Position numbers and translations under genes: made by a program
From: an uncultured bacterium
GTDB taxonomy: Bacteria > Acidobacteriota > Thermoanaerobaculia > Multivoradales > JAHZIX01
Direction: 5' to 3'
Assembly: GCA_965368975.1 (NCBI GenBank)
Contig: CBDUPA010000001.1
Location: forward strand, 828,118 to 892,117
Length of the DNA stretch: 64,000 nucleotides
Shown: positions 1-64,000 of the stretch, piece by piece
Layout: every line of letters starts with the position of its first letter
Position numbering within the stretch: position 1 is the first letter of the stretch
Notes under the pieces: model-generated
What the model saw: the letters and a program-made list of their open reading frames with translations, nothing else
Told to the model about the DNA's origin: nothing
The model's database searches: none

Positions 1-1967
1 GGGTCGCAGCCATGCTCGAGACCTTGCGTGCCTTGCAGAGCGGTGATCCTCTCAGCCACGACATCATCTTCCTGTTCAGCGACGCTGAAGAAGTTGGCTT
101 GCTCGGCGCACGGGCCTTCGTCGACCAGCACCCCTGGGCTGAGGACGTCAGAGTCATTCTCAACTTCGAGGCGCGTGGCACCAGCGGCGCCTCGGTCATG
201 TTCCGCACCAACGATGGCAATGGCTGGATCGTCCGGCAGATGGCTGCGGCAGCTGCGCCGGTGGCCAGCTCGCTATCCCACGACGTCTTCAAGTTGATGC
301 CCAATGACACCGACTTCTCGCAGCTGCGACGTCTCGATGCGGTGGGTATGGATTTCGCGTTCATCCGCGGCTTGCCGCACTACCACACCGCGCTCGACAA
401 CCTCGATAACCTGGACGCCGGCAGCGTGCAGCAGCACGGCGATGCCCTGCTGTCGATGTTGCGCCGCCTCAACGGCCAGTCTCTCGATCCCTTGCCCGCC
501 AGCGGCGATGTGTCGTACTTCAACTTCCCGGGACTGGGCCTGGTCGTGTACTCGGTCGGCCTGGTGTTGCCATTCGCCGTCCTGCTCCTCGTCGCCTGGA
601 GCCTCGTCCTCGTCATGGCCAGGCGCCGTGGCCGGGTCCGGGTCAAAGCTGTCCTGGGCGGTGCTCTTGGCTTCTTGCTCAGCGTGGTCGTCTCGGTCGT
701 CGTGCTGGTCGTCGTGATGCAACAGTTCCTGCGTCTGGACGCCCGCTTCGCCTGGATGAACAATGGCGTTTCCTACGACGGGGAAGCCTACATCTGGGGC
801 TTGATCGCTCTCGGGTTGGCGGTCATCGGTTCTCTCACCTTGGGCCTGATGCGCATGGTCGGTGCTCTGGCCGCCAGCCTCGGTGCTCTGCTGGTGTGGA
901 CGATCTGCGCACTGCTGACGTCCATTCTGTTGCCCGGCGCCAGTTACCTCTTCCTGTGGCCGGCCTTCGCCGTGCTCATCGGTATCGCGCTGATGCTGCG
1001 CTGGCCTGAAGGACCCAGCTGGCGCAACACAGGCGTCATCATCGTGGCTCTGTGCCCAGCGATGCTGATTGTGCCGACCATCGCCTTCATGATCATGGAA
1101 GGCCTCGGTCTGCCGTTGGTGCCTATGCTGTGCCTGCTGATCCTGCTGCTCGCTGGCCTCGCCGTCCAGTTGCTCGACCTGTTCCCGCCGAAGCTAGTGT
1201 GGGCGTTGCCCGCTCTCGCCCTGGTCCTAGGCCTTGTGCAGCTGATCCCCAACATCGGTAAGGGCTTCAGCGCCGAAGAGCCGCGTCCCAACATGCTGCT
1301 CTATGCCCTTGACGCCGATGCCGGCAACGCTCGCTGGGCCAGTCTAGATCCGGCCGTCAGCGAGTGGAACGAGCCCTACCTCGGCCAACCCGAGGGACGG
1401 CAGCAACTCACCGACATGCTGCCCTTCCTGTTCGAGTTCATGCAGGCCGAGGCCCCTGTCTTAGATCTGCAACCGCCGCAGGCCCGTCTGCTGCTCGCTG
1501 ATGAAGACCAGGAGGAAGGTGCCACGGAGACGGAAGCTGAGGCCGCGGACACGGAGCCCACAGACGTCGACGCGATCGAAGGCGAGGTGACCGAGCCAGC
1601 TACCGACGAGCACATCGTGCGGGCCGAACTGGTCTCTCCGCGCGGTGGCAGCCGGTACTTCATCGGCTTTGAGAGCCTGGCCCAGGTCGTCGCCGTGCGC
1701 ATCGGGGAGCAGCGCTTCGAGTTCCCGTCACCGCGTGGTGGTGGGGGAGACTTCAGCTGGTTGATGGAGGCCTTCGGCACACTGTCCGAGCCGTTGGTCC
1801 TCGAGCTGGAACTCACCGACCGCCATCCCGTCGACCTGGTCGTCGTCGATCTCAGCTACGGACTGCCCGAGGAAGTTGCCACCCGTCCCGCGGACACCAT
1901 GCCGCGGCCGCACCTGCCGTTCATCGACACCACCCTGGTGCGGGCGCGCTACTTGTTGGCGCCCTGA
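1..1967 (+). CDS. Membrane-bound M28-family metallopeptidase (ERMP1/Pff1-like), 5'-truncated by the window edge
   Basis: Frame is open from the window start (VAAMLETLRAL follows the typical DDxxG motif). Motifs DAEEVGLLGA, NFEARG, NDTDF and YHT are present, followed by about 8-9 hydrophobic helices and a soluble C-terminal domain. Confidence 0.88.
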   Translation, partial: VAAMLETLRALQSGDPLSHDIIFLFSDAEEVGLLGARAFVDQHPWAEDVRVILNFEARGTSGASVMFRTNDGNGWIVRQMAAAAAPVASSLSHDVFKLMPNDTDFSQLRRLDAVGMDFAFIRGLPHYHTALDNLDNLDAGSVQQHGDALLSMLRRLNGQSLDPLPASGDVSYFNFPGLGLVVYSVGLVLPFAVLLLVAWSLVLVMARRRGRVRVKAVLGGALGFLLSVVVSVVVLVVVMQQFLRLDARFAWMNNGVSYDGEAYIWGLIALGLAVIGSLTLGLMRMVGALAASLGALLVWTICALLTSILLPGASYLFLWPAFAVLIGIALMLRWPEGPSWRNTGVIIVALCPAMLIVPTIAFMIMEGLGLPLVPMLCLLILLLAGLAVQLLDLFPPKLVWALPALALVLGLVQLIPNIGKGFSAEEPRPNMLLYALDADAGNARWASLDPAVSEWNEPYLGQPEGRQQLTDMLPFLFEFMQAEAPVLDLQPPQARLLLADEDQEEGATETEAEAADTEPTDVDAIEGEVTEPATDEHIVRAELVSPRGGSRYFIGFESLAQVVAVRIGEQRFEFPSPRGGGGDFSWLMEAFGTLSEPLVLELELTDRHPVDLVVVDLSYGLPEEVATRPADTMPRPHLPFIDTTLVRARYLLAP

Positions 1968-1999
1968 AGCGGGCGCCTGAGTCGGGGTAGCCCGGGACC

Positions 2000-2941
2000 A
2001 TGGACCCTATCGGCGCGGGAGAAGCCGCCTGCCTGGCGGCATCTCTCGGTTGGGCCTTGTCGCTCGCATGGTTTCGTGCCCCTGTGCAGCAGTTCGGTGC
2101 CTGGGCGGCCAATGTGGGGAAGAACGTGCTCGGCACGTTCTTCCTCGGGTTGACCGTTCTGGCCTTCGGTTTCACGAGTTCCCTGGCCAGCGCGCCGCCA
2201 CGCGCTCTGCTCCTGGTCGCCGCCTCCGGCATCCTCGGCCTCGCGCTCGGTGATACCGCCCTTTTCGCTGCCCTTGCTCGGCTCGGCCTGCACCGCACAC
2301 TGCTACTGCAGAGCCTGTCCCCTGTGTTCGCTGGCGCCCTGGCCATGGGGGTCTATGGTGAGCGGCTGACGTTGGTCCAGTTGCTCGGTGCTCTGACTAT
2401 CCTCATCGGCATCGTCGCCGTCGTCAGTGAACGCACCGCGCCTCCGCGTCGACAAGGTGGAGTGGCATCCGGCACAGCCACCCGAGTTACTCATTTGCCC
2501 CGCAGAGCTCTGTTCTACGGTGTCTTCTTCGGCATTCTCTCCGCTTTCGGCCAGGGTGCCGGCCTGGTTCTCGCCAAAGATGGTATGCGGGACCTTCCCT
2601 TCCTTCCTGCCAGCTTCGTCCGCCTCGGAGCCGCCGTCCTCGTCTTGACCCTCCTGCTTCCCCTGGTGGGACGTGGTCATGTCCTCCGGCAGCTGGTCTC
2701 CCAACCAGAGCTCTGGCGCCGCCTCAGCGCTCCCACGTTCGTGGGCGGCTATCTCTGCATCCTCCTCATGATGGCCGGCATCGCCTGGGCCCCAGCCTCC
2801 ATCGCTGCCGTTCTCCTGGCCACCCCGCCCGTCTGGGCCCTCTTTCTCGATGCCTGGATCGAAAGGCGTCCCGTCACTGTCCGAGGCCTCTCCGGCACTA
2901 TCCTGACGGTCATCGGTATCGCTGTTCTGACGACATCTTGA
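2000..2941 (+). CDS. DMT/EamA-family transporter
   Basis: 313 aa, about 10 TM helices in two EamA halves (SGILGLALGD, LSPVFA...GERLT). Confidence 0.88.
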   Translation: MDPIGAGEAACLAASLGWALSLAWFRAPVQQFGAWAANVGKNVLGTFFLGLTVLAFGFTSSLASAPPRALLLVAASGILGLALGDTALFAALARLGLHRTLLLQSLSPVFAGALAMGVYGERLTLVQLLGALTILIGIVAVVSERTAPPRRQGGVASGTATRVTHLPRRALFYGVFFGILSAFGQGAGLVLAKDGMRDLPFLPASFVRLGAAVLVLTLLLPLVGRGHVLRQLVSQPELWRRLSAPTFVGGYLCILLMMAGIAWAPASIAAVLLATPPVWALFLDAWIERRPVTVRGLSGTILTVIGIAVLTTS

Positions 2942-2943
2942 GG

Positions 2944-2952
2944 TGCTAGAAT
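2944..2952 (+). promoter_or_regulatory. Extended -10 promoter element for the tRNA
   Basis: TGcTAGAAT located 18 nt upstream of the tRNA 5' end. Confidence 0.5.
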
Positions 2953-2970
2953 CCTTCCGCTGACGCAAAT

Positions 2971-3054
2971 GCCGGAGTGGCGAAACTGGTAAACGCAGGG
3001 GACTTAAAATCCTCCGAGCTAACCCTCTTGCGGGTTCGAGTCCCGCCTCCGGCA
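2971..3054 (+). tRNA. tRNA-Leu (anticodon TAA); CCA not encoded
   Basis: Acceptor stem GCCGGAG/CTCCGGC + discriminator A; D-arm GCGAAACTGGTAAACGC; anticodon arm GGGGA-CTTAAAA-TCCTC; long variable arm; T-arm GCGGG-TTCGAGT-CCCGC. Confidence 0.96.
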
Positions 3055-3084
3055 CTTCGCTGGCTCCGCGGTTTCAGGGTTCCT

Positions 3085-4791
3085 TCAGCCCCCCGCCGCG
3101 TCCCTGCCGCCTTCCATTCCCTCGACGCCTTCTGGGCGCAGCAGTAGATGCCCGTCGTTGGGCTGGTAGCGGCCCAGTTCCTTGAAGCGCTCGATCGCGT
3201 CTTCACCGTTGAACTCGACGGACAACTCCATGCGCTTGTCGTGGAAGTAAAGCGGCGAGCTACCGTCTTCTCGTGAGATCACGGAGGTGTGGAAGTTCCA
3301 CAATTCCGGGTTCTGGGTCACCGGGAAGGCCAGGTGCTTCTGGAAGCGCACCCAGTCGACGCTGCCGGGGATCAGGATCTCGTTGAAGAAGCTGTACCAG
3401 GTGTAGGAGTGAGGTGTGCCGTTCTTCTGCAGGTTGAGCGAGTTGATCTCGTGCTTGATTTCGAGGCAACGCTCGCGCGTGATGTGGAAGGTCTCCTCGG
3501 TGTCGGAGGGCACGCCGACGATGATGCCGAAGTAGACGGCGGGCACTCCGGCCTGGACGATTTCGCGGATCAAATCTAGTTCGATGTGGAAGGGCCGCAG
3601 CTTGTGCAGCTTCTTCATGTCCTTGTCGTCGAGCTTCTCGAGGGGCACGTAGATGCGGAAGCAGCCGACCCACTCGCCGCCTTCGCCCCCATTGTTGTAG
3701 AACATGGCGTTGAACAGCTCGCGGTTCACCTTGCCTCTGGTCTCGTCCCACAGCATGCCGATCTGGATTCCGCCGTCGAATTCCCAGGCCATGCGCAGTT
3801 CACGCATGATCTGGAAGATCTCGATGATCTCCTGCGTGCCGCCTTCTGGGTCGAGCGCCACGCGGCTGAGCAAGTTGTCCTCGTTGAGGGCGATGCTGCG
3901 GATGCCAAACGAGGCATAGAACTCGAGGATCTGACGCACGCGGGCGGTACGTGCGTAGCGGAAGTGGGTGCCGACGAGGTTCGGGGTGCCGCAGAAGGTG
4001 CAGCACTCGTGGCAGCCGCGCGAGGACTCGAAGTGCATGATCGGCGGGGACACGCCGGGGATCAGCAGGCCTTCGCCGCTCTCGCTGAAGTCGTTGACGT
4101 CGACCAGGTCGAGGGCGGGCAGCGGTGCGCTGTTCATGTCCGTCGCCCACGGGTCCTTGTTCTTCGGGTAACTGCCCAGGCGCAGGTAGCGGCCCGGTGC
4201 CATCGGCCGGCTGGTGGTGACCTTGCCGTCGCGAAGGACGGTGATGCCGGGCACGTCCATGATGTCGTTGCCCGCGGAGAGGCGTTCGAGCACGGCTGGC
4301 AGGCGTGATTCGCCTTCGGCGAGCACCACCACGTCGACGCCACGCTGCAGGTAGTAGGGGTAGCGCGCCGCGACGTCGCTGCCGCCGGCCATGGTCAAGG
4401 CATCGGGGTTGACCTTGCGCACCCACTTGAGGAATTCCTCGGTGACGCCGGCGTTCTGCGTGAAGTTGTTGGAGACGCAGACGACGTCCGCCCGCTCGAC
4501 GGCTTCGCGCGAGGACTCGAAGGGCGAGCCGATCCACACGTCTTGCATCTTGCGACCGAAGTAGTCGACATCCTTGTGCGGCGTCTCGCGGTCGGCTTCG
4601 CGGATGCGCAGGTTCTCGATGCAGACGTCGATGTCGGGGTACTTCTGGCGCAGTGCCGAGGACAGCATCATCTCTGGCATCGGGGGGAAGCGGGGGCGCG
4701 AGGTAGCGACGAAACCGTCGTCGTCCTTCAGCGTCGAGATCGGCGTCGTGATGAAGGCTACACGAGGCTTGGCCGGCAGTTTCCGCAGCAT
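3085..4791 (-). CDS. B12-binding-domain radical SAM protein
   Basis: SRGCHECCTFC (CxxxCxxC), EDN motif, N-terminal B12-binding-like region (AGGSDV...EGE). GGAGG RBS upstream of ATG 4791. Confidence 0.85.
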   Translation of the reverse strand: MLRKLPAKPRVAFITTPISTLKDDDGFVATSRPRFPPMPEMMLSSALRQKYPDIDVCIENLRIREADRETPHKDVDYFGRKMQDVWIGSPFESSREAVERADVVCVSNNFTQNAGVTEEFLKWVRKVNPDALTMAGGSDVAARYPYYLQRGVDVVVLAEGESRLPAVLERLSAGNDIMDVPGITVLRDGKVTTSRPMAPGRYLRLGSYPKNKDPWATDMNSAPLPALDLVDVNDFSESGEGLLIPGVSPPIMHFESSRGCHECCTFCGTPNLVGTHFRYARTARVRQILEFYASFGIRSIALNEDNLLSRVALDPEGGTQEIIEIFQIMRELRMAWEFDGGIQIGMLWDETRGKVNRELFNAMFYNNGGEGGEWVGCFRIYVPLEKLDDKDMKKLHKLRPFHIELDLIREIVQAGVPAVYFGIIVGVPSDTEETFHITRERCLEIKHEINSLNLQKNGTPHSYTWYSFFNEILIPGSVDWVRFQKHLAFPVTQNPELWNFHTSVISREDGSSPLYFHDKRMELSVEFNGEDAIERFKELGRYQPNDGHLLLRPEGVEGMEGGRDAAGG

Positions 4792-4884
4792 GAGCAACTC
4801 CTCCGTGGGGGGCGAATCCCGGGTCGGTAGGGTGGTGACGAGATGGTGGAGGACCCGAGAGACAACAAGGATCAGATGTGCTGC

Positions 4885-4914
4885 AAGCTACCAGGCGTGG
4901 AGAACCGCCGTCAA
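4885..4914 (-). promoter_or_regulatory. Sigma70-like promoter of the radical SAM gene
   Basis: Minus strand TTGACG-N18-TAGCTT with a TG extension. Confidence 0.5.
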
Positions 4915-5066
4915 CCGCGCGCGGGACCGCGCGGGACAACTAGCGGAGAAGAATATTTGCATGGCTCTATCTGATCGCGCTCGTTTTTCCGCTTAGCAGG
5001 AGACGGCGTCATGAAGACGTCGCTCTGACAATGAGTGCCCCCGACTTTGGGGGAGGAGGATTCATC

Positions 5067-7037
5067 ATGGTTGAGTGTAAGCGTGCTACGAAGTGGAGCC
5101 CGACGCGGGCCGTTCTGTGTGCCCTGGCAACTGTCGGGCTGTGCCTGACCTTGGGCGTTGTACCGAGCATCGAGGCACAGGTGTCGGGCACGACGATAGG
5201 GGCGAATCCGGCCTGTTTGGTACCCGTTGACCCGGTGCCGAGCGGCACGATAGACCGGCCTTTCGCCGAGGTGCCGACTGCGGATTCCTATTTGCACTCA
5301 TCGACTCACCTGCAGGGCCGGCGGGCGACGGTGAAGTGGGCGGGTGGCCTGATGCACCGGCCGGCGGTGAGTACTTGGTTCAATGAAATGACCAGTGCGC
5401 TGGTGATCAACAACCCGCACCCGACGCAGGCGACCGCAGTGTTGATCGACTACTTCGATCATCTGGGCACGTTGGTAGGGACGACCGGTCCGTGGACGAT
5501 TCCAGCGGAGGGCTTCCATACGGAAGCCGCGACGCCGCTGGCTGGATCGCGCGGCGTGGGCTCGGCGCGCATCACGGTTCAGGGCGAGGGGCCGGAGATC
5601 GTCGGTGCGGTGCTCTGGCACCTCGCACGGTTGTTCGACGGTGCCGGTTTCGAAGTTCTAGATCCCGATCCCAACTTCGACGATCCCGGGCCTGGTGCGG
5701 CATCGATGCAGCAGCTGCAGGTTGTTCAGGACGCCACTGAACTGGTCTGGGGGCCACTGCCCGTATCCAGTGTCAGCACCATCGACTTCTTCAACGGCGC
5801 CCAGCCGATCTTGAACGTGGTCAATCCGAACAATGCACCGAATCGCGTTCGCGTTGAGCTGTCGATCCACACGATCGGTAGCGGCGCTACGGCGCAACTC
5901 GTCTGGCGAGTTGTCGATCTGCCGCCCTTTGGTTCTCTGACCGACGTGCTCGGTGCGCACCTGACGGACCTGGGTACCAACGACACCAAGGCGCTGTGGA
6001 ACCAGCTGTTCCAACGCTATCTCGCATTCTCGACCGGGAATCAGGCGTCCGACTCCGACTACACCTTGCGCGTGATTTCGGAGGACGATCTGCCGATTCT
6101 CGGTGACGTGGTGGTGACCGACATTTGGGGACCGGTGTCAAAGAGCGCGCGCAACATCAGTGTCGGTGGTCTTGGGGGGATCGAGCCCGAGCCTCGCCCA
6201 CAGGACAATCTGCTTCTCGGTGGCCGTTTCCGTATGGCGTCGAGCATGCTGGCTCCGACGCCGACTTGGCGACTGCTCAATCCGGATCTGACGTTCGATT
6301 ACACGCCGACCAATGGCGTCCCCGACTTGCGTCAGACCATGATGCTGGTCTCGAACGTCGGCGCCGCCGACGCGGGGCCGGTGCATATCCAGTACTACGA
6401 CCGTGATGGCAACCAGTTGGCTGCGGCATCCGTGCCATCCTTGCTACCTGACCAGACGCTGCGCATCCAGCCCGGTGCCCACAACTATCCATCGACTACC
6501 CACAATCCCTTTGGCTGGGCGCGCATCACCGCTTGTCTGCCGGGGGCCGAACTGGTTGGTTGGTCGCTACGCGAAGTGCGTCCGCTCGACCTGCTGCCAG
6601 CCGAGTATCGGAAGGCTTTCGGTGAGCTTCTGGTGGGCAACGGTGGCCTGGAGCCAGGAGACTCGTTCGCTTCCGGTGATGGTGACTTGCGCAAGGTGAT
6701 CCCGCTGGCGCGGGTTTGGTTGAACAATCCGTTCCCTGGAGACGTGACCTTCGGCAACTTCGCCGGACCCCAGATCGGTGACTACACCTGGGAGTTCGCG
6801 GATGGCGGTGGTGTTGACTGCTCGGTGGGGACGGTCTTCAACACGGTACCATTCGGGTCGACATCTTCGACACACGTCGATCCGAACGAGATTTCCGGCT
6901 GCGGCACGCCCTTCGCCGAGAATCTGAACGGCCGGGTCGATCACGATAGCGGCACGATCGAAGGTATCGATATCATCGGGGATCCCTTGTCGGAATATGA
7001 CATCCCAGACTTTGCCCAGGGTGGCATGGAACAGTGA
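5067..7037 (+). CDS. Secreted hypothetical protein with repeated beta-rich modules
   Basis: GGAGGAGG RBS before ATG 5067; signal peptide (…VVPSIEA-Q); recurring N-P/x..A..V.I.Y.D..G motifs. Confidence 0.7.
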   Translation: MVECKRATKWSPTRAVLCALATVGLCLTLGVVPSIEAQVSGTTIGANPACLVPVDPVPSGTIDRPFAEVPTADSYLHSSTHLQGRRATVKWAGGLMHRPAVSTWFNEMTSALVINNPHPTQATAVLIDYFDHLGTLVGTTGPWTIPAEGFHTEAATPLAGSRGVGSARITVQGEGPEIVGAVLWHLARLFDGAGFEVLDPDPNFDDPGPGAASMQQLQVVQDATELVWGPLPVSSVSTIDFFNGAQPILNVVNPNNAPNRVRVELSIHTIGSGATAQLVWRVVDLPPFGSLTDVLGAHLTDLGTNDTKALWNQLFQRYLAFSTGNQASDSDYTLRVISEDDLPILGDVVVTDIWGPVSKSARNISVGGLGGIEPEPRPQDNLLLGGRFRMASSMLAPTPTWRLLNPDLTFDYTPTNGVPDLRQTMMLVSNVGAADAGPVHIQYYDRDGNQLAAASVPSLLPDQTLRIQPGAHNYPSTTHNPFGWARITACLPGAELVGWSLREVRPLDLLPAEYRKAFGELLVGNGGLEPGDSFASGDGDLRKVIPLARVWLNNPFPGDVTFGNFAGPQIGDYTWEFADGGGVDCSVGTVFNTVPFGSTSSTHVDPNEISGCGTPFAENLNGRVDHDSGTIEGIDIIGDPLSEYDIPDFAQGGMEQ

Positions 7038-7062
7038 CTTCAGGCAGCCTGTACCGACGTCC

Positions 7063-9579
7063 TCAGGGGTTGTCGTCGGTACAGGCTGACAGTAGGTTTC
7101 GCGCATGGTCCAGTTCGGGGTGGTCGGAACGCAGCAGAGGTCTGCGCAGCTCGATAGAGTTGTGCAACCAGGGAGTTGCCTGAGCACAATCCGCGGCTGC
7201 GAAGTAGACGACACCGAGAAAGTAGCCGGCCTGAGCGGTCTGTGGATGGTCCGGCGACAGCGACGAAGTCGAGGTGTCGATGGCTCGCTGGAGCTGCTCG
7301 ATCGCTGCCTCGAGATCTCCCGCGGCCGCGCGGCAGTGTCCCAGCGCGGTGAGCGCCGCGGGGGCCAAGGGGGTGGCAGCGGTGTTGTTCTGGACGAGTT
7401 CCAGTGCCTGCTGCACCATGGGCTCGCCGCCGCGAAAGTCACCAGTGCGGCAGCGCAGTTCGCCCAGGTGCAAGAGGCTGCGGCCAAAGTCGGCGTGCTC
7501 TTCTCCCAGTAACTGCCGACGTCGTTCCAGGCTGCTCCGCAGCAGCGACTCGGCCGCTTCAGAGTCGCCCGCCAGGAAGAGCGTGACGCCGAGTTCGTCG
7601 ACGATGCCGGCGGTGAAAGGATTGTCGTCACCCAGTTGCGAGTGGTAGACGGCGTGCACCTGGCGCAGCATGCCTTCGGCTTCGGTGAAGTGTCCACGGT
7701 CCCGTTGCAGCAGCGCCAGGTTGCTGAGGGTGTGTGCGGTCCGCAGGTTGTCGTCGCCGAGGTTGCGGCGCTGGCCATCGAGAGCCTGCTGGTAGAGGTC
7801 GTGAGCTTCGGCGTAGTGCCCCTGGTCGTGCTGCAGCAGCGCCAGGCTGGCCAGAACCCGGTGAACTCCCGGATGGTCGGGGCCGAACAGACGGCTGCGT
7901 AGTTCGAGGGCCTCGTTCATCCATACTTCAGCTGTGGCGTAGTTGCCGAGGTGGGCCAGGTCGATGCTCAGCTGGAACAGTGAGGTTGCGACCTCGGCAT
8001 TCTCTTCGCCCAGCGTTTGCCGGTGCATCTCGAGTGCATCGTGGTTCAGGGCCAGACTCTGCTCGCTGAGGCCGAGACGGCTGTAGAGGCGCGCCAGCTC
8101 CAGCAATAGGTGCGCGGTTTCAGGGCTGGGGTCTAGAGCGCGCACTTGCTCGGCGCCGCGGTCGAGTAGCTCGCGAGCGGTGACGGAGGTGCCACGAGCG
8201 ACACTCGGGTCGGCAACGTTGAACAGTTCGGTGAGCATGAGCGAGATCTGCTCGGCACGGTCGCGCTGTTCGCGCACGTGGGCCGACTGTACGGCCATGA
8301 CGATGGCAAAGGCGATGGCCAGCAGGAAGAAGGCGCCAGTGGCACCAACGCCCAGGCGGTGGCGGCGCAGAAACTTGCCGGCACGGTAGCCGAGGCTGTC
8401 GCGGTGGGCGCGCACCGGTCGCCCGTCCAGGTGGTACTCGACGTCACGGGCCAGTTGTTCGACGGAGCCGTAGCGCCGTGCCGGCTCCTTGCGCAGCGCC
8501 ATCAGGATGATGGTGTCGAGATCGCCGCGCAGGCGTCGGCGCAGCTGGGATCCCGAAAGACCGCAGTGCGGTAGGTTCTCGACGCTGACAGCCCGGCTGG
8601 GGGCTTCTGGCTGCTGGTGTAGGATCGCTGCTTCCAGCGCGTGCTGGTTGTTGCGGTCGTTGTTCGTCTGGGGGCACCCGTCGCGGTCGGCGGGGAGGTT
8701 GGTCTCGAGACGATACGGGCGGCGGCCGGTGAGCAACTCGTAGAGCAGGACGCCGAGCGAGTAGACGTCGCTAGCGGTGGTGATCGCCGTGCCGCGCACC
8801 TGCTCCGGGCTGGCATAGGCGGGTGTCATCGGTCGTAGACCGGCGACGGTGGCCTGCGGCGCCAAGCCAGGCAGCGAGAGGCCGAGCACCTTGGCGATGC
8901 CGAAGTCCAACAGCTTCGGCGTACCGCCAGCTGTGACCAGGATGTTGGAGGGCTTGAGGTCGCGGTGCACGACCAGATTCCGGTGCGCGTACTGCACCGC
9001 GCCGCACACGGCGTGGAACAGGCGTAGCCGCTGTTCGACCCGCAGCCGCTGTTGCTCGCAGTAGCGGTCGATGGGCAGGCCGTCGATGTACTCCAGCACG
9101 AAGTAGGGTAGGCCGTCGGTTGTGGTGCCGCCGTCGTACAGGCGAGCGATGTGCGGATGGTCGAGATTGGCGAGGATCTGGCGTTCGCCGTGGAAGCGGC
9201 GCAGGATATCGCCGCTGTCCATGCCACGGCGCAGCAGCTTGATGGCCACCTGCTGGTGGAAGTCGCCGTCCTCGCGTTGCGCCAGGAAGACCGAACCGAT
9301 ACCGCCACGACCGATCTCGCGCAGCAAGCGATAAGGGCCCATCTGCTGGCCGACGAGGTTTGCCACCGGTTCCGGTCCGAGCCAGTTCAGTGCCACGCTG
9401 CCGATGACCTCTTCGAGGTGCCCGTCGTCTTCGGCGTCCGCCTCCAGTAATTCCGCTACCCTGCCGGCCAGATCCGCGTCGTCGCTGCAGGCTTCGCGTA
9501 CGTAGTCCTGGCGCTGTTCGGCTGGCCGCTCCAGAGCCTCGAGGAAGATGTCCTCGGCCCGTGTCCAGGGATCACTCAT
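7063..9579 (-). CDS. Hanks-type Ser/Thr protein kinase with TM helix and C-terminal TPR array
   Basis: GRGGIGSV, VAIK, HRDLKPSN, DFG, YASPEQ, SDVYSLG; TM helix; TPR repeats (HPxxA..L..LA). Confidence 0.93.
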   Translation of the reverse strand: MSDPWTRAEDIFLEALERPAEQRQDYVREACSDDADLAGRVAELLEADAEDDGHLEEVIGSVALNWLGPEPVANLVGQQMGPYRLLREIGRGGIGSVFLAQREDGDFHQQVAIKLLRRGMDSGDILRRFHGERQILANLDHPHIARLYDGGTTTDGLPYFVLEYIDGLPIDRYCEQQRLRVEQRLRLFHAVCGAVQYAHRNLVVHRDLKPSNILVTAGGTPKLLDFGIAKVLGLSLPGLAPQATVAGLRPMTPAYASPEQVRGTAITTASDVYSLGVLLYELLTGRRPYRLETNLPADRDGCPQTNNDRNNQHALEAAILHQQPEAPSRAVSVENLPHCGLSGSQLRRRLRGDLDTIILMALRKEPARRYGSVEQLARDVEYHLDGRPVRAHRDSLGYRAGKFLRRHRLGVGATGAFFLLAIAFAIVMAVQSAHVREQRDRAEQISLMLTELFNVADPSVARGTSVTARELLDRGAEQVRALDPSPETAHLLLELARLYSRLGLSEQSLALNHDALEMHRQTLGEENAEVATSLFQLSIDLAHLGNYATAEVWMNEALELRSRLFGPDHPGVHRVLASLALLQHDQGHYAEAHDLYQQALDGQRRNLGDDNLRTAHTLSNLALLQRDRGHFTEAEGMLRQVHAVYHSQLGDDNPFTAGIVDELGVTLFLAGDSEAAESLLRSSLERRRQLLGEEHADFGRSLLHLGELRCRTGDFRGGEPMVQQALELVQNNTAATPLAPAALTALGHCRAAAGDLEAAIEQLQRAIDTSTSSLSPDHPQTAQAGYFLGVVYFAAADCAQATPWLHNSIELRRPLLRSDHPELDHARNLLSACTDDNP

Positions 9580-10181
9580 GGGTTTGCTGTGGCATGGCCA
9601 CTGCCGCGTCGCAGCTGTGTCATCAGCCAGGCACGAGCAACACGTGTGTCGGATATCACCGTCGGTTCCGAGACACCCAATAGCTGTGCTGCCTCGGGCA
9701 CCGTCAGGCCGGCGAAGAAGCGAAGTTCGATGACCCGCTCGCGCCGCGGCGCACGGGCGCGCAGGGTCTCCAGCGCCTGGTCGAGTGCCAACAGATCAAC
9801 CCACTCTTCTTGCCGCGCACCGTCTGCGTCGGTCAGCGACAAGCGTTGCCGACCACCGCCCCTGCGCGCCGCGGCCAGTTGCCGGGCGTGGTCGACCAGG
9901 ATGCGCCGCATCATCCGTGCCGTGACAGCGTAGAAGTGAACGCGGTCGCGAAATGCCGGCAGACTGTGCGCCAGCCGCAAGTAAGCCTCGTGGATCAACG
10001 CCGTTGGCTGGAGCGTGTGGCTCGCTTTCTCGCCGCTCATGGCGCGCCGTGCCAGGCGTCGCAGCTCCGGATAGACCAGCGGTATCAAGCGATCGAGGGC
10101 TTGCTCGTCACCTGCGACCCAGCGATGCAGGCAGTCCGTGACGTCCTCGGTAGATACGGTGTTGTCTGCATCTGGATCCAT
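9576..10181 (-). CDS. ECF sigma factor, TIGR02999/ECF43-like, translationally coupled to the kinase
   Basis: VYPELRRLA, HTLQPTALIHEAYLRL, MRRILVDHAR, ELRFFAGLT; 4-nt ATGA overlap with the kinase start. Confidence 0.92.
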   Translation of the reverse strand: MDPDADNTVSTEDVTDCLHRWVAGDEQALDRLIPLVYPELRRLARRAMSGEKASHTLQPTALIHEAYLRLAHSLPAFRDRVHFYAVTARMMRRILVDHARQLAAARRGGGRQRLSLTDADGARQEEWVDLLALDQALETLRARAPRRERVIELRFFAGLTVPEAAQLLGVSEPTVISDTRVARAWLMTQLRRGSGHATANP

Positions 10182-10312
10182 GGCTCGGCACTGCTATCTT
10201 TGGCGTCGAGAGCCCGATCTGGGCTGGCAACGTGGAACCCTGTGATTTCAATTCATCAAGGATAGAAATCTTAGAATATCATGGCTACGAATTCGAACAC
10301 CAAGAGGACAAG

Positions 10313-11035
10313 ATGGCTTACGAAATCGACCTCGCCCACGTTCACGACCAGGGCTTCGGCCACATCGCCCGCGGTGCGGCGGCCGAGCTGCGAGGCCGAC
10401 TGACCGACACCGGCAGTCACGGTGGGTTGATCCTCGATCTCGGCTGTGGCAGCGGTATCTTGACCCAGCGGCTGGTACAGGACGGCTACCGCGGCTGGGG
10501 GCTCGATCTGTCGTCAGCCATGATCGACCTGGCGCGCCGGCATGTGCCACAGGCCGAGTTTCACGTCGGCTCGGTCTACGATGTCGACCTACCGCCGTGC
10601 ATTGCGGTGGCGGCGATCGGAGAGGTGGTCAACTACCTCTTCGACAACCGCAACAGCGACGCTGCCTTCCGTCGCCTGCTGCGACGCGTTCACCAGGCCC
10701 TGCAGCCCGGTGGGCTTTTTCTCTTCGATGCTGCTGGTCCCGACCGCATCCCGCCTGGCCCGTACCGCAAGTTCTTCGAGCAGCCCGACTGGACTGTATT
10801 GGTGGAGGCGTCGATGGACGAGGCCAAGACGGTTCTGACGCGCCGCAATGTCACCTTCCGTCGGCAGCCAGACGAGCTGTACAAGCGTGTCGAAGAAGTC
10901 CACGAGCTACGCTTGATGCGCCGCGAGGAGACGGTGGCGGCCTTGCGGGAAAGCGGCTTCGAGGTCGAGGTGCTGGCAGCCTACGGCGATCTCGAACTCC
11001 CGCATGGGCTGATCGGCTACCTGGCGCGGCGCTGA
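10313..11035 (+). CDS. Class I SAM-dependent methyltransferase
   Basis: LDLGCGSG motif I, LDLS..M, L.PGG.FLFD; GAGG RBS before ATG 10313. Confidence 0.88.
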   Translation: MAYEIDLAHVHDQGFGHIARGAAAELRGRLTDTGSHGGLILDLGCGSGILTQRLVQDGYRGWGLDLSSAMIDLARRHVPQAEFHVGSVYDVDLPPCIAVAAIGEVVNYLFDNRNSDAAFRRLLRRVHQALQPGGLFLFDAAGPDRIPPGPYRKFFEQPDWTVLVEASMDEAKTVLTRRNVTFRRQPDELYKRVEEVHELRLMRREETVAALRESGFEVEVLAAYGDLELPHGLIGYLARR

Positions 11036-11094
11036 GGAACCTTCCTCGGTTGGCAGCGTATCTAGCCGTACCGGACGTACAGGATGACCCAGCC

Positions 11095-13881
11095 ATGACC
11101 GAGCGAGTCCACCAAGTCCAGCCAGTCCACTCAGCGCCCGGCGCCCGTGCACTGGATCTCGTGGAGCGTGTGCTGGAAGTGCCGGTGGAGAAGCGCGCCG
11201 AGCTTCTCGACGCCGAGTGCCCGGATCCGGCGGTTCGCCGGGAGGTCGAAGTGCTGCTGGCGGCCGACGCGGCGGCGGAAGGGTTTCTGGAAGGCCCCGC
11301 CCTGGAGCGCGATGAGGACGGTTCGGGTCTCGAGATCGGACCGTACCGCCTGCTGCACAAGCTCGGCGAGGGTGGCATGGGGGAGGTGTGGGAGGCCGAG
11401 CAGGTTTCACCGGTGCGGCGCCGCGTGGCGCTCAAGCGCATTCGGGGAGGCATGAGCCGTGCCGATGTCGTGGCACGCTTCGAGTCCGAGCGTCAGGCTT
11501 TGGCGTGGATGAGTCATCCCAACATCGCCACGGTGTTCGACGCCGGTAGCGACACCGAGGGTCAGCCGTACTTCGTCATGGAACTGGTCGAGGGTTTACC
11601 GATCACTGACTATTGCCGTCACCGTGGGCTGAATCTGCACCAGCGCCTGCAACTCTTCGCCGCGCTCTGCGACGGCGTCCAGCACGCACACCAGAAGGGT
11701 GTTCTGCATCGCGACCTCAAGCCGTCCAACCTGCTGGTTGTCGAGCAGGACGGTCCGCAAGGGCGCAAGGTTCCGGTGCCCAAGATCATCGACTTCGGCA
11801 TTGCCAAGGCGCTGCACCCGGCTGCTGTCACGAGTTCGTCGGTGGAGGCACTCGAGACCGAAGTCGGCCAGTGGATGGGGACGCCGGAGTACATGAGTCC
11901 GGAGCAGGCAGAGTGGACCCGGCTTGGCGTCGACACGCGTAGCGACGTCTATGCGCTCGGCGCGGTGCTCTATGAGTTGCTCTGCGGGCACTTGCCCTTC
12001 CGCCGCGACGAGCGCGGCCTCGAGGCGCTGCGGCGGCGCATCCGAGAGGAAGACCCGCGGCCGCCCAGCGCCCTGGTTGGGGAGGTAGGAGAGGCTCGAA
12101 TCGAAGCTCGCCGGCTGCGCGGCGATCTCGACTGCATCGTGCTCAAGGCGCTGGAGAAAGAGCGTGGCCACCGCTACGGCTCGGCGGCGGAACTGGCCGC
12201 GGATGTCCGACGTTACTTGAACCAGCAGCCGGTATCGGCACGGCCACCATCCCTGCGCTATCGGCTGGGCAAGTGGGTACGGCGCCATCGTCGCGCCACG
12301 GTGCTGGGGGCGGTCGTCTTGGTGGCGCTCCTGGTCGCGGCGGCCGGCGTGGTGGTCGGGGTGGTGCGTGCACAGCGCGAGGCACGGATGGCACGGCAGG
12401 TGGCGACGGTGCTGGAAGAGACGCTGGCCGGGCTCGATCCCGGGGATCCGCGCACCAGCGCTGGTTCGCCTGCCACTCTGCTGGCGCTGGGTGCCGAGCG
12501 CATCGAGGCGCAACTCGGCGACCAGCCACGCGTGCGTGCGCGGCTGCTGGGCACGGTGGGCCGTATTTACCGCAACCTGGCCCGCTACGACGAGGCTCGA
12601 CCGCTGTTGCAAGAGTCGCTGGCGCTACACCTGCAGGAGTATGGCCGCGAGCACGAGCGCGTCGGTGCTGCGCATCACGATCTGGGCTGGTTGGCCTATG
12701 CCAACGGTGACTATGTACAAGCGCGAGAACACTTCGCCGAGGCGCTCGACATCCACCAGGCAGTGCTCGGCATTGAGCATCCGAAGGTGGCCTGGACGCT
12801 CAAGGATCTTGCTCTGGTGCTGTGGAAAGACGGGGAGCCGCGCGCCGCCAAGCCACTCTTGGAGCGGGCGCGCGAGCTGCTGCGGCCGTTCGGTGACGAG
12901 CATTCCCTGGTGGCGGACGTCCTCTATCACCAGGGCCTGGTGCTCAAGGCCCTGGACGAGGACGTGGCAGCGGTGGCCGTTCTGGAACAGGCGCTGGCGA
13001 TTCATCGCCGGCTGCACGGGGACCGTCACCCGCTGATCGCCTGGGACCTGCTCGATCTCGGCCACGCACGCCGTCGTCTGGAGGGTCCGGACGCCGGCCG
13101 GCCTCTGATGCAGGAGGCGCTGGACATCCAGCGGGAGGTCTTCGGCGACGACCACCCCAATGTTGCGTTCCCATTGCTGCTGCTCGCCGATCTGGAGAGT
13201 TCGGCCCATCGGCTCGAGGCGGCAGAGGGCTACTACCAGCAGGTGCTCGATCTGCGGCGCCAGGCGTTGGGTCAGCAGCACCCAGACCTCGTGCGTCCCT
13301 TGCTCGGCCTGGCACGGCTGGCGCGCGAGGCGGGACAGCTCGATCGCGCCGAGGCGTTGCTGCTGGAAGCCAGGGAACTGCGCGAGCTGGCGCTCGGCGG
13401 TGAGCACCCCTTGTTGGCCGAGGTGCTCGATGGCCAGGCGCGGCTCGCGCACCAGCGGGGAGATTTCGAGACTTCGGTCAGCCTCTTCGAGCAGGCCCTG
13501 CCCTGGATCGACCAGACGTACGGTGTGGAGCACGTGCGGGCGAACCGCTGGCGCATCAATCTTGCTTGGGCGCTGGCGTCCGCGCGCCGGCTGCCCGAGT
13601 CGCGTGCTCTATTGGAGGACGTCTTGGACCACGAGGCCAGCCTGTCGGCGACCTCAGCCGGACGCACGCTGCTGCAGTCCGGACGCTACAACCTGGCCTG
13701 CGTGCTGGTTGCCCAGCAACAACCTGCGCAGGCGCTGGAGCACCTGCGCAGGGCGGTGGCAGAGGGACATGCGTTCCACGGCTACCTCGACGATCCGGAT
13801 CTCGACCCATTGCGCCAGAACCCTGAGTTCGAAGTTCTGGTGGCCGAGGTCCGGCGGCGGCTGGCGAACGCGGAGCGCTAG
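11095..13881 (+). CDS. Hanks-type Ser/Thr protein kinase with TM helix and TPR array
   Basis: GEGGMGEV, VALK, HRDLKPSN, IIDFG, GTPEYMSPEQ; TPRs; terminal YNLAC...DPDL.PLR module. The ORF-track start at 10597 overlaps the methyltransferase, so ATG 11095 is preferred. Confidence 0.92.
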   Translation: MTERVHQVQPVHSAPGARALDLVERVLEVPVEKRAELLDAECPDPAVRREVEVLLAADAAAEGFLEGPALERDEDGSGLEIGPYRLLHKLGEGGMGEVWEAEQVSPVRRRVALKRIRGGMSRADVVARFESERQALAWMSHPNIATVFDAGSDTEGQPYFVMELVEGLPITDYCRHRGLNLHQRLQLFAALCDGVQHAHQKGVLHRDLKPSNLLVVEQDGPQGRKVPVPKIIDFGIAKALHPAAVTSSSVEALETEVGQWMGTPEYMSPEQAEWTRLGVDTRSDVYALGAVLYELLCGHLPFRRDERGLEALRRRIREEDPRPPSALVGEVGEARIEARRLRGDLDCIVLKALEKERGHRYGSAAELAADVRRYLNQQPVSARPPSLRYRLGKWVRRHRRATVLGAVVLVALLVAAAGVVVGVVRAQREARMARQVATVLEETLAGLDPGDPRTSAGSPATLLALGAERIEAQLGDQPRVRARLLGTVGRIYRNLARYDEARPLLQESLALHLQEYGREHERVGAAHHDLGWLAYANGDYVQAREHFAEALDIHQAVLGIEHPKVAWTLKDLALVLWKDGEPRAAKPLLERARELLRPFGDEHSLVADVLYHQGLVLKALDEDVAAVAVLEQALAIHRRLHGDRHPLIAWDLLDLGHARRRLEGPDAGRPLMQEALDIQREVFGDDHPNVAFPLLLLADLESSAHRLEAAEGYYQQVLDLRRQALGQQHPDLVRPLLGLARLAREAGQLDRAEALLLEARELRELALGGEHPLLAEVLDGQARLAHQRGDFETSVSLFEQALPWIDQTYGVEHVRANRWRINLAWALASARRLPESRALLEDVLDHEASLSATSAGRTLLQSGRYNLACVLVAQQQPAQALEHLRRAVAEGHAFHGYLDDPDLDPLRQNPEFEVLVAEVRRRLANAER

Positions 13882-14582
13882 AACCGATAGGCGACGCCGA
13901 CGCGCAACAGTAGTGGATCGAGTTCCAAGATGGACGTGGCTTGGTCTGCCTGGTTGGTCAGCTCCAGCTTGGTGTCGAGTTTCTCGGCCTCGACATGCAG
14001 GGACCAACGATGGTTGCGTAAGGGGATGTTGCTCAGGGGAATGTAGGCGCCGAGCGCCATGCTAGCGGTCCAGTCGTCCTCGGCGGCAAAGCGCTGGCAG
14101 CCGAGCTGCGGTTGGCTGAGGGTGACGTCGCCGAAGGTAACCCAGGCCAGACGGCCGGCCAGGTAGAGGTCGACGCGGCTATCCGGCGTCAGGTGCCAGG
14201 CGATGCCGACAGTCAAGGGCGTCATGCCGGGTGAGTCACCGAGCCGCACTGGACCGACTGGCGAACTCGGCAACCGCACATTGAGGCGCGTCGAGGTGTG
14301 GCTGAAACCGAAGTCGACGCCAAAGCGACGTGAGAAGCGGTACTCGGCGCTGAGCCCATAGCCGAGGTCGCTGTCGGCGTCGATGGGCACCGGCTGGCCG
14401 TCGGCGGTGCGGCCGGTGGCGTCGAGACTGAAGTCGACGTACGCCAGGTCGGCACGCAGGCGCCAGCCGCGGTAGTCGTTCGCTTGTGCCTGGACGCTGG
14501 TGGCTTCCAGAGCCAGGCTCAGGCCGACGAGCAGTAAGGCGGCGAGCAGAAGACGTGGGAAGGGGAAGTGAGGATTCGACAT
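13878..14582 (-). CDS. OmpW-like outer-membrane beta-barrel protein
   Basis: Signal peptide, amphipathic strands (GLSAEYRFSRRFG, PLTVG), C-terminal DPLLLRVGVAYRF; AGGAG RBS. Confidence 0.8.
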   Translation of the reverse strand: MSNPHFPFPRLLLAALLLVGLSLALEATSVQAQANDYRGWRLRADLAYVDFSLDATGRTADGQPVPIDADSDLGYGLSAEYRFSRRFGVDFGFSHTSTRLNVRLPSSPVGPVRLGDSPGMTPLTVGIAWHLTPDSRVDLYLAGRLAWVTFGDVTLSQPQLGCQRFAAEDDWTASMALGAYIPLSNIPLRNHRWSLHVEAEKLDTKLELTNQADQATSILELDPLLLRVGVAYRF

Positions 14583-14710
14583 GAGGTTCTCCTGAGGGAC
14601 GTCGTTGAGGATCAGTACAGCGAAAGGCTGATACCTGCTTTCCTCCAAGGGCGCGAGAACCGGCTGGTGAATCGATCACGGTGGTGGCAACTTTCTCCCG
14701 CAGAGTCGTT

Positions 14711-14780
14711 CCGAGTGCTTTCCCAGTGCTTCATCCCAGTGCTTCATCTCGGTGCTTCATCCCAGAGCTTCTTCCAGAGC
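14711..14780. repeat. Intergenic tandem array of about 6 degenerate 13-bp units (CCCAGTGCTTCAT)
   Basis: Exact copies at 14722 and 14735; variants at 14711, 14748, 14761 and 14774. Confidence 0.85.
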
Positions 14781-14850
14781 AACTACCCGAGCGTCTCGCC
14801 CGCGTGTTCGATAGCATCCGGCGTATGAAGAGCACGGCAAGGGAGAGAAC

Positions 14851-15495
14851 ATGACGGAGACTGGCCGTGAGACGGTGACGCACCTGCTGCGCGCCTGGGC
14901 CGCGGGAGAGGATGCGGCCGCCGATGCCTTGCTGGACACCATCTATCCAGAGCTACGCCGGCTCGCCGCTGCTGCCTTGCGCCGCGAACGCCCGGGGCAC
15001 ACCCTGCAGCCGACCGCGCTGGTGCACGAGGCCTACCTGCGTCTGGTCGACCAGCACGCTGTCGAGTGGCAGAGCCGCGGGCACTTCTTTGCCCTGGCGG
15101 CGCGCATGATCCGCCGCATCTTGGTCGACCACGCGCGCCGACGCGGCTATGCCAAGCGCGGTGGCAACTGGGTGCGAGTCTCGTTCGCCGGCATCGAACC
15201 CACGCTTTTCGCTCGCGGTGAGGCCGAGCGGCCGCAAGATCTGGTGGCTCTGGACGACGCTTTGCGGCGTCTGGCTGAGATCGATGAAGCGAAAGCCAAG
15301 CTGGTCGAGCTGCGCTACTTCGGCGGTTTGCAGGTGCAGGAAATCGCCGAGCTGGAGGGTTTGTCGACCGCCACTGTCAATCGCCGCTGGCGTGCTGCCC
15401 GAGCCTGGCTCTTTCAAGCCCTGAAGCCCGAAGATTCGGCGGCAGACTCTGACGGCGAAGCCGCTTCCCAGGCGGGCTCCGAACGCGTACCATAG
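14851..15495 (+). CDS. ECF sigma factor, TIGR02999/ECF43-like
   Basis: IYPELRRLA, HTLQPTALVHEAYLRL, IRRILVDHAR, ELRYFGGL, ARAWL. Confidence 0.92.
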   Translation: MTETGRETVTHLLRAWAAGEDAAADALLDTIYPELRRLAAAALRRERPGHTLQPTALVHEAYLRLVDQHAVEWQSRGHFFALAARMIRRILVDHARRRGYAKRGGNWVRVSFAGIEPTLFARGEAERPQDLVALDDALRRLAEIDEAKAKLVELRYFGGLQVQEIAELEGLSTATVNRRWRAARAWLFQALKPEDSAADSDGEAASQAGSERVP

Positions 15496-15502
15496 GCTCC
15501 CC

Positions 15503-16861
15503 ATGGACAACCGCTCTCGCCAGGAGCTACCGCGCAGCGAAGAATCCGAGCGCGCGGTGCTCGCCGCCATCATGATCGAGCCGGGTATTCTGCCGATGAT
15601 CTCGGCACGCCTGCGGGCGGAGGACTTCTACCTCGAGCGCCACCAGCTGGTCTATCGGTCGATGCTCGAGCTGCAGGACGCGCAGACCATCATCGACCTG
15701 CGTACGCTGCAGGGCAAGCTCGAGGAGCGCGGGCACCTGGAGCGGGCAGGGGGTCTGGCCTATCTCGCCAATCTGGATATCGATCTGCCGGACCTGTCGC
15801 GGGTCGACAACTACGCCGAGATCGTCAAGGAACGCTCGGTACGGCGGCGCCTGATCCAGACCTCGGACGAGATCATTCGCGACTGCCTGGAAGGCGGTCT
15901 GTCGGCCGAGGAAGCGCTGGCTCAGGCCGAGCAGTCGATCCTGACGCTGGGCGAAGAGACCATCCAGCGCGGCTTCGAGCAGCTGGGGAAGGTGCTCGAA
16001 GACGCGGTGCTGGAGTTGGAGGATCGTCCCGGCACGGCGCTGATCGGCGTGCCCACTGGCTACCGCCGCTTCGACGAGATCACCCATGGCCTCAACCGTG
16101 GTGCCCTGGTCATCATCGCCGGCCGACCGGGCATGGGCAAGACCAGTCTGGCCCTCAACATGGCACAGCACGTGGCGATGCGCGAGGGCCGTTCGGTGGC
16201 CGTGTTTTCCCTCGAGATGAGCTCCCAGGAACTGGCCATGCGCATGCTGTGCGCCGAGGCGCAGGTGCCCTTTTCCAAGCTGCGCCAGGGGCTCTTGTCA
16301 CAAGAGCGTTGGGACGCGGTGCACGCGGCGGTCGATCGAGCGCGGGATGCTCCGTTGTACATCGACGATTCACCCAATCCGACCTTCCTCGAGATTGCCT
16401 CCAAGGCACGTCGCCTCAAGGCTGAGAAGGGACTCGAACTGCTGATTCTCGACTACCTGCAGTTGATGCAGGCGGGCGGCAAGTATGAGAACCGCAACCT
16501 CGAGATCGCCTCGATCAGCCGCGGCCTCAAGCAGCTGGCCAAGGAGTTGGAGATCCCGGTAATCGCGCTGTCGCAGCTGTCACGCAATCCGGAAAAGCGC
16601 ACCGGTGACCATCGGCCGCAGCTCGCCGACCTGCGTGAGTCTGGCGCTATCGAGCAGGATGCCGACCTGGTGGCCTTCGTTTTCCGCGAAGAGGTCTACA
16701 AACCTGACGATCCCGAACTGGAAGGCCGTGCCGAGTTGATCATCGCCAAGCACCGTAGTGGCGAGACCGGAAGCGTGCCGCTGATCTTCCTGGGTGAGTA
16801 CACCGCCTTCGTCAACCCGGACCCGGACGGCTTTGACGCCACCGGTCCGCCGCCCTTCTAG
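15503..16861 (+). CDS. dnaB: Replicative DNA helicase DnaB
   Basis: LP.S.E.E.AVL N-terminus, AGRPGMGKT, FSLEM, LDYLQLM, LSQLSR, DLRESGAIEQDAD, IIAKHRSG. Confidence 0.97.
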   Translation: MDNRSRQELPRSEESERAVLAAIMIEPGILPMISARLRAEDFYLERHQLVYRSMLELQDAQTIIDLRTLQGKLEERGHLERAGGLAYLANLDIDLPDLSRVDNYAEIVKERSVRRRLIQTSDEIIRDCLEGGLSAEEALAQAEQSILTLGEETIQRGFEQLGKVLEDAVLELEDRPGTALIGVPTGYRRFDEITHGLNRGALVIIAGRPGMGKTSLALNMAQHVAMREGRSVAVFSLEMSSQELAMRMLCAEAQVPFSKLRQGLLSQERWDAVHAAVDRARDAPLYIDDSPNPTFLEIASKARRLKAEKGLELLILDYLQLMQAGGKYENRNLEIASISRGLKQLAKELEIPVIALSQLSRNPEKRTGDHRPQLADLRESGAIEQDADLVAFVFREEVYKPDDPELEGRAELIIAKHRSGETGSVPLIFLGEYTAFVNPDPDGFDATGPPPF

Positions 16862-16893
16862 ATCGGCCACGCGCTCAGGACTCGACAATCTCC

Positions 16894-18324
16894 ATGCATC
16901 TCGACGTCACAGCCTTCACGCGCGCCCGTCACCAGCTCGCCTACAGCGTGCGCTGCCAGCACCCGCGGGTCGGTGAACTGAGTTTCCACACCTCGCTGTG
17001 GTACGACTCGGTAGACTTCTTCGCCCTGGAGGAGCGCTACGGCGATGCCTTCCTCCGCCGCATCTACTTCCACATCGTCGCCTTCGACGTCAATCGCCTG
17101 GTCAGTCTGCAGCCGGAGACGATCGATTTCGGTCCGTTACAGGATTGCGTGACCCCGAGCTTCGAGCAGCTGTGGCAGCGCATCGTGCACGGTGTGTGGG
17201 CCCAGTGGCGTTACGAGAACTCCCTGCCGGCGTATCGCGGGCCCTGTATGGAGGTTGCCGCGTCCAAGGAGGAGACGGTCTCGATTCGCTCTGCCGGTGA
17301 GGTGTCTGAGGACAGGCCAGCACGCAGCTTGGCCTTCTGCGGCGGCGGCAAAGACAGCTTGCTCACGCTGCGTCTACTGGAAGACGCCGGCGAGCCCTAC
17401 GACACGCTGGTCTACTCGTACTCTGTCTACGGCCAGCACCCGCACCAGCACGAGCTCGTCGAGGGGCTGCTCGGTCACTTCAGCGGAGGTCGACGCCACC
17501 GCATCTGGATCTTCGACGACTTCCTACCGAGCCCGGTTCTCGACTGCAGTCCGGAGCTCGGCATCCGTACCCTGTGCGCCGCCGAGACGCCGTCCTCCGT
17601 CTTCGCCGCGCTGCCCGTCGCGCTGGCGCATGGCCTCAGCCGCTTGGTCGTGGGCCACGAGCGCAGTGCTGACGTGGGTAACATGGTGTGGAACGAGACG
17701 GGCGAGGAGGTGAATCACCAGTGGGGCAAGTCGCTCGAAGCTGAGCGCCTGCTGGCCGACTACGTGCGCGATGCCCTGGTACGCGACGTGGACTACTGCA
17801 GCATCTTGAAGCCGATTTATGATCCGGTGATCTTCGCGTCCTTGACCGACGCCCCGAGCCTGCGTGCGATCGGCGCGACACATTCCTGCAACGTCGACAA
17901 GCCGTGGTGTGGCCACTGCGCCAAGTGCGCCTATGTGTGGCTGAACTACTGTGCCTACCTGCCGGCCGGCCTCGCCGAGCCGATCTTCGGCCGCGACCTG
18001 TTCGAGGACCCGCGCAACGACCTGTGGTTCCGTCAGCTGCTCGGCTTGGAGGAGCACACGCCCTTCGAGTGCGTTGGTCGTGTCGAGGAGGTTCGCCTGG
18101 CCTTCGAACTCTGCCGCGTCCGTGGATATCAGAACCGCTGGATCGAGCGCTACACCGAGGCTTTCCCGCAGCCGCTGACCGCCACGCAGGTCGAGCCCTG
18201 CTTCGAGGTTGCCGTGCACAACCATGCGCTGCCGGCGGAACTGGCGCGGCGCATCCTGCCAGAACTTGTTGCACGCGCCGATCGTGCCCGAGAGTGGGTC
18301 GCCGCGCACGTGTTGGCTGGTTGA
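16894..18324 (+). CDS. MurL-like (PP-loop-type) protein; putative UDP-MurNAc-L-Ala-L-Glu epimerase homolog
   Basis: GGGKDS, GHERSA, VNHQWGKS, HSCN, WCGHCAKC and PFECVG match the motif series I recall for MurL. Confidence 0.65.
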   Translation: MHLDVTAFTRARHQLAYSVRCQHPRVGELSFHTSLWYDSVDFFALEERYGDAFLRRIYFHIVAFDVNRLVSLQPETIDFGPLQDCVTPSFEQLWQRIVHGVWAQWRYENSLPAYRGPCMEVAASKEETVSIRSAGEVSEDRPARSLAFCGGGKDSLLTLRLLEDAGEPYDTLVYSYSVYGQHPHQHELVEGLLGHFSGGRRHRIWIFDDFLPSPVLDCSPELGIRTLCAAETPSSVFAALPVALAHGLSRLVVGHERSADVGNMVWNETGEEVNHQWGKSLEAERLLADYVRDALVRDVDYCSILKPIYDPVIFASLTDAPSLRAIGATHSCNVDKPWCGHCAKCAYVWLNYCAYLPAGLAEPIFGRDLFEDPRNDLWFRQLLGLEEHTPFECVGRVEEVRLAFELCRVRGYQNRWIERYTEAFPQPLTATQVEPCFEVAVHNHALPAELARRILPELVARADRAREWVAAHVLAG

Positions 18325-18385
18325 GACTGGGTGTCTGAAACGCGGTGTTGCTGCTCGAGTGCCGGATTGTGGCATGATCATGATC

Positions 18386-19171
18386 ATGAACGTCTGGCTT
18401 GCGCTTTTCCGGGGCATCAACGTCGGTGGCAAGAACATCTTGCCGATGAAAGACTTGGTACCCATCCTGGAAGGACTCGGTCTTGAATGCGTGCGCACCT
18501 ACATCCAGAGCGGTAATGTAGTTTTCTGTGCACCCGAGCGACCGCAGCTAGAGACCGAGATAGCCGACCGCATTGAGGCGGAGCGCGGGTTTCGACCGCG
18601 GATCCTGCTCCTTGACGCCAGAAAGCTCCAGGCTTCCATGGCGGCCAATCCCTTTCCGCAAGCCGAGTCCGAGCCGAAGAGCCTGCATCTCTTCTTTCTG
18701 GAGCACGCACCACCATCACCGGATCTCGACGCGCTCCGGGCGGTGGAGAAGGAATCGGAACGCTTCGAGCTGATCGGCGACGTCTTCTACCTGCACGCCC
18801 CGGACGGCATAGGTCGTTCCAAGCTGGTGACCCAGGTCGAGAAGGCGCTCGGCGTCGCGGCGACGGCGCGGAACTGGCGGACGGCTACCAAGATCAAGGG
18901 GTTGGTGTCGGAGCTAGAGGACACCTATGGTTCAGGGCTGAATCTGGCCGACTGGAGACACATGCAGAAACTTCTCTTGCCGTTCATCCACGCCAAGGAG
19001 CCGGCTGCGGTCGCCATGCCTGCTGTCCCCGAGCACTTGCAGTCTCATCCTCTGATACAGATGATTCGTCGTTACCGTCAGTACGGGCGCGAAGAGGACT
19101 TGGACGAGGCGGGAAGGCTCCTCTTCCCGACCGACAAGCCGTTCGACTGGTACCTGCCTCTGACCAAGTGA
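18386..19171 (+). CDS. DUF1697-family protein with a C-terminal extension
   Basis: ALFRGINVGG, TYIQSGNVVF, NPF, TARNW; about 90 additional residues after the usual end of the domain. Confidence 0.8.
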   Translation: MNVWLALFRGINVGGKNILPMKDLVPILEGLGLECVRTYIQSGNVVFCAPERPQLETEIADRIEAERGFRPRILLLDARKLQASMAANPFPQAESEPKSLHLFFLEHAPPSPDLDALRAVEKESERFELIGDVFYLHAPDGIGRSKLVTQVEKALGVAATARNWRTATKIKGLVSELEDTYGSGLNLADWRHMQKLLLPFIHAKEPAAVAMPAVPEHLQSHPLIQMIRRYRQYGREEDLDEAGRLLFPTDKPFDWYLPLTK

Positions 19172-19283
19172 ACATTCCTGACTGCCAAGAGCTGCCTGCC
19201 TCGACGCCGGATGTCGCCGCTTCGATCGGCGCCTTCTGTGATCAGCTCGGGCTGCGATAGCCGCGAGGCAGGCTTCACCTCGA

Positions 19284-20681
19284 CTAGGCGGCGGGGGGAA
19301 TGTCTTCGGCCTGGATCGTCATCAGCAGCTGATCGGTGATCGGCGCGACACCGGCGATACGGTTGGCCTGTCGCTCGACGGTGCGTTCGAACAGGCTGCG
19401 GATGAGGCGCGCGTTGCCGTCGACGAAATCGCGGTTGTCGTGCAGGATCTGGAAGACGAGGTACAACTTGTGGCGCGCTTCGGGAGTGAGGCGGAAGCCG
19501 CTGTTGCTGGCAAAGTTGTCGAAGCCCTGGAGCAGTTCTTCGGGACGCAGGTCGTGGAAGTGGAAGCGGCGGCGGAAGCGGCTGCGCAGGTCACCGTCTT
19601 CTTCGACCAAGTGACGCAGCTGGTCGGGCTCGCCAGCCAGGACGACGACCAACCTGCCCTTGTGCTGGGTCAGCTGTTGCAGGATGGCGCTGCACAGGGT
19701 GCGGCCGTGGTCGTGGTAGGCGGGAGAGAGTCGATGGGCCTGGTTGACCAGCAGCATGCCGTGCATGGCGCTATCGACGGCCTGTTGCAGACGGCGACAG
19801 CCGTTGTCGGTGCTGCCGGCAATCAACAGGGCCGCGTCGACTTCGACCAGGTGACCGCTCTCCAGGATGCCGAGCTGGCGGTAGAGCTTGCCCAACAGTT
19901 TGCCGACCCGGCTCTTGCCGGTGCCGGAGAGGCCGAAGAAGAGTGCATGCAAAGGGGCCTCGTCTTCGCTCAGCCCCCGTTCGCTGCGTTCACGGTCGAG
20001 GCGCAGCCGGTTGTACAAGCTGCGCACCTGGTCTTTGACGTCGGGCAAGCCGACCAGGGAGCCGAGTTCTTCCAGCAAGTCTTCCGGCGTCTCGCCGTCG
20101 ATGCCAGGCAGGTTGGGCAGGCCCTGGGGCGGCAGGGTCGAGGGGCTGTGGATCAGGCTCCAGACTTGGCGCAGGGCCGCGACTTCCTCTGGCGTCACGG
20201 TGCCGTCCGCCTTCACCAGGTAGGAGGCAAAGCGGTACATGGCACAGGCCAGCCGGTCGAAGGAAGCAGTGCCGCGCTCGTCATCGTAACGCTGCACCAG
20301 TGCCGGCAGCGTAAGTGTGTCGAGTTCTTCCTTGCGCGCGGCGGAGAAGAAGCGCAGGGCGGCCTCAGTGTCCGTTGTCTGCTCGCGTGTTGGCTTGCGT
20401 TCCCCCTTGGTCCCAGAGGACGGGGGCAGAGCGTCTGCACTGGCGGCCTCGGTGACGGCTTCGTGACCGCGGTGCAAGATGCGCGAGAAGACGACGGCCG
20501 CGAACAGTGACTCCTTGGAGTCGAAGCGGCCGTCGGCGTAGCCGCAGATCAAGCCGATCTTGGCCAGATCGACGATCAGCCGGATACGAAATTCGTCGAG
20601 GGTGGAGTCGGGTAGCTCGCTCCAGAAGGGCACCGCGTCGCAGATCGCCTGGGCCTGACGCTCGAAGGTTTCAAAGTCCAT
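19284..20681 (-). CDS. TerB-like N-terminal domain + CbbX/SpoVK-type AAA+ domain (degenerate Walker B)
   Basis: LVKADGTVTPEE (TerB-like); LVGL..VK..V, GLSGTGKS, GHLVEV, LRSRF, GNARLIR; Walker B reads LLVNQAH. Confidence 0.8.
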   Translation of the reverse strand: MDFETFERQAQAICDAVPFWSELPDSTLDEFRIRLIVDLAKIGLICGYADGRFDSKESLFAAVVFSRILHRGHEAVTEAASADALPPSSGTKGERKPTREQTTDTEAALRFFSAARKEELDTLTLPALVQRYDDERGTASFDRLACAMYRFASYLVKADGTVTPEEVAALRQVWSLIHSPSTLPPQGLPNLPGIDGETPEDLLEELGSLVGLPDVKDQVRSLYNRLRLDRERSERGLSEDEAPLHALFFGLSGTGKSRVGKLLGKLYRQLGILESGHLVEVDAALLIAGSTDNGCRRLQQAVDSAMHGMLLVNQAHRLSPAYHDHGRTLCSAILQQLTQHKGRLVVVLAGEPDQLRHLVEEDGDLRSRFRRRFHFHDLRPEELLQGFDNFASNSGFRLTPEARHKLYLVFQILHDNRDFVDGNARLIRSLFERTVERQANRIAGVAPITDQLLMTIQAEDIPPAA

Positions 20682-20741
20682 AATGGGTCGAATTTTACCA
20701 CGCGGACGTGCGGCTCGACGGGGCCGGGGCGACGTGTCGTT

Positions 20742-23528
20742 TCACCTTCTGAACAGCAAGTCGCCGGGGCGGATGATGCGGTTGGGTGACTCGAGGAAGT
20801 CTTCAGCTTCGTTGGCGGGCATGGGGCGAGCGAAGTAGAAGCCCTGGGACAGGTCGCAGCCCATGGCGTGGATCTGCGTTAGCTGCATGGCTTCTTCGAT
20901 GCCTTCCGCGACCACCTGGATCTTGAGGCTGTGCGCCAGTGTCACGACCGCGCGGATGATCGCCTGGTACTCGACGCGCTCATTGAGGTTGCGGATGAAG
21001 GCGCGGTCGATCTTGAGTTCGTCGATTGGAAAGCGGTGCAGCGAACTGAGCGACGACAGGCCGGTGCCGAAGTCGTCCATGCTCAGGCGCACGCCGAGCT
21101 CCTTGAGCTTGCGCAGCACTGGAATCATGTCCAGGCGATCGTCGACCACCACGGTTTCGGTGATCTCGAGCTTCAGGCTATCGGCGGGGAGACGCGACTC
21201 CTGCAAGACGTCACGCACCTGGCCGATGAAGTCGGGGTGCGCCAGCTGCCGGCGCGAGACATTGACGTTGATGCTCAGCGGAGCCTGTCCGTTGAAGCGC
21301 TGCTGCCAGTCCTGTAGCTGGCGGCAGGCTTCACCCAAGACCCAGTGTCCTACTGGGTTGATCAGCCCAGTCTCTTCGGCGATCGGGATGAAGCGGTCCG
21401 GTACGACGGTGCCGCGCTCCGGGTGGCGCCAGCGGAGCAGGGCTTCGAAGCCGATCGGGCCGGCGACCTGCAGTGAGATGATCGGCTGGTAGACCAGGAA
21501 GAGTTCCTGCCGATCGACGGCGCCGCGCAGGTCTTTCTCCAGGTCGAGGCGCAGCACGGCTTCCTCGTGCATCTGGTGGTCGAACACGGCGTGGCGGGCG
21601 CGGCCAGCGGCCTTGGCGCGGTACATGGCGGTATCGGCGTCGCGCAGCACGTCCTGCGGCCGGTAGTAGCCCTGGTCGGAGGTGACGACGCCGATGCTGA
21701 CGGTGAGGGCGACTTCCAGCTCGCCGACCTTGTAAGCCTCGCGCAGGGCGTGCTGCAGCCGCTCGACGGTGCTGGCCAGCTCGCTGTCGTCGACGTCGTC
21801 GAGCAGCACGACGAATTCGTCGCCTCCCAGGCGGGCGGCCAGGTCGCGCTTGCGCAGGTGATGCTGCAGGCGCTCGGCGATCTGGATCAGCAGGCGGTCA
21901 CCGATGTCGTGGCCCATGCTGTCGTTGATCACTTTGAAGCGATCGAAGTCGAGGAACAGCACGGCGAAGCGGTAGCTGGCATCGTTGTGCGCTTGTTCCA
22001 GGGCTTCGTCCAGGCGCTCCTGGAAGCGGCGGCGGTTGGGCATGCCGGTCAGCGAGTCTTGCTGGGCTGCGCGCTGAAGGGCTTCCTCGATCTCCTTGCG
22101 GTCGGTGATGTCGGTCAGGGAGCCGAGCACGCGTGTCGGCTTGCCACTGGCGTCGCGCACCGCGGTGCCGCGGCACAGGTACCAGCGGTAGGTGCCGTCG
22201 CGGTGCTGCAGCCGGTGCTCGTTGCGTAGCTGCGGTGTCTTGCCGCTCAAGTGAGCATCGAGGTCGAGCTGCAGGGAACCCAGGTCGGCGGAGGCGATGA
22301 GGCGGAACCAGTCTTCGGGACCCTCGCCAAGGTCTTCTTCGTTGTAGCCGAGCATGGTGGTGAAGGTGGGCGAATAGTAGACGTGGTCGTGCTGCAGGTC
22401 CCAGTCCCAGAAGCCGTCATTGGTGCCATCGGCAAGCAGGGAGAAGCGCTGTTCCCGCGCGCGCAACTCACGTTCGTTTTCGACCCGCTCGCTGTTGTCC
22501 AGGATCGTGCCGACCAGACGGCGGGCCTTTCCATGCTCATCGCGTACGATCAACGCTCGGTCGTGGACGTAAGCATAGTCGCCCTGGCGCCGCCGCAGCC
22601 GGTATTCTGCGGTCCACGTGTCGCAGTCGCTGCTGAGGGCCTCCTGCATCGATAGCAGCATGTGCTCGCGGTCGTCCGGGTGCAGGGCCTGCAGCCAGGT
22701 CTCGGTCTCGCCAGCAATGCCATCGGCTCCGGCCTTGGCATCTTCGACCTCGTAGAGGTGGGCGAAGTTCCGGTCACGCCAGGTGAGGTCGGTGGTCAGG
22801 TCCCAGTCGTAGACGCTGTCGCCGGTCGCCTGCTGCAGCAGGCGGAAGCGCTCTGCCAACTGTCGATCCAGGAGTTGCTGAGCCTCGGGGTCGTCGGCGG
22901 AGCTGGCTGCAGCGGCGGCACGGCTGCGTTGCGCTTGCTCGAGGGCCGCGATTTCTTCACGCAGCGGTCCGCCGACGGCGTGGTCGGCGGCTTCCAGTTC
23001 GAGCCCGAGCCACCGGGCTAGGCTGCGTACCAGGTCGAGCTCCCAGGCGGTGAAGGGAATCAGGCGCGGGTCTGGGCTGGCGAAGCAGAGGGTGCCGACG
23101 GGGCGGCCGTTGAAGCACAGGGGAGCGCCAATGTAGGCTTCGAAACGAAGCTCGCCATAGGCTGGGTGGTTGCCCCACTCGGAGCCAGAGGCGCGTCCGA
23201 AGCTGACCATGCGTCGCTGGCGCACGACCTCGTTGCAGAAGGTGCACGGCAGTAGCAGGGTTTCCCCTTCTTGCACCGGGACCGTGGCGTCCTCTTCCAG
23301 GCACATCTGGAAGAGCTCGTACTGCTGCCCTTGGATGTACGACACGATGCCGATAGGCAAACCGAGCTTGCCCGTCACCAGAGTCAGGGCGCGCCGAAAG
23401 GCATCGACGCAGGCGGGAAACAACGCCCGCACTTCTGGGAGCTTTTCGGGTCCGGAAGGAGGGTCGCTGGACACGGTTGCTTTTCTGCCTAGGTCGAACG
23501 CTGCCAGGTCGAGCGTCGGCCCCGGCAC
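20742..23528 (-). CDS. GAF-PAS-PAS-GGDEF-EAL diguanylate cyclase/phosphodiesterase
   Basis: GAF (YIGAPL..GTLCF), two PAS/PAC domains (WDWD..HPDDR), RxxD I-site (RKRD) + GGDEF, EALLRW, DDFGTG, LKID, AEGIE. Start codon approximate. Confidence 0.93.
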   Translation of the reverse strand: MPGPTLDLAAFDLGRKATVSSDPPSGPEKLPEVRALFPACVDAFRRALTLVTGKLGLPIGIVSYIQGQQYELFQMCLEEDATVPVQEGETLLLPCTFCNEVVRQRRMVSFGRASGSEWGNHPAYGELRFEAYIGAPLCFNGRPVGTLCFASPDPRLIPFTAWELDLVRSLARWLGLELEAADHAVGGPLREEIAALEQAQRSRAAAAASSADDPEAQQLLDRQLAERFRLLQQATGDSVYDWDLTTDLTWRDRNFAHLYEVEDAKAGADGIAGETETWLQALHPDDREHMLLSMQEALSSDCDTWTAEYRLRRRQGDYAYVHDRALIVRDEHGKARRLVGTILDNSERVENERELRAREQRFSLLADGTNDGFWDWDLQHDHVYYSPTFTTMLGYNEEDLGEGPEDWFRLIASADLGSLQLDLDAHLSGKTPQLRNEHRLQHRDGTYRWYLCRGTAVRDASGKPTRVLGSLTDITDRKEIEEALQRAAQQDSLTGMPNRRRFQERLDEALEQAHNDASYRFAVLFLDFDRFKVINDSMGHDIGDRLLIQIAERLQHHLRKRDLAARLGGDEFVVLLDDVDDSELASTVERLQHALREAYKVGELEVALTVSIGVVTSDQGYYRPQDVLRDADTAMYRAKAAGRARHAVFDHQMHEEAVLRLDLEKDLRGAVDRQELFLVYQPIISLQVAGPIGFEALLRWRHPERGTVVPDRFIPIAEETGLINPVGHWVLGEACRQLQDWQQRFNGQAPLSINVNVSRRQLAHPDFIGQVRDVLQESRLPADSLKLEITETVVVDDRLDMIPVLRKLKELGVRLSMDDFGTGLSSLSSLHRFPIDELKIDRAFIRNLNERVEYQAIIRAVVTLAHSLKIQVVAEGIEEAMQLTQIHAMGCDLSQGFYFARPMPANEAEDFLESPNRIIRPGDLLFRR

Positions 23529-23717
23529 TGGGAGGTTATTTCGCCAATTGACCTGCTAAGCGTACCATACAGCCCGCACTTGTCTGCATAGCGAGTGGCG
23601 CGGTGCGCTCACTGGTGGGCACCGGTTGTGTGCAGGGTGGTTCGGTGGTCACGAAAAAGCGCCGGAAACCTCGAGGTCATCCGGCGCCTGGTGGCGGGCT
23701 TGGTCGGCGCCTTCGGC

Positions 23718-26219
23718 TCAGCCGGCGCGACCGAATCGCTGCAGCACTTGCAGCGCCAACTCGTTGCCCGGTTGTAGGTCGATGACCTGACGGCATAGTG
23801 CGACTGCTTCGCGCACCTGGTTGCGCTGCAAGTAAAGGCGGGCCAGGTTGAGCCGCGGGTTGATGGCGCGACCGTCACTGTCGACGGCACGCTGCAACAG
23901 GCGGATGGCTTCGTCGGTCTGGCCTTGTTGCAGGCGGTTGACTGCCAGGTTGCCGAGGGCACGGCTATTGCGCGCGTCGAGGTCGAGCACCCGCTGCAGG
24001 TAGTGGTTGGAAGTCTCGAGATCGCCGCGTGCGCCGTACAGTGTCGCCAGGTTGTTGAGCGCCGGCAGGAAGGTCGGGTCGACTTCGAGGGCCTGTTGCA
24101 GCGCCGCGACGGCGAGCGCGAAGCGATTCTGCTCACGGTAGAGGTTGGATAGCGCCAGGTGGATGTCGGGCACGTCCGGGCGCTCGTTCCGCAGCCCCTG
24201 CAGGTAGGATTCGGCCTGCTGCGGCTGACCCGCCTTGGTGAACAGGTTGGCGTGGCGCAGGCGCTCACCGGTGGAGATGCCTTGCACGCCTTCGAGGCGG
24301 TAGCGGGCCAGCGTCGTCCGGGCATCCTCGGTGCGTTCGGCTTCTAGCTGCAGGTGCACCAAGTCGGACAAGCTGTTGACGCATTTCTCGGCCTGCGGTG
24401 CGGCGTCGCTACTGCTTTCCTGGCAGGTGTCGAGCAGGCGATTGTAGAGACGCGCGGCGCCGTCGACGTCGCCGTCCTGGCGCAGACGGTACGCTTGCAG
24501 GTAGTCGTGGCGCCAGGCCTCGCTGGGCCAGTAGCGGCCGAGCTCGCTGAGCAGCTGCAGGGCTCGATCCCAGTCGCCCAACTCGCGGTTGACGGCCGAG
24601 GCGAAGCGCAGGACGGCCGTGTTGTGCGGGTCTTCCTCCAGGATGCGGTCGAGAATGCGGCGGGCGCTACGCAGGTTGCCCTTGGCCTGAGCTGCCCAGG
24701 CGCGGGCCAGGTCTTCTTCCAGGTGAATGCGGTCCTTGGGATCTGGTAAAGCCTGCAACTCGTCTTCGGTGTCGGCGGGCATCGGATGCGTGCCACCGCC
24801 CAGGTAACCGAGGCTGGCCAGGGCGTCGCGCTCTTCGGTGCTACTGGATGTCTGAGTGCCGGTGGCTGCCGTGCGGGCACTCTGCTCGATCAGACGCAGC
24901 AGCGTGTCGCGTAGGTGCGCGGCGCGCTCGGGCTCGCGCTCGACCAGGTTCTGGCGCTCGTTCGGGTCGGCATCCAGATTGTAGAGTTCGGGCTTGGGTG
25001 CGAGGACGTACTTCCAGCCGTCGAGTTCGAGGCTGCGTAGGTAGCCCCAGCCGAAGTCATAGTAGGGCAGGAAGGTCTCGGAGTAGGCGGCTCGACGACT
25101 GGCGCGCTGGTGTTGCCACAACGGCCGCAGGTCGTCCCCCTGGACAGCGGCTGGGACCGGCAGACCGAGGACGCCGAGGGCGGTCGGCATCAGGTCGATG
25201 CCGCGGACACGCTGTTCGAAGCTGCGACCGCCGGCGGTGCCGGGCACGCGCACCAGCGTCGCGACGCGGGTGGTGGCGTCGTAGATGAAGTGACCGTGGG
25301 TGATCTCGCCGTGCTCCCCGAGGCTCTCGCCGTGATCGGCCGTCAGCACGACAGCGGTGTCCCCCCACTGGCCGCGTGCCTTCAAGTAGTCGACGACGCG
25401 GCCGATCTGCTCATCGACGAAGGCGACCTCGGCTGCGTAGGGATCGCGCGGATAGCGCTGGGTGAAGCGCTCGGGAGCCGCGTAGTCGGCGTGCGGGTCG
25501 AAGTAATGCAGCCACAGGAACCAGGGTTGCTGCGGCGTGAACTGCTGCAGCTGGTGCAGAGCCCGGTCGCTCACCTGGTCGGCGGTGATCTCCGGATAGA
25601 AGGCTTCCAGCCCCTCGCTGTCTCCATACAGGCTGCCGGGCAGGACGTCGAGGTAGTTGTCGAAACCCTGGTGTAGACCGTAGCGTGAGCTGACCACGTA
25701 AGCGCCTGTGACGGCGGTGGTCTGGTAGCCGCGACCCTGCAGAACTTCGGCCAGGGTCTCGTGTTCGTCGGTGAGCACGAAGGTGCCATTGTGGTGCACT
25801 CCGTGGTGGGTGGGACGGACGCCGGTGAACAGCGAAGCGTGGGACACCAGGGTGACCGGCGCTGCGGCGCGCGTGTTGCTGAACAGCAGGCCTTCGCGCG
25901 CCAGGGCGTCGAGGTTGGGTGTTGCGACCTTGTCGGTGCCCGCGGCGCCGAGGTAGTCCCAGCGCCAGGTGTCGATGGTGATGAACAGCAAGTTGAGCGG
26001 GTCGTCGGGGGGCTTCGGCGTCTTGGGCAGGCTGGCGGCGAAGGCCGGCGCGGTGGCCAGGCTCAGGATGGCGACAGTGGCCAGGGTCAGTGCGGTGCGG
26101 GCGAGCGACGTCCAGCGCGGCCTCGCACGGGCGGAGCCGGCCAGGGCGGGCGATGCAAGGGAGGAAGAATCAGGGCGTTGAGGAGTCGAGTGCGGAAGGA
26201 GCGGCATTTGATCGATCAC
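23718..26219 (-). CDS. Sulfatase-like hydrolase/transferase with C-terminal TPRs
   Basis: ITIDT.R.D, TPNLD, TLVSHASLFTG, HYFDPH, ADHGE, ELYNL..DP.E, LASLGY, then TPRs; GGAGG before GTG 26219. Confidence 0.88.
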   Translation of the reverse strand: MIDQMPLLPHSTPQRPDSSSLASPALAGSARARPRWTSLARTALTLATVAILSLATAPAFAASLPKTPKPPDDPLNLLFITIDTWRWDYLGAAGTDKVATPNLDALAREGLLFSNTRAAAPVTLVSHASLFTGVRPTHHGVHHNGTFVLTDEHETLAEVLQGRGYQTTAVTGAYVVSSRYGLHQGFDNYLDVLPGSLYGDSEGLEAFYPEITADQVSDRALHQLQQFTPQQPWFLWLHYFDPHADYAAPERFTQRYPRDPYAAEVAFVDEQIGRVVDYLKARGQWGDTAVVLTADHGESLGEHGEITHGHFIYDATTRVATLVRVPGTAGGRSFEQRVRGIDLMPTALGVLGLPVPAAVQGDDLRPLWQHQRASRRAAYSETFLPYYDFGWGYLRSLELDGWKYVLAPKPELYNLDADPNERQNLVEREPERAAHLRDTLLRLIEQSARTAATGTQTSSSTEERDALASLGYLGGGTHPMPADTEDELQALPDPKDRIHLEEDLARAWAAQAKGNLRSARRILDRILEEDPHNTAVLRFASAVNRELGDWDRALQLLSELGRYWPSEAWRHDYLQAYRLRQDGDVDGAARLYNRLLDTCQESSSDAAPQAEKCVNSLSDLVHLQLEAERTEDARTTLARYRLEGVQGISTGERLRHANLFTKAGQPQQAESYLQGLRNERPDVPDIHLALSNLYREQNRFALAVAALQQALEVDPTFLPALNNLATLYGARGDLETSNHYLQRVLDLDARNSRALGNLAVNRLQQGQTDEAIRLLQRAVDSDGRAINPRLNLARLYLQRNQVREAVALCRQVIDLQPGNELALQVLQRFGRAG

Positions 26220-26375
26220 GGTCGTGACCTCCAGGTTCTGGATATACGAATCCCCGGCTTCCACACGCTCGGAAGCGTCCAAGTGAGTCGTTCTGGGGAT
26301 CGAGCGCGAACGGCCGGGGAGCGCGTTCGTCGGTGCCGGGCGGACAGGACATCCGTCCCGATCTCATGCTGGAAT

Positions 26376-26403
26376 ATACGCCTCCGGGGCGGCGAATGTT
26401 TCC
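26376..26403 (-). promoter_or_regulatory. ECF-type promoter upstream of the sulfatase
   Basis: Minus strand GGAAAC-N17-CGTAT. Confidence 0.45.
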
Positions 26404-26464
26404 TGCAAACCGAGGCTGTTGCAGATTTGTCGAGCTTTTGGGTGCGCTGGAGGACGGCAGGGAT

Positions 26465-26938
26465 TCAGGCAGGGCTCATGTGGTGCGGCAGAGCTCGTGC
26501 TGTGAGGATTCGCTTGAGGGCGGGCAGGACGGGGACGTCCGGATCGGCCCAATCGAGACCATCGAGTTCGGCCGCGCGGAACCAGCCGTGGCGGTGGTGC
26601 TCTTGTAGCAAGAGGTCGCCGCCGCGCGGCGCTGCCAGGAAGACGTCGAGCACAACCGAGCGGCTGCCCGGCCGGCCAGCGCTGCCGCGGCCGATCCAGG
26701 CGTCGATGGCGATGTCCAGCGCCAGCTCTTCGTAGATCTCCCGCACCAGGGCTTGGCGCGGTGATTCACCCGGTTCTACCTTGCCACCTGGGAATTCCCA
26801 CTTCAGCGGCGTGCTCATCTCGGCACTGCGCTGCACGACCAGGCAGGTGTCCTGGTGCAGGATGGCAGCGCCGACCACGTGCAGGCTTCTTGCCGGTGGC
26901 GGCGGTGGATCCGGGGCAGGGGGGAAGTGGCGGGGCAT
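26465..26938 (-). CDS. NUDIX hydrolase (MutT/NudG-like)
   Basis: WEFPGGKVEPGESPRQALVREIYEEL Nudix box; W..PD.P C-terminal motif. Confidence 0.88.
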   Translation of the reverse strand: MPRHFPPAPDPPPPPARSLHVVGAAILHQDTCLVVQRSAEMSTPLKWEFPGGKVEPGESPRQALVREIYEELALDIAIDAWIGRGSAGRPGSRSVVLDVFLAAPRGGDLLLQEHHRHGWFRAAELDGLDWADPDVPVLPALKRILTARALPHHMSPA

Positions 26939-27060
26939 CCGCGCGATTGTCCCGCGTCTGGCGCCGGAGGGCAAGGACGGTGTCGATGATCTTGGGTGGA
27001 ATGGGCCCGGCGGGGTAGGATGCGAGGAGATCAAGCGACATCCCTGGAAGGAGGCTGCAG

Positions 27061-27462
27061 ATGCAGGGAGCTGGAGGAACCGAAGGAGGTTTGGGGCGAT
27101 TCATCTTCGGCCTGGTGCTGTTCGCAACCGGTGGCTATCTGTTGCTCGATTCGATCCGCGTCCACAGCGGCTTCGGTTTCGGGCACGGTCTCTACAGCTT
27201 CGGTGGTGTCTCGCTGACCACAGGCATTCTGCTGATCCCGTTCATCCTCGGGATCGTGTTGGTCTTCTACCGGGCGAAGAATCCCGTCGGCTGGATTCTG
27301 GCGGCTGGCGCACTGGCTGCCCTGGTATTTGGCGTGCTGCGCAACCTGCGCTTCGTCATGGTGCCGATGACCGTGTTCGAGCTGATCCTGATCCTGGTGC
27401 TGTGCTTCGGGGGCCTCGGGCTGTTCCTCAGCTCGCTACGACCGTCCGAGTCGAAGTTCTGA
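27061..27462 (+). CDS. Small membrane protein (about 4 TM)
   Basis: GGAGG RBS; GAGGTEGG N-terminus; four hydrophobic segments. Confidence 0.75.
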   Translation: MQGAGGTEGGLGRFIFGLVLFATGGYLLLDSIRVHSGFGFGHGLYSFGGVSLTTGILLIPFILGIVLVFYRAKNPVGWILAAGALAALVFGVLRNLRFVMVPMTVFELILILVLCFGGLGLFLSSLRPSESKF

Positions 27463-27468
27463 ACCCAA

Positions 27469-27500
27469 GACTCCCCGGTGGACAACGCAACCGGGGAGTC
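27469..27500. terminator. Hairpin between convergent genes (probable bidirectional terminator)
   Basis: GACTCCCCGGT-N10-ACCGGGGAGTC, a perfect 11-bp stem. Confidence 0.7.
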
Positions 27501-27520
27501 GGAGTCTAGCGACCCAGGGA

Positions 27521-28912
27521 TCAGAAGAGCGCTTTGCCTGGCCTGGGCGGCTTCGGTGGCTTGGGCGGCTTGCCGGGCGGCTCGGGCGGTTTGCCGGGCG
27601 GCTTGGGTGGCTTGCCTGTCGGCTTGCCGTGCGGATGGTCCAGGCGGCCGGGCTTCTCGGGCTTGCCCTGAGGGCCACCCTGCGGATGCCGGTTGCCGCG
27701 CAACCAGTGCAGAATCGGCGCTTCCAGGTCGGCACGGTGAGATGCGGTGAACCAGTTGTCGGCGTGCCCGTACTCGGTGAAGCTACGGATCGTGATGTCC
27801 TCGCTGCCGGTGAACAGGCTGGCCAGATCGGCCATCACGGGGCCGAAGCCGTGACCGGCGGCGAGGAGGTAGACAGGGCCCTCGAAGTCTCCGAGATCGT
27901 CGACGAAGCTCTCGTCCCCGGCCAGCGCGCAGGAGATGTCCGCCAGCACTCGCAGCGGCACCTCGTCGAGCAGGATCGAGGTGAACTCGAATACCCGTCG
28001 CTCGAAGGCGTACGCGAAGCGGTCGGTCTCGAAGTCGCCGCGCAGGCGCACGAACGTCTCAGTTGGGAAGTTCGGGCCGTCGCCGGGTAGCGACAGGGCG
28101 GCGACGAAGACCTGGTGATTGGTGGTGCCCGGCGGGAAACCTTCGAGTGGAGTCTCTCCGTTCGGGTCGGTCTCAGCCGCGTCGGCGATCAACTTGACCG
28201 CCGGGAAGGTGGTGGTGTCGTAGACGCTGCCCGCGGAGAGGGTCGCCTGCAAGTCGGCGCAGTAGGCTTCGTTGCGCTCACGGACGGCATCGTCTGCGCT
28301 GTACAGGCTGCCTTCCAGCAGCAGGGCGCCACCCCAGTCACTGGGAGCGCTGTCGACGACTGCCGCGGCAGCCATGGCGCCGAGCGAATAGCCACCGATG
28401 ATCGGCAAGACCTCCTCGTCGTCTTCGTCCTCGGTGGCGTACGCGTCGCGGATCTGTTCGCGGATCTGTGCCACGTCATCGACGATGTCGGCGATGCCCC
28501 AGCCGTCGGCGTCGCCGGTGCGTGGGGAGTAGCCCCAGACGTCATAGCCGCGGTGTGCGAGGTACGCGCCGAACGAGCGGTTGAAGCCGCCGCGCTCGTC
28601 AGTGAGGAAGAAGTCGAAGCCGTTGGCGAGAGGGGGAAGTAGCAGCACGACGCCCTTGACCTTGTGTCCGTCGTCGTCCTCTTCCTCGCCGTCGTCCTCG
28701 ACTTTGAGCAAGCGGTGCATCTGAAAGCTACCGCCGCCGTTGGCGGACAGAGTGGTGGTCGCCAATTCGAGATTGGCGACTTCCAGGGTACCTTCCCCAT
28801 CGTCAGCCGCGAGGTGGCTGGCCGGGACGCAGGCGAGGAGGAGAAGTACGGCCAAGCAGTGGAGCTCTCGTGCCAGGGTGGGGAACCGTCGGAGTTGGGG
28901 TGCTGTATACAT
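27521..28912 (-). CDS. Secreted alpha/beta hydrolase with a Pro/Lys-rich C-terminal tail
   Basis: Signal peptide, GYDVWG, GYSLG nucleophile elbow, YGHAD catalytic His, GKPPKPP repeats; AGGAGG RBS. Confidence 0.8.
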   Translation of the reverse strand: MYTAPQLRRFPTLARELHCLAVLLLLACVPASHLAADDGEGTLEVANLELATTTLSANGGGSFQMHRLLKVEDDGEEEDDDGHKVKGVVLLLPPLANGFDFFLTDERGGFNRSFGAYLAHRGYDVWGYSPRTGDADGWGIADIVDDVAQIREQIRDAYATEDEDDEEVLPIIGGYSLGAMAAAAVVDSAPSDWGGALLLEGSLYSADDAVRERNEAYCADLQATLSAGSVYDTTTFPAVKLIADAAETDPNGETPLEGFPPGTTNHQVFVAALSLPGDGPNFPTETFVRLRGDFETDRFAYAFERRVFEFTSILLDEVPLRVLADISCALAGDESFVDDLGDFEGPVYLLAAGHGFGPVMADLASLFTGSEDITIRSFTEYGHADNWFTASHRADLEAPILHWLRGNRHPQGGPQGKPEKPGRLDHPHGKPTGKPPKPPGKPPEPPGKPPKPPKPPRPGKALF

Positions 28913-29105
28913 GGGAAACCTCCTGTTTCCAGGGATCGAACTCAAGGAGTCCGGATCTCGAAGTTTCCGGGAGGGGTGGAGACGATGGGGAACCGAAGCG
29001 AATCGAGATTAATTCAAGAAATAGAAAAATGTCTCTTCGGGAAAGAGTATAGGCCTCGCCGTTCGGGCTTGCAACCCTCGACGGGTTTGCAGGTAGCATG
29101 GCGGG

Positions 29106-29474
29106 ATGAAGATCTCGATCAAGCGCATCTACGAGGAGCCCGCGCCGGCCGATGGCGTCCGTGTGTTGGTCGACCGTCTGTGGCCACGGGGGGTGAGCAA
29201 GGAGCGGGCGCAGTTGGCGCGCTGGCTCAAGGAGATCGCACCCAGTACTGAGCTGCGTCGCTGGGTGCATGCCCATCTGGATGACTGGGACGAGTTCCAC
29301 CGCCGCTACCTGGCCGAGCTCGAGGCTCAGCCCGAGGTGCTGGCTGAGCTACGGGAACTCGCACGAGAGGGCGAAGTGTTGACCCTGCTGTATTCGGTCA
29401 AAGATCCGGAGCGCAACCACGCACGCATCCTGCAGCAGGTTCTGGCAGCCGATCCGGGTAGCGAACGAGCATGA
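29106..29474 (+). CDS. DUF488/YeaO-family protein
   Basis: [33 protein letters not shown]. Confidence 0.9.
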
Positions 29475-31090
29475 ACCAGGCTGTCGAGCTCGAGCTGTTC
29501 ACCAACCGATTCGCCGCGATCGCCCGCGAGATGGGGGAGATGCTGCAGCGCACGGCACTGTCGACCAACGTCAAAGAACGGCTCGACTTCTCTTGTGCCG
29601 TGCTCGATGCCCAGGGGGAACTGGTGGTCAATGCGCCGCACATCCCGGTACACCTGGGAGCTTTGGGGCTGTGTGTGCGCCGGGTCGCCGCGGCGCTGCC
29701 GCTCGGGCCCGGTGATGTCGCTGTGACCAACCACCCGGCCTTCGGTGGCTCGCATCTGCCGGACGTCACCGTGATCACGCCGGTGTACAGCGAACCTGAC
29801 CCCGGGGCCGACAGCGTCCGTGCCCCGCGCGTCCGCGACCTGCTCGGGTATGTTGCCAGTCGTGCGCACCACGCCGAGATCGGCGGCACGCGTCCGGGCT
29901 CGATGCCGCCGGACGCGAAGTCGTTGGCGGAGGAGGGAGTGGTGCTCGAGCCGCAGTACCTGGTGCGAGCTGGTGTTGCTCGCTGGGACGACCTGCGACA
30001 ACGGCTGTGTGACGGGCCCTATCCCAGCCGCTCGGTCGAAGAGAACTTGGCCGACCTGGCTGCTGCGGTGGCGGCCAACCACCGCGGTGCGGCGGGGCTC
30101 CGCGCGCTGGCGGGGCACCATGGTGCCGCGACGGTGGCGCGCTTCATGACCCGGCTCCAGGACCAAGCGTCGGCACAGCTGGAAGCGGCGTTGCGACGCC
30201 AGGGTGACGGCGTCTACCGAGCCGAGCAGCGTCTCGACGATAGTTCCCTGCTGTGCGTGCGATTCGAGATCAGCGACGGCCGCGCACACCTCGACTTCAC
30301 TGGCTCGGCGGATGTCCATCCAGGCAACCTCAACGCGACGCCGGCGATCGTGCGCAGCGCGGTGCTCTACGTGCTGCGCTTGCTGCTCGACGAACCGCTG
30401 CCGCTCAACGAGGGGCTGCTGCGTCCGGTGACGCTGACCCTGCCGACCGGCATGCTGTCTCCCGACTTTCCCGACGATCCACGGCAAGCGCCAGCGGTGG
30501 TCGGTGGCAATGTCGAGACCAGCCAGCGTCTGGTCGACACGTTACTGTTGGCGCTCGAACTGGCTGCTTGCAGTCAGGGGACGATGAACAACCTGCTGTT
30601 CGGCAATGAGCGCTTTGGGTACTACGAGACCGTGTGCGGCGGTTGTGGTGCTGGGCCGCGCAGGGGCACGGGCGACTCACCGAGGCAGGGATTCGACGGG
30701 GCCTCGGGGGTCCACAGTCACATGACCAATACCCGCATCACCGACCCGGAAGTGCTGGAGCACCGCTATCCGGTGCGCTTGGAGCGTTTCGCGCTACGTC
30801 GCGGCTCGGGGGGAGCGGGGTATTGCACTGGCGGTGACGGCGTGGTGCGCGAGCTGACCTTTCTGGAGCCGATGTCGATCTCGTTGCTCAGTCAGCACCG
30901 CGTCGAGCGCCCCTATGGCCTGGCCGGAGGTGAGTCTGGTCAGCCGGGACGCCAGCGCCTGGTGCGGGCCGGCGGAGCCACTGCAGAACTGGCCGGGATC
31001 GACGCACGCGAGGTCGAGCCGGGCGACCGCCTGGTGCTGGAGACCCCGGGCGGCGGTGGCTGGGGCGAACCAGCTACCGATCGTTCCTAG
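29471..31090 (+). CDS. Hydantoinase B/5-oxoprolinase (HyuB-type half)
   Basis: [60 protein letters not shown]. Confidence 0.92.
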
Positions 31091-32739
31091 CGCGTCTCTT
31101 CCAGGCGGAGGTTGACGTACGAGTCGGTCGATGAATATTGGTCACGCGCGCCGACCGCGACCTTGAGTTGTTCCGCGTGCTGCGGGACGCTCAGCTTGTA
31201 GGCCAGGAATTCAGGGGCGTTGCTGAGCTGTGCCTCGGGGATTCGGATCGGCAGCTTGATCTCGCGTAGCGGTTGGAATTCGCCGTCCGTCACCACTGCC
31301 ACGATCAGCTGCACCAGACCGTTGTGTACCTGGTCTTGTGGCACCAGGGTGATCTGCGACAGCGGCAGGCGGATCATCAGATCCTGTTCGGTGGCGCCCG
31401 GTTCGGGTGGCGCGGCGTTGGTCAACTCGATGCGCAGCCCGAGGCTGTTGTCCAGGTTGTCGAAGTCGAGCGCGGCGATCGTGGTCTGTGCCATGCGGTC
31501 CCGCGCTGAGCGAGCGACATAGCCTTGACGGTGGCGCACGCGGGTACCGCGGCGCTTCACGCGGACGTCGATCTCGTGGTATTTGCCGTCCGACTCACCT
31601 ATCGAGTAGCCGAGCGAATAGTAGTAGTCGAGGTCGCGCGCGACGCGGCCGAGTGCGCTACTGAAGTTGGTGGTGCGCGTGATGGCGACGCCTCCGGTCG
31701 ATTCGGCCAGGTACTCCATCGCCAGCTGGCCGTTGCCGAAAGTCTGGTTCTCCAGGAGATTCTGTGCTGCCAGTCCTGAGCCTTCGGCGGACAGCAGATC
31801 GCCGCGGTAAGCGCTCGCGGTGTCGACGGTGTAGAAGGTGACGCGGCTGGCATTGGCTACCTGCGCCATGCGCTGGTAGGCGCCCTCGAAGTTGTTGCCG
31901 GCGGGCAGCCCATCACTGATGTAGAGCACCGCTTTGCGGTGTGGCAGGCCGGCCAGCGAGTTGACGAAGTTCTCCATCGACGCGACGGCGCCGCGGATCT
32001 GATTCTGCGACTCCTGCGCGTTCTGCTCGGCACTGGCGTAAGCGTCACCAACCACCGCGGCGGCATTGGCACCTCCGGCCTTGCCGGCGTTCTCGATCTC
32101 CTGACGCGATAGATCGATCTCGCTCTGCTGCAGGCCGCGGGCGGTGGTTTCCTTGGCTGCCGCGTCCACTGCCGTCAACAGCAGGTTGCGGTCGCGGGTG
32201 AAGGGCTGGGCGACCCGCAGCGAGGTGTTGGCCACGACCAGCATGGCAGGGTCGGTGCTGGGCAACTGATCTTCCAGGAAATCACGGACGGCTGGCATGA
32301 CGCGCGCGCGGTTGCGCGGATGGATGTTGTAGTTGTCCAGGTAGAGCACGACCAGCAACTCTTGCTCCACGCGATCCAGGACCTCGGTGCCACCGCTGTC
32401 GACGGTTTGCAACTCGGTCGGTGCCTGCGTGTCCGGATAGCTGCGGCGCACGATCGAGAAGTTACTGATGTCGACCCGGTCGCCATCTTGGTAGACCTCG
32501 AAGTCGTCTTCGGTCAAGTCGGTGATCGGATTGCCGCTCCGATTGGTCACCATGACGTCGACGTTGACCACCTGCACGTCGACCACGTCGACGAACGGCT
32601 GTTGTTGCGCCTCCTGCGCGTGCGTCGAAGAGGCCGGGGCGAGGATTGCGAACAGGGCGGCGGCGCAAACCAGGATGCCTACCGCGTAGGGGGCTCTGGT
32701 CAGGCTGGGTTTGCACGAGGTCTGGGGCAGAGAGGTCAT
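31087..32739 (-). CDS. Secreted VWA-domain protein (Acidobacterial VWFA-related family)
   Basis: Signal peptide, VVNVDV.VT...G.PI.DL...DF, RKAVLYISDG, LA..TGG, YYSLGY, R.GY; AGGAG RBS. Confidence 0.85.
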   Translation of the reverse strand: MTSLPQTSCKPSLTRAPYAVGILVCAAALFAILAPASSTHAQEAQQQPFVDVVDVQVVNVDVMVTNRSGNPITDLTEDDFEVYQDGDRVDISNFSIVRRSYPDTQAPTELQTVDSGGTEVLDRVEQELLVVLYLDNYNIHPRNRARVMPAVRDFLEDQLPSTDPAMLVVANTSLRVAQPFTRDRNLLLTAVDAAAKETTARGLQQSEIDLSRQEIENAGKAGGANAAAVVGDAYASAEQNAQESQNQIRGAVASMENFVNSLAGLPHRKAVLYISDGLPAGNNFEGAYQRMAQVANASRVTFYTVDTASAYRGDLLSAEGSGLAAQNLLENQTFGNGQLAMEYLAESTGGVAITRTTNFSSALGRVARDLDYYYSLGYSIGESDGKYHEIDVRVKRRGTRVRHRQGYVARSARDRMAQTTIAALDFDNLDNSLGLRIELTNAAPPEPGATEQDLMIRLPLSQITLVPQDQVHNGLVQLIVAVVTDGEFQPLREIKLPIRIPEAQLSNAPEFLAYKLSVPQHAEQLKVAVGARDQYSSTDSYVNLRLEETR

Positions 32740-32764
32740 ATCATGTCTCCTGGCGAGTCCGGCT

Positions 32765-32805
32765 CAGTCTTTGGCGATCCAGTCTGTGGCAAGTCAGTCT
32801 GTGGC
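32765..32805. repeat. Three direct repeats CAGTCT(G/T)TGGC with a 15-bp period, upstream of the VWA gene
   Basis: Copies at 32765, 32780 and 32795. Confidence 0.8.
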
Positions 32806-32822
32806 GTGCCGCTCTTGGCGCG

Positions 32823-33026
32823 TCAGTGGCAGCCAACCCTGAGTTCAGTGAGTTCATCATCTTCAGCCAGCCATCTTCCGTACGACACGTACAGCGTAGC
32901 GAAGGAGGCCTCAGAAGCATACTTGTCGCGCGCGTCGACTGCCACAGTCGAGCGTCGGTCGATGTTCGGTACCCTCAACGGATACGCACGATACGGTGGC
33001 ATGGGGCTACGGGTTTCTTCCAGCAT
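32823..33026 (-). pseudogene. Fragment homologous to the C-terminus of the adjacent VWA protein
   Basis: AYPLRVP...TVAVDARDKYASEASF resembles VWA AYKLSVP...KVAVGARDQYSSTDSY. Confidence 0.6.
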
Positions 33027-33065
33027 GGGCAGAGGCAGAGTGGAGGCTGCGTCATGAGAGCTGCG

Positions 33066-33290
33066 TCACGGTGTGCCCAGATGTAAGCGGGCGAACGAGT
33101 CGCGGGAGTTGTAGGAATCACGTGCGCCGACGGCGACGGTCAGGGAATCTCGGTAGTCGGGCAGGTCGACCTCTGCAACGGGGGCGTTCGCGGAGGTGGA
33201 TTCCTGGGCCAAAGCACTGTTCAGCCGCGCCTCGGACAAGCCGAACGAGGTCAGGCTGGCGAGCAAAGCTGTCAAGAGAATCCGATGCAT
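33066..33290 (-). CDS. 74-aa mini-protein: signal peptide fused directly to a VWA-family C-terminal segment
   Basis: GAGG RBS; signal ending ALA-QE; LTVAVGARDSYNSRDSFARLHL versus VWA LKVAVGARDQYSSTDSYVNLRL. Confidence 0.6.
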   Translation of the reverse strand: MHRILLTALLASLTSFGLSEARLNSALAQESTSANAPVAEVDLPDYRDSLTVAVGARDSYNSRDSFARLHLGTP

Positions 33291-33470
33291 GGCGAATTCC
33301 TCTAGGTCCCGCCGGTGTAACCCTCCGGCGCTGGCGTCGAGATGAAAGACGATCTGCCCTGGACCAACAGAGGTATCGGAAGAGTTATTCCGCCCACCTC
33401 TGACCGATCAGCTGTAAGCTGCTGGCTCTGGGCGACTCGAAGCCCTGTTTTCGAAGTACCCTACGCGACG

Positions 33471-34733
33471 ATGCCCGAGGCCCCGAAGTTCTTGCGCCTT
33501 TTCCTGCCGCTGGTTCGTGTCTACCGCGATGCCTTCGATGGCTTGCCGCGCGATGCCTGGTGGTTGGCGCTGGTCGCCTTCATCAACCGCGCTGGCCTCA
33601 TGGTTCTGCCGTTCATCAGCTTGTATGTGGTGCGGCAACTGGGTCTGCCGGCGAGTTCCGCGGGCATCGTGCTGCTCGCTTTCGGTCTCGGCTCGGTGGT
33701 CGGCTCGGTGCTCGGCGGCCGTCTGTGCGCCAAGGTTGGGGCGCTGCGCATGCAGTTGGTGTCGCTGCTCGCCGGTGGCCTCGGGTTCATCGCCCTCGGT
33801 ACCCTCGACTCGATGGTGACCCTGGTGCCGGCCGTCTTTCTAGTCAGTTCGATCAGCGACGCCTACCGGCCAGCCGCCATGGTGGCGATGGTCGAATTGT
33901 CGCCTCTGCCCGTGCGTACGCGGGCCCTGTCCCTCATGCGCCTGGCGATGCACCTCGGGCTGACGGTTGGACCCGCGGTCGGAGGCCTGCTGGCGAGTGT
34001 CGACTACAAGCTTCTCTTCTGGGGTGACGGTCTCACCTGTATCGCGGCCGGGTTCGTCCTGTACCGCGTCTTGCCGCCCCGTCCGCTGCGCGGTGCAGGC
34101 GGAGAGGTTGCGCAGGCGCAGACGGAGATGGCCGCGGATGACGGAGCTGTCCACGCGGGACCTCTGCAGGACAAGCCCATGTTGGTGTTCTTGAGCATGG
34201 TCTTCGTCATGGCCTGCGTCATGTTCCAGTTCGCCGGCAGCCTGCCGCTGTACCTGACGACGGTCTATGCCTTCAGCGAGCGTGGAGTTGGCCTGCTGTT
34301 CGGTTTCAAGTCTCTGCTCACCGTTCTGTTCGAGATGCTGATTGTGCGGGCTTTCGAGCATCTGAAGCCGATGCGTATGTTCGGAATGGGTGCCTTCTTC
34401 CTTTGTGGTTGCTTCGCCCTGCTCGCTCTGCCGGAGCCACCATGGCTGGCGGTGGTCATGATGGCGTTGTGGTCGCTGGGTGAGATGCTCGCGATGCCGT
34501 TCTCCAACATCTTGGTCGTGTCGCGGGCCCCGGAGGGGCGCAGCGGGGCTGCGATGGGGCTGTATACCGGGGTCTTCTCCTGTGCCATGGTCGTCGCGCC
34601 TCCAGCCGGGTTGTGGCTGTTCGATCACTTCGGAGGTGAGGTGTTGTGGCTGACGGCGGGAGCGATGGGGCCGCTGTTGTGGGCCGCTGCGCGCTTGCTG
34701 GAGCCAAGGTGGGGCCGTCGAGGTTCTGAATGA
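33471..34733 (+). CDS. MFS transporter
   Basis: About 12 TM helices; INRAG.MV.PF, GG.L...VG motif A-like, GPAVGG.LA. Confidence 0.88.
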   Translation: MPEAPKFLRLFLPLVRVYRDAFDGLPRDAWWLALVAFINRAGLMVLPFISLYVVRQLGLPASSAGIVLLAFGLGSVVGSVLGGRLCAKVGALRMQLVSLLAGGLGFIALGTLDSMVTLVPAVFLVSSISDAYRPAAMVAMVELSPLPVRTRALSLMRLAMHLGLTVGPAVGGLLASVDYKLLFWGDGLTCIAAGFVLYRVLPPRPLRGAGGEVAQAQTEMAADDGAVHAGPLQDKPMLVFLSMVFVMACVMFQFAGSLPLYLTTVYAFSERGVGLLFGFKSLLTVLFEMLIVRAFEHLKPMRMFGMGAFFLCGCFALLALPEPPWLAVVMMALWSLGEMLAMPFSNILVVSRAPEGRSGAAMGLYTGVFSCAMVVAPPAGLWLFDHFGGEVLWLTAGAMGPLLWAAARLLEPRWGRRGSE

Positions 34734-34819
34734 GGTCCACGACCGCAGCCCGTGTGCTCAGTACGCTCAGCCTATAGAATCGGAGCGAGCTGACTACGGA
34801 GAGAGGGGAGACGCGGCAA

Positions 34820-37486
34820 GTGACCTGGCAGATCGGGCTGGTTCTCGGGATTCTGGTGACGGCAGTCGTGCTGTTCGTCACGGAGAAGCTGCGTGTGGAC
34901 GTGGTGGCCCTGCTGGTGTTGGTGAGTCTCGCCTTGACAGGTTTGGTCGAGCCGCGGGAAGCGCTGGCTGGTTTCAGCAACCCGGCTGTGATCACGATCT
35001 GGGCCGTGTTCATTCTCAGCGGTGGTTTGACGCGCACGGGGGTCGCCAATCTGATCGGCCACCGACTCTTGCACCTGGCGGGGGCCAGCGAGGTGCGGTT
35101 GATGGCGTTGATCATGGTGACGGCGGCCTTGATGTCGGCGTTCATGAACAATGTGGGGGTGACCGCCCTGCTGTTGCCGGTAGTGATGGACTTGGCCCGC
35201 AAGACGGGCACGGCACCGTCCAGATTGCTGCTGCCGCTGGCATACAGTTCCCTCTTGGGGGGGCTGTTGACGCTCATCGGCACGCCCCCCAACATCTTGG
35301 TCAGCAGTGCCCTGCAGGACCGCGGCCATCCACCGTTCGAACTCTTCGACTTCACGTCCGTGGGCGGCGCGATCCTGGTGGCCGGAGTGCTGTACATGGT
35401 CTTCGTGGGGCGGCATGTGTTGCCACAGCGGGATCTGGCCAGTGCCGAAGGGGGCCATGCGAATGGCGAGGAGTTGTCCCAGGTCTACAACCTGGACGAG
35501 CGGTTGTTCGCCTTGCGCGTTCCAGAGGGATCGACGCTGGCCGACAAGACGCTCGGACAGAGTCGCCTGGGCTCGGCTCTGCGCCTGAACGTGCTGGCCA
35601 TCCTGCGCGGCGCGGATAAACACCTGGCACCTCAACCGGACGTGCGGCTGGAGCCGGGGGATCGATTGCTGGTCGCGGGGCGGCCTAGCCAGACGGCAGA
35701 GTTGCTGGGCAGCGAGCAGATGGTGCTGGAGGCGTCGCAAGATCTCCACACGAAACGGCTGGTGTCGGAGCGGGTGCAACTGGCTCGCGTGAGGTTGATG
35801 CACGGTGCGGAGCTGGTCGGGCACTCACCGCGGGAGCTGCGCCTGCGTCGCCGTGGACTCAACCTCCTGGCCCTGCAGCGCCAGCAGCCGGTGAGCCGGC
35901 GCGAGATTCCGCGCACCAATCTGGCGCTCGACGATGTCTTGCTGGTGCAAGGCACTGCCGAGGCGCTGTACAAGCTGCGCGAAGACCCTTGCTGTGAAGT
36001 GACGCCGGCAGCCGGTGACGATCTAGCGCAGTTGGAGGGGCGCCTGCTGGCCCTGCGCTTGCCGGCCGGCTCGCGCCTGGCGCGCGGCACGTTGGCGCAG
36101 AGTCGTTTGGGCGATGCCTTCGAGTTCAACGTGCTCGGGGTGGTCCGGGACCAAGGCTTGGAGACCGAGCACACGGAGCTGATGCCGGGGCCGGAGTTCG
36201 CGCTGGCACCGGGGGACTTGCTGTTGGTCGAGGGCGACCGCGAGGCCGTCGAGGTGGTGCGTGGCCTGCAGAGCTTGCAGATCGAGCCTGACACACCAGC
36301 GCTGTTGCACCAGCTGGAGAGCGAGCAGGTCGGTATGGCCGAGGTGACGCTGTCGCCGCATACGCATCTGACCGGCAAGACGCTGCAGGAACTCAACTTC
36401 CGCGAGAAGTTCGGGCTCCAGGTGATCGCCGTCTGGCGCGGTGGGCGCCGCATTCGATCGAATCTACGCGATCAGAAGCTGCAGCTGGGCGATGGCTTGC
36501 TCGTCTACGGGTCGCGCGACAAGTTGCGCTTGTTGGCACGCGAGCCGGACTTTCTGGTCTTGACCGAGGACGCGCAAGAAGCGCCGAAGTTGCACAAGGC
36601 GCCGCTGGCTGTCGGGATCATGGCGGCGGTGGTCGGCACGGTGCTAGTCGGCTGGTTGCCGATCTATATCGCCGGCGTTGCCGGTGCCGCGGCGATGGTC
36701 GTCACCGGCTGCTTGACGATGGACGAGGCCTACCGCGAGATCGAGTGGCGGGCGGTGTTTCTGATCGCCGGTATGTTGCCGCTGGGCGTCGCGATGGAAA
36801 GCACCGGTGCAGCCGCTTTCCTGGCTCGCGCCGCCATCGGAGCCGTCGGCGACTTGGGGCCACTGGCGGTGATTGCCTGCCTGTTCTTGCTCACCGCGCT
36901 GTGTGCTCAAACGATGCCGACGGCCGCTGCGGCCGTGCTGCTGGCGCCGATCGCTTTCGACACCGCGGAGCAATTGGGAATGTCGCCGGAAGCTCTCTTG
37001 ATGACGGTGGCCATGTCGGCGTCGGCGAGTTTCATGAGTCCGGTGGCCCATCCAGCCAACGTGCTGGTGATGGGGCCGGGTGGCTACCGTTTCACCGACT
37101 ACATCAGGGTTGGCCTGCCGTTGACGCTGCTGATCCTGGCTGTGGTTCTGGTGGTGTTGCCGATCTTCTGGCCCCTGTATCCGGAAACGACCACGGCCGC
37201 CCCGGCTGCCGAGGTCGAGGAGGTGGCTGAGGAGCCGGCCCTGGAAGAGCCGGGCCTGGATGCACCGATGCTGGTGGAACCCATTCCCGAAGACGAGGTA
37301 CCTGAGGTGCAGTCCCCTGAGCAGCCGGCGATCGAGGAGTCCGCCATTGAGGAGCCGGCCCTCGAGGAGCCAGCTGCAGAGACGCTGTTGGAAGTCGAAC
37401 CCGTGGTGCCCGAAGAGCTGGTGACGCCGCCGCCCGTGGCTCCCGTTTCCGTGGGGACGCCCCTTTCCGAGGAAGAGCCCGGATAG
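34820..37486 (+). CDS. SLC13/CitMHS-type permease with multiple TrkA-C (RCK_C) domains, paralog 1
   Basis: R.DVVAL, GFSNPAV, SAFMNN, TLIGTPPN, RCK_C repeats, SFMSPV.H.AN..VMGPGGYRF.DY; acidic Pro/Glu tail. Confidence 0.9.
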   Translation: MTWQIGLVLGILVTAVVLFVTEKLRVDVVALLVLVSLALTGLVEPREALAGFSNPAVITIWAVFILSGGLTRTGVANLIGHRLLHLAGASEVRLMALIMVTAALMSAFMNNVGVTALLLPVVMDLARKTGTAPSRLLLPLAYSSLLGGLLTLIGTPPNILVSSALQDRGHPPFELFDFTSVGGAILVAGVLYMVFVGRHVLPQRDLASAEGGHANGEELSQVYNLDERLFALRVPEGSTLADKTLGQSRLGSALRLNVLAILRGADKHLAPQPDVRLEPGDRLLVAGRPSQTAELLGSEQMVLEASQDLHTKRLVSERVQLARVRLMHGAELVGHSPRELRLRRRGLNLLALQRQQPVSRREIPRTNLALDDVLLVQGTAEALYKLREDPCCEVTPAAGDDLAQLEGRLLALRLPAGSRLARGTLAQSRLGDAFEFNVLGVVRDQGLETEHTELMPGPEFALAPGDLLLVEGDREAVEVVRGLQSLQIEPDTPALLHQLESEQVGMAEVTLSPHTHLTGKTLQELNFREKFGLQVIAVWRGGRRIRSNLRDQKLQLGDGLLVYGSRDKLRLLAREPDFLVLTEDAQEAPKLHKAPLAVGIMAAVVGTVLVGWLPIYIAGVAGAAAMVVTGCLTMDEAYREIEWRAVFLIAGMLPLGVAMESTGAAAFLARAAIGAVGDLGPLAVIACLFLLTALCAQTMPTAAAAVLLAPIAFDTAEQLGMSPEALLMTVAMSASASFMSPVAHPANVLVMGPGGYRFTDYIRVGLPLTLLILAVVLVVLPIFWPLYPETTTAAPAAEVEEVAEEPALEEPGLDAPMLVEPIPEDEVPEVQSPEQPAIEESAIEEPALEEPAAETLLEVEPVVPEELVTPPPVAPVSVGTPLSEEEPG

Positions 37487-37488
37487 TT

Positions 37489-40065
37489 GTGAGCTGGCAA
37501 ATCGCGGCGGTCCTGGGGATGTTGACGCTGGCGGTGGCGCTGTTCGTCAGTGAGCGACTGCGCGTCGACGTGGTCGCCCTGCTGTTGCTGGTCAGCCTGG
37601 CTCTCAGTGGTTTGGTCGAGCCGCGGCAGGCGATTGCAGGTTTCAGCAACCCGGCTGTGGTCACGATCTGGTCGATCTTCATCCTCAGCGGTGGTCTTTC
37701 CCGAACTGGCGTTGCCAAGCTGTTGGGGCACCGTCTGCTGCGGCTGGCAGGAGACAGCGAAGTTCGATTGTTGCTGCTGATCATGACGGCTTCAGCGGTC
37801 CTGTCCGCGTTCATGAGCAACGTGGGTGTCACAGCGCTGCTGCTGCCGGTAGTGATGGATCTGGCGCGCAAGACCCGTACGCCGCCGTCCCGGCTGCTGT
37901 TGCCGCTAGCCTACAGCTCGCTCCTGGGTGGTCTCCTGACATTGATCGGTACGCCGCCCAACATCCTGGTCAGCGGCGCCTTGCACGATCGTGGCTTTCC
38001 GGCGCTGGATCTCTTCGACTTCACGGCCGTGGGAGGGGCAGTCACCGTTGCCGGCATCCTCTACATGGTTCTGATCGGTCGTCACTTCCTGCCGCGACGA
38101 AGCACGGACACCGACGCCGCGGGGCGTGGTCCAGACGACAGCGAAGAGCTACCGGGAGTCTACGACCTCAACGAGCAACTGTTCACCTTGCGCTTGCCCG
38201 CCGGCTCCCAGCTCGCCGACCGGACACTCGGCGAGAGCCGCCTGGGTTCGGCGCTGCGGCTCAACGTGCTGGCGATCCTGCGCGGTGAGAAGACGCACCT
38301 GGCTCCGCAGCCGGAGGTCCGATTGGAACCTGGTGATCGCTTGTTGGTGGCTGGCAGTCCGCGCCAAACAGCCGACTTGTTGGGGTGTCAGCAACTGGTG
38401 GCTGAGACGGCGGAAGATCTGGATACGACGCTGCTGCTGTCACAGCGCGTGCGCTTGGCGCGTGTGACGTTGCTCAGTGGCGCTCCATTGCTCGGCCGCT
38501 CGCCGCGCGAGCTGCAACTGCGCAAACGAGGCATCAACCTGCTGGCGCTGCTGCGACCGCATCACGTCACGCGGCGCCAGATTCCCCGCACCCATCTGAC
38601 CGTGGGGGACACGCTGCTGGTCCAGGCGACAGCCGAGGCGCTGGACGACCTGCGCGCGGACCCAGCCTGCCGTGTCGAGCCCGCGACCCATCACGACGTC
38701 GCCGTGCTGGACGGTCGCTTGCTGGCGCTGCGCCTACCGGCAGGTTCGCGCCTGTCGCGCGGCACGCTGGCGCAGAGCCGGCTGGGTGATGCGCTCGGCT
38801 TCAACGTCCTCGGCGTTGTGCGCGCGGCCGACACTGTGCTGATGCCGGAACCGGATTTCCGCCTGCGCGAGGACGATCTTCTGCTGGTGGAGGGCGATCG
38901 TGAGGCGGTGTCCGTGCTGCGTGGCTTGCAAGGCTTGCAAGTAGAGGAGAGCGTGCCGCGGCTGTTGGAAGAGTTGGAGAGCGAGCAGGTCGCGCTCGCC
39001 GAGGTGATTCTGTCGCCGCACACGCTCGTGGCGGACAAGACGCTGCAAGACCTGAACTTCAGGGAGAAGTTCGGCTTGCAGGTCGTGGCGGTGCGTCGCG
39101 GTGGGCGGAGCCTGCGCTCGAATCTGCGCAAGCTTCGACTTCACCTGGGGGACGCTCTGCTGGTCTATGGGGCGCGCGAGAAGGTAAGGCTGCTGGCGCG
39201 GGAGCCAGACTTCCTGGTGCTCACCGAGGAAGCTCAGGAAGTCCTGCGCACGGATCGCGCCCCGCTCGCCGTGGGCATCCTGGCAGCAGTGATCGCCACG
39301 GTGCTGCTGGGCTGGCTGCCGATTTACATCGCTTCGGTCGCCGGTGCCACGGTCATGGTGCTCAGTGGCTGCCTGTCGATGGAGGAGGCCTACCGCGACA
39401 TCGACTGGCGGGCGGTGTTCCTGATCGCTGGTATGCTGCCGCTCGGCCAGGCGATGCAAAACAGCGGTGCGGCTCTTTTCCTCGCCGCCACCGCTGTCGG
39501 GACCGTGGGGGAGCTGGGGCCGATGGTCGTGCTGGCGAGCGTCTTCCTGCTCACCGTCGTGTGTGCGCAGATCATGCCGACCGCCGCCGCCGCTGTGCTG
39601 CTGGCACCGATTGCCTTCGATACCGCCAGCCACCTGGGGTTGTCGCCGCAGGCGTTGTTGATGGCGGTAGCGATGGGAGCGTCGACCAGCTTCATGAGTC
39701 CCGTCGGTCATCCGTCCAACATCCTGGTCATGGGGCCTGGTGGCTATCGCTTCCGCGACTATTTCCGTATAGGCCTGCCCTTGACCTTGGTAGTGATGGT
39801 CGTGGTGCTGGTGGTCTTACCGCTCGTCTGGCCGCTCGCCTGGCCGCTCGCCGCCGAATCTCCCGTGTCGGCCGAGCCATCCATGCCCGGCGAGCCACCC
39901 GTGCCCGCAATACCTGCTGGCAGTACTGCGGAATCGGATGGTTCCGCCGAGATCGTGGAGCCGCTATCATTAGAGGATGAAGACCCTGCCGTTTCGCCTC
40001 CTGCTGCTCCTGTCCCTGCTCCTCCTGCCGACCGCCTGCGGTCCTGGCACACAGCCAGCTGGTGA
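37489..40065 (+). CDS. SLC13/CitMHS-type permease with TrkA-C domains, paralog 2
   Basis: Colinear, closely similar tandem duplicate starting 2 nt after the stop of paralog 1. Confidence 0.9.
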   Translation: MSWQIAAVLGMLTLAVALFVSERLRVDVVALLLLVSLALSGLVEPRQAIAGFSNPAVVTIWSIFILSGGLSRTGVAKLLGHRLLRLAGDSEVRLLLLIMTASAVLSAFMSNVGVTALLLPVVMDLARKTRTPPSRLLLPLAYSSLLGGLLTLIGTPPNILVSGALHDRGFPALDLFDFTAVGGAVTVAGILYMVLIGRHFLPRRSTDTDAAGRGPDDSEELPGVYDLNEQLFTLRLPAGSQLADRTLGESRLGSALRLNVLAILRGEKTHLAPQPEVRLEPGDRLLVAGSPRQTADLLGCQQLVAETAEDLDTTLLLSQRVRLARVTLLSGAPLLGRSPRELQLRKRGINLLALLRPHHVTRRQIPRTHLTVGDTLLVQATAEALDDLRADPACRVEPATHHDVAVLDGRLLALRLPAGSRLSRGTLAQSRLGDALGFNVLGVVRAADTVLMPEPDFRLREDDLLLVEGDREAVSVLRGLQGLQVEESVPRLLEELESEQVALAEVILSPHTLVADKTLQDLNFREKFGLQVVAVRRGGRSLRSNLRKLRLHLGDALLVYGAREKVRLLAREPDFLVLTEEAQEVLRTDRAPLAVGILAAVIATVLLGWLPIYIASVAGATVMVLSGCLSMEEAYRDIDWRAVFLIAGMLPLGQAMQNSGAALFLAATAVGTVGELGPMVVLASVFLLTVVCAQIMPTAAAAVLLAPIAFDTASHLGLSPQALLMAVAMGASTSFMSPVGHPSNILVMGPGGYRFRDYFRIGLPLTLVVMVVVLVVLPLVWPLAWPLAAESPVSAEPSMPGEPPVPAIPAGSTAESDGSAEIVEPLSLEDEDPAVSPPAAPVPAPPADRLRSWHTASW

Positions 40066-40165
40066 GCCGATGCTGGAACAGCCTGACGCCTTCAATCGCC
40101 TGTTGGCCGAGACGCTGGAGGGCCTGTCTGAGGCACCCGCGTCTGCGCCATTAACTTCCACCTGA
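39977..40165 (+). CDS. 62-aa putative lipoprotein: lipobox signal fused to an alpha/beta-hydrolase-like C-terminal helix (possible deletion relic)
   Basis: MKTLPFRLLLLLSLLLLPTA-C; then PMLEQPDAFNRLLAETL; TATCAT 6 nt before the ATG. Confidence 0.5.
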   Translation: MKTLPFRLLLLLSLLLLPTACGPGTQPAGEPMLEQPDAFNRLLAETLEGLSEAPASAPLTST

Positions 40166-40176
40166 GGCGAGGCACC

Positions 40177-43104
40177 ATGGAACAGAATCAAGCAAGCCGC
40201 GGAGCGCGGTGGATGTGCCAGCTCGGCACCCTCCAGCTCGGCACTCTCCTGCTGGGTATCCTTCTGCTGGGCATCCTTCTGCTGGGTATAGCTGCCGAGC
40301 CGAGTCGAGCGCAGACCTGCACCCCGGATGCTCAAACGCTGTGTTTGCAGGCGCAGCGCTTCGCCGTCAGCGTGACCTGGACCGACTTCTCCGATCGTAG
40401 CGGCGTGGGTACCGGCGTCAGCCTGACCGAGGATGCCGGCTACTTCTGGTTCTTCCGTCCTGGCAATGTCGAATTGGTGGTCAAGGTTCTCGACGGCCGC
40501 GGCGCCAACGGTCACTTCTGGTTCTTTTTCGGTGGCTTGAGCACCGTCGGCTATGAACTCGAAGTCACAGACACTGCCACGGGGGAGCAGCGTATCTATC
40601 GGAACCGACCTGGCGAGCTGCGCAGCTTGGCCGATGTCAGGGCGTTTCCACTCGGCTCACCGCTCTCAGCCGGAGACCTCGGAGAGGTGCCAGCCGAGTA
40701 TCTGGGTTCGCCCCCAAGGCCCGTGGTAGACAAGGTCTCGTCCGAGTGTAGCCCCAGCGACACGCGGCTGTGCCTGCAAGGTGGACGCTTCCAGGTCGAG
40801 GTCGACTGGGTCAATCCCCTGGCCGGTGACGTCGAGGGACCGGCCCAGGCCGTCGACCTGACGCCGGATGCGGGGTACTTCTGGTTTGCTCGTCCCGGAA
40901 ATGTCGAGATCGTCGTCAAGGTGCTCGACGGGCGACTGGTGAATGGAGATTTCTGGGTCTTCTGGGGAGCCCTGAGCAACCTGGACTACGAGATTCGGGT
41001 CACCGATACGCGTTCGGGACAGGTGCGCCAGTATCGCAATCCGCGGGGACGCCTGGCGAGCGGCGCCGACAACCATGCCTTTGTCCCGTCGGCGAACCCG
41101 CCGCTGGCGGCTCACATCAACGAGCCGGCGGTCGACGATCAGGAGATCAGCGCCTTCGATGTGCACATCGAGACCGATCCCTTCGCCGATCCTGATCCGG
41201 GCGATACCCACTACTGTTCGGATTTCGAGATCCTCCACCTCGACGCCGACACGCTGCAGCCGCTGGAGCGCGCCTGGGTGGCACCGTGCGTGATCGGTGC
41301 CGAGCGCGTGCACATCCACCTCGGTGACGGTCGCTTCGAGGGCAGCTTCGCGCTCCGCCAATCGCTGCTGCCAGAAGCGGTGTACCTGCTGCGCTTGCGC
41401 CACGTCGACTCGACGGGGTTGGCCGGGCCGTGGGCTGAGCGTCGCTTTCGCACCCAGCCGCAAACCGGAGTGCGCGCACTGGAGGTCGCCGACTTGGTGG
41501 TGAACGACGCCTTGTCTTGGCGTTCGCTCGACGGTGAGCCCGTGGTATTGCCGGGCTCGGAGGCCGCCGAGGTCGTGCTCGAAGGACCGCCGCCGGTGCG
41601 CTTCCTGACCCTGCGTGGGCTGGACGGTAGCAGCAACCAGGTCGACGATGCACCGCCGCTGGCACGACACGAGCCCTTGCGCGTGCGATTAGCTGCGGGC
41701 AGCGCTGCGCTGCAACTGCCGGCGACGGACTTGACGGTGACCGACAGTGGCGGTGAAACGCACACGATCTTCCTGCCAGCGGTCGATCTGCCAGCAGGGC
41801 AGTCGCAGGTCTTCTGGGTCTCGAGCAACGGCAGCACCTACCATGGGCAGGCGCCGCAGCGGATCCCGCGCTTCACCGAGCTGGCACGCTCCTCGCCGGT
41901 ACCTTGGCAGGTAATGCAGCCCGGCTACCAAGTCGAGATCGTCTCTGAAGGCTTCCAACTGCCGGTCAACCTCGCATTCTTGCCGCCGGCCGAGTTGGCG
42001 GAGCAGGACGCGGCGGGTGTCGAGCCTTCCGACCCTTGGTTCTACGTCACCGAGCTGTACGGCAACGTCAAGCTGGTCCGCCGCGACGGCAGCGTCGAGG
42101 ACTTCGCCACCGACTTGCTCAACTTCAACCCGACCGGCAATTTCCCGGGCTCGGGCGAGATGGGCGTCAGCGGTCTGGCGGTACATCCGGAGACCGGGGA
42201 CGTCTACGTCGCGCTCGTCTATGCGCAGGACCCAACGTCGCCGAACCCCATTTTCCGACCGCGCGTCGTGCGCTTCGAAGGGGTGCACCATGCGCGACAC
42301 GATGCCGAGCCGGTGACGGTACTGGATCTGGCGACGACCGCGCAGTCACCGTCGCACCAGATCTCCAACCTCAGCTTCGGTCCCGACGGCAAGCTCTACG
42401 TGCACCTGGGAGATGCGGCCCGGCCGTTCGATTCCCAGAACCTGGAGCGTTTCACCGGCAAGATCCTGCGCCTGGAGCCCGATGGCACTGCAGCGGTGGA
42501 CAATCCCTTCTACGACGAGAGCGATGGTCTGACCGCGACCGACTACCTGTACGCCTACGGCTTCCGCAATCCGTTCGGCGGTGCCTGGAGGGCCGCGGAC
42601 GGCGTGCACTACCAGGTCGAGAACGGGCCGTCCGTCGATCGCTTCGCGCGCGTCGATGCGGGGCAGAACTATGGCTGGGGCACGCCGGGCATTCCAGGCA
42701 ACGAGCTGATGGAAATCGGCGCCATCTACAACTGGCCGATCGCCCATGCACCGGTGAACCTCGCTTTTGTGCAAGCGGAAACGTTCGAGGGTAGCGGTTT
42801 TCCGGCGGCCAAGCAGGATCACGCTTTCGTCACCGAGTCCGGGCCGACCTGGGCGCCGGGACCGATGATCCGTGGCAAGCGCATCGTCGAGTTCGTGCTG
42901 GACGCCAACGGTGGTCTGGTAGCGGGGCCGCTGCCGCTGATTGAGTACAACGGTTCCGGGCGCTCGACCGCGGTCGGTCTGGCCGCCGGTCCGGACGGCC
43001 TCTACTTCAGTGACTTCTACCGTGACGTGCCGAGTGTCAGCGGTCCGGCGGGCGCCATCGAACGCGGCTCGAGGATTTTGCGCGTTCGCTACATTCAGGA
43101 CTAA
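40177..43104 (+). CDS. Secreted multidomain PQQ-dependent glucose/sorbosone dehydrogenase-family protein
   Basis: Two N-terminal LCL..RF.V.V.W...GYFWF...N.E.VVKVLDG repeats; C-terminal GSDH propeller (FGPDGKLYV..GD, GKILR, DNPF, YAYGFRNPF, GPDG.LY). Confidence 0.82.
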   Translation: MEQNQASRGARWMCQLGTLQLGTLLLGILLLGILLLGIAAEPSRAQTCTPDAQTLCLQAQRFAVSVTWTDFSDRSGVGTGVSLTEDAGYFWFFRPGNVELVVKVLDGRGANGHFWFFFGGLSTVGYELEVTDTATGEQRIYRNRPGELRSLADVRAFPLGSPLSAGDLGEVPAEYLGSPPRPVVDKVSSECSPSDTRLCLQGGRFQVEVDWVNPLAGDVEGPAQAVDLTPDAGYFWFARPGNVEIVVKVLDGRLVNGDFWVFWGALSNLDYEIRVTDTRSGQVRQYRNPRGRLASGADNHAFVPSANPPLAAHINEPAVDDQEISAFDVHIETDPFADPDPGDTHYCSDFEILHLDADTLQPLERAWVAPCVIGAERVHIHLGDGRFEGSFALRQSLLPEAVYLLRLRHVDSTGLAGPWAERRFRTQPQTGVRALEVADLVVNDALSWRSLDGEPVVLPGSEAAEVVLEGPPPVRFLTLRGLDGSSNQVDDAPPLARHEPLRVRLAAGSAALQLPATDLTVTDSGGETHTIFLPAVDLPAGQSQVFWVSSNGSTYHGQAPQRIPRFTELARSSPVPWQVMQPGYQVEIVSEGFQLPVNLAFLPPAELAEQDAAGVEPSDPWFYVTELYGNVKLVRRDGSVEDFATDLLNFNPTGNFPGSGEMGVSGLAVHPETGDVYVALVYAQDPTSPNPIFRPRVVRFEGVHHARHDAEPVTVLDLATTAQSPSHQISNLSFGPDGKLYVHLGDAARPFDSQNLERFTGKILRLEPDGTAAVDNPFYDESDGLTATDYLYAYGFRNPFGGAWRAADGVHYQVENGPSVDRFARVDAGQNYGWGTPGIPGNELMEIGAIYNWPIAHAPVNLAFVQAETFEGSGFPAAKQDHAFVTESGPTWAPGPMIRGKRIVEFVLDANGGLVAGPLPLIEYNGSGRSTAVGLAAGPDGLYFSDFYRDVPSVSGPAGAIERGSRILRVRYIQD
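40219..40290 (+). repeat. 15-bp in-frame tandem repeat (about 5 copies) in the signal peptide
   Basis: QLGTL QLGTL LLGIL LLGIL LLGI. Confidence 0.8.
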
Positions 43105-43203
43105 GAAGGCGGCCAGGGGTAGGGAGTCTCGGCGGTGCAACGTGCATAGGCGGCCGCGTCGCCGACGTGATGGACTCGGTGCGCTGGGAGTATGATCCTG
43201 AGG

Positions 43204-44211
43204 ATGAACTCCTCTCGCCCCTCGTTTCCACCGAACGGTACTTCCGAGACTTCCCCTGGGACGGCGCCGGCGAACTCGCGGACAGCGCCGGCAGCGCCCG
43301 CTCTGACGACAGCGAGTAGTGCCCTCGGTCCTCGCCTGGCGCTGATCACGACCGCGCTGCTGTTCTCGACAGGGGGCGCGGCGGTCAAGGCGACGGCGCT
43401 GAGCGGCTTCCAGGTGGCATCCCTGCGCAGCGGTGTCGCCGCTCTCGTGTTACTCCTGCTGCTGCCGGCCGCGCGCCGCGGCTGGACGCGTCGTACGCTG
43501 GTCGTTGGCGTCGCCTATGCCGTCGTCATGGTGCTGTTTGTCCTCACCAACAAGCTGACGACCGCCGCCAATGCGATCTTCCTGCAAGCCACGGCACCGC
43601 TCTATGTGCTGGGTCTGAGTCCGTGGCTCCTGGGCGAGAAAGTGCGGCGTCGCGACCTGGCCTTCATGGCCGCCTTGGTTGCTGGCATCGCTTGTTTTTT
43701 TCTCGACTTGCGCGCGCCGAGCGCCACCGCCAGCGATCCGTGGTTGGGCAATTTGTTGGGGGTCGCCCTGGGATTGGGCTGGGGTTTGACCATCTTCGGG
43801 CTACGCTGGCTCGAGTCCGGCAGCGGGCCGCAGGGCGACGCCGAGGAGCGCACCGGCAGCGCGGCCAGCGCCGTGCTGGCCGGTAACCTCTTGGCCTTCG
43901 TGGCGTGTCTGCCCATGGCGCTGTCCGCCGGCGGAGACGCCGCGCTGGCCGGTCTGCAGCTGCAGGACGCCCTGGTCGTTCTGTACCTGGGGGCCATCCA
44001 GATCGCGCTGGCGTACCGCTTGCTCACCTCCGCAGTGCGCTACGTCGGAGCCTTCGAAGCCTCGCTGCTCCTGCTCGTTGAGCCCACCTTCAGCCCGCTC
44101 TGGGCATGGTGGCTGCACGCCGAAGTGCCGGGCCTACTGGCCCTCCTCGGCGGTGCGATCATTCTGACGTCGACCGTCGCACACCTGTGGGCGGGTCGAT
44201 CTTCTTTCTGA
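43204..44211 (+). CDS. DMT/EamA-family transporter
   Basis: LFSTGG..VK, TTAANAIFLQ.TAP, LGE, EA.LL..EP...P.W.W....E.P. Confidence 0.88.
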   Translation: MNSSRPSFPPNGTSETSPGTAPANSRTAPAAPALTTASSALGPRLALITTALLFSTGGAAVKATALSGFQVASLRSGVAALVLLLLLPAARRGWTRRTLVVGVAYAVVMVLFVLTNKLTTAANAIFLQATAPLYVLGLSPWLLGEKVRRRDLAFMAALVAGIACFFLDLRAPSATASDPWLGNLLGVALGLGWGLTIFGLRWLESGSGPQGDAEERTGSAASAVLAGNLLAFVACLPMALSAGGDAALAGLQLQDALVVLYLGAIQIALAYRLLTSAVRYVGAFEASLLLLVEPTFSPLWAWWLHAEVPGLLALLGGAIILTSTVAHLWAGRSSF

Positions 44212-44298
44212 TTCCAAAGATTTTTCCCGCATTCGCTGCCTTCGGAAACCTTCTTACTGGAGGCCGACATCGGCCATGGAGGCCGAGCCAGTTTGCCG

Positions 44299-44317
44299 CC
44301 TCCAGTGGAGGTTTTTT
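44299..44317 (+). terminator. Possible weak intrinsic terminator
   Basis: CCTCC-AGT-GGAGG followed by TTTTTT, 88 nt after the EamA stop. Confidence 0.4.
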
Positions 44318-44614
44318 CCATGTTCTTTGTGCACATTTTCCTGGCCGTATTGATGCCGGAAGATCCACACCTCGGCGAGGAACTCGCCGTCGGAAGCTAC
44401 CTGGACCCCAATGGCGGTTCCGGGAATTTACACACGGGGGTGTCGACCCACTGAGGTCGACCCCACTCCACGTGGCTCGGTAGAAGGAGGGCCGGCAGCA
44501 TCTCGGTACGCATGTCCGCGGGTGCTGCCGGCCTTGTCTCGGGTGAACCGTTGCCGCAGGTTTGCTACACTGGCGCTTCCTTCGCAAGAGATTTTTGTCC
44601 CGGAGGGCAAGGCC

Positions 44615-45811
44615 ATGGAGAACGAACTCGACCGCATCGTCCGCCGAATTCTGAGAGACGCTGGTGCCTGGGACGAGCGTGCCGCCTTGGAGCGGCAAGA
44701 GGCCGAGCCCTTGCTGTCCGAGTTCGAGACGTTGTCAGTCGCCGAACGCTGGCGCCGACTGCGCGAGGACGCCCGGTACCAAACGTACGCTTTCGCACGG
44801 TTGCTCGGTGAGTGCAGCCGACGCAGGGCGCTGAGGCATCCCGCCGAGGCGAGATTCTGGGCCGAGTACAGCCTCGACGCGGCGCAACGGTTGCGTTCCG
44901 CCGACTACGATCCAGAGTTGATCGAGGATCTACGCGCCCAGTGCTGGGGGCTGCTGGCCAACGCCTACCGCGTGGCCGGAGAAGTGACAGCGGCAGAAGC
45001 GCCGATCCGGTGCGCTCGTGCGCACCTGGCGGCCGGTTCCGGTCTGCCGGCGGCGCGCGCCGAGGTGTTGACGCTCGAAGCCACGGTGCGCCTCGACCAA
45101 CGTCGCCTGGACGAGGCGGAGGAGTTGTTCGCCGAGTGCCTGTGCCTGCGACGTGAGTTGGGCGACCGTCACGCGGAAGGCCGCATCTTGGTCAGCATGG
45201 CCAACCTGCAGCGCGAGCGCGGCGCGCTCGAAGAGACCGTCAAGCTGCTCGACCAGGCCCTGGAACTGATCGAGCGCGAGCGCGAACCGCGCCTGGAATT
45301 GTGTGCTCGTCACAACTTGGCCGACAGCCTGATCGATCTGGGCCGCTTCGAGGAGTCGGCGGAGCTACTGCCCGAAGTGCGTCAGCTGGCCGACTCCGTG
45401 GGCGAGGATCTGGACCGCTTGCGCTTGCGCTGGCTGGAAGGACGCGTGGCGATCGGCCTCGGTTCGATCGACCTCGCCGAGTGCTTGCTACACGAGGCGC
45501 GCTGGGAGTTCACGCAGCGAGAGATGTACTACGACGTCGGCTTGCTGAGCCTGGAACTGGGCCTGCTCCTGATGACTGAAGGTCGCCTGCAGGAGCTACG
45601 AGAGCTGGCCACCGAGACGGTCGAGATTTTCCAGAGCCGCCAGATCCAGCGCGAGGCCACGGGGGCCATGCTCCTGTTCGCGCGTGCCGCGGCGACCGAA
45701 GAGGTCACGCGCGAGCTACTACAGAACCTGGTCGCCCGGCTGCAGGAAGCGCGAATGCAGTCCACGGGGATCCAGCCTCCAAGCCGCGACGAGCGGCCGG
45801 GTGGTCGATGA
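44615..45811 (+). CDS. TPR-repeat protein
   Basis: GGAGG RBS; helical repeats (LANAYRV.G, HNLA..L.DLGR, RLRWLEGR, YDVGLLSLEL). Confidence 0.8.
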   Translation: MENELDRIVRRILRDAGAWDERAALERQEAEPLLSEFETLSVAERWRRLREDARYQTYAFARLLGECSRRRALRHPAEARFWAEYSLDAAQRLRSADYDPELIEDLRAQCWGLLANAYRVAGEVTAAEAPIRCARAHLAAGSGLPAARAEVLTLEATVRLDQRRLDEAEELFAECLCLRRELGDRHAEGRILVSMANLQRERGALEETVKLLDQALELIEREREPRLELCARHNLADSLIDLGRFEESAELLPEVRQLADSVGEDLDRLRLRWLEGRVAIGLGSIDLAECLLHEARWEFTQREMYYDVGLLSLELGLLLMTEGRLQELRELATETVEIFQSRQIQREATGAMLLFARAAATEEVTRELLQNLVARLQEARMQSTGIQPPSRDERPGGR

Positions 45812-46218
45812 GCGACGCTCTGCCGCCGCGTCTGGTACAGCGGCTGTTGCTGGTCTACAACGCCCGTTCGGGCAAGGCCGCGGCCTTGCTCGACAGCGCT
45901 CGCAAGCTCTTCGGTGGTGGCTGCTCCCTGTGCCGCATCACCCACGGGCTGGCAACAGAGAAGGATGCCTGGCGTGACTGCCGAGAGCGCCTAGGCGTGC
46001 CGGTCGACGGTCTGCACACGGACGAGTTGAGCGCGCGGGAGCGCGCGGTTTTGCCCGGGCTCCCGGCGGTCCTGGCTGAAGTTGCCGCTGCGGACACAGG
46101 CTGCGAGCTGGTCTGTCTCGCTGGTCCCGAGGCTCTGGCGGGCTGCCGGGACGAGCCGGAGGCCTTGGAGTCGGCGTTGCGGAGGGCGGCCCAGGAGGCC
46201 GACTTGGAACTGCCGTGA
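45808..46218 (+). CDS. Conserved hypothetical protein with CxxC (VYNA.SG...CSLC.ITHG)
   Basis: ATGA overlap with the upstream gene; compact recognisable motif. Confidence 0.7.
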   Translation: MSDALPPRLVQRLLLVYNARSGKAAALLDSARKLFGGGCSLCRITHGLATEKDAWRDCRERLGVPVDGLHTDELSARERAVLPGLPAVLAEVAAADTGCELVCLAGPEALAGCRDEPEALESALRRAAQEADLELP

Positions 46219-46276
46219 CGCGAGCTACCAACCAGAGCTGGAACCCCCGCAGGCCTGTTTGCGTAGTAGAAGTGCG

Positions 46277-48421
46277 ATGAAGCTTCGAAACCAACTCATC
46301 CTCGCCTTCCTCCTACTCTCGGTGGTGCCGCTCGTCACCATCGTCCTCTACGGCTACTACTCGGCCGAGGCAGCTCTGGCCGGTGCCGCGCGCAGTGAGA
46401 GCGCGCAGCTGGCCGACGACCTGCGTGGCCGCCTGAGTGAGGTGCGGCAGCGCCTGCAGCATCTCAGCCGCCTGGACGGTGCACGCTTGCTGGCGAACGA
46501 CGGCGAGTTTCTCCAGCGAAGTGTGCAGGGTGTGCCGGGTGTCGAAGGCTGGCAGTTCGCTCCGTTTCCGGGCGTGGTGGTGCCGGCAGAAGAAGGTGAC
46601 GTGGCGAGCACCTCGACAGTGCCTGGCGGTGTCCCTGAGGGAGAGCAGAGGACCTTCGTCTATGTCCTCGGAGCGCCGGAGGCGCCGGCAGCGCCGGTAG
46701 CACCGGAACCCCCGCTGGTTCACGGAAGTGAGTCCCCGCGAGCCACGCCGAGGCTACAAGCTCCCGAGTCCCGCGAAGCCCCCTCGGTGCTGCGTGACCT
46801 GCAGGAGGCGGAGGACATCGACGCGGAGTTGAAGATGCAGTTCGGGGAAACGGTTCTGGCCGCGCGGGACATCGCGCTCACGCACCTGCTCGAGCAAATG
46901 GGGCAGGCGCTGGAGCAGCACGCTGACGCCGAGGGCACGGCGGACTATCTGCAGCCGTTGGTCCACATCGCGCGCTCCTGGGAGCTGAATACCTTGTTGC
47001 GGGGGCAGCTGCAGCGGGAGAACGAATTGACGCGGCAGGTGCTGGGCAGTGACTTCGAGGTAGAAGTCAAGGACGCCGGCCGGGTTGTGGGTATCCTGCG
47101 GCCGCGCATCGAAGCCAAGAAGATGATCTACAGTCTGCTCAGCGGAACTCGCCGCCAGCGCGGTGACGTGGCATTCGCGGTCGATTCCGAGGGAGAGCTG
47201 TACGCCTTGCCGGACGATCGTGAGCGTCTCGCTGAACTGGACCTGCTCGACAGCGAGGGCCACCTGAGACCGAACCTGCAGCAGGCTGCGCCGGACTATG
47301 TCCTGTCGACGTTGGTCGACGAGCCATCCGGCTTGACCGTCGGTATTTTGCGCCCGACTGGCGAAGCCGTGGCCGGCCTGCGCCGCAACGCCGCGATCAA
47401 TCTAGCCTTCGGCCTAGGCATCGTGGCGCTGGCGTTGCTCGGTATCTTGCCGCTCTCTGGCCGCCTCACGCGCAGCCTCGGCGAGCTGGCGAACGGTGCC
47501 GAGCGATTGGCGCACGGCGACCTCCAAGTCCGCGTGCCCGTGCGTTCGAACAACGAAGTGGGCCACTTGGCACGCGCTTTCAACCACATGGCATTCGAGC
47601 TCTCCGAGCACCAGCAACGACTGCTGGATGGAGAGCGGCGGCACAAGGAGCAAGAGATTCACCAGCGTTTGCTGGAAGCCGAGAACCACCGCAAGTCGCA
47701 GGAACTCGAGGAAGCCCGACGCTTCCAACTGGCGCTGCTACCCCGCACGCTGCCGCGCTTGCCCTATCTGAGCATCGCCGTCCACACCAAGACGGCGGCC
47801 GAGGTCGGTGGCGACTACTACGATTTCCTGCTGCAGGGTGGCGCTTCGACCGATGGCGTGCTGACCGCCGTCATTGGTGACGCCACCGGCCATGGTGCGC
47901 GCGCCGGCACCATGGTCGCTGTGATCAAGAGTCTGTTCACCGCCCACGCCGCTGTCACCGAGCCGCCCGAGTTCCTGAGCCGCGCGTCGACCACGATCAA
48001 GGGCATGGGCCTGGGACGCATGGCCATGGCCCTCACCCTGCTGCGCTTCGACGGGTACCGTCTCACCGCCGCCTGTGCCGGCATGCCGCCGCTCCTGCTC
48101 TATCGCAGAGCCCAGGGCAGCGTCGAGGAGGTCGCCTTGCCGGGAATGCCCTTGGGCGGCGTGCTCGACTTCAAGTACCGTGCCTGGCAGGCTCAGCTCG
48201 AGCCCGGGGACACGGTGCTGCTGATGAGTGACGGCTTTCCGGAGCGCGTCAATGCCGCGGGGGACGTCATGGGCTACGAGCGTGCGCGCGAGGTCTTCGC
48301 CGCTGTCGCCGAGCAAGAACCGGACGCGATCGTCGCTGCTCTCGACCGAGCGGGTGGCGAGTGGGCTGCCGGGCATCCGCTGGAGGACGACATGACTTTC
48401 GTCGTCTTTCAACTGACCTGA
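46277..48421 (+). CDS. Membrane sensor: HAMP + SpoIIE/PP2C phosphatase (RsbU-like)
   Basis: Two TM helices, HAMP (EVG.LARAFN.M), EVGGDYYD, GDATGHG, SDG..E, DDMT. Confidence 0.9.
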   Translation: MKLRNQLILAFLLLSVVPLVTIVLYGYYSAEAALAGAARSESAQLADDLRGRLSEVRQRLQHLSRLDGARLLANDGEFLQRSVQGVPGVEGWQFAPFPGVVVPAEEGDVASTSTVPGGVPEGEQRTFVYVLGAPEAPAAPVAPEPPLVHGSESPRATPRLQAPESREAPSVLRDLQEAEDIDAELKMQFGETVLAARDIALTHLLEQMGQALEQHADAEGTADYLQPLVHIARSWELNTLLRGQLQRENELTRQVLGSDFEVEVKDAGRVVGILRPRIEAKKMIYSLLSGTRRQRGDVAFAVDSEGELYALPDDRERLAELDLLDSEGHLRPNLQQAAPDYVLSTLVDEPSGLTVGILRPTGEAVAGLRRNAAINLAFGLGIVALALLGILPLSGRLTRSLGELANGAERLAHGDLQVRVPVRSNNEVGHLARAFNHMAFELSEHQQRLLDGERRHKEQEIHQRLLEAENHRKSQELEEARRFQLALLPRTLPRLPYLSIAVHTKTAAEVGGDYYDFLLQGGASTDGVLTAVIGDATGHGARAGTMVAVIKSLFTAHAAVTEPPEFLSRASTTIKGMGLGRMAMALTLLRFDGYRLTAACAGMPPLLLYRRAQGSVEEVALPGMPLGGVLDFKYRAWQAQLEPGDTVLLMSDGFPERVNAAGDVMGYERAREVFAAVAEQEPDAIVAALDRAGGEWAAGHPLEDDMTFVVFQLT

Positions 48422-48477
48422 ATCGGACACCGAAGTACACCACCGAGAATGAACTACGTCCGCGATAGGATTCCACC

Positions 48478-49695
48478 ATGATTGACCCGATCAGTCTTGC
48501 TCAGACCACCGCCAGTGTGCCCTTCCTGGCGTCCCGTGTCTTCCAGTGTGGCTTTGCTGCAGCCGCGCTGGCCCGCATCAGCCACGAGGTGGATTGGGCG
48601 TGGCTGTCTCTGGTGCGTGACCTGCCGGCGTGGACCCACGGCGATCTGACGCTGCTGGTGCTCGGTATCCTGGCGCTTCTGGAGGTTCTGGCGACCAAGG
48701 ATCCGGATGCCCGGCGGCTGCTCGGCCTGTTCGACGCAGAGATGAAGGGCGCCGCACAGATCGTCTTCGCGACGGTGCTGCAGACGGGGTTTGTAGGCCT
48801 CGGGACGCGCACCGTCGAGCCGATCGAGGCGGCGATCACGACGCCGCAGATGTTGCTCGCCTTCGGCTCCGGTATCGCCGTCTGGGGTGTCGCCAAGCTG
48901 CGCCAAGGGGTGCTCGATTTCTTCGCCGAGCTGGACGAGGACGATGATCTCGGCCTGCAGCGCCTGGTCAGCTGGGCTGAGGATGGTTGGTCGATGGGTG
49001 GCATCGTCTTGGTGTTGCTGGCGCCCGTCCTCGCCGTCGTGGTCGCTGGCCTGACTCTGCTCGGCCTGTGGCTGGTCCGGCGCTGGGTCGATCGGCGCGA
49101 GACCCTGCTGCTCGAACCCTGCCCGCACTGCGGTGAGAGCCGGCATCCCAGTGCCGTGGAGTGCCCGGCTTGCCGCCAGCCCCAACCACAGCCGCGGCAG
49201 GTCGGCGTGCTGGGCCAGGCCAGCCAGCTAGCGGTCACGGACATCGCGGCCCACCGCCGCATGCTGACCGCGCGCAAGCGCTGTTCATCGTGCGCCACGC
49301 GCCTGCGCAAGAAGACCGTCCGCCAGCCGTGCCCACGCTGTGTCACCGAGACCTTCGCCTCGCGCACCGAGGTCGACCAGCACCTGGAACTAGTGAATCG
49401 TCGTTTGCCCCAGACGTTACTGATCTGCTGGGGATTGAGCTTTGTGCCGGTTCTTGGCTTGATCCCAGGCATCCTCTACTATCGCCTGGGCCTGGTGTCG
49501 AGCCTGCGGTGCTACGTCTCACCGGTCAACAACTTCTTCGGTAGGTGGATGGTGCGACTGATCACCTTGTTCCTCCTCCTGCTGCAACCAGTTCCGATCC
49601 TGGGTAGTGCGGTCTTACCGCTGATGGCGTTCACCAACTACCGGGTCTACCGCGGCATGCTCGAGAAGCAGCGCGATGCTGCCTTCCCGAGCTGA
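48478..49695 (+). CDS. Membrane protein with a DUF4126-like N-terminus and four CxxC zinc-ribbon motifs
   Basis: TM bundle with SWAED; CPHC, CPAC, CSSC, CPRC; C-terminal TM hairpins. Confidence 0.65.
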   Translation: MIDPISLAQTTASVPFLASRVFQCGFAAAALARISHEVDWAWLSLVRDLPAWTHGDLTLLVLGILALLEVLATKDPDARRLLGLFDAEMKGAAQIVFATVLQTGFVGLGTRTVEPIEAAITTPQMLLAFGSGIAVWGVAKLRQGVLDFFAELDEDDDLGLQRLVSWAEDGWSMGGIVLVLLAPVLAVVVAGLTLLGLWLVRRWVDRRETLLLEPCPHCGESRHPSAVECPACRQPQPQPRQVGVLGQASQLAVTDIAAHRRMLTARKRCSSCATRLRKKTVRQPCPRCVTETFASRTEVDQHLELVNRRLPQTLLICWGLSFVPVLGLIPGILYYRLGLVSSLRCYVSPVNNFFGRWMVRLITLFLLLLQPVPILGSAVLPLMAFTNYRVYRGMLEKQRDAAFPS

Positions 49696-49726
49696 GCTGT
49701 TGAGCTGAAGTCAGCGTTGGAGCTGC

Positions 49727-50428
49727 ATGAGCGAGTATCTCAGCGACATCCTGATTTTCTTGGGCATCTGCTTCGCCCTCTTCCTGCTGGTCATCGCGGC
49801 CATGTTGGTGGCGGTCGCGTGGCTGGGCAAGAAGTGGTTGGACAGGCTGGTGATTGCCGACCCGGAGGTGCTGCACCGGCGCCTCGACAAGCTGCGTACC
49901 AAGGCCCCTGGCCTGAGTTCGGAAGAACTGGTGCACAAGATCGTGCACCGAGAGGCGCTGAAGTGCGGTGTGGTCGGCTTCATCACCGGTTTCGGTGGTC
50001 TGCCGCTGCTGCCCGTCATGGTGCCACTGGACATCGCCGTGTCGCTGCGAATTCAGGCGACGATGGTCAACTTCATTGCCCAGGTGTACGGTCGCGAGCC
50101 GCGTTCGAGCCAGGGTTTGAAAATGCAGACCTACCTGATCATGACCGGTAGCGAGCAGGTGGTGAGTGTCTCCAGCCGTTTGCTGCGGGAGCTCTTGCTC
50201 AAGGCGGCGACGCGCTCGTTCGTCAAGATCGTGCCGCTGATCGGGGGTCTCGCCGGCTTCGCGGCCAACTGGTTCACCACGCAGGCGATGGGGCGAACGG
50301 CAGTGCGCTGGTACAACGGTGACTTGCAGGCACTACCGGACAAGGTGAGTCAGCTGCTCGGGCGCGGTGATCAGGGTGGGGTCACCATCGCCAAGGGTGA
50401 AGACGTCATCACCAAGGGCGAAGAGTAG
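49727..50428 (+). CDS. EcsC/DUF697-like membrane protein
   Basis: G..G..TG.GG...LP...P.D, IA.VYG, K.VPLIGG..G..AN. Confidence 0.75.
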   Translation: MSEYLSDILIFLGICFALFLLVIAAMLVAVAWLGKKWLDRLVIADPEVLHRRLDKLRTKAPGLSSEELVHKIVHREALKCGVVGFITGFGGLPLLPVMVPLDIAVSLRIQATMVNFIAQVYGREPRSSQGLKMQTYLIMTGSEQVVSVSSRLLRELLLKAATRSFVKIVPLIGGLAGFAANWFTTQAMGRTAVRWYNGDLQALPDKVSQLLGRGDQGGVTIAKGEDVITKGEE

Positions 50429-50439
50429 ACGGGCTGGAC

Positions 50440-51738
50440 TCAAGCGATGCGTTCGCGCACCAGAGCCGGTACCGCTGCGGTGCCCTCGCTGACGTGGAAG
50501 CAAGCCTGAAAGCGCTCGATCAGCGCCTCGTCGTGCCGGCGCAAGTAGAGGCGGGCGAGTTCGTCGCCGGCACGGACCTCGTCGCCGAGGCGGCGGGGGC
50601 AATGGAGGGCGATCTCGAAGTCGATGGCATCGCCAGGGTGGCGCCGGCCGCCGCCGGCGTCACCGAGCAGCAGGCCGAGGTCGTGGGTATCGACACTTGC
50701 CAGCACGCCCGTCGTCTCGGCGGTCAGCACCACTTCTTCAGGGGCCAGCGGCAGCACGGGCGCGCGCAACCACGTGGGGTCGGTTCCTTGCCCCGCGGCC
50801 CACTGGTCGAAGCGTTCGCGTGCACTGCCATCGGCAATGGCAGTCTCGAAGCGGGCTCGCGGTAGCGGCTGACCGAGCAGAGCCGTGACCTCTTCGCACA
50901 GCACGTAGACGATCTCCATCAGATCCGCCGGGCCGTGCCCTTCCAGGGCCTCCAGGCTCTCGCGCACCTCGCAGGTGTGACCGGCCCAGCGGCCGAGCAC
51001 CTGGCTCATGTCGGTGATCAGCGCGGAGGCAGCGGTGCCCATCGCCTTGGAGGTCTCGACCAGCAAGCGTGCCAGGGCGCGGCCGTCCTCGAGCCGAGGC
51101 AGGATCGCACCGTTGCCGGTCTTGACGTCGAAGACGACGGCGCTGGCGCCGCTGGCCAGCTTCTTGGACAGGATCGAGGCGGTGATCAGCGGCAACGAGT
51201 CGACGGTCGCGGTGACGTCGCGCAGGGAATAGAGACGGCGGTCCGCGGGGGCGATGTCGCCGGTGGGCAGGCCCATGGCCATGCCGCAGCGGCGCAGTTG
51301 CCGCAGGGCTTGCTCGCGGTCGAGGGCTTGCTGCAGGCCGGGCAGGGTCTCGAGTTTGTCGGCGGTGCCGCCGGTGTGTCCCAGGCTGCGACCGGTGAGC
51401 ATGACGACCGGTACGTCACAGGCAGCGAGCAGAGGAGCGAGAATCAGCGACACCTTGTCGCCGACGCCGCCGGTGGAGTGCTTGTCGGCCAGCAGCGGGA
51501 TCTCGTCGCACAGACGCCACTGGTCGCCGGACTCCAGCATGCCGCGGGTCAGCTCGCGTGTCTCTTCGGCATCGAGGCCTCGGATGACCGACGCCATCAG
51601 GAAAGCGCCGAGTTGAGCGTCGTTCCAACCGCCGTCTTCGGGACCAGCGCTGGCACCGTGCACGACGGCCGCGATTTCTTCCGGTGCCAGCGCGTGGCCC
51701 TGCCGCTTACGGTACAGAATGCGGTAAGGGCTGCTCAT
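50440..51738 (-). CDS. deoA: Thymidine/pyrimidine-nucleoside phosphorylase
   Basis: DKHSTGGVGDK, GRSLGHTGGT.DKLE, APADRRLY.LRDVT, SILSKK, DVK.G.GA. Confidence 0.93.
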   Translation of the reverse strand: MSSPYRILYRKRQGHALAPEEIAAVVHGASAGPEDGGWNDAQLGAFLMASVIRGLDAEETRELTRGMLESGDQWRLCDEIPLLADKHSTGGVGDKVSLILAPLLAACDVPVVMLTGRSLGHTGGTADKLETLPGLQQALDREQALRQLRRCGMAMGLPTGDIAPADRRLYSLRDVTATVDSLPLITASILSKKLASGASAVVFDVKTGNGAILPRLEDGRALARLLVETSKAMGTAASALITDMSQVLGRWAGHTCEVRESLEALEGHGPADLMEIVYVLCEEVTALLGQPLPRARFETAIADGSARERFDQWAAGQGTDPTWLRAPVLPLAPEEVVLTAETTGVLASVDTHDLGLLLGDAGGGRRHPGDAIDFEIALHCPRRLGDEVRAGDELARLYLRRHDEALIERFQACFHVSEGTAAVPALVRERIA

Positions 51739-51776
51739 GGCAACGTTCAGCGTCGAGGGGCTGCCGGCGGGCCGGG

Positions 51777-52559
51777 TCAGCCGCCCAGGCTCAGGCTCAG
51801 CGGGTTGGGCCCGGTCGGGCCCGGATCGGCGCCACCCAGTCGGTTGACCTTCAGGCGGGCGGGCGACGCGTAGCCGGACTGCGGGAACTCTTCCATCAGG
51901 CGACGGTAGTGGGGCAGTGCCTCGTCGGAACGCTCGAGCTGCTCCAGGGTCTGGCCCAGCTCGTAGAGCACCAAGTCCTCGGGCAGCGGTGGCGGTTCGG
52001 ACCTCAGCATGTCCTGCAGTTCGCTGGCCACGGTTTCGGCCTCGCCACTCTCACGCCGCAGTTGCAGCAGATTGACGTGCGCCTGCATGGCCAGCATGTT
52101 GTCACCGCCGTGGTCCAGGTAGGCCTGCCAGCCCTGGCGCGCGGTTTCGAGGTCGCCCTCGCTTGCCGCCATGTCGGCCAGCAACAGGCGGGCGACGGCG
52201 CCGGCATCACTGCTGCCATAGGCCTCGATGACGCTCTGGAAGTGCTCCTTGGCGGCGGCGTCACGGCTCGCCTCGTCGACGAAGGTCGGGCCCTTGTAGC
52301 CTTCGGGAGGCGTACCGCCCTCGGCGACGATCGGCGCGGAGAAGGTCTCCATCGCTTCGGCCAGCGCGGCGTTGGACTTTTCGGAGCGGCTGTCCTGGTA
52401 CCAGCGGATGCCGGCCACCAGAAGGACGCCGACGATCACCGCCACGACGGCGCCGACGATCAACTGAATGTGACTACGACTGTAGTCGAGGGTCTCCTCG
52501 ACCGTGGTGACGAATTGGTCTTTGCGCTTGATTTCTCGGCGCGTCAATCTGTTGCTCAT
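51777..52559 (-). CDS. YfgM-like TPR membrane protein
   Basis: RLTR.E.K..D.F N-terminus, single TM helix, TPR helices ending FP.S.Y. Confidence 0.78.
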   Translation of the reverse strand: MSNRLTRREIKRKDQFVTTVEETLDYSRSHIQLIVGAVVAVIVGVLLVAGIRWYQDSRSEKSNAALAEAMETFSAPIVAEGGTPPEGYKGPTFVDEASRDAAAKEHFQSVIEAYGSSDAGAVARLLLADMAASEGDLETARQGWQAYLDHGGDNMLAMQAHVNLLQLRRESGEAETVASELQDMLRSEPPPLPEDLVLYELGQTLEQLERSDEALPHYRRLMEEFPQSGYASPARLKVNRLGGADPGPTGPNPLSLSLGG

Positions 52560-52711
52560 GGCGCTTCCTCAGCGTGTCCCGCGGGCACGGGATGAAGATT
52601 GTGGGCGATGGGAGTGTCCTGGCGTGCGGCCTGCCTGGGCAGGCAAGGATAAACCACCCCTGTGCCGGGATCAACCGCAGGCTTCGATACCGGCTTCGTC
52701 GACAGCATGGT

Positions 52712-53956
52712 TCAGCCGTCGATCGACGCCGGCAGTGGCTCGAAGACCAGTGGATTCTCGGCTTGCAGGTTCGCGATGCGCACGCTGACGCGGCCGGCCA
52801 GCAGGGCCGCCAGCGGCTCCCCGACCACCTCGGCTCGCCAGCCGCTGAGCAGCGGCAGGGAGTCTTCTTCGTCGTCCGCGCCTTGGTTGGTTTCAGCCTG
52901 GGCGCTTGTGGCCGCCAGGCGTTCGCGCACCATCTTGCGCAGGTCTTTGTGGCTCGCCACCAGGCTCGGGGCGACCTCGGCTTGCTGGCAGGCGTGGTGC
53001 ATGCCGAGCACCATTAGCTGGCACAGCAGGTCGACTTTGGGGTCGTCGCGTTCCGGCGCTGCCGATGGTCGTGGCCATTCGGACGGGTCGAGGTCGAGCG
53101 CCTCGCCGATGGCTCGCTGCATCGCCGGAATCAGCCGCCGCAAGTCTGGACGCTCGAAACCGCGAATGCGGCGCATCTGCTCTTCGTCCTTGCTGGCACG
53201 CCGAGCCAACGCGCACAGCAGGTCGTCGCGCAACACGCGCTTGGGTCGCACGTCGCGCTGTTTTCCCGCAGCCTCACGCCAGCGCCATAGTCCCCGTAGC
53301 ACGGCGAGTTGCTTGGGCTTGAGGCCGTTGGAGCCCTTGACGCGCTGCCAGCGCTCTCGCCCGGCTTCGCGCTCGATGTCGTGCTGCCAGGCTTCCATCT
53401 CGGCGTCGAGCCAGGGCAGGCGGTCGCGGGCATCGAGTTCGCGGCGCAGGTACTCGCGTAGCGCGTGCAGGTGACGCACATCCTCAGCAGCGTAGCGCAG
53501 CTGGTGCTGCGACAGCGGTCGGCGGCGCCAGTCGGTGCGCTGCTCTCCCTTTCCCGGATCGATGTCGAGCACCTTCTTGCACAGGTTGGCATAGCCGATG
53601 GGGTAGGCGAGACCGAGCAGGCCGGCAGCGACCTGCAAGTCGAGCAGCCGGTGCGGTCGCCGGCCGGTGGCACGCAGGCAGAACAGCAGCTCCTCGCGCC
53701 CGCCGTGGATGACCGTCTCGACTGGCGCTTCCACCAGAGCCTGCCAGAAGGCGGACACGTCGGGAATCTGCAGCGGATCGATCAAGGCCAGACGGTCGCC
53801 GACCTTGACCTGGATCAGGCACAGCTCGGGGTCGTAGGAGTCCTCGGAGACGAATTCGGTATCGACGCCCACCACGTCTGCCTGGCGGATCTGGTCGCAC
53901 AGGGCGTGGAAGGCGTCGGCGTCGGTGATCATGTCGAAGTGGTCGTCGCGGCTCAT
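52712..53956 (-). CDS. rnd: Ribonuclease D
   Basis: VDTEF, LCLIQ, IDPL, TDW.RRPLS..QL.YAA.DV, HRDC domain, L.GWR.EVVG. Confidence 0.92.
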   Translation of the reverse strand: MSRDDHFDMITDADAFHALCDQIRQADVVGVDTEFVSEDSYDPELCLIQVKVGDRLALIDPLQIPDVSAFWQALVEAPVETVIHGGREELLFCLRATGRRPHRLLDLQVAAGLLGLAYPIGYANLCKKVLDIDPGKGEQRTDWRRRPLSQHQLRYAAEDVRHLHALREYLRRELDARDRLPWLDAEMEAWQHDIEREAGRERWQRVKGSNGLKPKQLAVLRGLWRWREAAGKQRDVRPKRVLRDDLLCALARRASKDEEQMRRIRGFERPDLRRLIPAMQRAIGEALDLDPSEWPRPSAAPERDDPKVDLLCQLMVLGMHHACQQAEVAPSLVASHKDLRKMVRERLAATSAQAETNQGADDEEDSLPLLSGWRAEVVGEPLAALLAGRVSVRIANLQAENPLVFEPLPASIDG

Positions 53957-54037
53957 GGCTGGGAGGATCACGGATCGAGTCGAGAAATGCAAGCGGCGGC
54001 ACGGGAGCTACAGCCCATTTCCGAGGTGCACACGAAG

Positions 54038-54062
54038 AAGGGCACCCGCGCGGGGTGCCCTT
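54038..54062 (-). terminator. Intrinsic terminator of the protease gene
   Basis: AAGGGCACCC-GCGCG-GGGTGCCCTT, followed by a pyrimidine run on the minus strand. Confidence 0.7.
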
Positions 54063-54089
54063 GGATCGGACCAAACGAGGCGAGGTGCC

Positions 54090-55448
54090 TTACTTGCAGG
54101 TCTTGCGGCCGTTCGGGCCCTTGCACTTGTTCGAGCAGCAGTCGCTGTTGCTGGTGCAGCTGTCGCCCTTGGGGGCGCAGGTCGGGCCGGGGCCGGGGCC
54201 ACCGGTGTCGCCGACGACGGCGTTGTTCGGCACGTTGTTGCCCAGGTCGTTGATGATGGCATCGATCGGCACACCACGGTTCGGGCAGTTGGCGCAGTGG
54301 TGCAGCGCGACCACTAGGTGGTCGCTATAGCCGAGCACCGGCGAGCCCGAGGAGCCGCCCTGGGTGTCACAGTAGTAGCCAATGTCGCCGGGGCCGCCGG
54401 AGCAGGCCGGCGAGTTCAGGCTGTAGACCTCGCAGAAGCCGGAGCCGTCCGATGAGTGGCCGGAGTTGACCGCGATCTGCTTGCCCCAATGTGCGGGATG
54501 CTGGGGGATGTAGATACGCTCGTTGAGCGTCGCACCTGGGCCGCGCATCTGCATGAAGCCGTAGGTACCGGTGGGGTTGGTCGGCAGCTTGACGAGGGTG
54601 TAGTCCAGCGCCGAGTCGGTCTGGACGAAAGTGGCACTGGTGGCCACGATGGTGCCTGGGCAGGCGCCCCAGCTGGCGCAGTTGGTGGAGCAGCTGCGTT
54701 CGGCCATGAACTCGTAGTTGGTGTTGTTGGCCTCACTGCTGTTGGCGACGCAGTGATTGTTGGTCATCAGGTGGCCTTCGTCGCCGACCAGCCAGCCGGT
54801 GCAGGCGTACGTGCCGGAGATCAGCAAGCGGGCGACGGCGCGCGACTTGTCGTAGATGGTCGGCTCGCTGCCCTGGTAGCACTGAGCCCAATCAGCGTCG
54901 TTGCCGCCGCAGATCGCCTTGGCCGGGCCGTCCTCGACCGGGAAGGCGTCGTCGTAGCCGCGCGCGAAGCTGTCGATCTGCACCGCACCCTCGGCCAGCG
55001 GTACGCGCGAGTAGAGCTCGACGATGGCGCGGTCACCGGCGATGTGGATGCCCCAGAAGCCACCGGCTTCGCGACCCATGCGGCCCTTGCCGAGGGCTTC
55101 GTAACGCTCCGAGCGGGTGCCGTCCGGCGCGCGCACGATCAGGGAAGCGCCCTCGGGCAGATCGAAGCGGCCGAAATGCGGCGCGATGTAGCTGGCGCCA
55201 TCGAAGAACAGTTCCTCACTCCACACCAGGCGCGGCGCACGGCTGCTGCGCTCGACGGCCGGCGAGGTGAAGCTCATCTGGATGGCTTCACCGACCTGCA
55301 CGGGACCCTGGGTCATGTCCGGCAGCTGGTTCAGGGTGTCGAGGAAAGCCTCGGTGTTCGCGGTGTGCTCGGCGACTGCCGGCAGGGCCAGCAGGGCGAG
55401 CGCCAGCAGCGCGACCACGGCGAATCGGGGGGTCTGCCTGAAGTTCAT
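54090..55448 (-). CDS. Secreted trypsin-like (S1) serine protease with a C-terminal 6-Cys module
   Basis: Signal peptide, pro-region, ICG mature start, TNNHC / LDY / GGSSGSP triad; GAGG RBS. Confidence 0.88.
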   Translation of the reverse strand: MNFRQTPRFAVVALLALALLALPAVAEHTANTEAFLDTLNQLPDMTQGPVQVGEAIQMSFTSPAVERSSRAPRLVWSEELFFDGASYIAPHFGRFDLPEGASLIVRAPDGTRSERYEALGKGRMGREAGGFWGIHIAGDRAIVELYSRVPLAEGAVQIDSFARGYDDAFPVEDGPAKAICGGNDADWAQCYQGSEPTIYDKSRAVARLLISGTYACTGWLVGDEGHLMTNNHCVANSSEANNTNYEFMAERSCSTNCASWGACPGTIVATSATFVQTDSALDYTLVKLPTNPTGTYGFMQMRGPGATLNERIYIPQHPAHWGKQIAVNSGHSSDGSGFCEVYSLNSPACSGGPGDIGYYCDTQGGSSGSPVLGYSDHLVVALHHCANCPNRGVPIDAIINDLGNNVPNNAVVGDTGGPGPGPTCAPKGDSCTSNSDCCSNKCKGPNGRKTCK

Positions 55449-55624
55449 GATGATCCTCTCGTAATTACAAGACGTACCGATGTTTCCCTGGGCAGCACAC
55501 AGACCGCCCCAGGTTTGAAGGACCCGGTTCCCATCCAGACACAGCTGTTGGATTGAACCCAGAGAGAAGAGTCGGTAGCGCGCACCACGGGCGAGCGAGA
55601 CCGAAGATATGGAAGATGGCCGCG

Positions 55625-55653
55625 AGTATAGCGGCGGCATTTGACCAGTGCAA
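55625..55653 (-). promoter_or_regulatory. Sigma70-like promoter of the protease gene
   Basis: Minus strand TTGCAC-N17-TATACT. Confidence 0.6.
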
Positions 55654-55656
55654 GGG

Positions 55657-55686
55657 CGGATCCCGTACGGACCCCGTCGGGATCCG
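55657..55686. other. Strong intergenic hairpin between divergent genes
   Basis: CGGATCCCG(T)ACGG-ACC-CCGT-CGGGATCCG. Confidence 0.55.
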
Positions 55687-55817
55687 AACTCTGCGGTGCT
55701 GAGCCACCTGCCAGCGTCTTTACCCGCACTGCGGCGTGCCGTACACTGTCGTTGTGCCGCTGTGCGGCATTTTCTGCTCATCTCGCCGCGCAGCGGCATC
55801 GACCAGGAGGCGAACTC

Positions 55818-56960
55818 GTGACGACAGAAACCGTGACCAACAAGTCAGCAGCCGTAGCGACGTCCAGCAAACGCGTGGTGATGGTGACCGGCTTTCCGGG
55901 CTTCCTGGCCAAGCGTCTGCTGCGCCAACTGGGGACCGCGCAGCCCGGGAATGAATACGTACTGCTGGTCGAAGAACGCTTTCAGGCCAAGGCTGAGGAC
56001 GACCTGCGCGAATTGGAAAGCGAAGTAGCGGCGCTCGAGGGGCGCTGGCAGGTGGTGGTCGGTGACATCACCGACCCGCAGCTCGGCCTGAGCTATGGCG
56101 ACTACTGGGACCTGGTCACCCAGGTCAACCGTTTCTGGCACTTCGCCGCCATCTACGATCTGGCGGTCAAGGAGACCGTGGCGCACAAGATCAATGTCGC
56201 AGGCACCCAGCACGTCCTGGACTTCTGTGCCGAGTGTACGGACTTCCGCTGCCTCTACTACGTCTCCACCTGTTACGTCTCCGGCGACCGGCGGGGCGAG
56301 ATCCGCGAGGACGAGCTGGCTGCGGGGCAGAAGTTCAAGAACCACTACGAGTCGACCAAGTTCCTAGCTGAGAAGGCGGTGCAGGAGCGCTGGGACAAGA
56401 TCCCGACCGTGATCTTCCGTCCGGCGGTCGTGGTCGGCGATTCCAAGACCGGGGAGACCGACAAGTATGACGGCCCTTACCCCATGATCCAGTTGCTCAT
56501 GCGCCTGCCCCAATGGGCGCCGGTGCCAGCCATCGGCCGTGGAGACTCGACCATCAACCTCGTTCCCGTCGACTTCGTGATCGACGCCATGGTGGCGATC
56601 AGCGGCCAGGAAGGCATCACTGGCAAGGTCTACCAACTGGCCGACCCGGAGCCGATGAGCACTCATGACGGTTTGCAGGCGATCCACCACGCCCTCGGCC
56701 GCTCGGGCACCCTAGGACGTCTGCCGCCGGCCCTGGCCGAAGCCTCGATGAGCGTTGGTTTGGTGCGCCGCCTGGTCGGCATGCCCAAGCAGGTTGTGGT
56801 CTACATGAATCACGATGCCCGCTACGACACGTCCAACGTGCAGGCCGCGCTCGAGGGGACCGGCATCTCGTGTCCCCGTTTTGCGGACTACTTGGCGACG
56901 CTGATCGACTACGTCAAGGCGCACCCAGAGAAGCAATTCCTGGTACGCCACGAGCTGTAG
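55818..56960 (+). CDS. Extended SDR / NAD_binding_4 (male-sterility-type) oxidoreductase
   Basis: TGFPGFLA, GDIT.P.LGL, H.AAIYD, NV.GT, YVST, YESTK..AE; AGGAGG RBS before GTG. Confidence 0.9.
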   Translation: MTTETVTNKSAAVATSSKRVVMVTGFPGFLAKRLLRQLGTAQPGNEYVLLVEERFQAKAEDDLRELESEVAALEGRWQVVVGDITDPQLGLSYGDYWDLVTQVNRFWHFAAIYDLAVKETVAHKINVAGTQHVLDFCAECTDFRCLYYVSTCYVSGDRRGEIREDELAAGQKFKNHYESTKFLAEKAVQERWDKIPTVIFRPAVVVGDSKTGETDKYDGPYPMIQLLMRLPQWAPVPAIGRGDSTINLVPVDFVIDAMVAISGQEGITGKVYQLADPEPMSTHDGLQAIHHALGRSGTLGRLPPALAEASMSVGLVRRLVGMPKQVVVYMNHDARYDTSNVQAALEGTGISCPRFADYLATLIDYVKAHPEKQFLVRHEL

Positions 56961-57053
56961 TCACCGGCTGACCAGGTAGAAATCGACACGGTTTCGGACG
57001 CAGAGCCTTGCTGTGAGAGCATGGATATCGGTACCCAAACTTGGGTTGCTGGG

Positions 57054-57082
57054 TTGAAATCGCGTGCAATCTAAGCTATACT
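57054..57082 (+). promoter_or_regulatory. Sigma70-like promoter
   Basis: TTGAAA-N17-TATACT. Confidence 0.65.
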
Positions 57083-57174
57083 TGGGGTTGAATGTCGCGA
57101 TTTACCGCAGAGGACCCAACCCGCCTCACCTCTCTCTCATGCCAAATTCTCATAAACCTAAGGAGGTCTCGCCT

Positions 57175-58536
57175 ATGAAGCGTGTGCTCATTGGCTGTCT
57201 CGCCCTCGTGCTTTCGGGGATGGCGATTCCAGCTTTCGCTGGAACCGTGTACATACCGATCATCAACGAGGATGGAGCCGTCACCGGTATCGACTACCAG
57301 ACCAAGCTGTGGGTCTCGAACCAGGGCTCCGTCGACCGCCGTTTCACGACTCTCAACCTGGGTCTCGATACGGACGGTGTGCAACGAGACATCGTCGCTC
57401 AACCGACCACGACCCTGGTGCCCGCGGACTCGACCAAGGTCTTGCAGGTTTCCGGAGCGGCCGCGAACAGCGGCTTGCTGGAAGTGGTCGCGGCTCCGCA
57501 GCTGGCCATCTCAGCGCGCCTGGGGGCAGCTGACAATGGTGTGCTCGGTGCCTCTCTGCCGGTGATCACCTCCGAAAATCTCACGTCGGCGGACGGCGAG
57601 GTCTTCCTGCAGCCCTGGGTGACCGATGCCACCCGAGTTACCGATCTCTACGTCGTCAATCTCGGCCACGAGACGGCCAGCTGTCGAGTCGATGCGGTAC
57701 GGGCCAACGGTACTCTGGTCTTTCCGGGAGCGGTGCTCAGCTTCAAGCCTGTCTCCATGAGGTCCTTTGTCGACGTGCTCGGCATCCTGGGGCAGGAAGT
57801 TCTGGGGGACGTTCGTGCCAGAGTCTCCTGCGACCAAGAATTCTTCGCTTTCTCGACGATCTACGATCTCGAAACGGGAGAGGTTCTGGTGGTCGAGGCG
57901 GCTGGAACGGGTGCCTCTGAGCTGATCGTTCCGGGGACCGAACCGCCACCGCCGCCGCCACCAACCTGTCCGACCGGCGCAACCTGCTTCGAGATCGATG
58001 GTCTCGTCTTCATGCCGGTGGGCAGCGAGCCGGTTCGCCGGTTCACGTTCCCGGTTCCCGCCGGGACCTATCGCAAGCTGCACATGACCATGGATGTCTA
58101 CCATGGCGGCTGGCGTAGCCCGACCTCGGGTCTGCACAACATCTTCTGGCTGGTTCGTGACCGGAACCTCGACATGTTCGGCTATGCCAACCTGCGCGGC
58201 CCGGGCAAGGACACCTTCCTGTTCCGCCACGGCTTCAATATCGCTCAGGGAGACAAGCCGAAGATCGAGCAGGGCTTCAGGGCCGAACCGGGGGTGACGT
58301 ACACCTTCGACTTCACCTACGACGCCGGGGCGCGTCAGCTGACGATGCTGATCTACAACAGGGACACCGGTGACCTGCTGGGGACCTTCATCGACCAGAC
58401 CAACGTGAGCCAGTTCACGTTCAAGACCGGCCAGCGGCTGTTGATGGACATCAGTTTCCCGCCGGGGCTCAACCCGAACGAGCCGCCGACCTTTGGTTGG
58501 CGTTACGAGAACCTGCGCATCGAAGTGATGCCGTAG
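57175..58536 (+). CDS. Secreted hypothetical protein (two beta modules, poly-Pro linker, C-terminal beta-sandwich domain)
   Basis: AAGGAGG RBS; signal peptide ending AFA; PPPPPPPT linker. Confidence 0.75.
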   Translation: MKRVLIGCLALVLSGMAIPAFAGTVYIPIINEDGAVTGIDYQTKLWVSNQGSVDRRFTTLNLGLDTDGVQRDIVAQPTTTLVPADSTKVLQVSGAAANSGLLEVVAAPQLAISARLGAADNGVLGASLPVITSENLTSADGEVFLQPWVTDATRVTDLYVVNLGHETASCRVDAVRANGTLVFPGAVLSFKPVSMRSFVDVLGILGQEVLGDVRARVSCDQEFFAFSTIYDLETGEVLVVEAAGTGASELIVPGTEPPPPPPPTCPTGATCFEIDGLVFMPVGSEPVRRFTFPVPAGTYRKLHMTMDVYHGGWRSPTSGLHNIFWLVRDRNLDMFGYANLRGPGKDTFLFRHGFNIAQGDKPKIEQGFRAEPGVTYTFDFTYDAGARQLTMLIYNRDTGDLLGTFIDQTNVSQFTFKTGQRLLMDISFPPGLNPNEPPTFGWRYENLRIEVMP

Positions 58537-58576
58537 GCTGGGTGCCTGGCCGTTCGTCGGCTGGGTGTCAGAAATG

Positions 58577-58607
58577 AGAAAGCCCCCGCTCGCCGCGGGG
58601 GCTTTCT
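58577..58607 (+). terminator. Intrinsic terminator
   Basis: AGAAAGCCCCCGC-TCGCC-GCGGGGGCTTTCT. Confidence 0.85.
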
Positions 58608-58799
58608 TGGTTCAGGAGGGGTTTCTGCGGGATGCGAGGAACCCGAGGAGATCCACCGCTCGGGTCAGGGGGAGGTGGCTCGGCTCCAACGCGGCAGGTA
58701 GTTTTCGGACCGGAGATTTGTGGATCTTGTCCTGGAATAATCGCCCATGACACCCTCGTGCCGACGAAGCTCTGACTTGATCTCTTCGCGGAGGTGTAG

Positions 58800-59978
58800 A
58801 TGGAACCCTGGATGGAAGTTCTTTTCGGCTGGCTGGTTGTTTTCCTGGTGGCGGGGTACTACCTACGCGAGTACCTGAAGACGCGTCGACAGAAGGCCGC
58901 TGCGGCCGCGGGCCCGCGGACTCCCGCGAACGCAACTCCGATGCCGCTTCCCATAGAGGCTACGCAGGAGCCAGAGGATCTGGAGCCAGAGGATCTGGAG
59001 CCTGAGGATCTGGAATCAGCCCGCGAGAATGCCTTGCTGCAGGTCCGGAAAGACATCGAGGCACATGGTTGGCACGTGGTGGCGGTTGTGAGCAAGGACG
59101 AACCCACCTATCTGTTCACAATTGGCCTGTGGCAGAGCTACCGTCATCCCGAACTCGTCCTCTTTCCGGCCGGTGAGGCCCAGGGTATGTTGCCGAATCT
59201 GCAGCGCCTGTGTCGAGCCGTGCGGGATGGCCGAGTCCTCGATCCCGATGCCATGGATCCCGGTGCCTTCGGTTCCTTTCCCGGTATCTTCTGCAGGGTC
59301 GACACCTTTTGGTACAGCCGCTTCTTGGGAGCGGCGCTGGGACACTACGGACATGCCGAGTTCCCGGTGCTGCAGGTTTTCTGGCCAGATTCCGAGGGGC
59401 TTTTTCCATGGTTTGACGGCTTCGCCGAGAGCTTCTTCTATCACCAGCCACTGCTCTTCGAGTCGAATCCAGAGGCGGCGCGCCTGGACCTCTTTGCCAG
59501 TGCTCGCGACGGCGGCGATGCTTCGTTCTACGACCAGCCGACCGAGGCCCTCTTGATCGACTTGCCACCCGGTCCCGCGATGCGCCTGTTGGACGCCTGG
59601 CGCTGGGAAGCCGAGGAGGACAACGTGCCGTTCAAGGCGACGATCTTTGGTGATCTGCTCACGCGCTCGGCGGCCGGCGAGGTCTGGTTTCTCGACACCG
59701 CGCGCGCTGAGTACTTTCCGCTCTGCACGTCCGAAGAGCAGTGGCGCGAGCAGCTCTCCGAGCCCGCTTATCTGCGTACGCCACCGATCGAAGACCCGAA
59801 CGTGCTCGAGGAGTTCTGGCAGCGGCGCGAGCAGCTACAGCCGGGCCAGGTCTTCTCGTGGAAGGCGCATCCGCTCGCCGGTGGCGAGATGACTTGTGAC
59901 AACTCCCAAGTTCTCGGTCTCGAGGAACACTTGACGCGGACCGGGACGCTGGCGCGCAAGGAGGTGCTGGGAGAGTAG
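58800..59978 (+). CDS. Membrane-anchored DUF4262 domain fused to a DUF1851/Tdi1-immunity-like domain
   Basis: GGAGG RBS; N-terminal TM helix; HGWHV..V...FTIGL...HPEL and LQ..WPD..G.FPW (DUF4262); W.W, T.FGD, G.VWFLD, L.PGQ...K..PL.GG....DN (DUF1851-like). Confidence 0.68.
   Translation: MEPWMEVLFGWLVVFLVAGYYLREYLKTRRQKAAAAAGPRTPANATPMPLPIEATQEPEDLEPEDLEPEDLESARENALLQVRKDIEAHGWHVVAVVSKDEPTYLFTIGLWQSYRHPELVLFPAGEAQGMLPNLQRLCRAVRDGRVLDPDAMDPGAFGSFPGIFCRVDTFWYSRFLGAALGHYGHAEFPVLQVFWPDSEGLFPWFDGFAESFFYHQPLLFESNPEAARLDLFASARDGGDASFYDQPTEALLIDLPPGPAMRLLDAWRWEAEEDNVPFKATIFGDLLTRSAAGEVWFLDTARAEYFPLCTSEEQWREQLSEPAYLRTPPIEDPNVLEEFWQRREQLQPGQVFSWKAHPLAGGEMTCDNSQVLGLEEHLTRTGTLARKEVLGE
58968..59012 (+). 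repeat. 15-bp in-frame tandem repeat x3 (EPEDL)
   Basis: GAGCC(A/T)GAGGATCTG three times. Confidence 0.85.
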
Positions 59979-60080
59979 GTGAGTCTGAGCCGATCCAGTC
60001 CCACCTGGGCAAGACATCGAGTAGGAAGGGCGGTGCAGTAGAATGTCGGCACATCAGCTTCGCAAGCAAGGAGTCTTTTC

Positions 60081-63000
60081 ATGCCGCCTGCTATGCCGCC
60101 GCCCACACCGGCCCATGCCTTTGACCCGATCGAGGCTTCCTCCGACAAGCTCGATCATCTGCTGAACGACAAGCCGATCCTCTGGGTTGGTGCCGGACTG
60201 AGTGTCGCGGCAGGGTATCCGACAACCGGAGAGTTGCTCGAGGCTATGCGGCAGCGCGTCGAAGGAGAGCGAGACAAGCTCGACGTTACCGAGCCGTTCT
60301 ACGCTGTGACCGACACCTTCCTGAGGAAGCAGAGTCGCGGCGTCCTGAGTCAACTGCTTCACGGTCTGTTCGCCCAGCCGCGCCAACTAACGGAAAGTCA
60401 CCGAGCCTTGGCTCGCCTGGCTGGAGCGGGCTGCTTTGCGGCGATTGTCACGACCAACTTCGACGACCTGCTCGAGCGTGCACTCGGCGAGGCACAGGTG
60501 CCATTTCTGAAGCAGGTACAGGAAGATAACAAGGCGCTGCACGAAGGCGATAGCGTGCGCTTGTACAAGCTACACGGTGACTTCGGCAACTGGCAGAAGA
60601 TCATTCTGGCGGGCGATGCCTACCAGCGTTTCGGCAGCACGTATCCGTTCTTGCAGGCCGAGCTGGACCAGTTGCTGCGCCGGCATTGCGTTTTGTTTGC
60701 AGGTTGTTCGATGCTGGACCCGCGGATCCTGGACTGGTTGGCAGAGTTGGACGACGAGGGGCAGGCTGAGCTCAAGCTTTGGCGGCCCCTGCTGACCGAG
60801 AAGTCCTGGAATGAAGCACTGCAGGCTCAGTGGCCTAGGGGCAACGTGTCCGGCGCCCTGCGGCGGGCGCCGCTGCGGCCGGTGTTCTTGCAGAGTCACG
60901 CGCAGCTGCCGCAGCTGTTGCAAGCCGTGGCGGAGAAGCGAGTGCCCGAGCCTGTGGATGTTCAGGGAGAGCGGCTGGAGCTGGAGATCGAGGTCACGCG
61001 GGACGGCTGGAAGCTGGCGTTGCAGGGTTGCGAGGGCTGGTCACGCCCCGATCCGCTCGCGGACGCTGGGCTGGTCGCGGAGGTCAAGGCACTGCGCGAT
61101 CTCGGGGTCCGGCCGCTGCCGCTCGGCGATGCTAATGTGGCGGTGCCGGAAGTGGCGGATGTGCTGGCGCTGTTGCGGCAGCTGACCCTCTCTTTGGGAG
61201 ACCGGCTCACTGCGATCTTGCTTTCCCACCAAGCGCGAGACCTGCTCGCGGCAAGGGTGCGCGCCAACCTAGCTGGTGATCCGCCGTTCTTGCTGCTCCG
61301 TTTCCGGCCGGCGCAACTCGGGGACGACGACCTGCGCCAGCGTACCGATCGCGCGCTGGCCTTGCCCTGGGAGCTGCTGCGGCTCGATGGAGAAGCGCCG
61401 GTGGAGCACCGGACCTTAGACCTGGCGCGCGAGGCGGTGATGCCGGACTTGGAGGGGCTGCAGGCCCCCGAGCAGCCGTTGACCGTGCTGGCCACGGTCG
61501 CCGCGCCGGAGGACGCGAATCCGCTCAACGTCGAAGACGAGATGTACCAGCTGTGGTGGGCGCTCGGACGGGCGGATGAGGAACAGCGTTTGCGGGTCGC
61601 GGATCTCGGGACGTTGGAGGATCTGGTGGCCGCGGTCGGCCGGCATCGACCGCCGGTGGTCCACTTTTCCGGTCATGGACGGCCCGGAGTTCTCCTGTTC
61701 GAAGACGACGAGGCGGGCAGCGATCCTGTGCCGGTCGGCACAGTGGCGGACCGCTTGCGCGATGCCGGATGGCTGCCGCGTCTGATCTACCTCTCGGCCT
61801 GCCACGGTGCGACCGTCGAGGTTCCGGAGGGGAGTGAGGCCCCGGTAGCCGGTACCAAAGAAGCGGAGAAGGAGAGCGAGCGCCTGGCGACCGAGGCCAA
61901 GGTCTGGGAGCCTGCTGAGCCAGCGACTGCCGCTACCCTTCATCGAGCCGGTTTGCAACAGGTCGTCGCCTACTTCGGCCCGGTCGGTGACCGCCAGGCT
62001 ACCCGTGCCGCGGCTGCTTTCTACACCCGCCTGGCGCGCGGTACCACGGCTCGGGTGGCGTTGCGCGAGGCGCGGCGGGTATCGACCGAGCCTCTGGTAC
62101 AGGATGGTAAGCCCGCCTATGTGTACCCTCTGGGCTGGGCCCAGCTTGCGCTCTACCACCGCGGTTCCGACTATCCGACCGCCCTACCCACCGTCGCCGC
62201 CACCGAGCCCGAGCATCGGCCCCAGAGCCACGAGCGCAGCTGGGACGCTCTCGACCATCGTGGCGGCAGCGTTCAGCGCCTGTGCCACGGCTTTGTCGGC
62301 CGCCGGCGACCGCGCGCGGAACTGATTCGACGCTGGCGGGAGGGCCAACGGATGCTGGTCGTGCAGGGTCTGGGAGGTCTGGGCAAGACCGCGCTGTGTA
62401 CCGAGGTCGCACCGATCCTGGCGCGGCACCTGGGCGAGGGGACGCCGGTACTGGCACTCGATGGTCGGGCTGCAGCCGCGAAGGAACAGGCCAGCCCTGT
62501 AGAAAGCCTGTGGCAGCAGGTAGCGGCGGCGCGCTCGGATGAGGCATGGAGCCAGAAGCTGGCAGGCTTGCAGCAAGAGGGGATCGACGGCGAAGCGCTG
62601 GCGCAGGCTGTGCTGCTCCTGCAGCAGCTCGAAGGCCGGCTCCTGGTCTATCTGGACGACGCAGAAAGCCTGCAGGTGCCGCTCGGAGAAGGAGACCTGG
62701 GCCGGTGGGGCGACGAAGAGGTCCAGGACTTCTGGACCAGTTTGAGCGCCGCCGTGGTCCGCCAAGGAGCCTTGGGTGTCCTCGCCTCGACGCGCTACTG
62801 GCCCGAGGAGACGACTCTCAAGGCCCGCGTTGCACTGCCGGTGATGAGTCCCTACGAGATCGTGCGCCTGCTCGGCTGGCAGCCGACTTTGCAGCGCCTA
62901 CCCTCGGCGGATAAGGACTGGTTGGTGCCGAAGCTCGACGGGCACCCGCGTACCGTCGAGTTCCTGGAGACGGCAGTCGCGAAGCGGTTGGAAGAGGTGG

Positions 63001-64000
63001 ACTCCTTCGGTGGCGGTGTAGGTTGGGTGGGAGACTGGCGGCGGCAGATTCTGGAGCCGGTCCTCCCCAAGACGCGGCAGAAGATCGACGCCAATTTGCT
63101 TCTGGCGGAGGTTTGGGGATCGCTGTCCGAGCCGGTGCGGGAGTTTCTCGGCCAGTGCAGTGTCTTGGAAGAGGCTGTGCCGGAGGGAGCGTTACGGGCT
63201 CTCGAATCCGAAGCTGGAGCGCTGCGGCGAGCCTTGGGATCTGGCTTGCTGAGCGCCTTCTTGCCGCCGGTGGGAAAGGCGGCCTGGTGGGGGCTGCATC
63301 GGTTGGTGAGTGAGAAGGTGCGGCAGTCGTGGTCGGGAGATGGCGGGGAGGCACACCGGCGTTTGGGGCGGTGGTTCCGGGAGCAGTTCGAAGAGGTTGG
63401 TGATGTCCTTTGGGCGATGCGGGCGGTCGACCACCTGTGTCGGGCGGGGGCGGGTGATGAGGCGTGGCCGGTGGCGCAGCACCTCGTCAAGTGGCTGCGC
63501 GGTGGCGGCCGCTATCGGGAGGCTCTGGTGTGGGTCGAGCGGGCGCTGGCGGCGGCGCCGAGTGGGGAACAGCTGGGGATGGCCTTGGCGTTCCAGGCGC
63601 AGATTCTCCGTATGGCGGGGAAGCTTCGGCCGGCGGGGGAAAAGGAGTTGCTAGGGGCGCTCGATCTTGTGCCCGCCTCGGAGCATGGCTTTGTTCTGAG
63701 CGAATTGGCAGCGCTGGCCAAGATGCAAGGTAAGTTGCCTCAGGCTGCTTCCCACTTGCAGCGAGCGGTCGAGGTTGAGGAGGGCCTGGAGGAGGGGCCG
63801 AATGTTGCTTCTCTTCTGCACTCGCTTGCCGGCGTGCTTCAGGCTCAGGGCGATCTAGTAGGTGCCCGCGCGTATCTGGAGCGTTCGCTGTCGATTTCGG
63901 AGCGCGTGTTTGGTACCGAGGATCACCCGTCTGTGGCTGCGTCGTTGCACTCGCTTGCCGGCGTGCTTCAGGCTCAGGGCGATCTAGTAGGTGCCCGCGC
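60081..64000 (+). CDS. SIR2-CHAT-STAND(NB-ARC-like)-TPR NLR-like protein, 3'-truncated by the window edge
   Basis: AAGGAG RBS. Manual translation gives WVGAGLS (60189), TTNFD (60450), KLHG (60567), GCSMLD; LPWELL, HFSGHG (61662), LSACH (61791); FVGR, GLGGLGKT (62367), LVYLDDAE, DGHP; then TPRs HPSVAASLHSLAGVLQAQGDL. No terminated ORF is listed in this frame. Confidence 0.88.
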   Translation, partial: MPPAMPPPTPAHAFDPIEASSDKLDHLLNDKPILWVGAGLSVAAGYPTTGELLEAMRQRVEGERDKLDVTEPFYAVTDTFLRKQSRGVLSQLLHGLFAQPRQLTESHRALARLAGAGCFAAIVTTNFDDLLERALGEAQVPFLKQVQEDNKALHEGDSVRLYKLHGDFGNWQKIILAGDAYQRFGSTYPFLQAELDQLLRRHCVLFAGCSMLDPRILDWLAELDDEGQAELKLWRPLLTEKSWNEALQAQWPRGNVSGALRRAPLRPVFLQSHAQLPQLLQAVAEKRVPEPVDVQGERLELEIEVTRDGWKLALQGCEGWSRPDPLADAGLVAEVKALRDLGVRPLPLGDANVAVPEVADVLALLRQLTLSLGDRLTAILLSHQARDLLAARVRANLAGDPPFLLLRFRPAQLGDDDLRQRTDRALALPWELLRLDGEAPVEHRTLDLAREAVMPDLEGLQAPEQPLTVLATVAAPEDANPLNVEDEMYQLWWALGRADEEQRLRVADLGTLEDLVAAVGRHRPPVVHFSGHGRPGVLLFEDDEAGSDPVPVGTVADRLRDAGWLPRLIYLSACHGATVEVPEGSEAPVAGTKEAEKESERLATEAKVWEPAEPATAATLHRAGLQQVVAYFGPVGDRQATRAAAAFYTRLARGTTARVALREARRVSTEPLVQDGKPAYVYPLGWAQLALYHRGSDYPTALPTVAATEPEHRPQSHERSWDALDHRGGSVQRLCHGFVGRRRPRAELIRRWREGQRMLVVQGLGGLGKTALCTEVAPILARHLGEGTPVLALDGRAAAAKEQASPVESLWQQVAAARSDEAWSQKLAGLQQEGIDGEALAQAVLLLQQLEGRLLVYLDDAESLQVPLGEGDLGRWGDEEVQDFWTSLSAAVVRQGALGVLASTRYWPEETTLKARVALPVMSPYEIVRLLGWQPTLQRLPSADKDWLVPKLDGHPRTVEFLETAVAKRLEEVDSFGGGVGWVGDWRRQILEPVLPKTRQKIDANLLLAEVWGSLSEPVREFLGQCSVLEEAVPEGALRALESEAGALRRALGSGLLSAFLPPVGKAAWWGLHRLVSEKVRQSWSGDGGEAHRRLGRWFREQFEEVGDVLWAMRAVDHLCRAGAGDEAWPVAQHLVKWLRGGGRYREALVWVERALAAAPSGEQLGMALAFQAQILRMAGKLRPAGEKELLGALDLVPASEHGFVLSELAALAKMQGKLPQAASHLQRAVEVEEGLEEGPNVASLLHSLAGVLQAQGDLVGARAYLERSLSISERVFGTEDHPSVAASLHSLAGVLQAQGDLVGAR
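63817..64000 (+). repeat. Nucleotide-identical TPR repeat units (129-bp period)
   Basis: The 55 nt at 63817-63871 are identical to 63946-64000. Confidence 0.9.

Follow-up and report, generated by a model that had tools for sequence, protein, structure and literature searches.

The window, the whole 64,000-nucleotide stretch of DNA that was analysed, closes with one large forward-strand gene (Table 1). Upstream of it lie genes for a DUF4262 protein, an unknown ORF, a reductase, a trypsin-like peptidase and RNase D. Its frame, 60081..63998 (+), starts with ATG and runs stop-free for 1306 codons (1306 residues) to the contig end, which bears out the initial annotation of a single frame of more than 1300 codons; no in-frame stop or frameshift parts the domains, and the gene is intact. 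It is 3′-open in the window because window base 64000 is also the last base of contig C1 (892,117 bp). Extension of the contig, as had been proposed, recovered the 3′ end on contig C3, the first 42 nt of which are identical to the last 42 nt of C1; 83 further in-frame codons follow before a stop at C3:290-292. These codons agree with the conserved C-terminal cap in the family consensus and give a TPR_12 match (E 4.9e-13). The assembly broke between C1 and C3 because of a 55-bp exact repeat in the TPR array. The full product has at least 1389 aa, and may include further TPR units at the junction of C1 and C3. Beyond the stop, C3 carries KAS III, MFS and ABC/HlyD transporter genes.

Table 1 Features of the gene, in window positions
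Feature	Residues	Position	Strand	Basis or remark
Shine-Dalgarno box AAGGAG		60068..60073	+	7 nt 5′ of ATG, read directly
Coding sequence	1-1306	60081..64000	+	continues on contig C3 (C3:43-292)
SIR2 domain (predicted ThsA-type NADase)	~21-290	60141..60950	+	Pfam, PADLOC, PDB matches
'mid' (CHAT N-terminal extension)	291-425	60951..61355	+	accompanies CHAT throughout family
CHAT protease core (predicted caspase-like, clan CD)	426-700	61356..62180	+	Pfam CHAT; 8tl0
Variable charged loop just after catalytic Cys	~577-612	61809..61916	+	conservation scan of alignment A1
Predicted STAND P-loop NTPase with helical/winged-helix part	~736-1100	62286..63380	+	motifs, AAA_16
TPR array (kinesin-light-chain / TPR_10-TPR_12 type)		63381..63998	+	Pfam; truncated by contig end
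55-bp exact repeat, copy 1		63817..63871	+	blastn, C1 tail vs genome
55-bp exact repeat, copy 2		63946-64000	+	blastn, C1 tail vs genome; inside TPR array

Profile searches confirmed the order SIR2, CHAT, STAND and TPR and the domain calls made earlier from the letters, and all ten motifs named with them were located in the translation. On the SIR2 side these are GAGLS (starting at residue 37), TTNFD (124), KLHG (163) and GCS (208), and the domain contains a GAGxS NAD loop (37-41), Asn126 and His165. Pfam SIR2_2 covers residues 121-229 with E 2.8e-23 (83 bits, cut-off 24.5), which together with the catalytic Asn and His upholds the SIR2 call. The 'mid' segment that follows has 135 residues and is found in SIR2-bearing and SIR2-less relatives alike; no Pfam family matched it at E≤0.1, and no ligand-binding family was detected.

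The CHAT motifs, HFSGHG (528) and LSACH (571), hold the dyad His532-Gly533 and Cys574, and Pfam CHAT matches residues 427-688 (E 1.3e-13, 51.5 bits, cut-off 24). H532, G533 and C574 are invariant in alignment A1, so that the apparently intact dyad read at the outset proves conserved across the family. The variable loop after Cys574 is the least conserved segment of the whole protein in the scan of this alignment, and may be the equivalent of the caspase p20/p10 intersubunit linker.

STAND NTPases are marked by a Walker A GxxxxGK[ST], a Walker B hhhhDD, a sensor-1 Arg and a GxP, then by a helical/winged-helix part and repeats. The motifs FVGR, GLGGLGKT, LDDA and GHP (first letters at 738, 763, 858 and 954) lie here within FVGRR (738-742), Walker A GLGGLGKT (763-770), Walker B LLVYLDDAE (854-862) and GHPR (954-957), with STR at 903-905 providing sensor-1 Arg905. 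By these motifs, the protein can be placed in the STAND NTPase superfamily as had been proposed, although AAA_16 matches residues 738-885 with E 5.4e-6 at 27.4 bits, under its 32.6 cut-off. When the corresponding part of homologue P0004 was used as query, the Atlas returned AAA_16, NB-ARC, NACHT and nSTAND clusters at 0.95-0.97, which serves as a lead only, and no PDB entry matched the region by sequence. The NACHT clade (bNACHT and bacterial NLR-related proteins) was rejected, as the Pfam model PF05729 scored 14.7 bits (E 0.027), below its cut-off of 26.7. In the TPR array, presumably the sensor, TPR_12 and TPR_10 match residues 1242-1302 (E 1.5e-18 and 5.5e-15), and the family profile matches PDB kinesin light chain with E 1.1e-44.

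Among proteins of solved structure, the SIR2 domain comes nearest to ThsA. The PADLOC ThsA model matches residues 26-286 (E 3e-24), and the ThsA structure PDB 6lhx is matched over the whole SIR2 fold with E 1.6e-27 by the family profile and with 4.2e-15 by the single sequence. In the alignment, N126 stands opposite N112 of ThsA and H165 opposite H152. We take N112 to be catalytic, which fits the Ala at the catalytic-Asn position in PDB 8bto, a mutant made by its depositors. By sequence, the domain thereby falls among the SIR2_2 NADase effectors of ThsA/DSR type. On the other hand, ThsA is a SIR2-SLOG protein, whereas SLOG is absent here because only positions 16-277 of the 478 in the ThsA model match. 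No TIR gene was found in the protein or among the neighbours scanned. Thoeris type I (ThsA+ThsB) was thus rejected, with neither SLOG nor TIR in the protein or these neighbours, and so was type IV, for which TIR is again lacking in both, while sister proteins carry a fused TIR. Dsr1 and Dsr2 were also rejected, since their NCBIfam equivalog models gave 13.9 and 21.1 bits where 1400 is required. The SIR2 domain would have to be activated by the STAND module rather than by cADPR isomers.

The closest solved CHAT is SAVED-CHAT (PDB 8tl0), which shares the CHAT fold and the His/Cys dyad; the profile match has E 2.5e-7 with H and C aligned, and the resemblance is confined to ~110 residues around the dyad. 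By its Pfam score and dyad, the domain is a member of the CHAT family of clan CD caspase-like peptidases. Craspase Csx29 is a CHAT/caspase-like defence protease. Like Csx29, SAVED-CHAT, the type IV Thoeris effector and Apaf-1-like STANDs, our protein has a protease that is joined to an immune sensor or governed by one. Unlike in these relatives, whose sensors are SAVED, TIR signalling, CRISPR or WD40, the sensor here is STAND-TPR, and an extra NADase would lie N-terminal to the protease. Bacterial Apaf-1-like STANDs carry caspase-like N-termini according to PMC13581612.

The whole SIR2-CHAT-STAND-TPR architecture occurs in ~60 of 225 retrieved proteins, from Acidobacteriota, Myxococcota, Planctomycetota and other phyla. 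In 60 full-architecture proteins, the SIR2 residues N126 and H165 are kept in 55 and 56, the CHAT residues H532 and C574 in 56 and 58, and K769, D859 and R741 of STAND in all 60, indicating clear constraint on the catalytic residues across the family. The intact ORF, the four homologies and the conserved residues in all three enzymes were computed here. The constant chassis is CHAT-STAND-TPR, and its N-terminal slot holds SIR2, TIR (P0050, P0174, P0178 and P0192), EAD5 (P0049), EAD5+SIR2 (P0024 and P0027) or nothing. Thus, the tandem SIR2 and CHAT effectors of the initial annotation stand as an architecture, but not as a one-off fusion, SIR2 being one slot occupant in a family of dozens. On a CHAT-STAND core tree of 120 rows, the presence or absence of SIR2 can be explained with 23 changes, and well-supported branches make at least 13 of these unavoidable. 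In other proteins, this SIR2 subtype (40-46% identity) occurs in fusions to TIR, to Metallophos+NACHT+FGE-sulfatase, to NB-ARC+TPR, to AbiJ_NTD5 and to AAA_15/21 ATPases; it therefore behaves as a defence effector module.

The analogy to NLR and Avs proteins, drawn before these searches, fits. As in Avs (AVAST; SIR2-STAND Avs5 and protease-bearing Avs1/Avs2), one gene encodes a tripartite protein, in which an N-terminal effector (SIR2 or protease) is followed by a STAND NTPase and this by TPR-like repeats. Unlike in Avs, two enzymatic modules stand in tandem, with the caspase-like CHAT fixed in the chassis, and the TPRs are regular KLC/TPR_10-type repeats. PADLOC-DB contains Avs models, none of which matched the protein, and Avs types of that database were rejected. 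All 22 PADLOC matches at E≤0.1 are to models of the SIR2 region (ThsA, PDC-S25/S65, pAgo-associated SIR2, LmuA and Dsr1/2); therefore the protein is not a recognised Avs type. Target-induced oligomerisation would be expected here as in Avs, going by PMC13581612 and 10.64898/2026.08.25.746987.

EAD-linked NTP-dependent conflict systems (Kaur, Burroughs, Iyer, Aravind 2020, PMC7159879), for which EAD5 is defined as an adaptor, resemble the family in that sister proteins bear an N-terminal EAD5, and in combining an NTPase switch with a peptidase and swappable effectors. They differ in that the protein itself has no EAD. The term 'SIR2' is absent from the main text of that paper. STAND proteins have been sorted into 589 clades in PMC13581612, of which the present family may be one. 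In the literature searched, no named system with this architecture is described, as had been supposed. The family is unnamed and uncharacterised, and spreads over several bacterial phyla.

With moderate confidence, we conceive the protein as a single-gene Avs/bNLR-like STAND receptor of a biological-conflict system, most likely anti-phage abortive infection, in which the protease is integral and the NADase exchangeable. The C-terminal TPR array would bind an invader-derived protein as trigger, which would free the STAND NTPase to take up ATP and oligomerise, gathering the N-terminal modules. CHAT, the constant part of the chassis, may then be turned on by induced proximity, like caspase-9 on the apoptosome, while the ThsA-type SIR2 in the slot would assemble into an active NADase. 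Proteolysis of putative CHAT substrates and NAD+ depletion would proceed in parallel and stop the infected cell. The protein is probably a defence device that works by suicide of the cell.

The two enzymes could instead work in sequence, with oligomerised CHAT cleaving the polypeptide or an inhibitory segment and thereby freeing or licensing SIR2; CHAT would be a processing protease and SIR2 the sole real killer. Such coupling has a precedent in Avs2-trypsin-MBL, in which tetramerisation activates a fused trypsin protease and a second effector, according to 10.64898/2026.08.25.746987. CHAT proteases also act in proteolytic cascades, SAVED-CHAT 8tl0 being the closest solved CHAT; the SIR2 and CHAT pairing recurs with an unrelated CHAT (P0185); and autoprocessing is plausible at the variable loop, since it follows Cys574 where caspases have their intersubunit linker. 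However, the SIR2-CHAT junction consists of a conserved 'AP' and at most ~6 residues, leaving no flexible linker to cut, and two lineages, P0102 and P0107, have lost the CHAT His and/or Cys yet retain the SIR2 Asn and His. Cleavage by CHAT to release SIR2, as first suggested, is thus weakly supported. Furthermore, the dyad is intact in 32 of 41 SIR2-less members, and no SIR2 was found within ±10 kb at 11 of 11 SIR2-less loci (positive controls 6/6). CHAT must therefore have non-SIR2 targets and can be the sole effector, and we regard the sequential order as unlikely. The dyad is lost in 9 of the 41 and in 3 of the 60 full-architecture members; CHAT would therefore also have a non-catalytic role, for which the favoured parallel model does not account.

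A signal acting in cis, as in a fused version of type IV Thoeris, was also considered, whereby SIR2 or TIR makes an NAD-derived product that binds 'mid' and switches CHAT on. The enzymatic slot occupants found are both NAD+-processing folds, and 'mid' has no assigned function. However, ThsA-type SIR2 domains are known as NAD+ hydrolases and not as signal makers, with which the PDB molecule names agree. The precedent in type IV Thoeris is a TIR-made N7-cADPR that activates a caspase-like effector (10.64898/2025.12.03.692087). Against the cis scheme, the CHAT dyad is kept in SIR2-less and EAD5-only versions, a STAND-TPR sensor already supplies an activation route, and 'mid' belongs to no detected ligand-binding family. 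This scheme is very improbable.

The genomic surroundings bear on the anti-phage role. The gene is outside any defence island at this locus, and PADLOC found no match among the five upstream neighbours tested. No conserved neighbour or partner gene was found across 25 loci and the present one. Among 107 flanking ORFs at 12 homologous loci, only IetA (2) and IetS (1) look specific to defence, the remaining PADLOC matches being to generic kinase and AAA+ models, and the defence-island context of the family is weak. No full-length copy was found among 40 genomes related to this one at family or order level, which makes the distribution patchy, and plasmids and phages gave SIR2-only matches. That the N-terminal slot is modular, that no partner gene is conserved and that the distribution is patchy are computed observations; the defence role itself we infer, as did the initial annotation.

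The protein might instead have no anti-phage role and be a regulated-cell-death or signalling STAND serving development, kin discrimination or stress responses in soil and sediment bacteria, or the gene might be decaying and without a present role. The weak island context points this way, and so do the clade that lacks both SIR2 and the CHAT Cys and the concentration of the family in lineages of social or complex lifestyle (Myxococcota, Acidobacteriota, Planctomycetota), a bias that echoes a theme of PMC7159879 and PMC8195603. Such a role is nevertheless quite unlikely, as the ORF is intact with a good Shine-Dalgarno site, the catalytic residues appear clearly constrained, and effector swapping with patchy distribution is typical of conflict systems.

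Beyond the parallel action of protease and NADase that we favour, CHAT-STAND-TPR could be a bacterial single-chain 'apoptosome' in which the NAD+ enzymes of the slot (SIR2/TIR) and the protease regulate each other, either through an NAD-derived ligand bound by 'mid' or through autoprocessing at the variable loop after Cys574. This is a speculative scheme with a small chance of holding. If true, it would make a death switch with two keys and two weapons, which a phage could not overcome by a single counter-defence, whether one that restores NAD+ or one that blocks the protease.

Bacterial STAND/NLR-like receptors are a main model for the evolution of innate immune receptors. To our knowledge, nearly all those characterised have one effector, usually a nuclease. 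The CHAT-STAND-TPR chassis with SIR2, TIR, an adaptor, nothing or a dead protease forms a natural series in which one can study how two unrelated enzymes are driven by one oligomerising switch, and whether a STAND-fused caspase-like domain works like the apoptosome. It also gives a concrete domain name to dozens of database entries labelled only 'tetratricopeptide repeat protein'.

An uninterrupted reading frame 1306 codons long encodes the protein under study (the query, to which all residue numbers refer), with its ATG 7 nt 3′ of an AAGGAG box. The initial annotation had described one frame of more than 1300 codons without a stop in the window, and this was borne out; the stop is missing only because window base 64000 is also the last base of the contig, C1 (892,117 bp). 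The ten motifs quoted there were all found in their places. The end of C1 and the start of C3, another contig of the same assembly, share 42 identical nt. The contig extension that had been proposed recovered the 3′ end: C3 adds 83 codons in frame and a stop at C3:290-292. This tail matches TPR_12 and agrees with the C-terminal cap that is conserved in the family, and the product is at least 1389 aa long. The assembly broke within the gene because of a 55-bp exact repeat in the TPR array (blastn, spacing of 129 bp), and further repeat units could have been collapsed between C1 and C3. The near-identical units suggest recent duplication or homogenisation in the sensor. Tandem Repeats Finder reported no array in 63000-64000, and a scan of 58500-60400 gave no promoters or terminators.

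Features of the query, its neighbourhood and its family
Feature	Position or members	Value	Basis
Query ORF	60081-63998 (+)	1306 codons on C1	window
55-bp repeat copies	63817-63871, 63946-64000	exact	window
Upstream gene pair	57064-59978 (+)		window
Trypsin_2 protein	54090-55799 (-)	569 aa	window
HAMP + SpoIIE protein	46082-48421 (+)	779 aa	window
SIR2_2	residues 121-229	E 2.8e-23	Pfam
mid	residues 291-425		
CHAT	residues 427-688	E 1.3e-13	Pfam
AAA_16	residues 738-885	E 5.4e-6, under its cut-off	Pfam
TPR_12 + TPR_10	residues 1242-1302		Pfam
SIR2 Asn	N126	kept 55/60; 4 gaps, 1 Cys	full-architecture proteins
SIR2 His	H165	kept 56/60	full-architecture proteins
CHAT His	H532	kept 56/60	full-architecture proteins
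CHAT Cys	C574	kept 58/60	full-architecture proteins
Walker A Lys	K769	kept 60/60	full-architecture proteins
Walker B Asp	D859	kept 60/60	full-architecture proteins
Slot: SIR2			
Slot: TIR	P0050, P0174, P0178, P0192		
Slot: EAD5 adaptor	P0049		
Slot: EAD5 + SIR2	P0024, P0027		
Slot: ~100-aa domain without family	P0033		
Slot: nothing			
SIR2-mid-CHAT-STAND class		60 proteins, query included	domain HMMs, n=225
mid-CHAT-STAND class		41 proteins	domain HMMs, n=225
CHAT-STAND class		44 proteins	domain HMMs, n=225
SIR2 only class		20 proteins	domain HMMs, n=225
Remainder of 225	smaller classes and TPR proteins without match		domain HMMs

Both the SIR2 and the CHAT assignments of the initial annotation were matched by Pfam, while NACHT was only weak (E 0.027). 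In PADLOC, the SIR2 region alone matches, with ThsA on top (3e-24); positions 16-277 of the 478-position ThsA model align to residues 26-286, the SLOG half of ThsA being absent from the query in this match. When A1, an alignment of 31 full-length homologues, was searched as a profile against PDB, the NAD+ hydrolase ThsA (6lhx, 1.6e-27) was aligned over the whole SIR2 fold, followed by KomC and DSR2. Pairwise alignment places N126 and H165 of the query on N112 and H152 of ThsA, which we take to be its catalytic residues, in agreement with mutant names in PDB titles; the mutant structure 8bto has Ala in place of N112. NCBIfam gave Dsr1/Dsr2 only, both sub-threshold. The CHAT core has a single solved relative by sequence, 8tl0 (2.5e-7), identified in the literature as the SAVED-CHAT protease of type III CRISPR, and the His-Gly and Cys positions are aligned. 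For the NTPase part, nothing meaningful and no solved relative was found in PDB by sequence; its motifs are Walker A, Walker B, a sensor Arg and GxP. When residues 705-1110 of the homologue P0004, the counterpart of this region, were searched in the Atlas, AAA_16, NB-ARC, NACHT and nSTAND clusters came up (0.95-0.97), a lead only. The N-terminal extension of the CHAT module (mid) matches no family and is always found together with CHAT.

The query does not stand alone but belongs to a family: 90 proteins came from a word-indexed search, and exhaustive phmmer, run with residues 1-1100 on 1.84 billion representatives clustered at 50% identity, gave 4549 matches with E ≤ 1e-3, of which 218 reached E ≤ 1e-30. 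With domain HMMs made from A1, all 225 retrieved proteins were sorted into classes (table); in their sources they are named only 'tetratricopeptide repeat protein' or 'CHAT domain-containing protein'. A pattern scan of one representative genome per species found 109 relatives. Among 25 loci examined, 12 have SIR2 on the chassis, in Thermoanaerobaculia and other Acidobacteriota, Myxococcota (Kofleriaceae, Polyangia), Planctomycetota, a Desulfobacterium and a Nitrospinia MAG. Here 'chassis' refers to the constant CHAT-STAND-TPR part and 'slot' to the N-terminal position before it. At an Archangiaceae locus (L007), the pattern-scan match spans the SIR2 region and the frame is split. The query's own host is probably an acidobacterium of Thermoanaerobaculia affinity, going by what homologues of its thymidine phosphorylase are called.

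Closer to the query, a search of 40 genomes from its own family or order gave no full-length copy (best, 44% identity in CHAT only), and tblastn at 1e-3 in its own genome recovers the query gene alone. Plasmid records gave 23 matches, all confined to the SIR2 part, with none covering at least 80% of the query; phage records gave no match, and no record of either kind has the full architecture. Five DNA sequencing runs share at most 0.08 of the sampled words (word index only), and no RNA run came up. Incidentally, G030, a genome of the same order, has at least two paralogous CHAT-STAND proteins on contigs C403 and C342 (L083), their open frames measuring 1297 and 1315 aa with 44-45% identity in CHAT; contig C510 of this genome separately encodes a SIR2-like ORF (329 aa).

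The slot is swappable, its occupants ranging from SIR2 or TIR to nothing (table). On a CHAT-STAND core tree of 120 rows (FastTree alone, midpoint-rooted), the SIR2 label takes 23 changes, at least 13 of them forced by well-supported branches; the tree omits 105 of the 225 proteins, those lacking a CHAT match of 200 aa or more or a STAND match of 250 aa or more, and rows labelled 'none' may in part come from gene calls truncated on short contigs. The evidence for genuine SIR2-less forms is the loci examined. Three loci in Acidobacteriota MAGs share their upstream genes, the only real synteny among the compared loci, and differ in the slot: L010 has the chassis without SIR2, L011 has it with SIR2, and the L039 match begins at query residue 2 in the pattern scan. 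Thus, SIR2 was gained or lost in place. No SIR2 was found within ±10 kb of SIR2-less loci (11 of 11), with the positive controls detected in 6 of 6. The query's SIR2 subtype (40-46% identity) is also fused elsewhere, to another CHAT, TIR, Metallophos+NACHT+FGE-sulfatase, NB-ARC+TPR, AbiJ_NTD5, AAA_15/21 ATPases and a sigma-70-like domain. Among the phmmer matches, P0194 (1481 aa) combines SIR2, a calcineurin-like phosphoesterase, NACHT and an FGE-sulfatase sensor, and P0191 (728 aa) has SIR2 and TIR; both are tandem-effector proteins with a SIR2 of the query's subtype.

Judging from residue retention in the 60 full-architecture proteins (table), SIR2, CHAT and the NTPase switch are all under purifying selection. 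The CHAT dyad is lost in P0102, P0107 and P0117, the first two retaining the SIR2 Asn and His. Among the 41 SIR2-less proteins, 9 that essentially make up a single clade have the catalytic Cys of CHAT replaced. The existence of dyad-less proteins points to an additional, non-catalytic role of CHAT, presumably scaffolding, and SIR2 is apparently not strictly dependent on CHAT catalysis. The replaced-Cys set (P0134, P0147, P0160, P0161, P0163, P0164, P0168, P0190 and P0217, all CHAT-STAND-TPR) has mostly Pro or Arg as the substitute and retains Walker A and B, and the eight that are in the tree form one clade. These seem to be receptors without an obvious effector, perhaps partner-dependent sensors or decoys.

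The best-supported reading is that the query is a receptor like Avs and other bacterial NLR-like STAND proteins. Recognition of an invader protein would fall to the TPRs, oligomerisation with ATP to the STAND module; proximity would activate the CHAT protease, and the N-terminal SIR2 would be assembled into an active NADase, CHAT and SIR2 acting in parallel. The initial annotation had conceived a cascade in which CHAT cleavage frees SIR2. That idea is weakened, as the SIR2-CHAT junction is short and conserved, lineages with an apparently dead CHAT keep intact SIR2 residues, and effector-less chassis proteins have an intact CHAT dyad. The loop immediately after Cys574 is variable and probably corresponds in position to the caspase intersubunit linker, which would still allow CHAT to process itself. 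Signalling in cis, in which an NAD-derived ligand would switch on CHAT, has a low probability, its sole pointer being the SIR2/TIR alternation in the slot.

The component parts and the underlying logic are already known. Full-text searches of open-access main texts found no description of tandem SIR2+CHAT on a STAND-TPR receptor, nor of a CHAT-STAND-TPR chassis whose slot takes interchangeable NADases; the initial annotation likewise knew of no characterised system with this architecture. The family clade may be listed in the source data of PMC7159879 or Supplementary Tables 2-3 of PMC13581612.

The search for partner genes compared stop-to-stop ORFs (90 aa or longer, 1787 in all) flanking the 25 loci and the query locus. 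No conserved partner was found, the widest clusters spanning only 5 loci at inconsistent positions. Because no neighbour is conserved between loci, this is a single-gene system. Scanning of 107 of 109 selected flanking ORFs from 12 homologous loci (two ORFs of L027 left out) gave IetA (2) and IetS (1) as specific-looking defence genes and otherwise generic models, as raw counts without background control. The query copy is surrounded by ordinary genes, and PADLOC matched none of its five upstream neighbours. G+C is slightly low over ~55.5-61 kb of the window (0.60-0.64 vs ~0.66 for the contig). Within this stretch, where G+C is 0.60-0.63, an ORF of 490 aa unassigned in both Pfam and PADLOC and a DUF4262 protein of 392 aa (E 7e-31) lie directly upstream on the same strand, a pair not found beside receptor homologues elsewhere. 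Farther upstream are a protein whose long N-terminal part has no family and which ends in a Trypsin_2 domain (E 5e-17), and a HAMP + SpoIIE (PP2C) phosphatase, seemingly an ordinary signalling gene.
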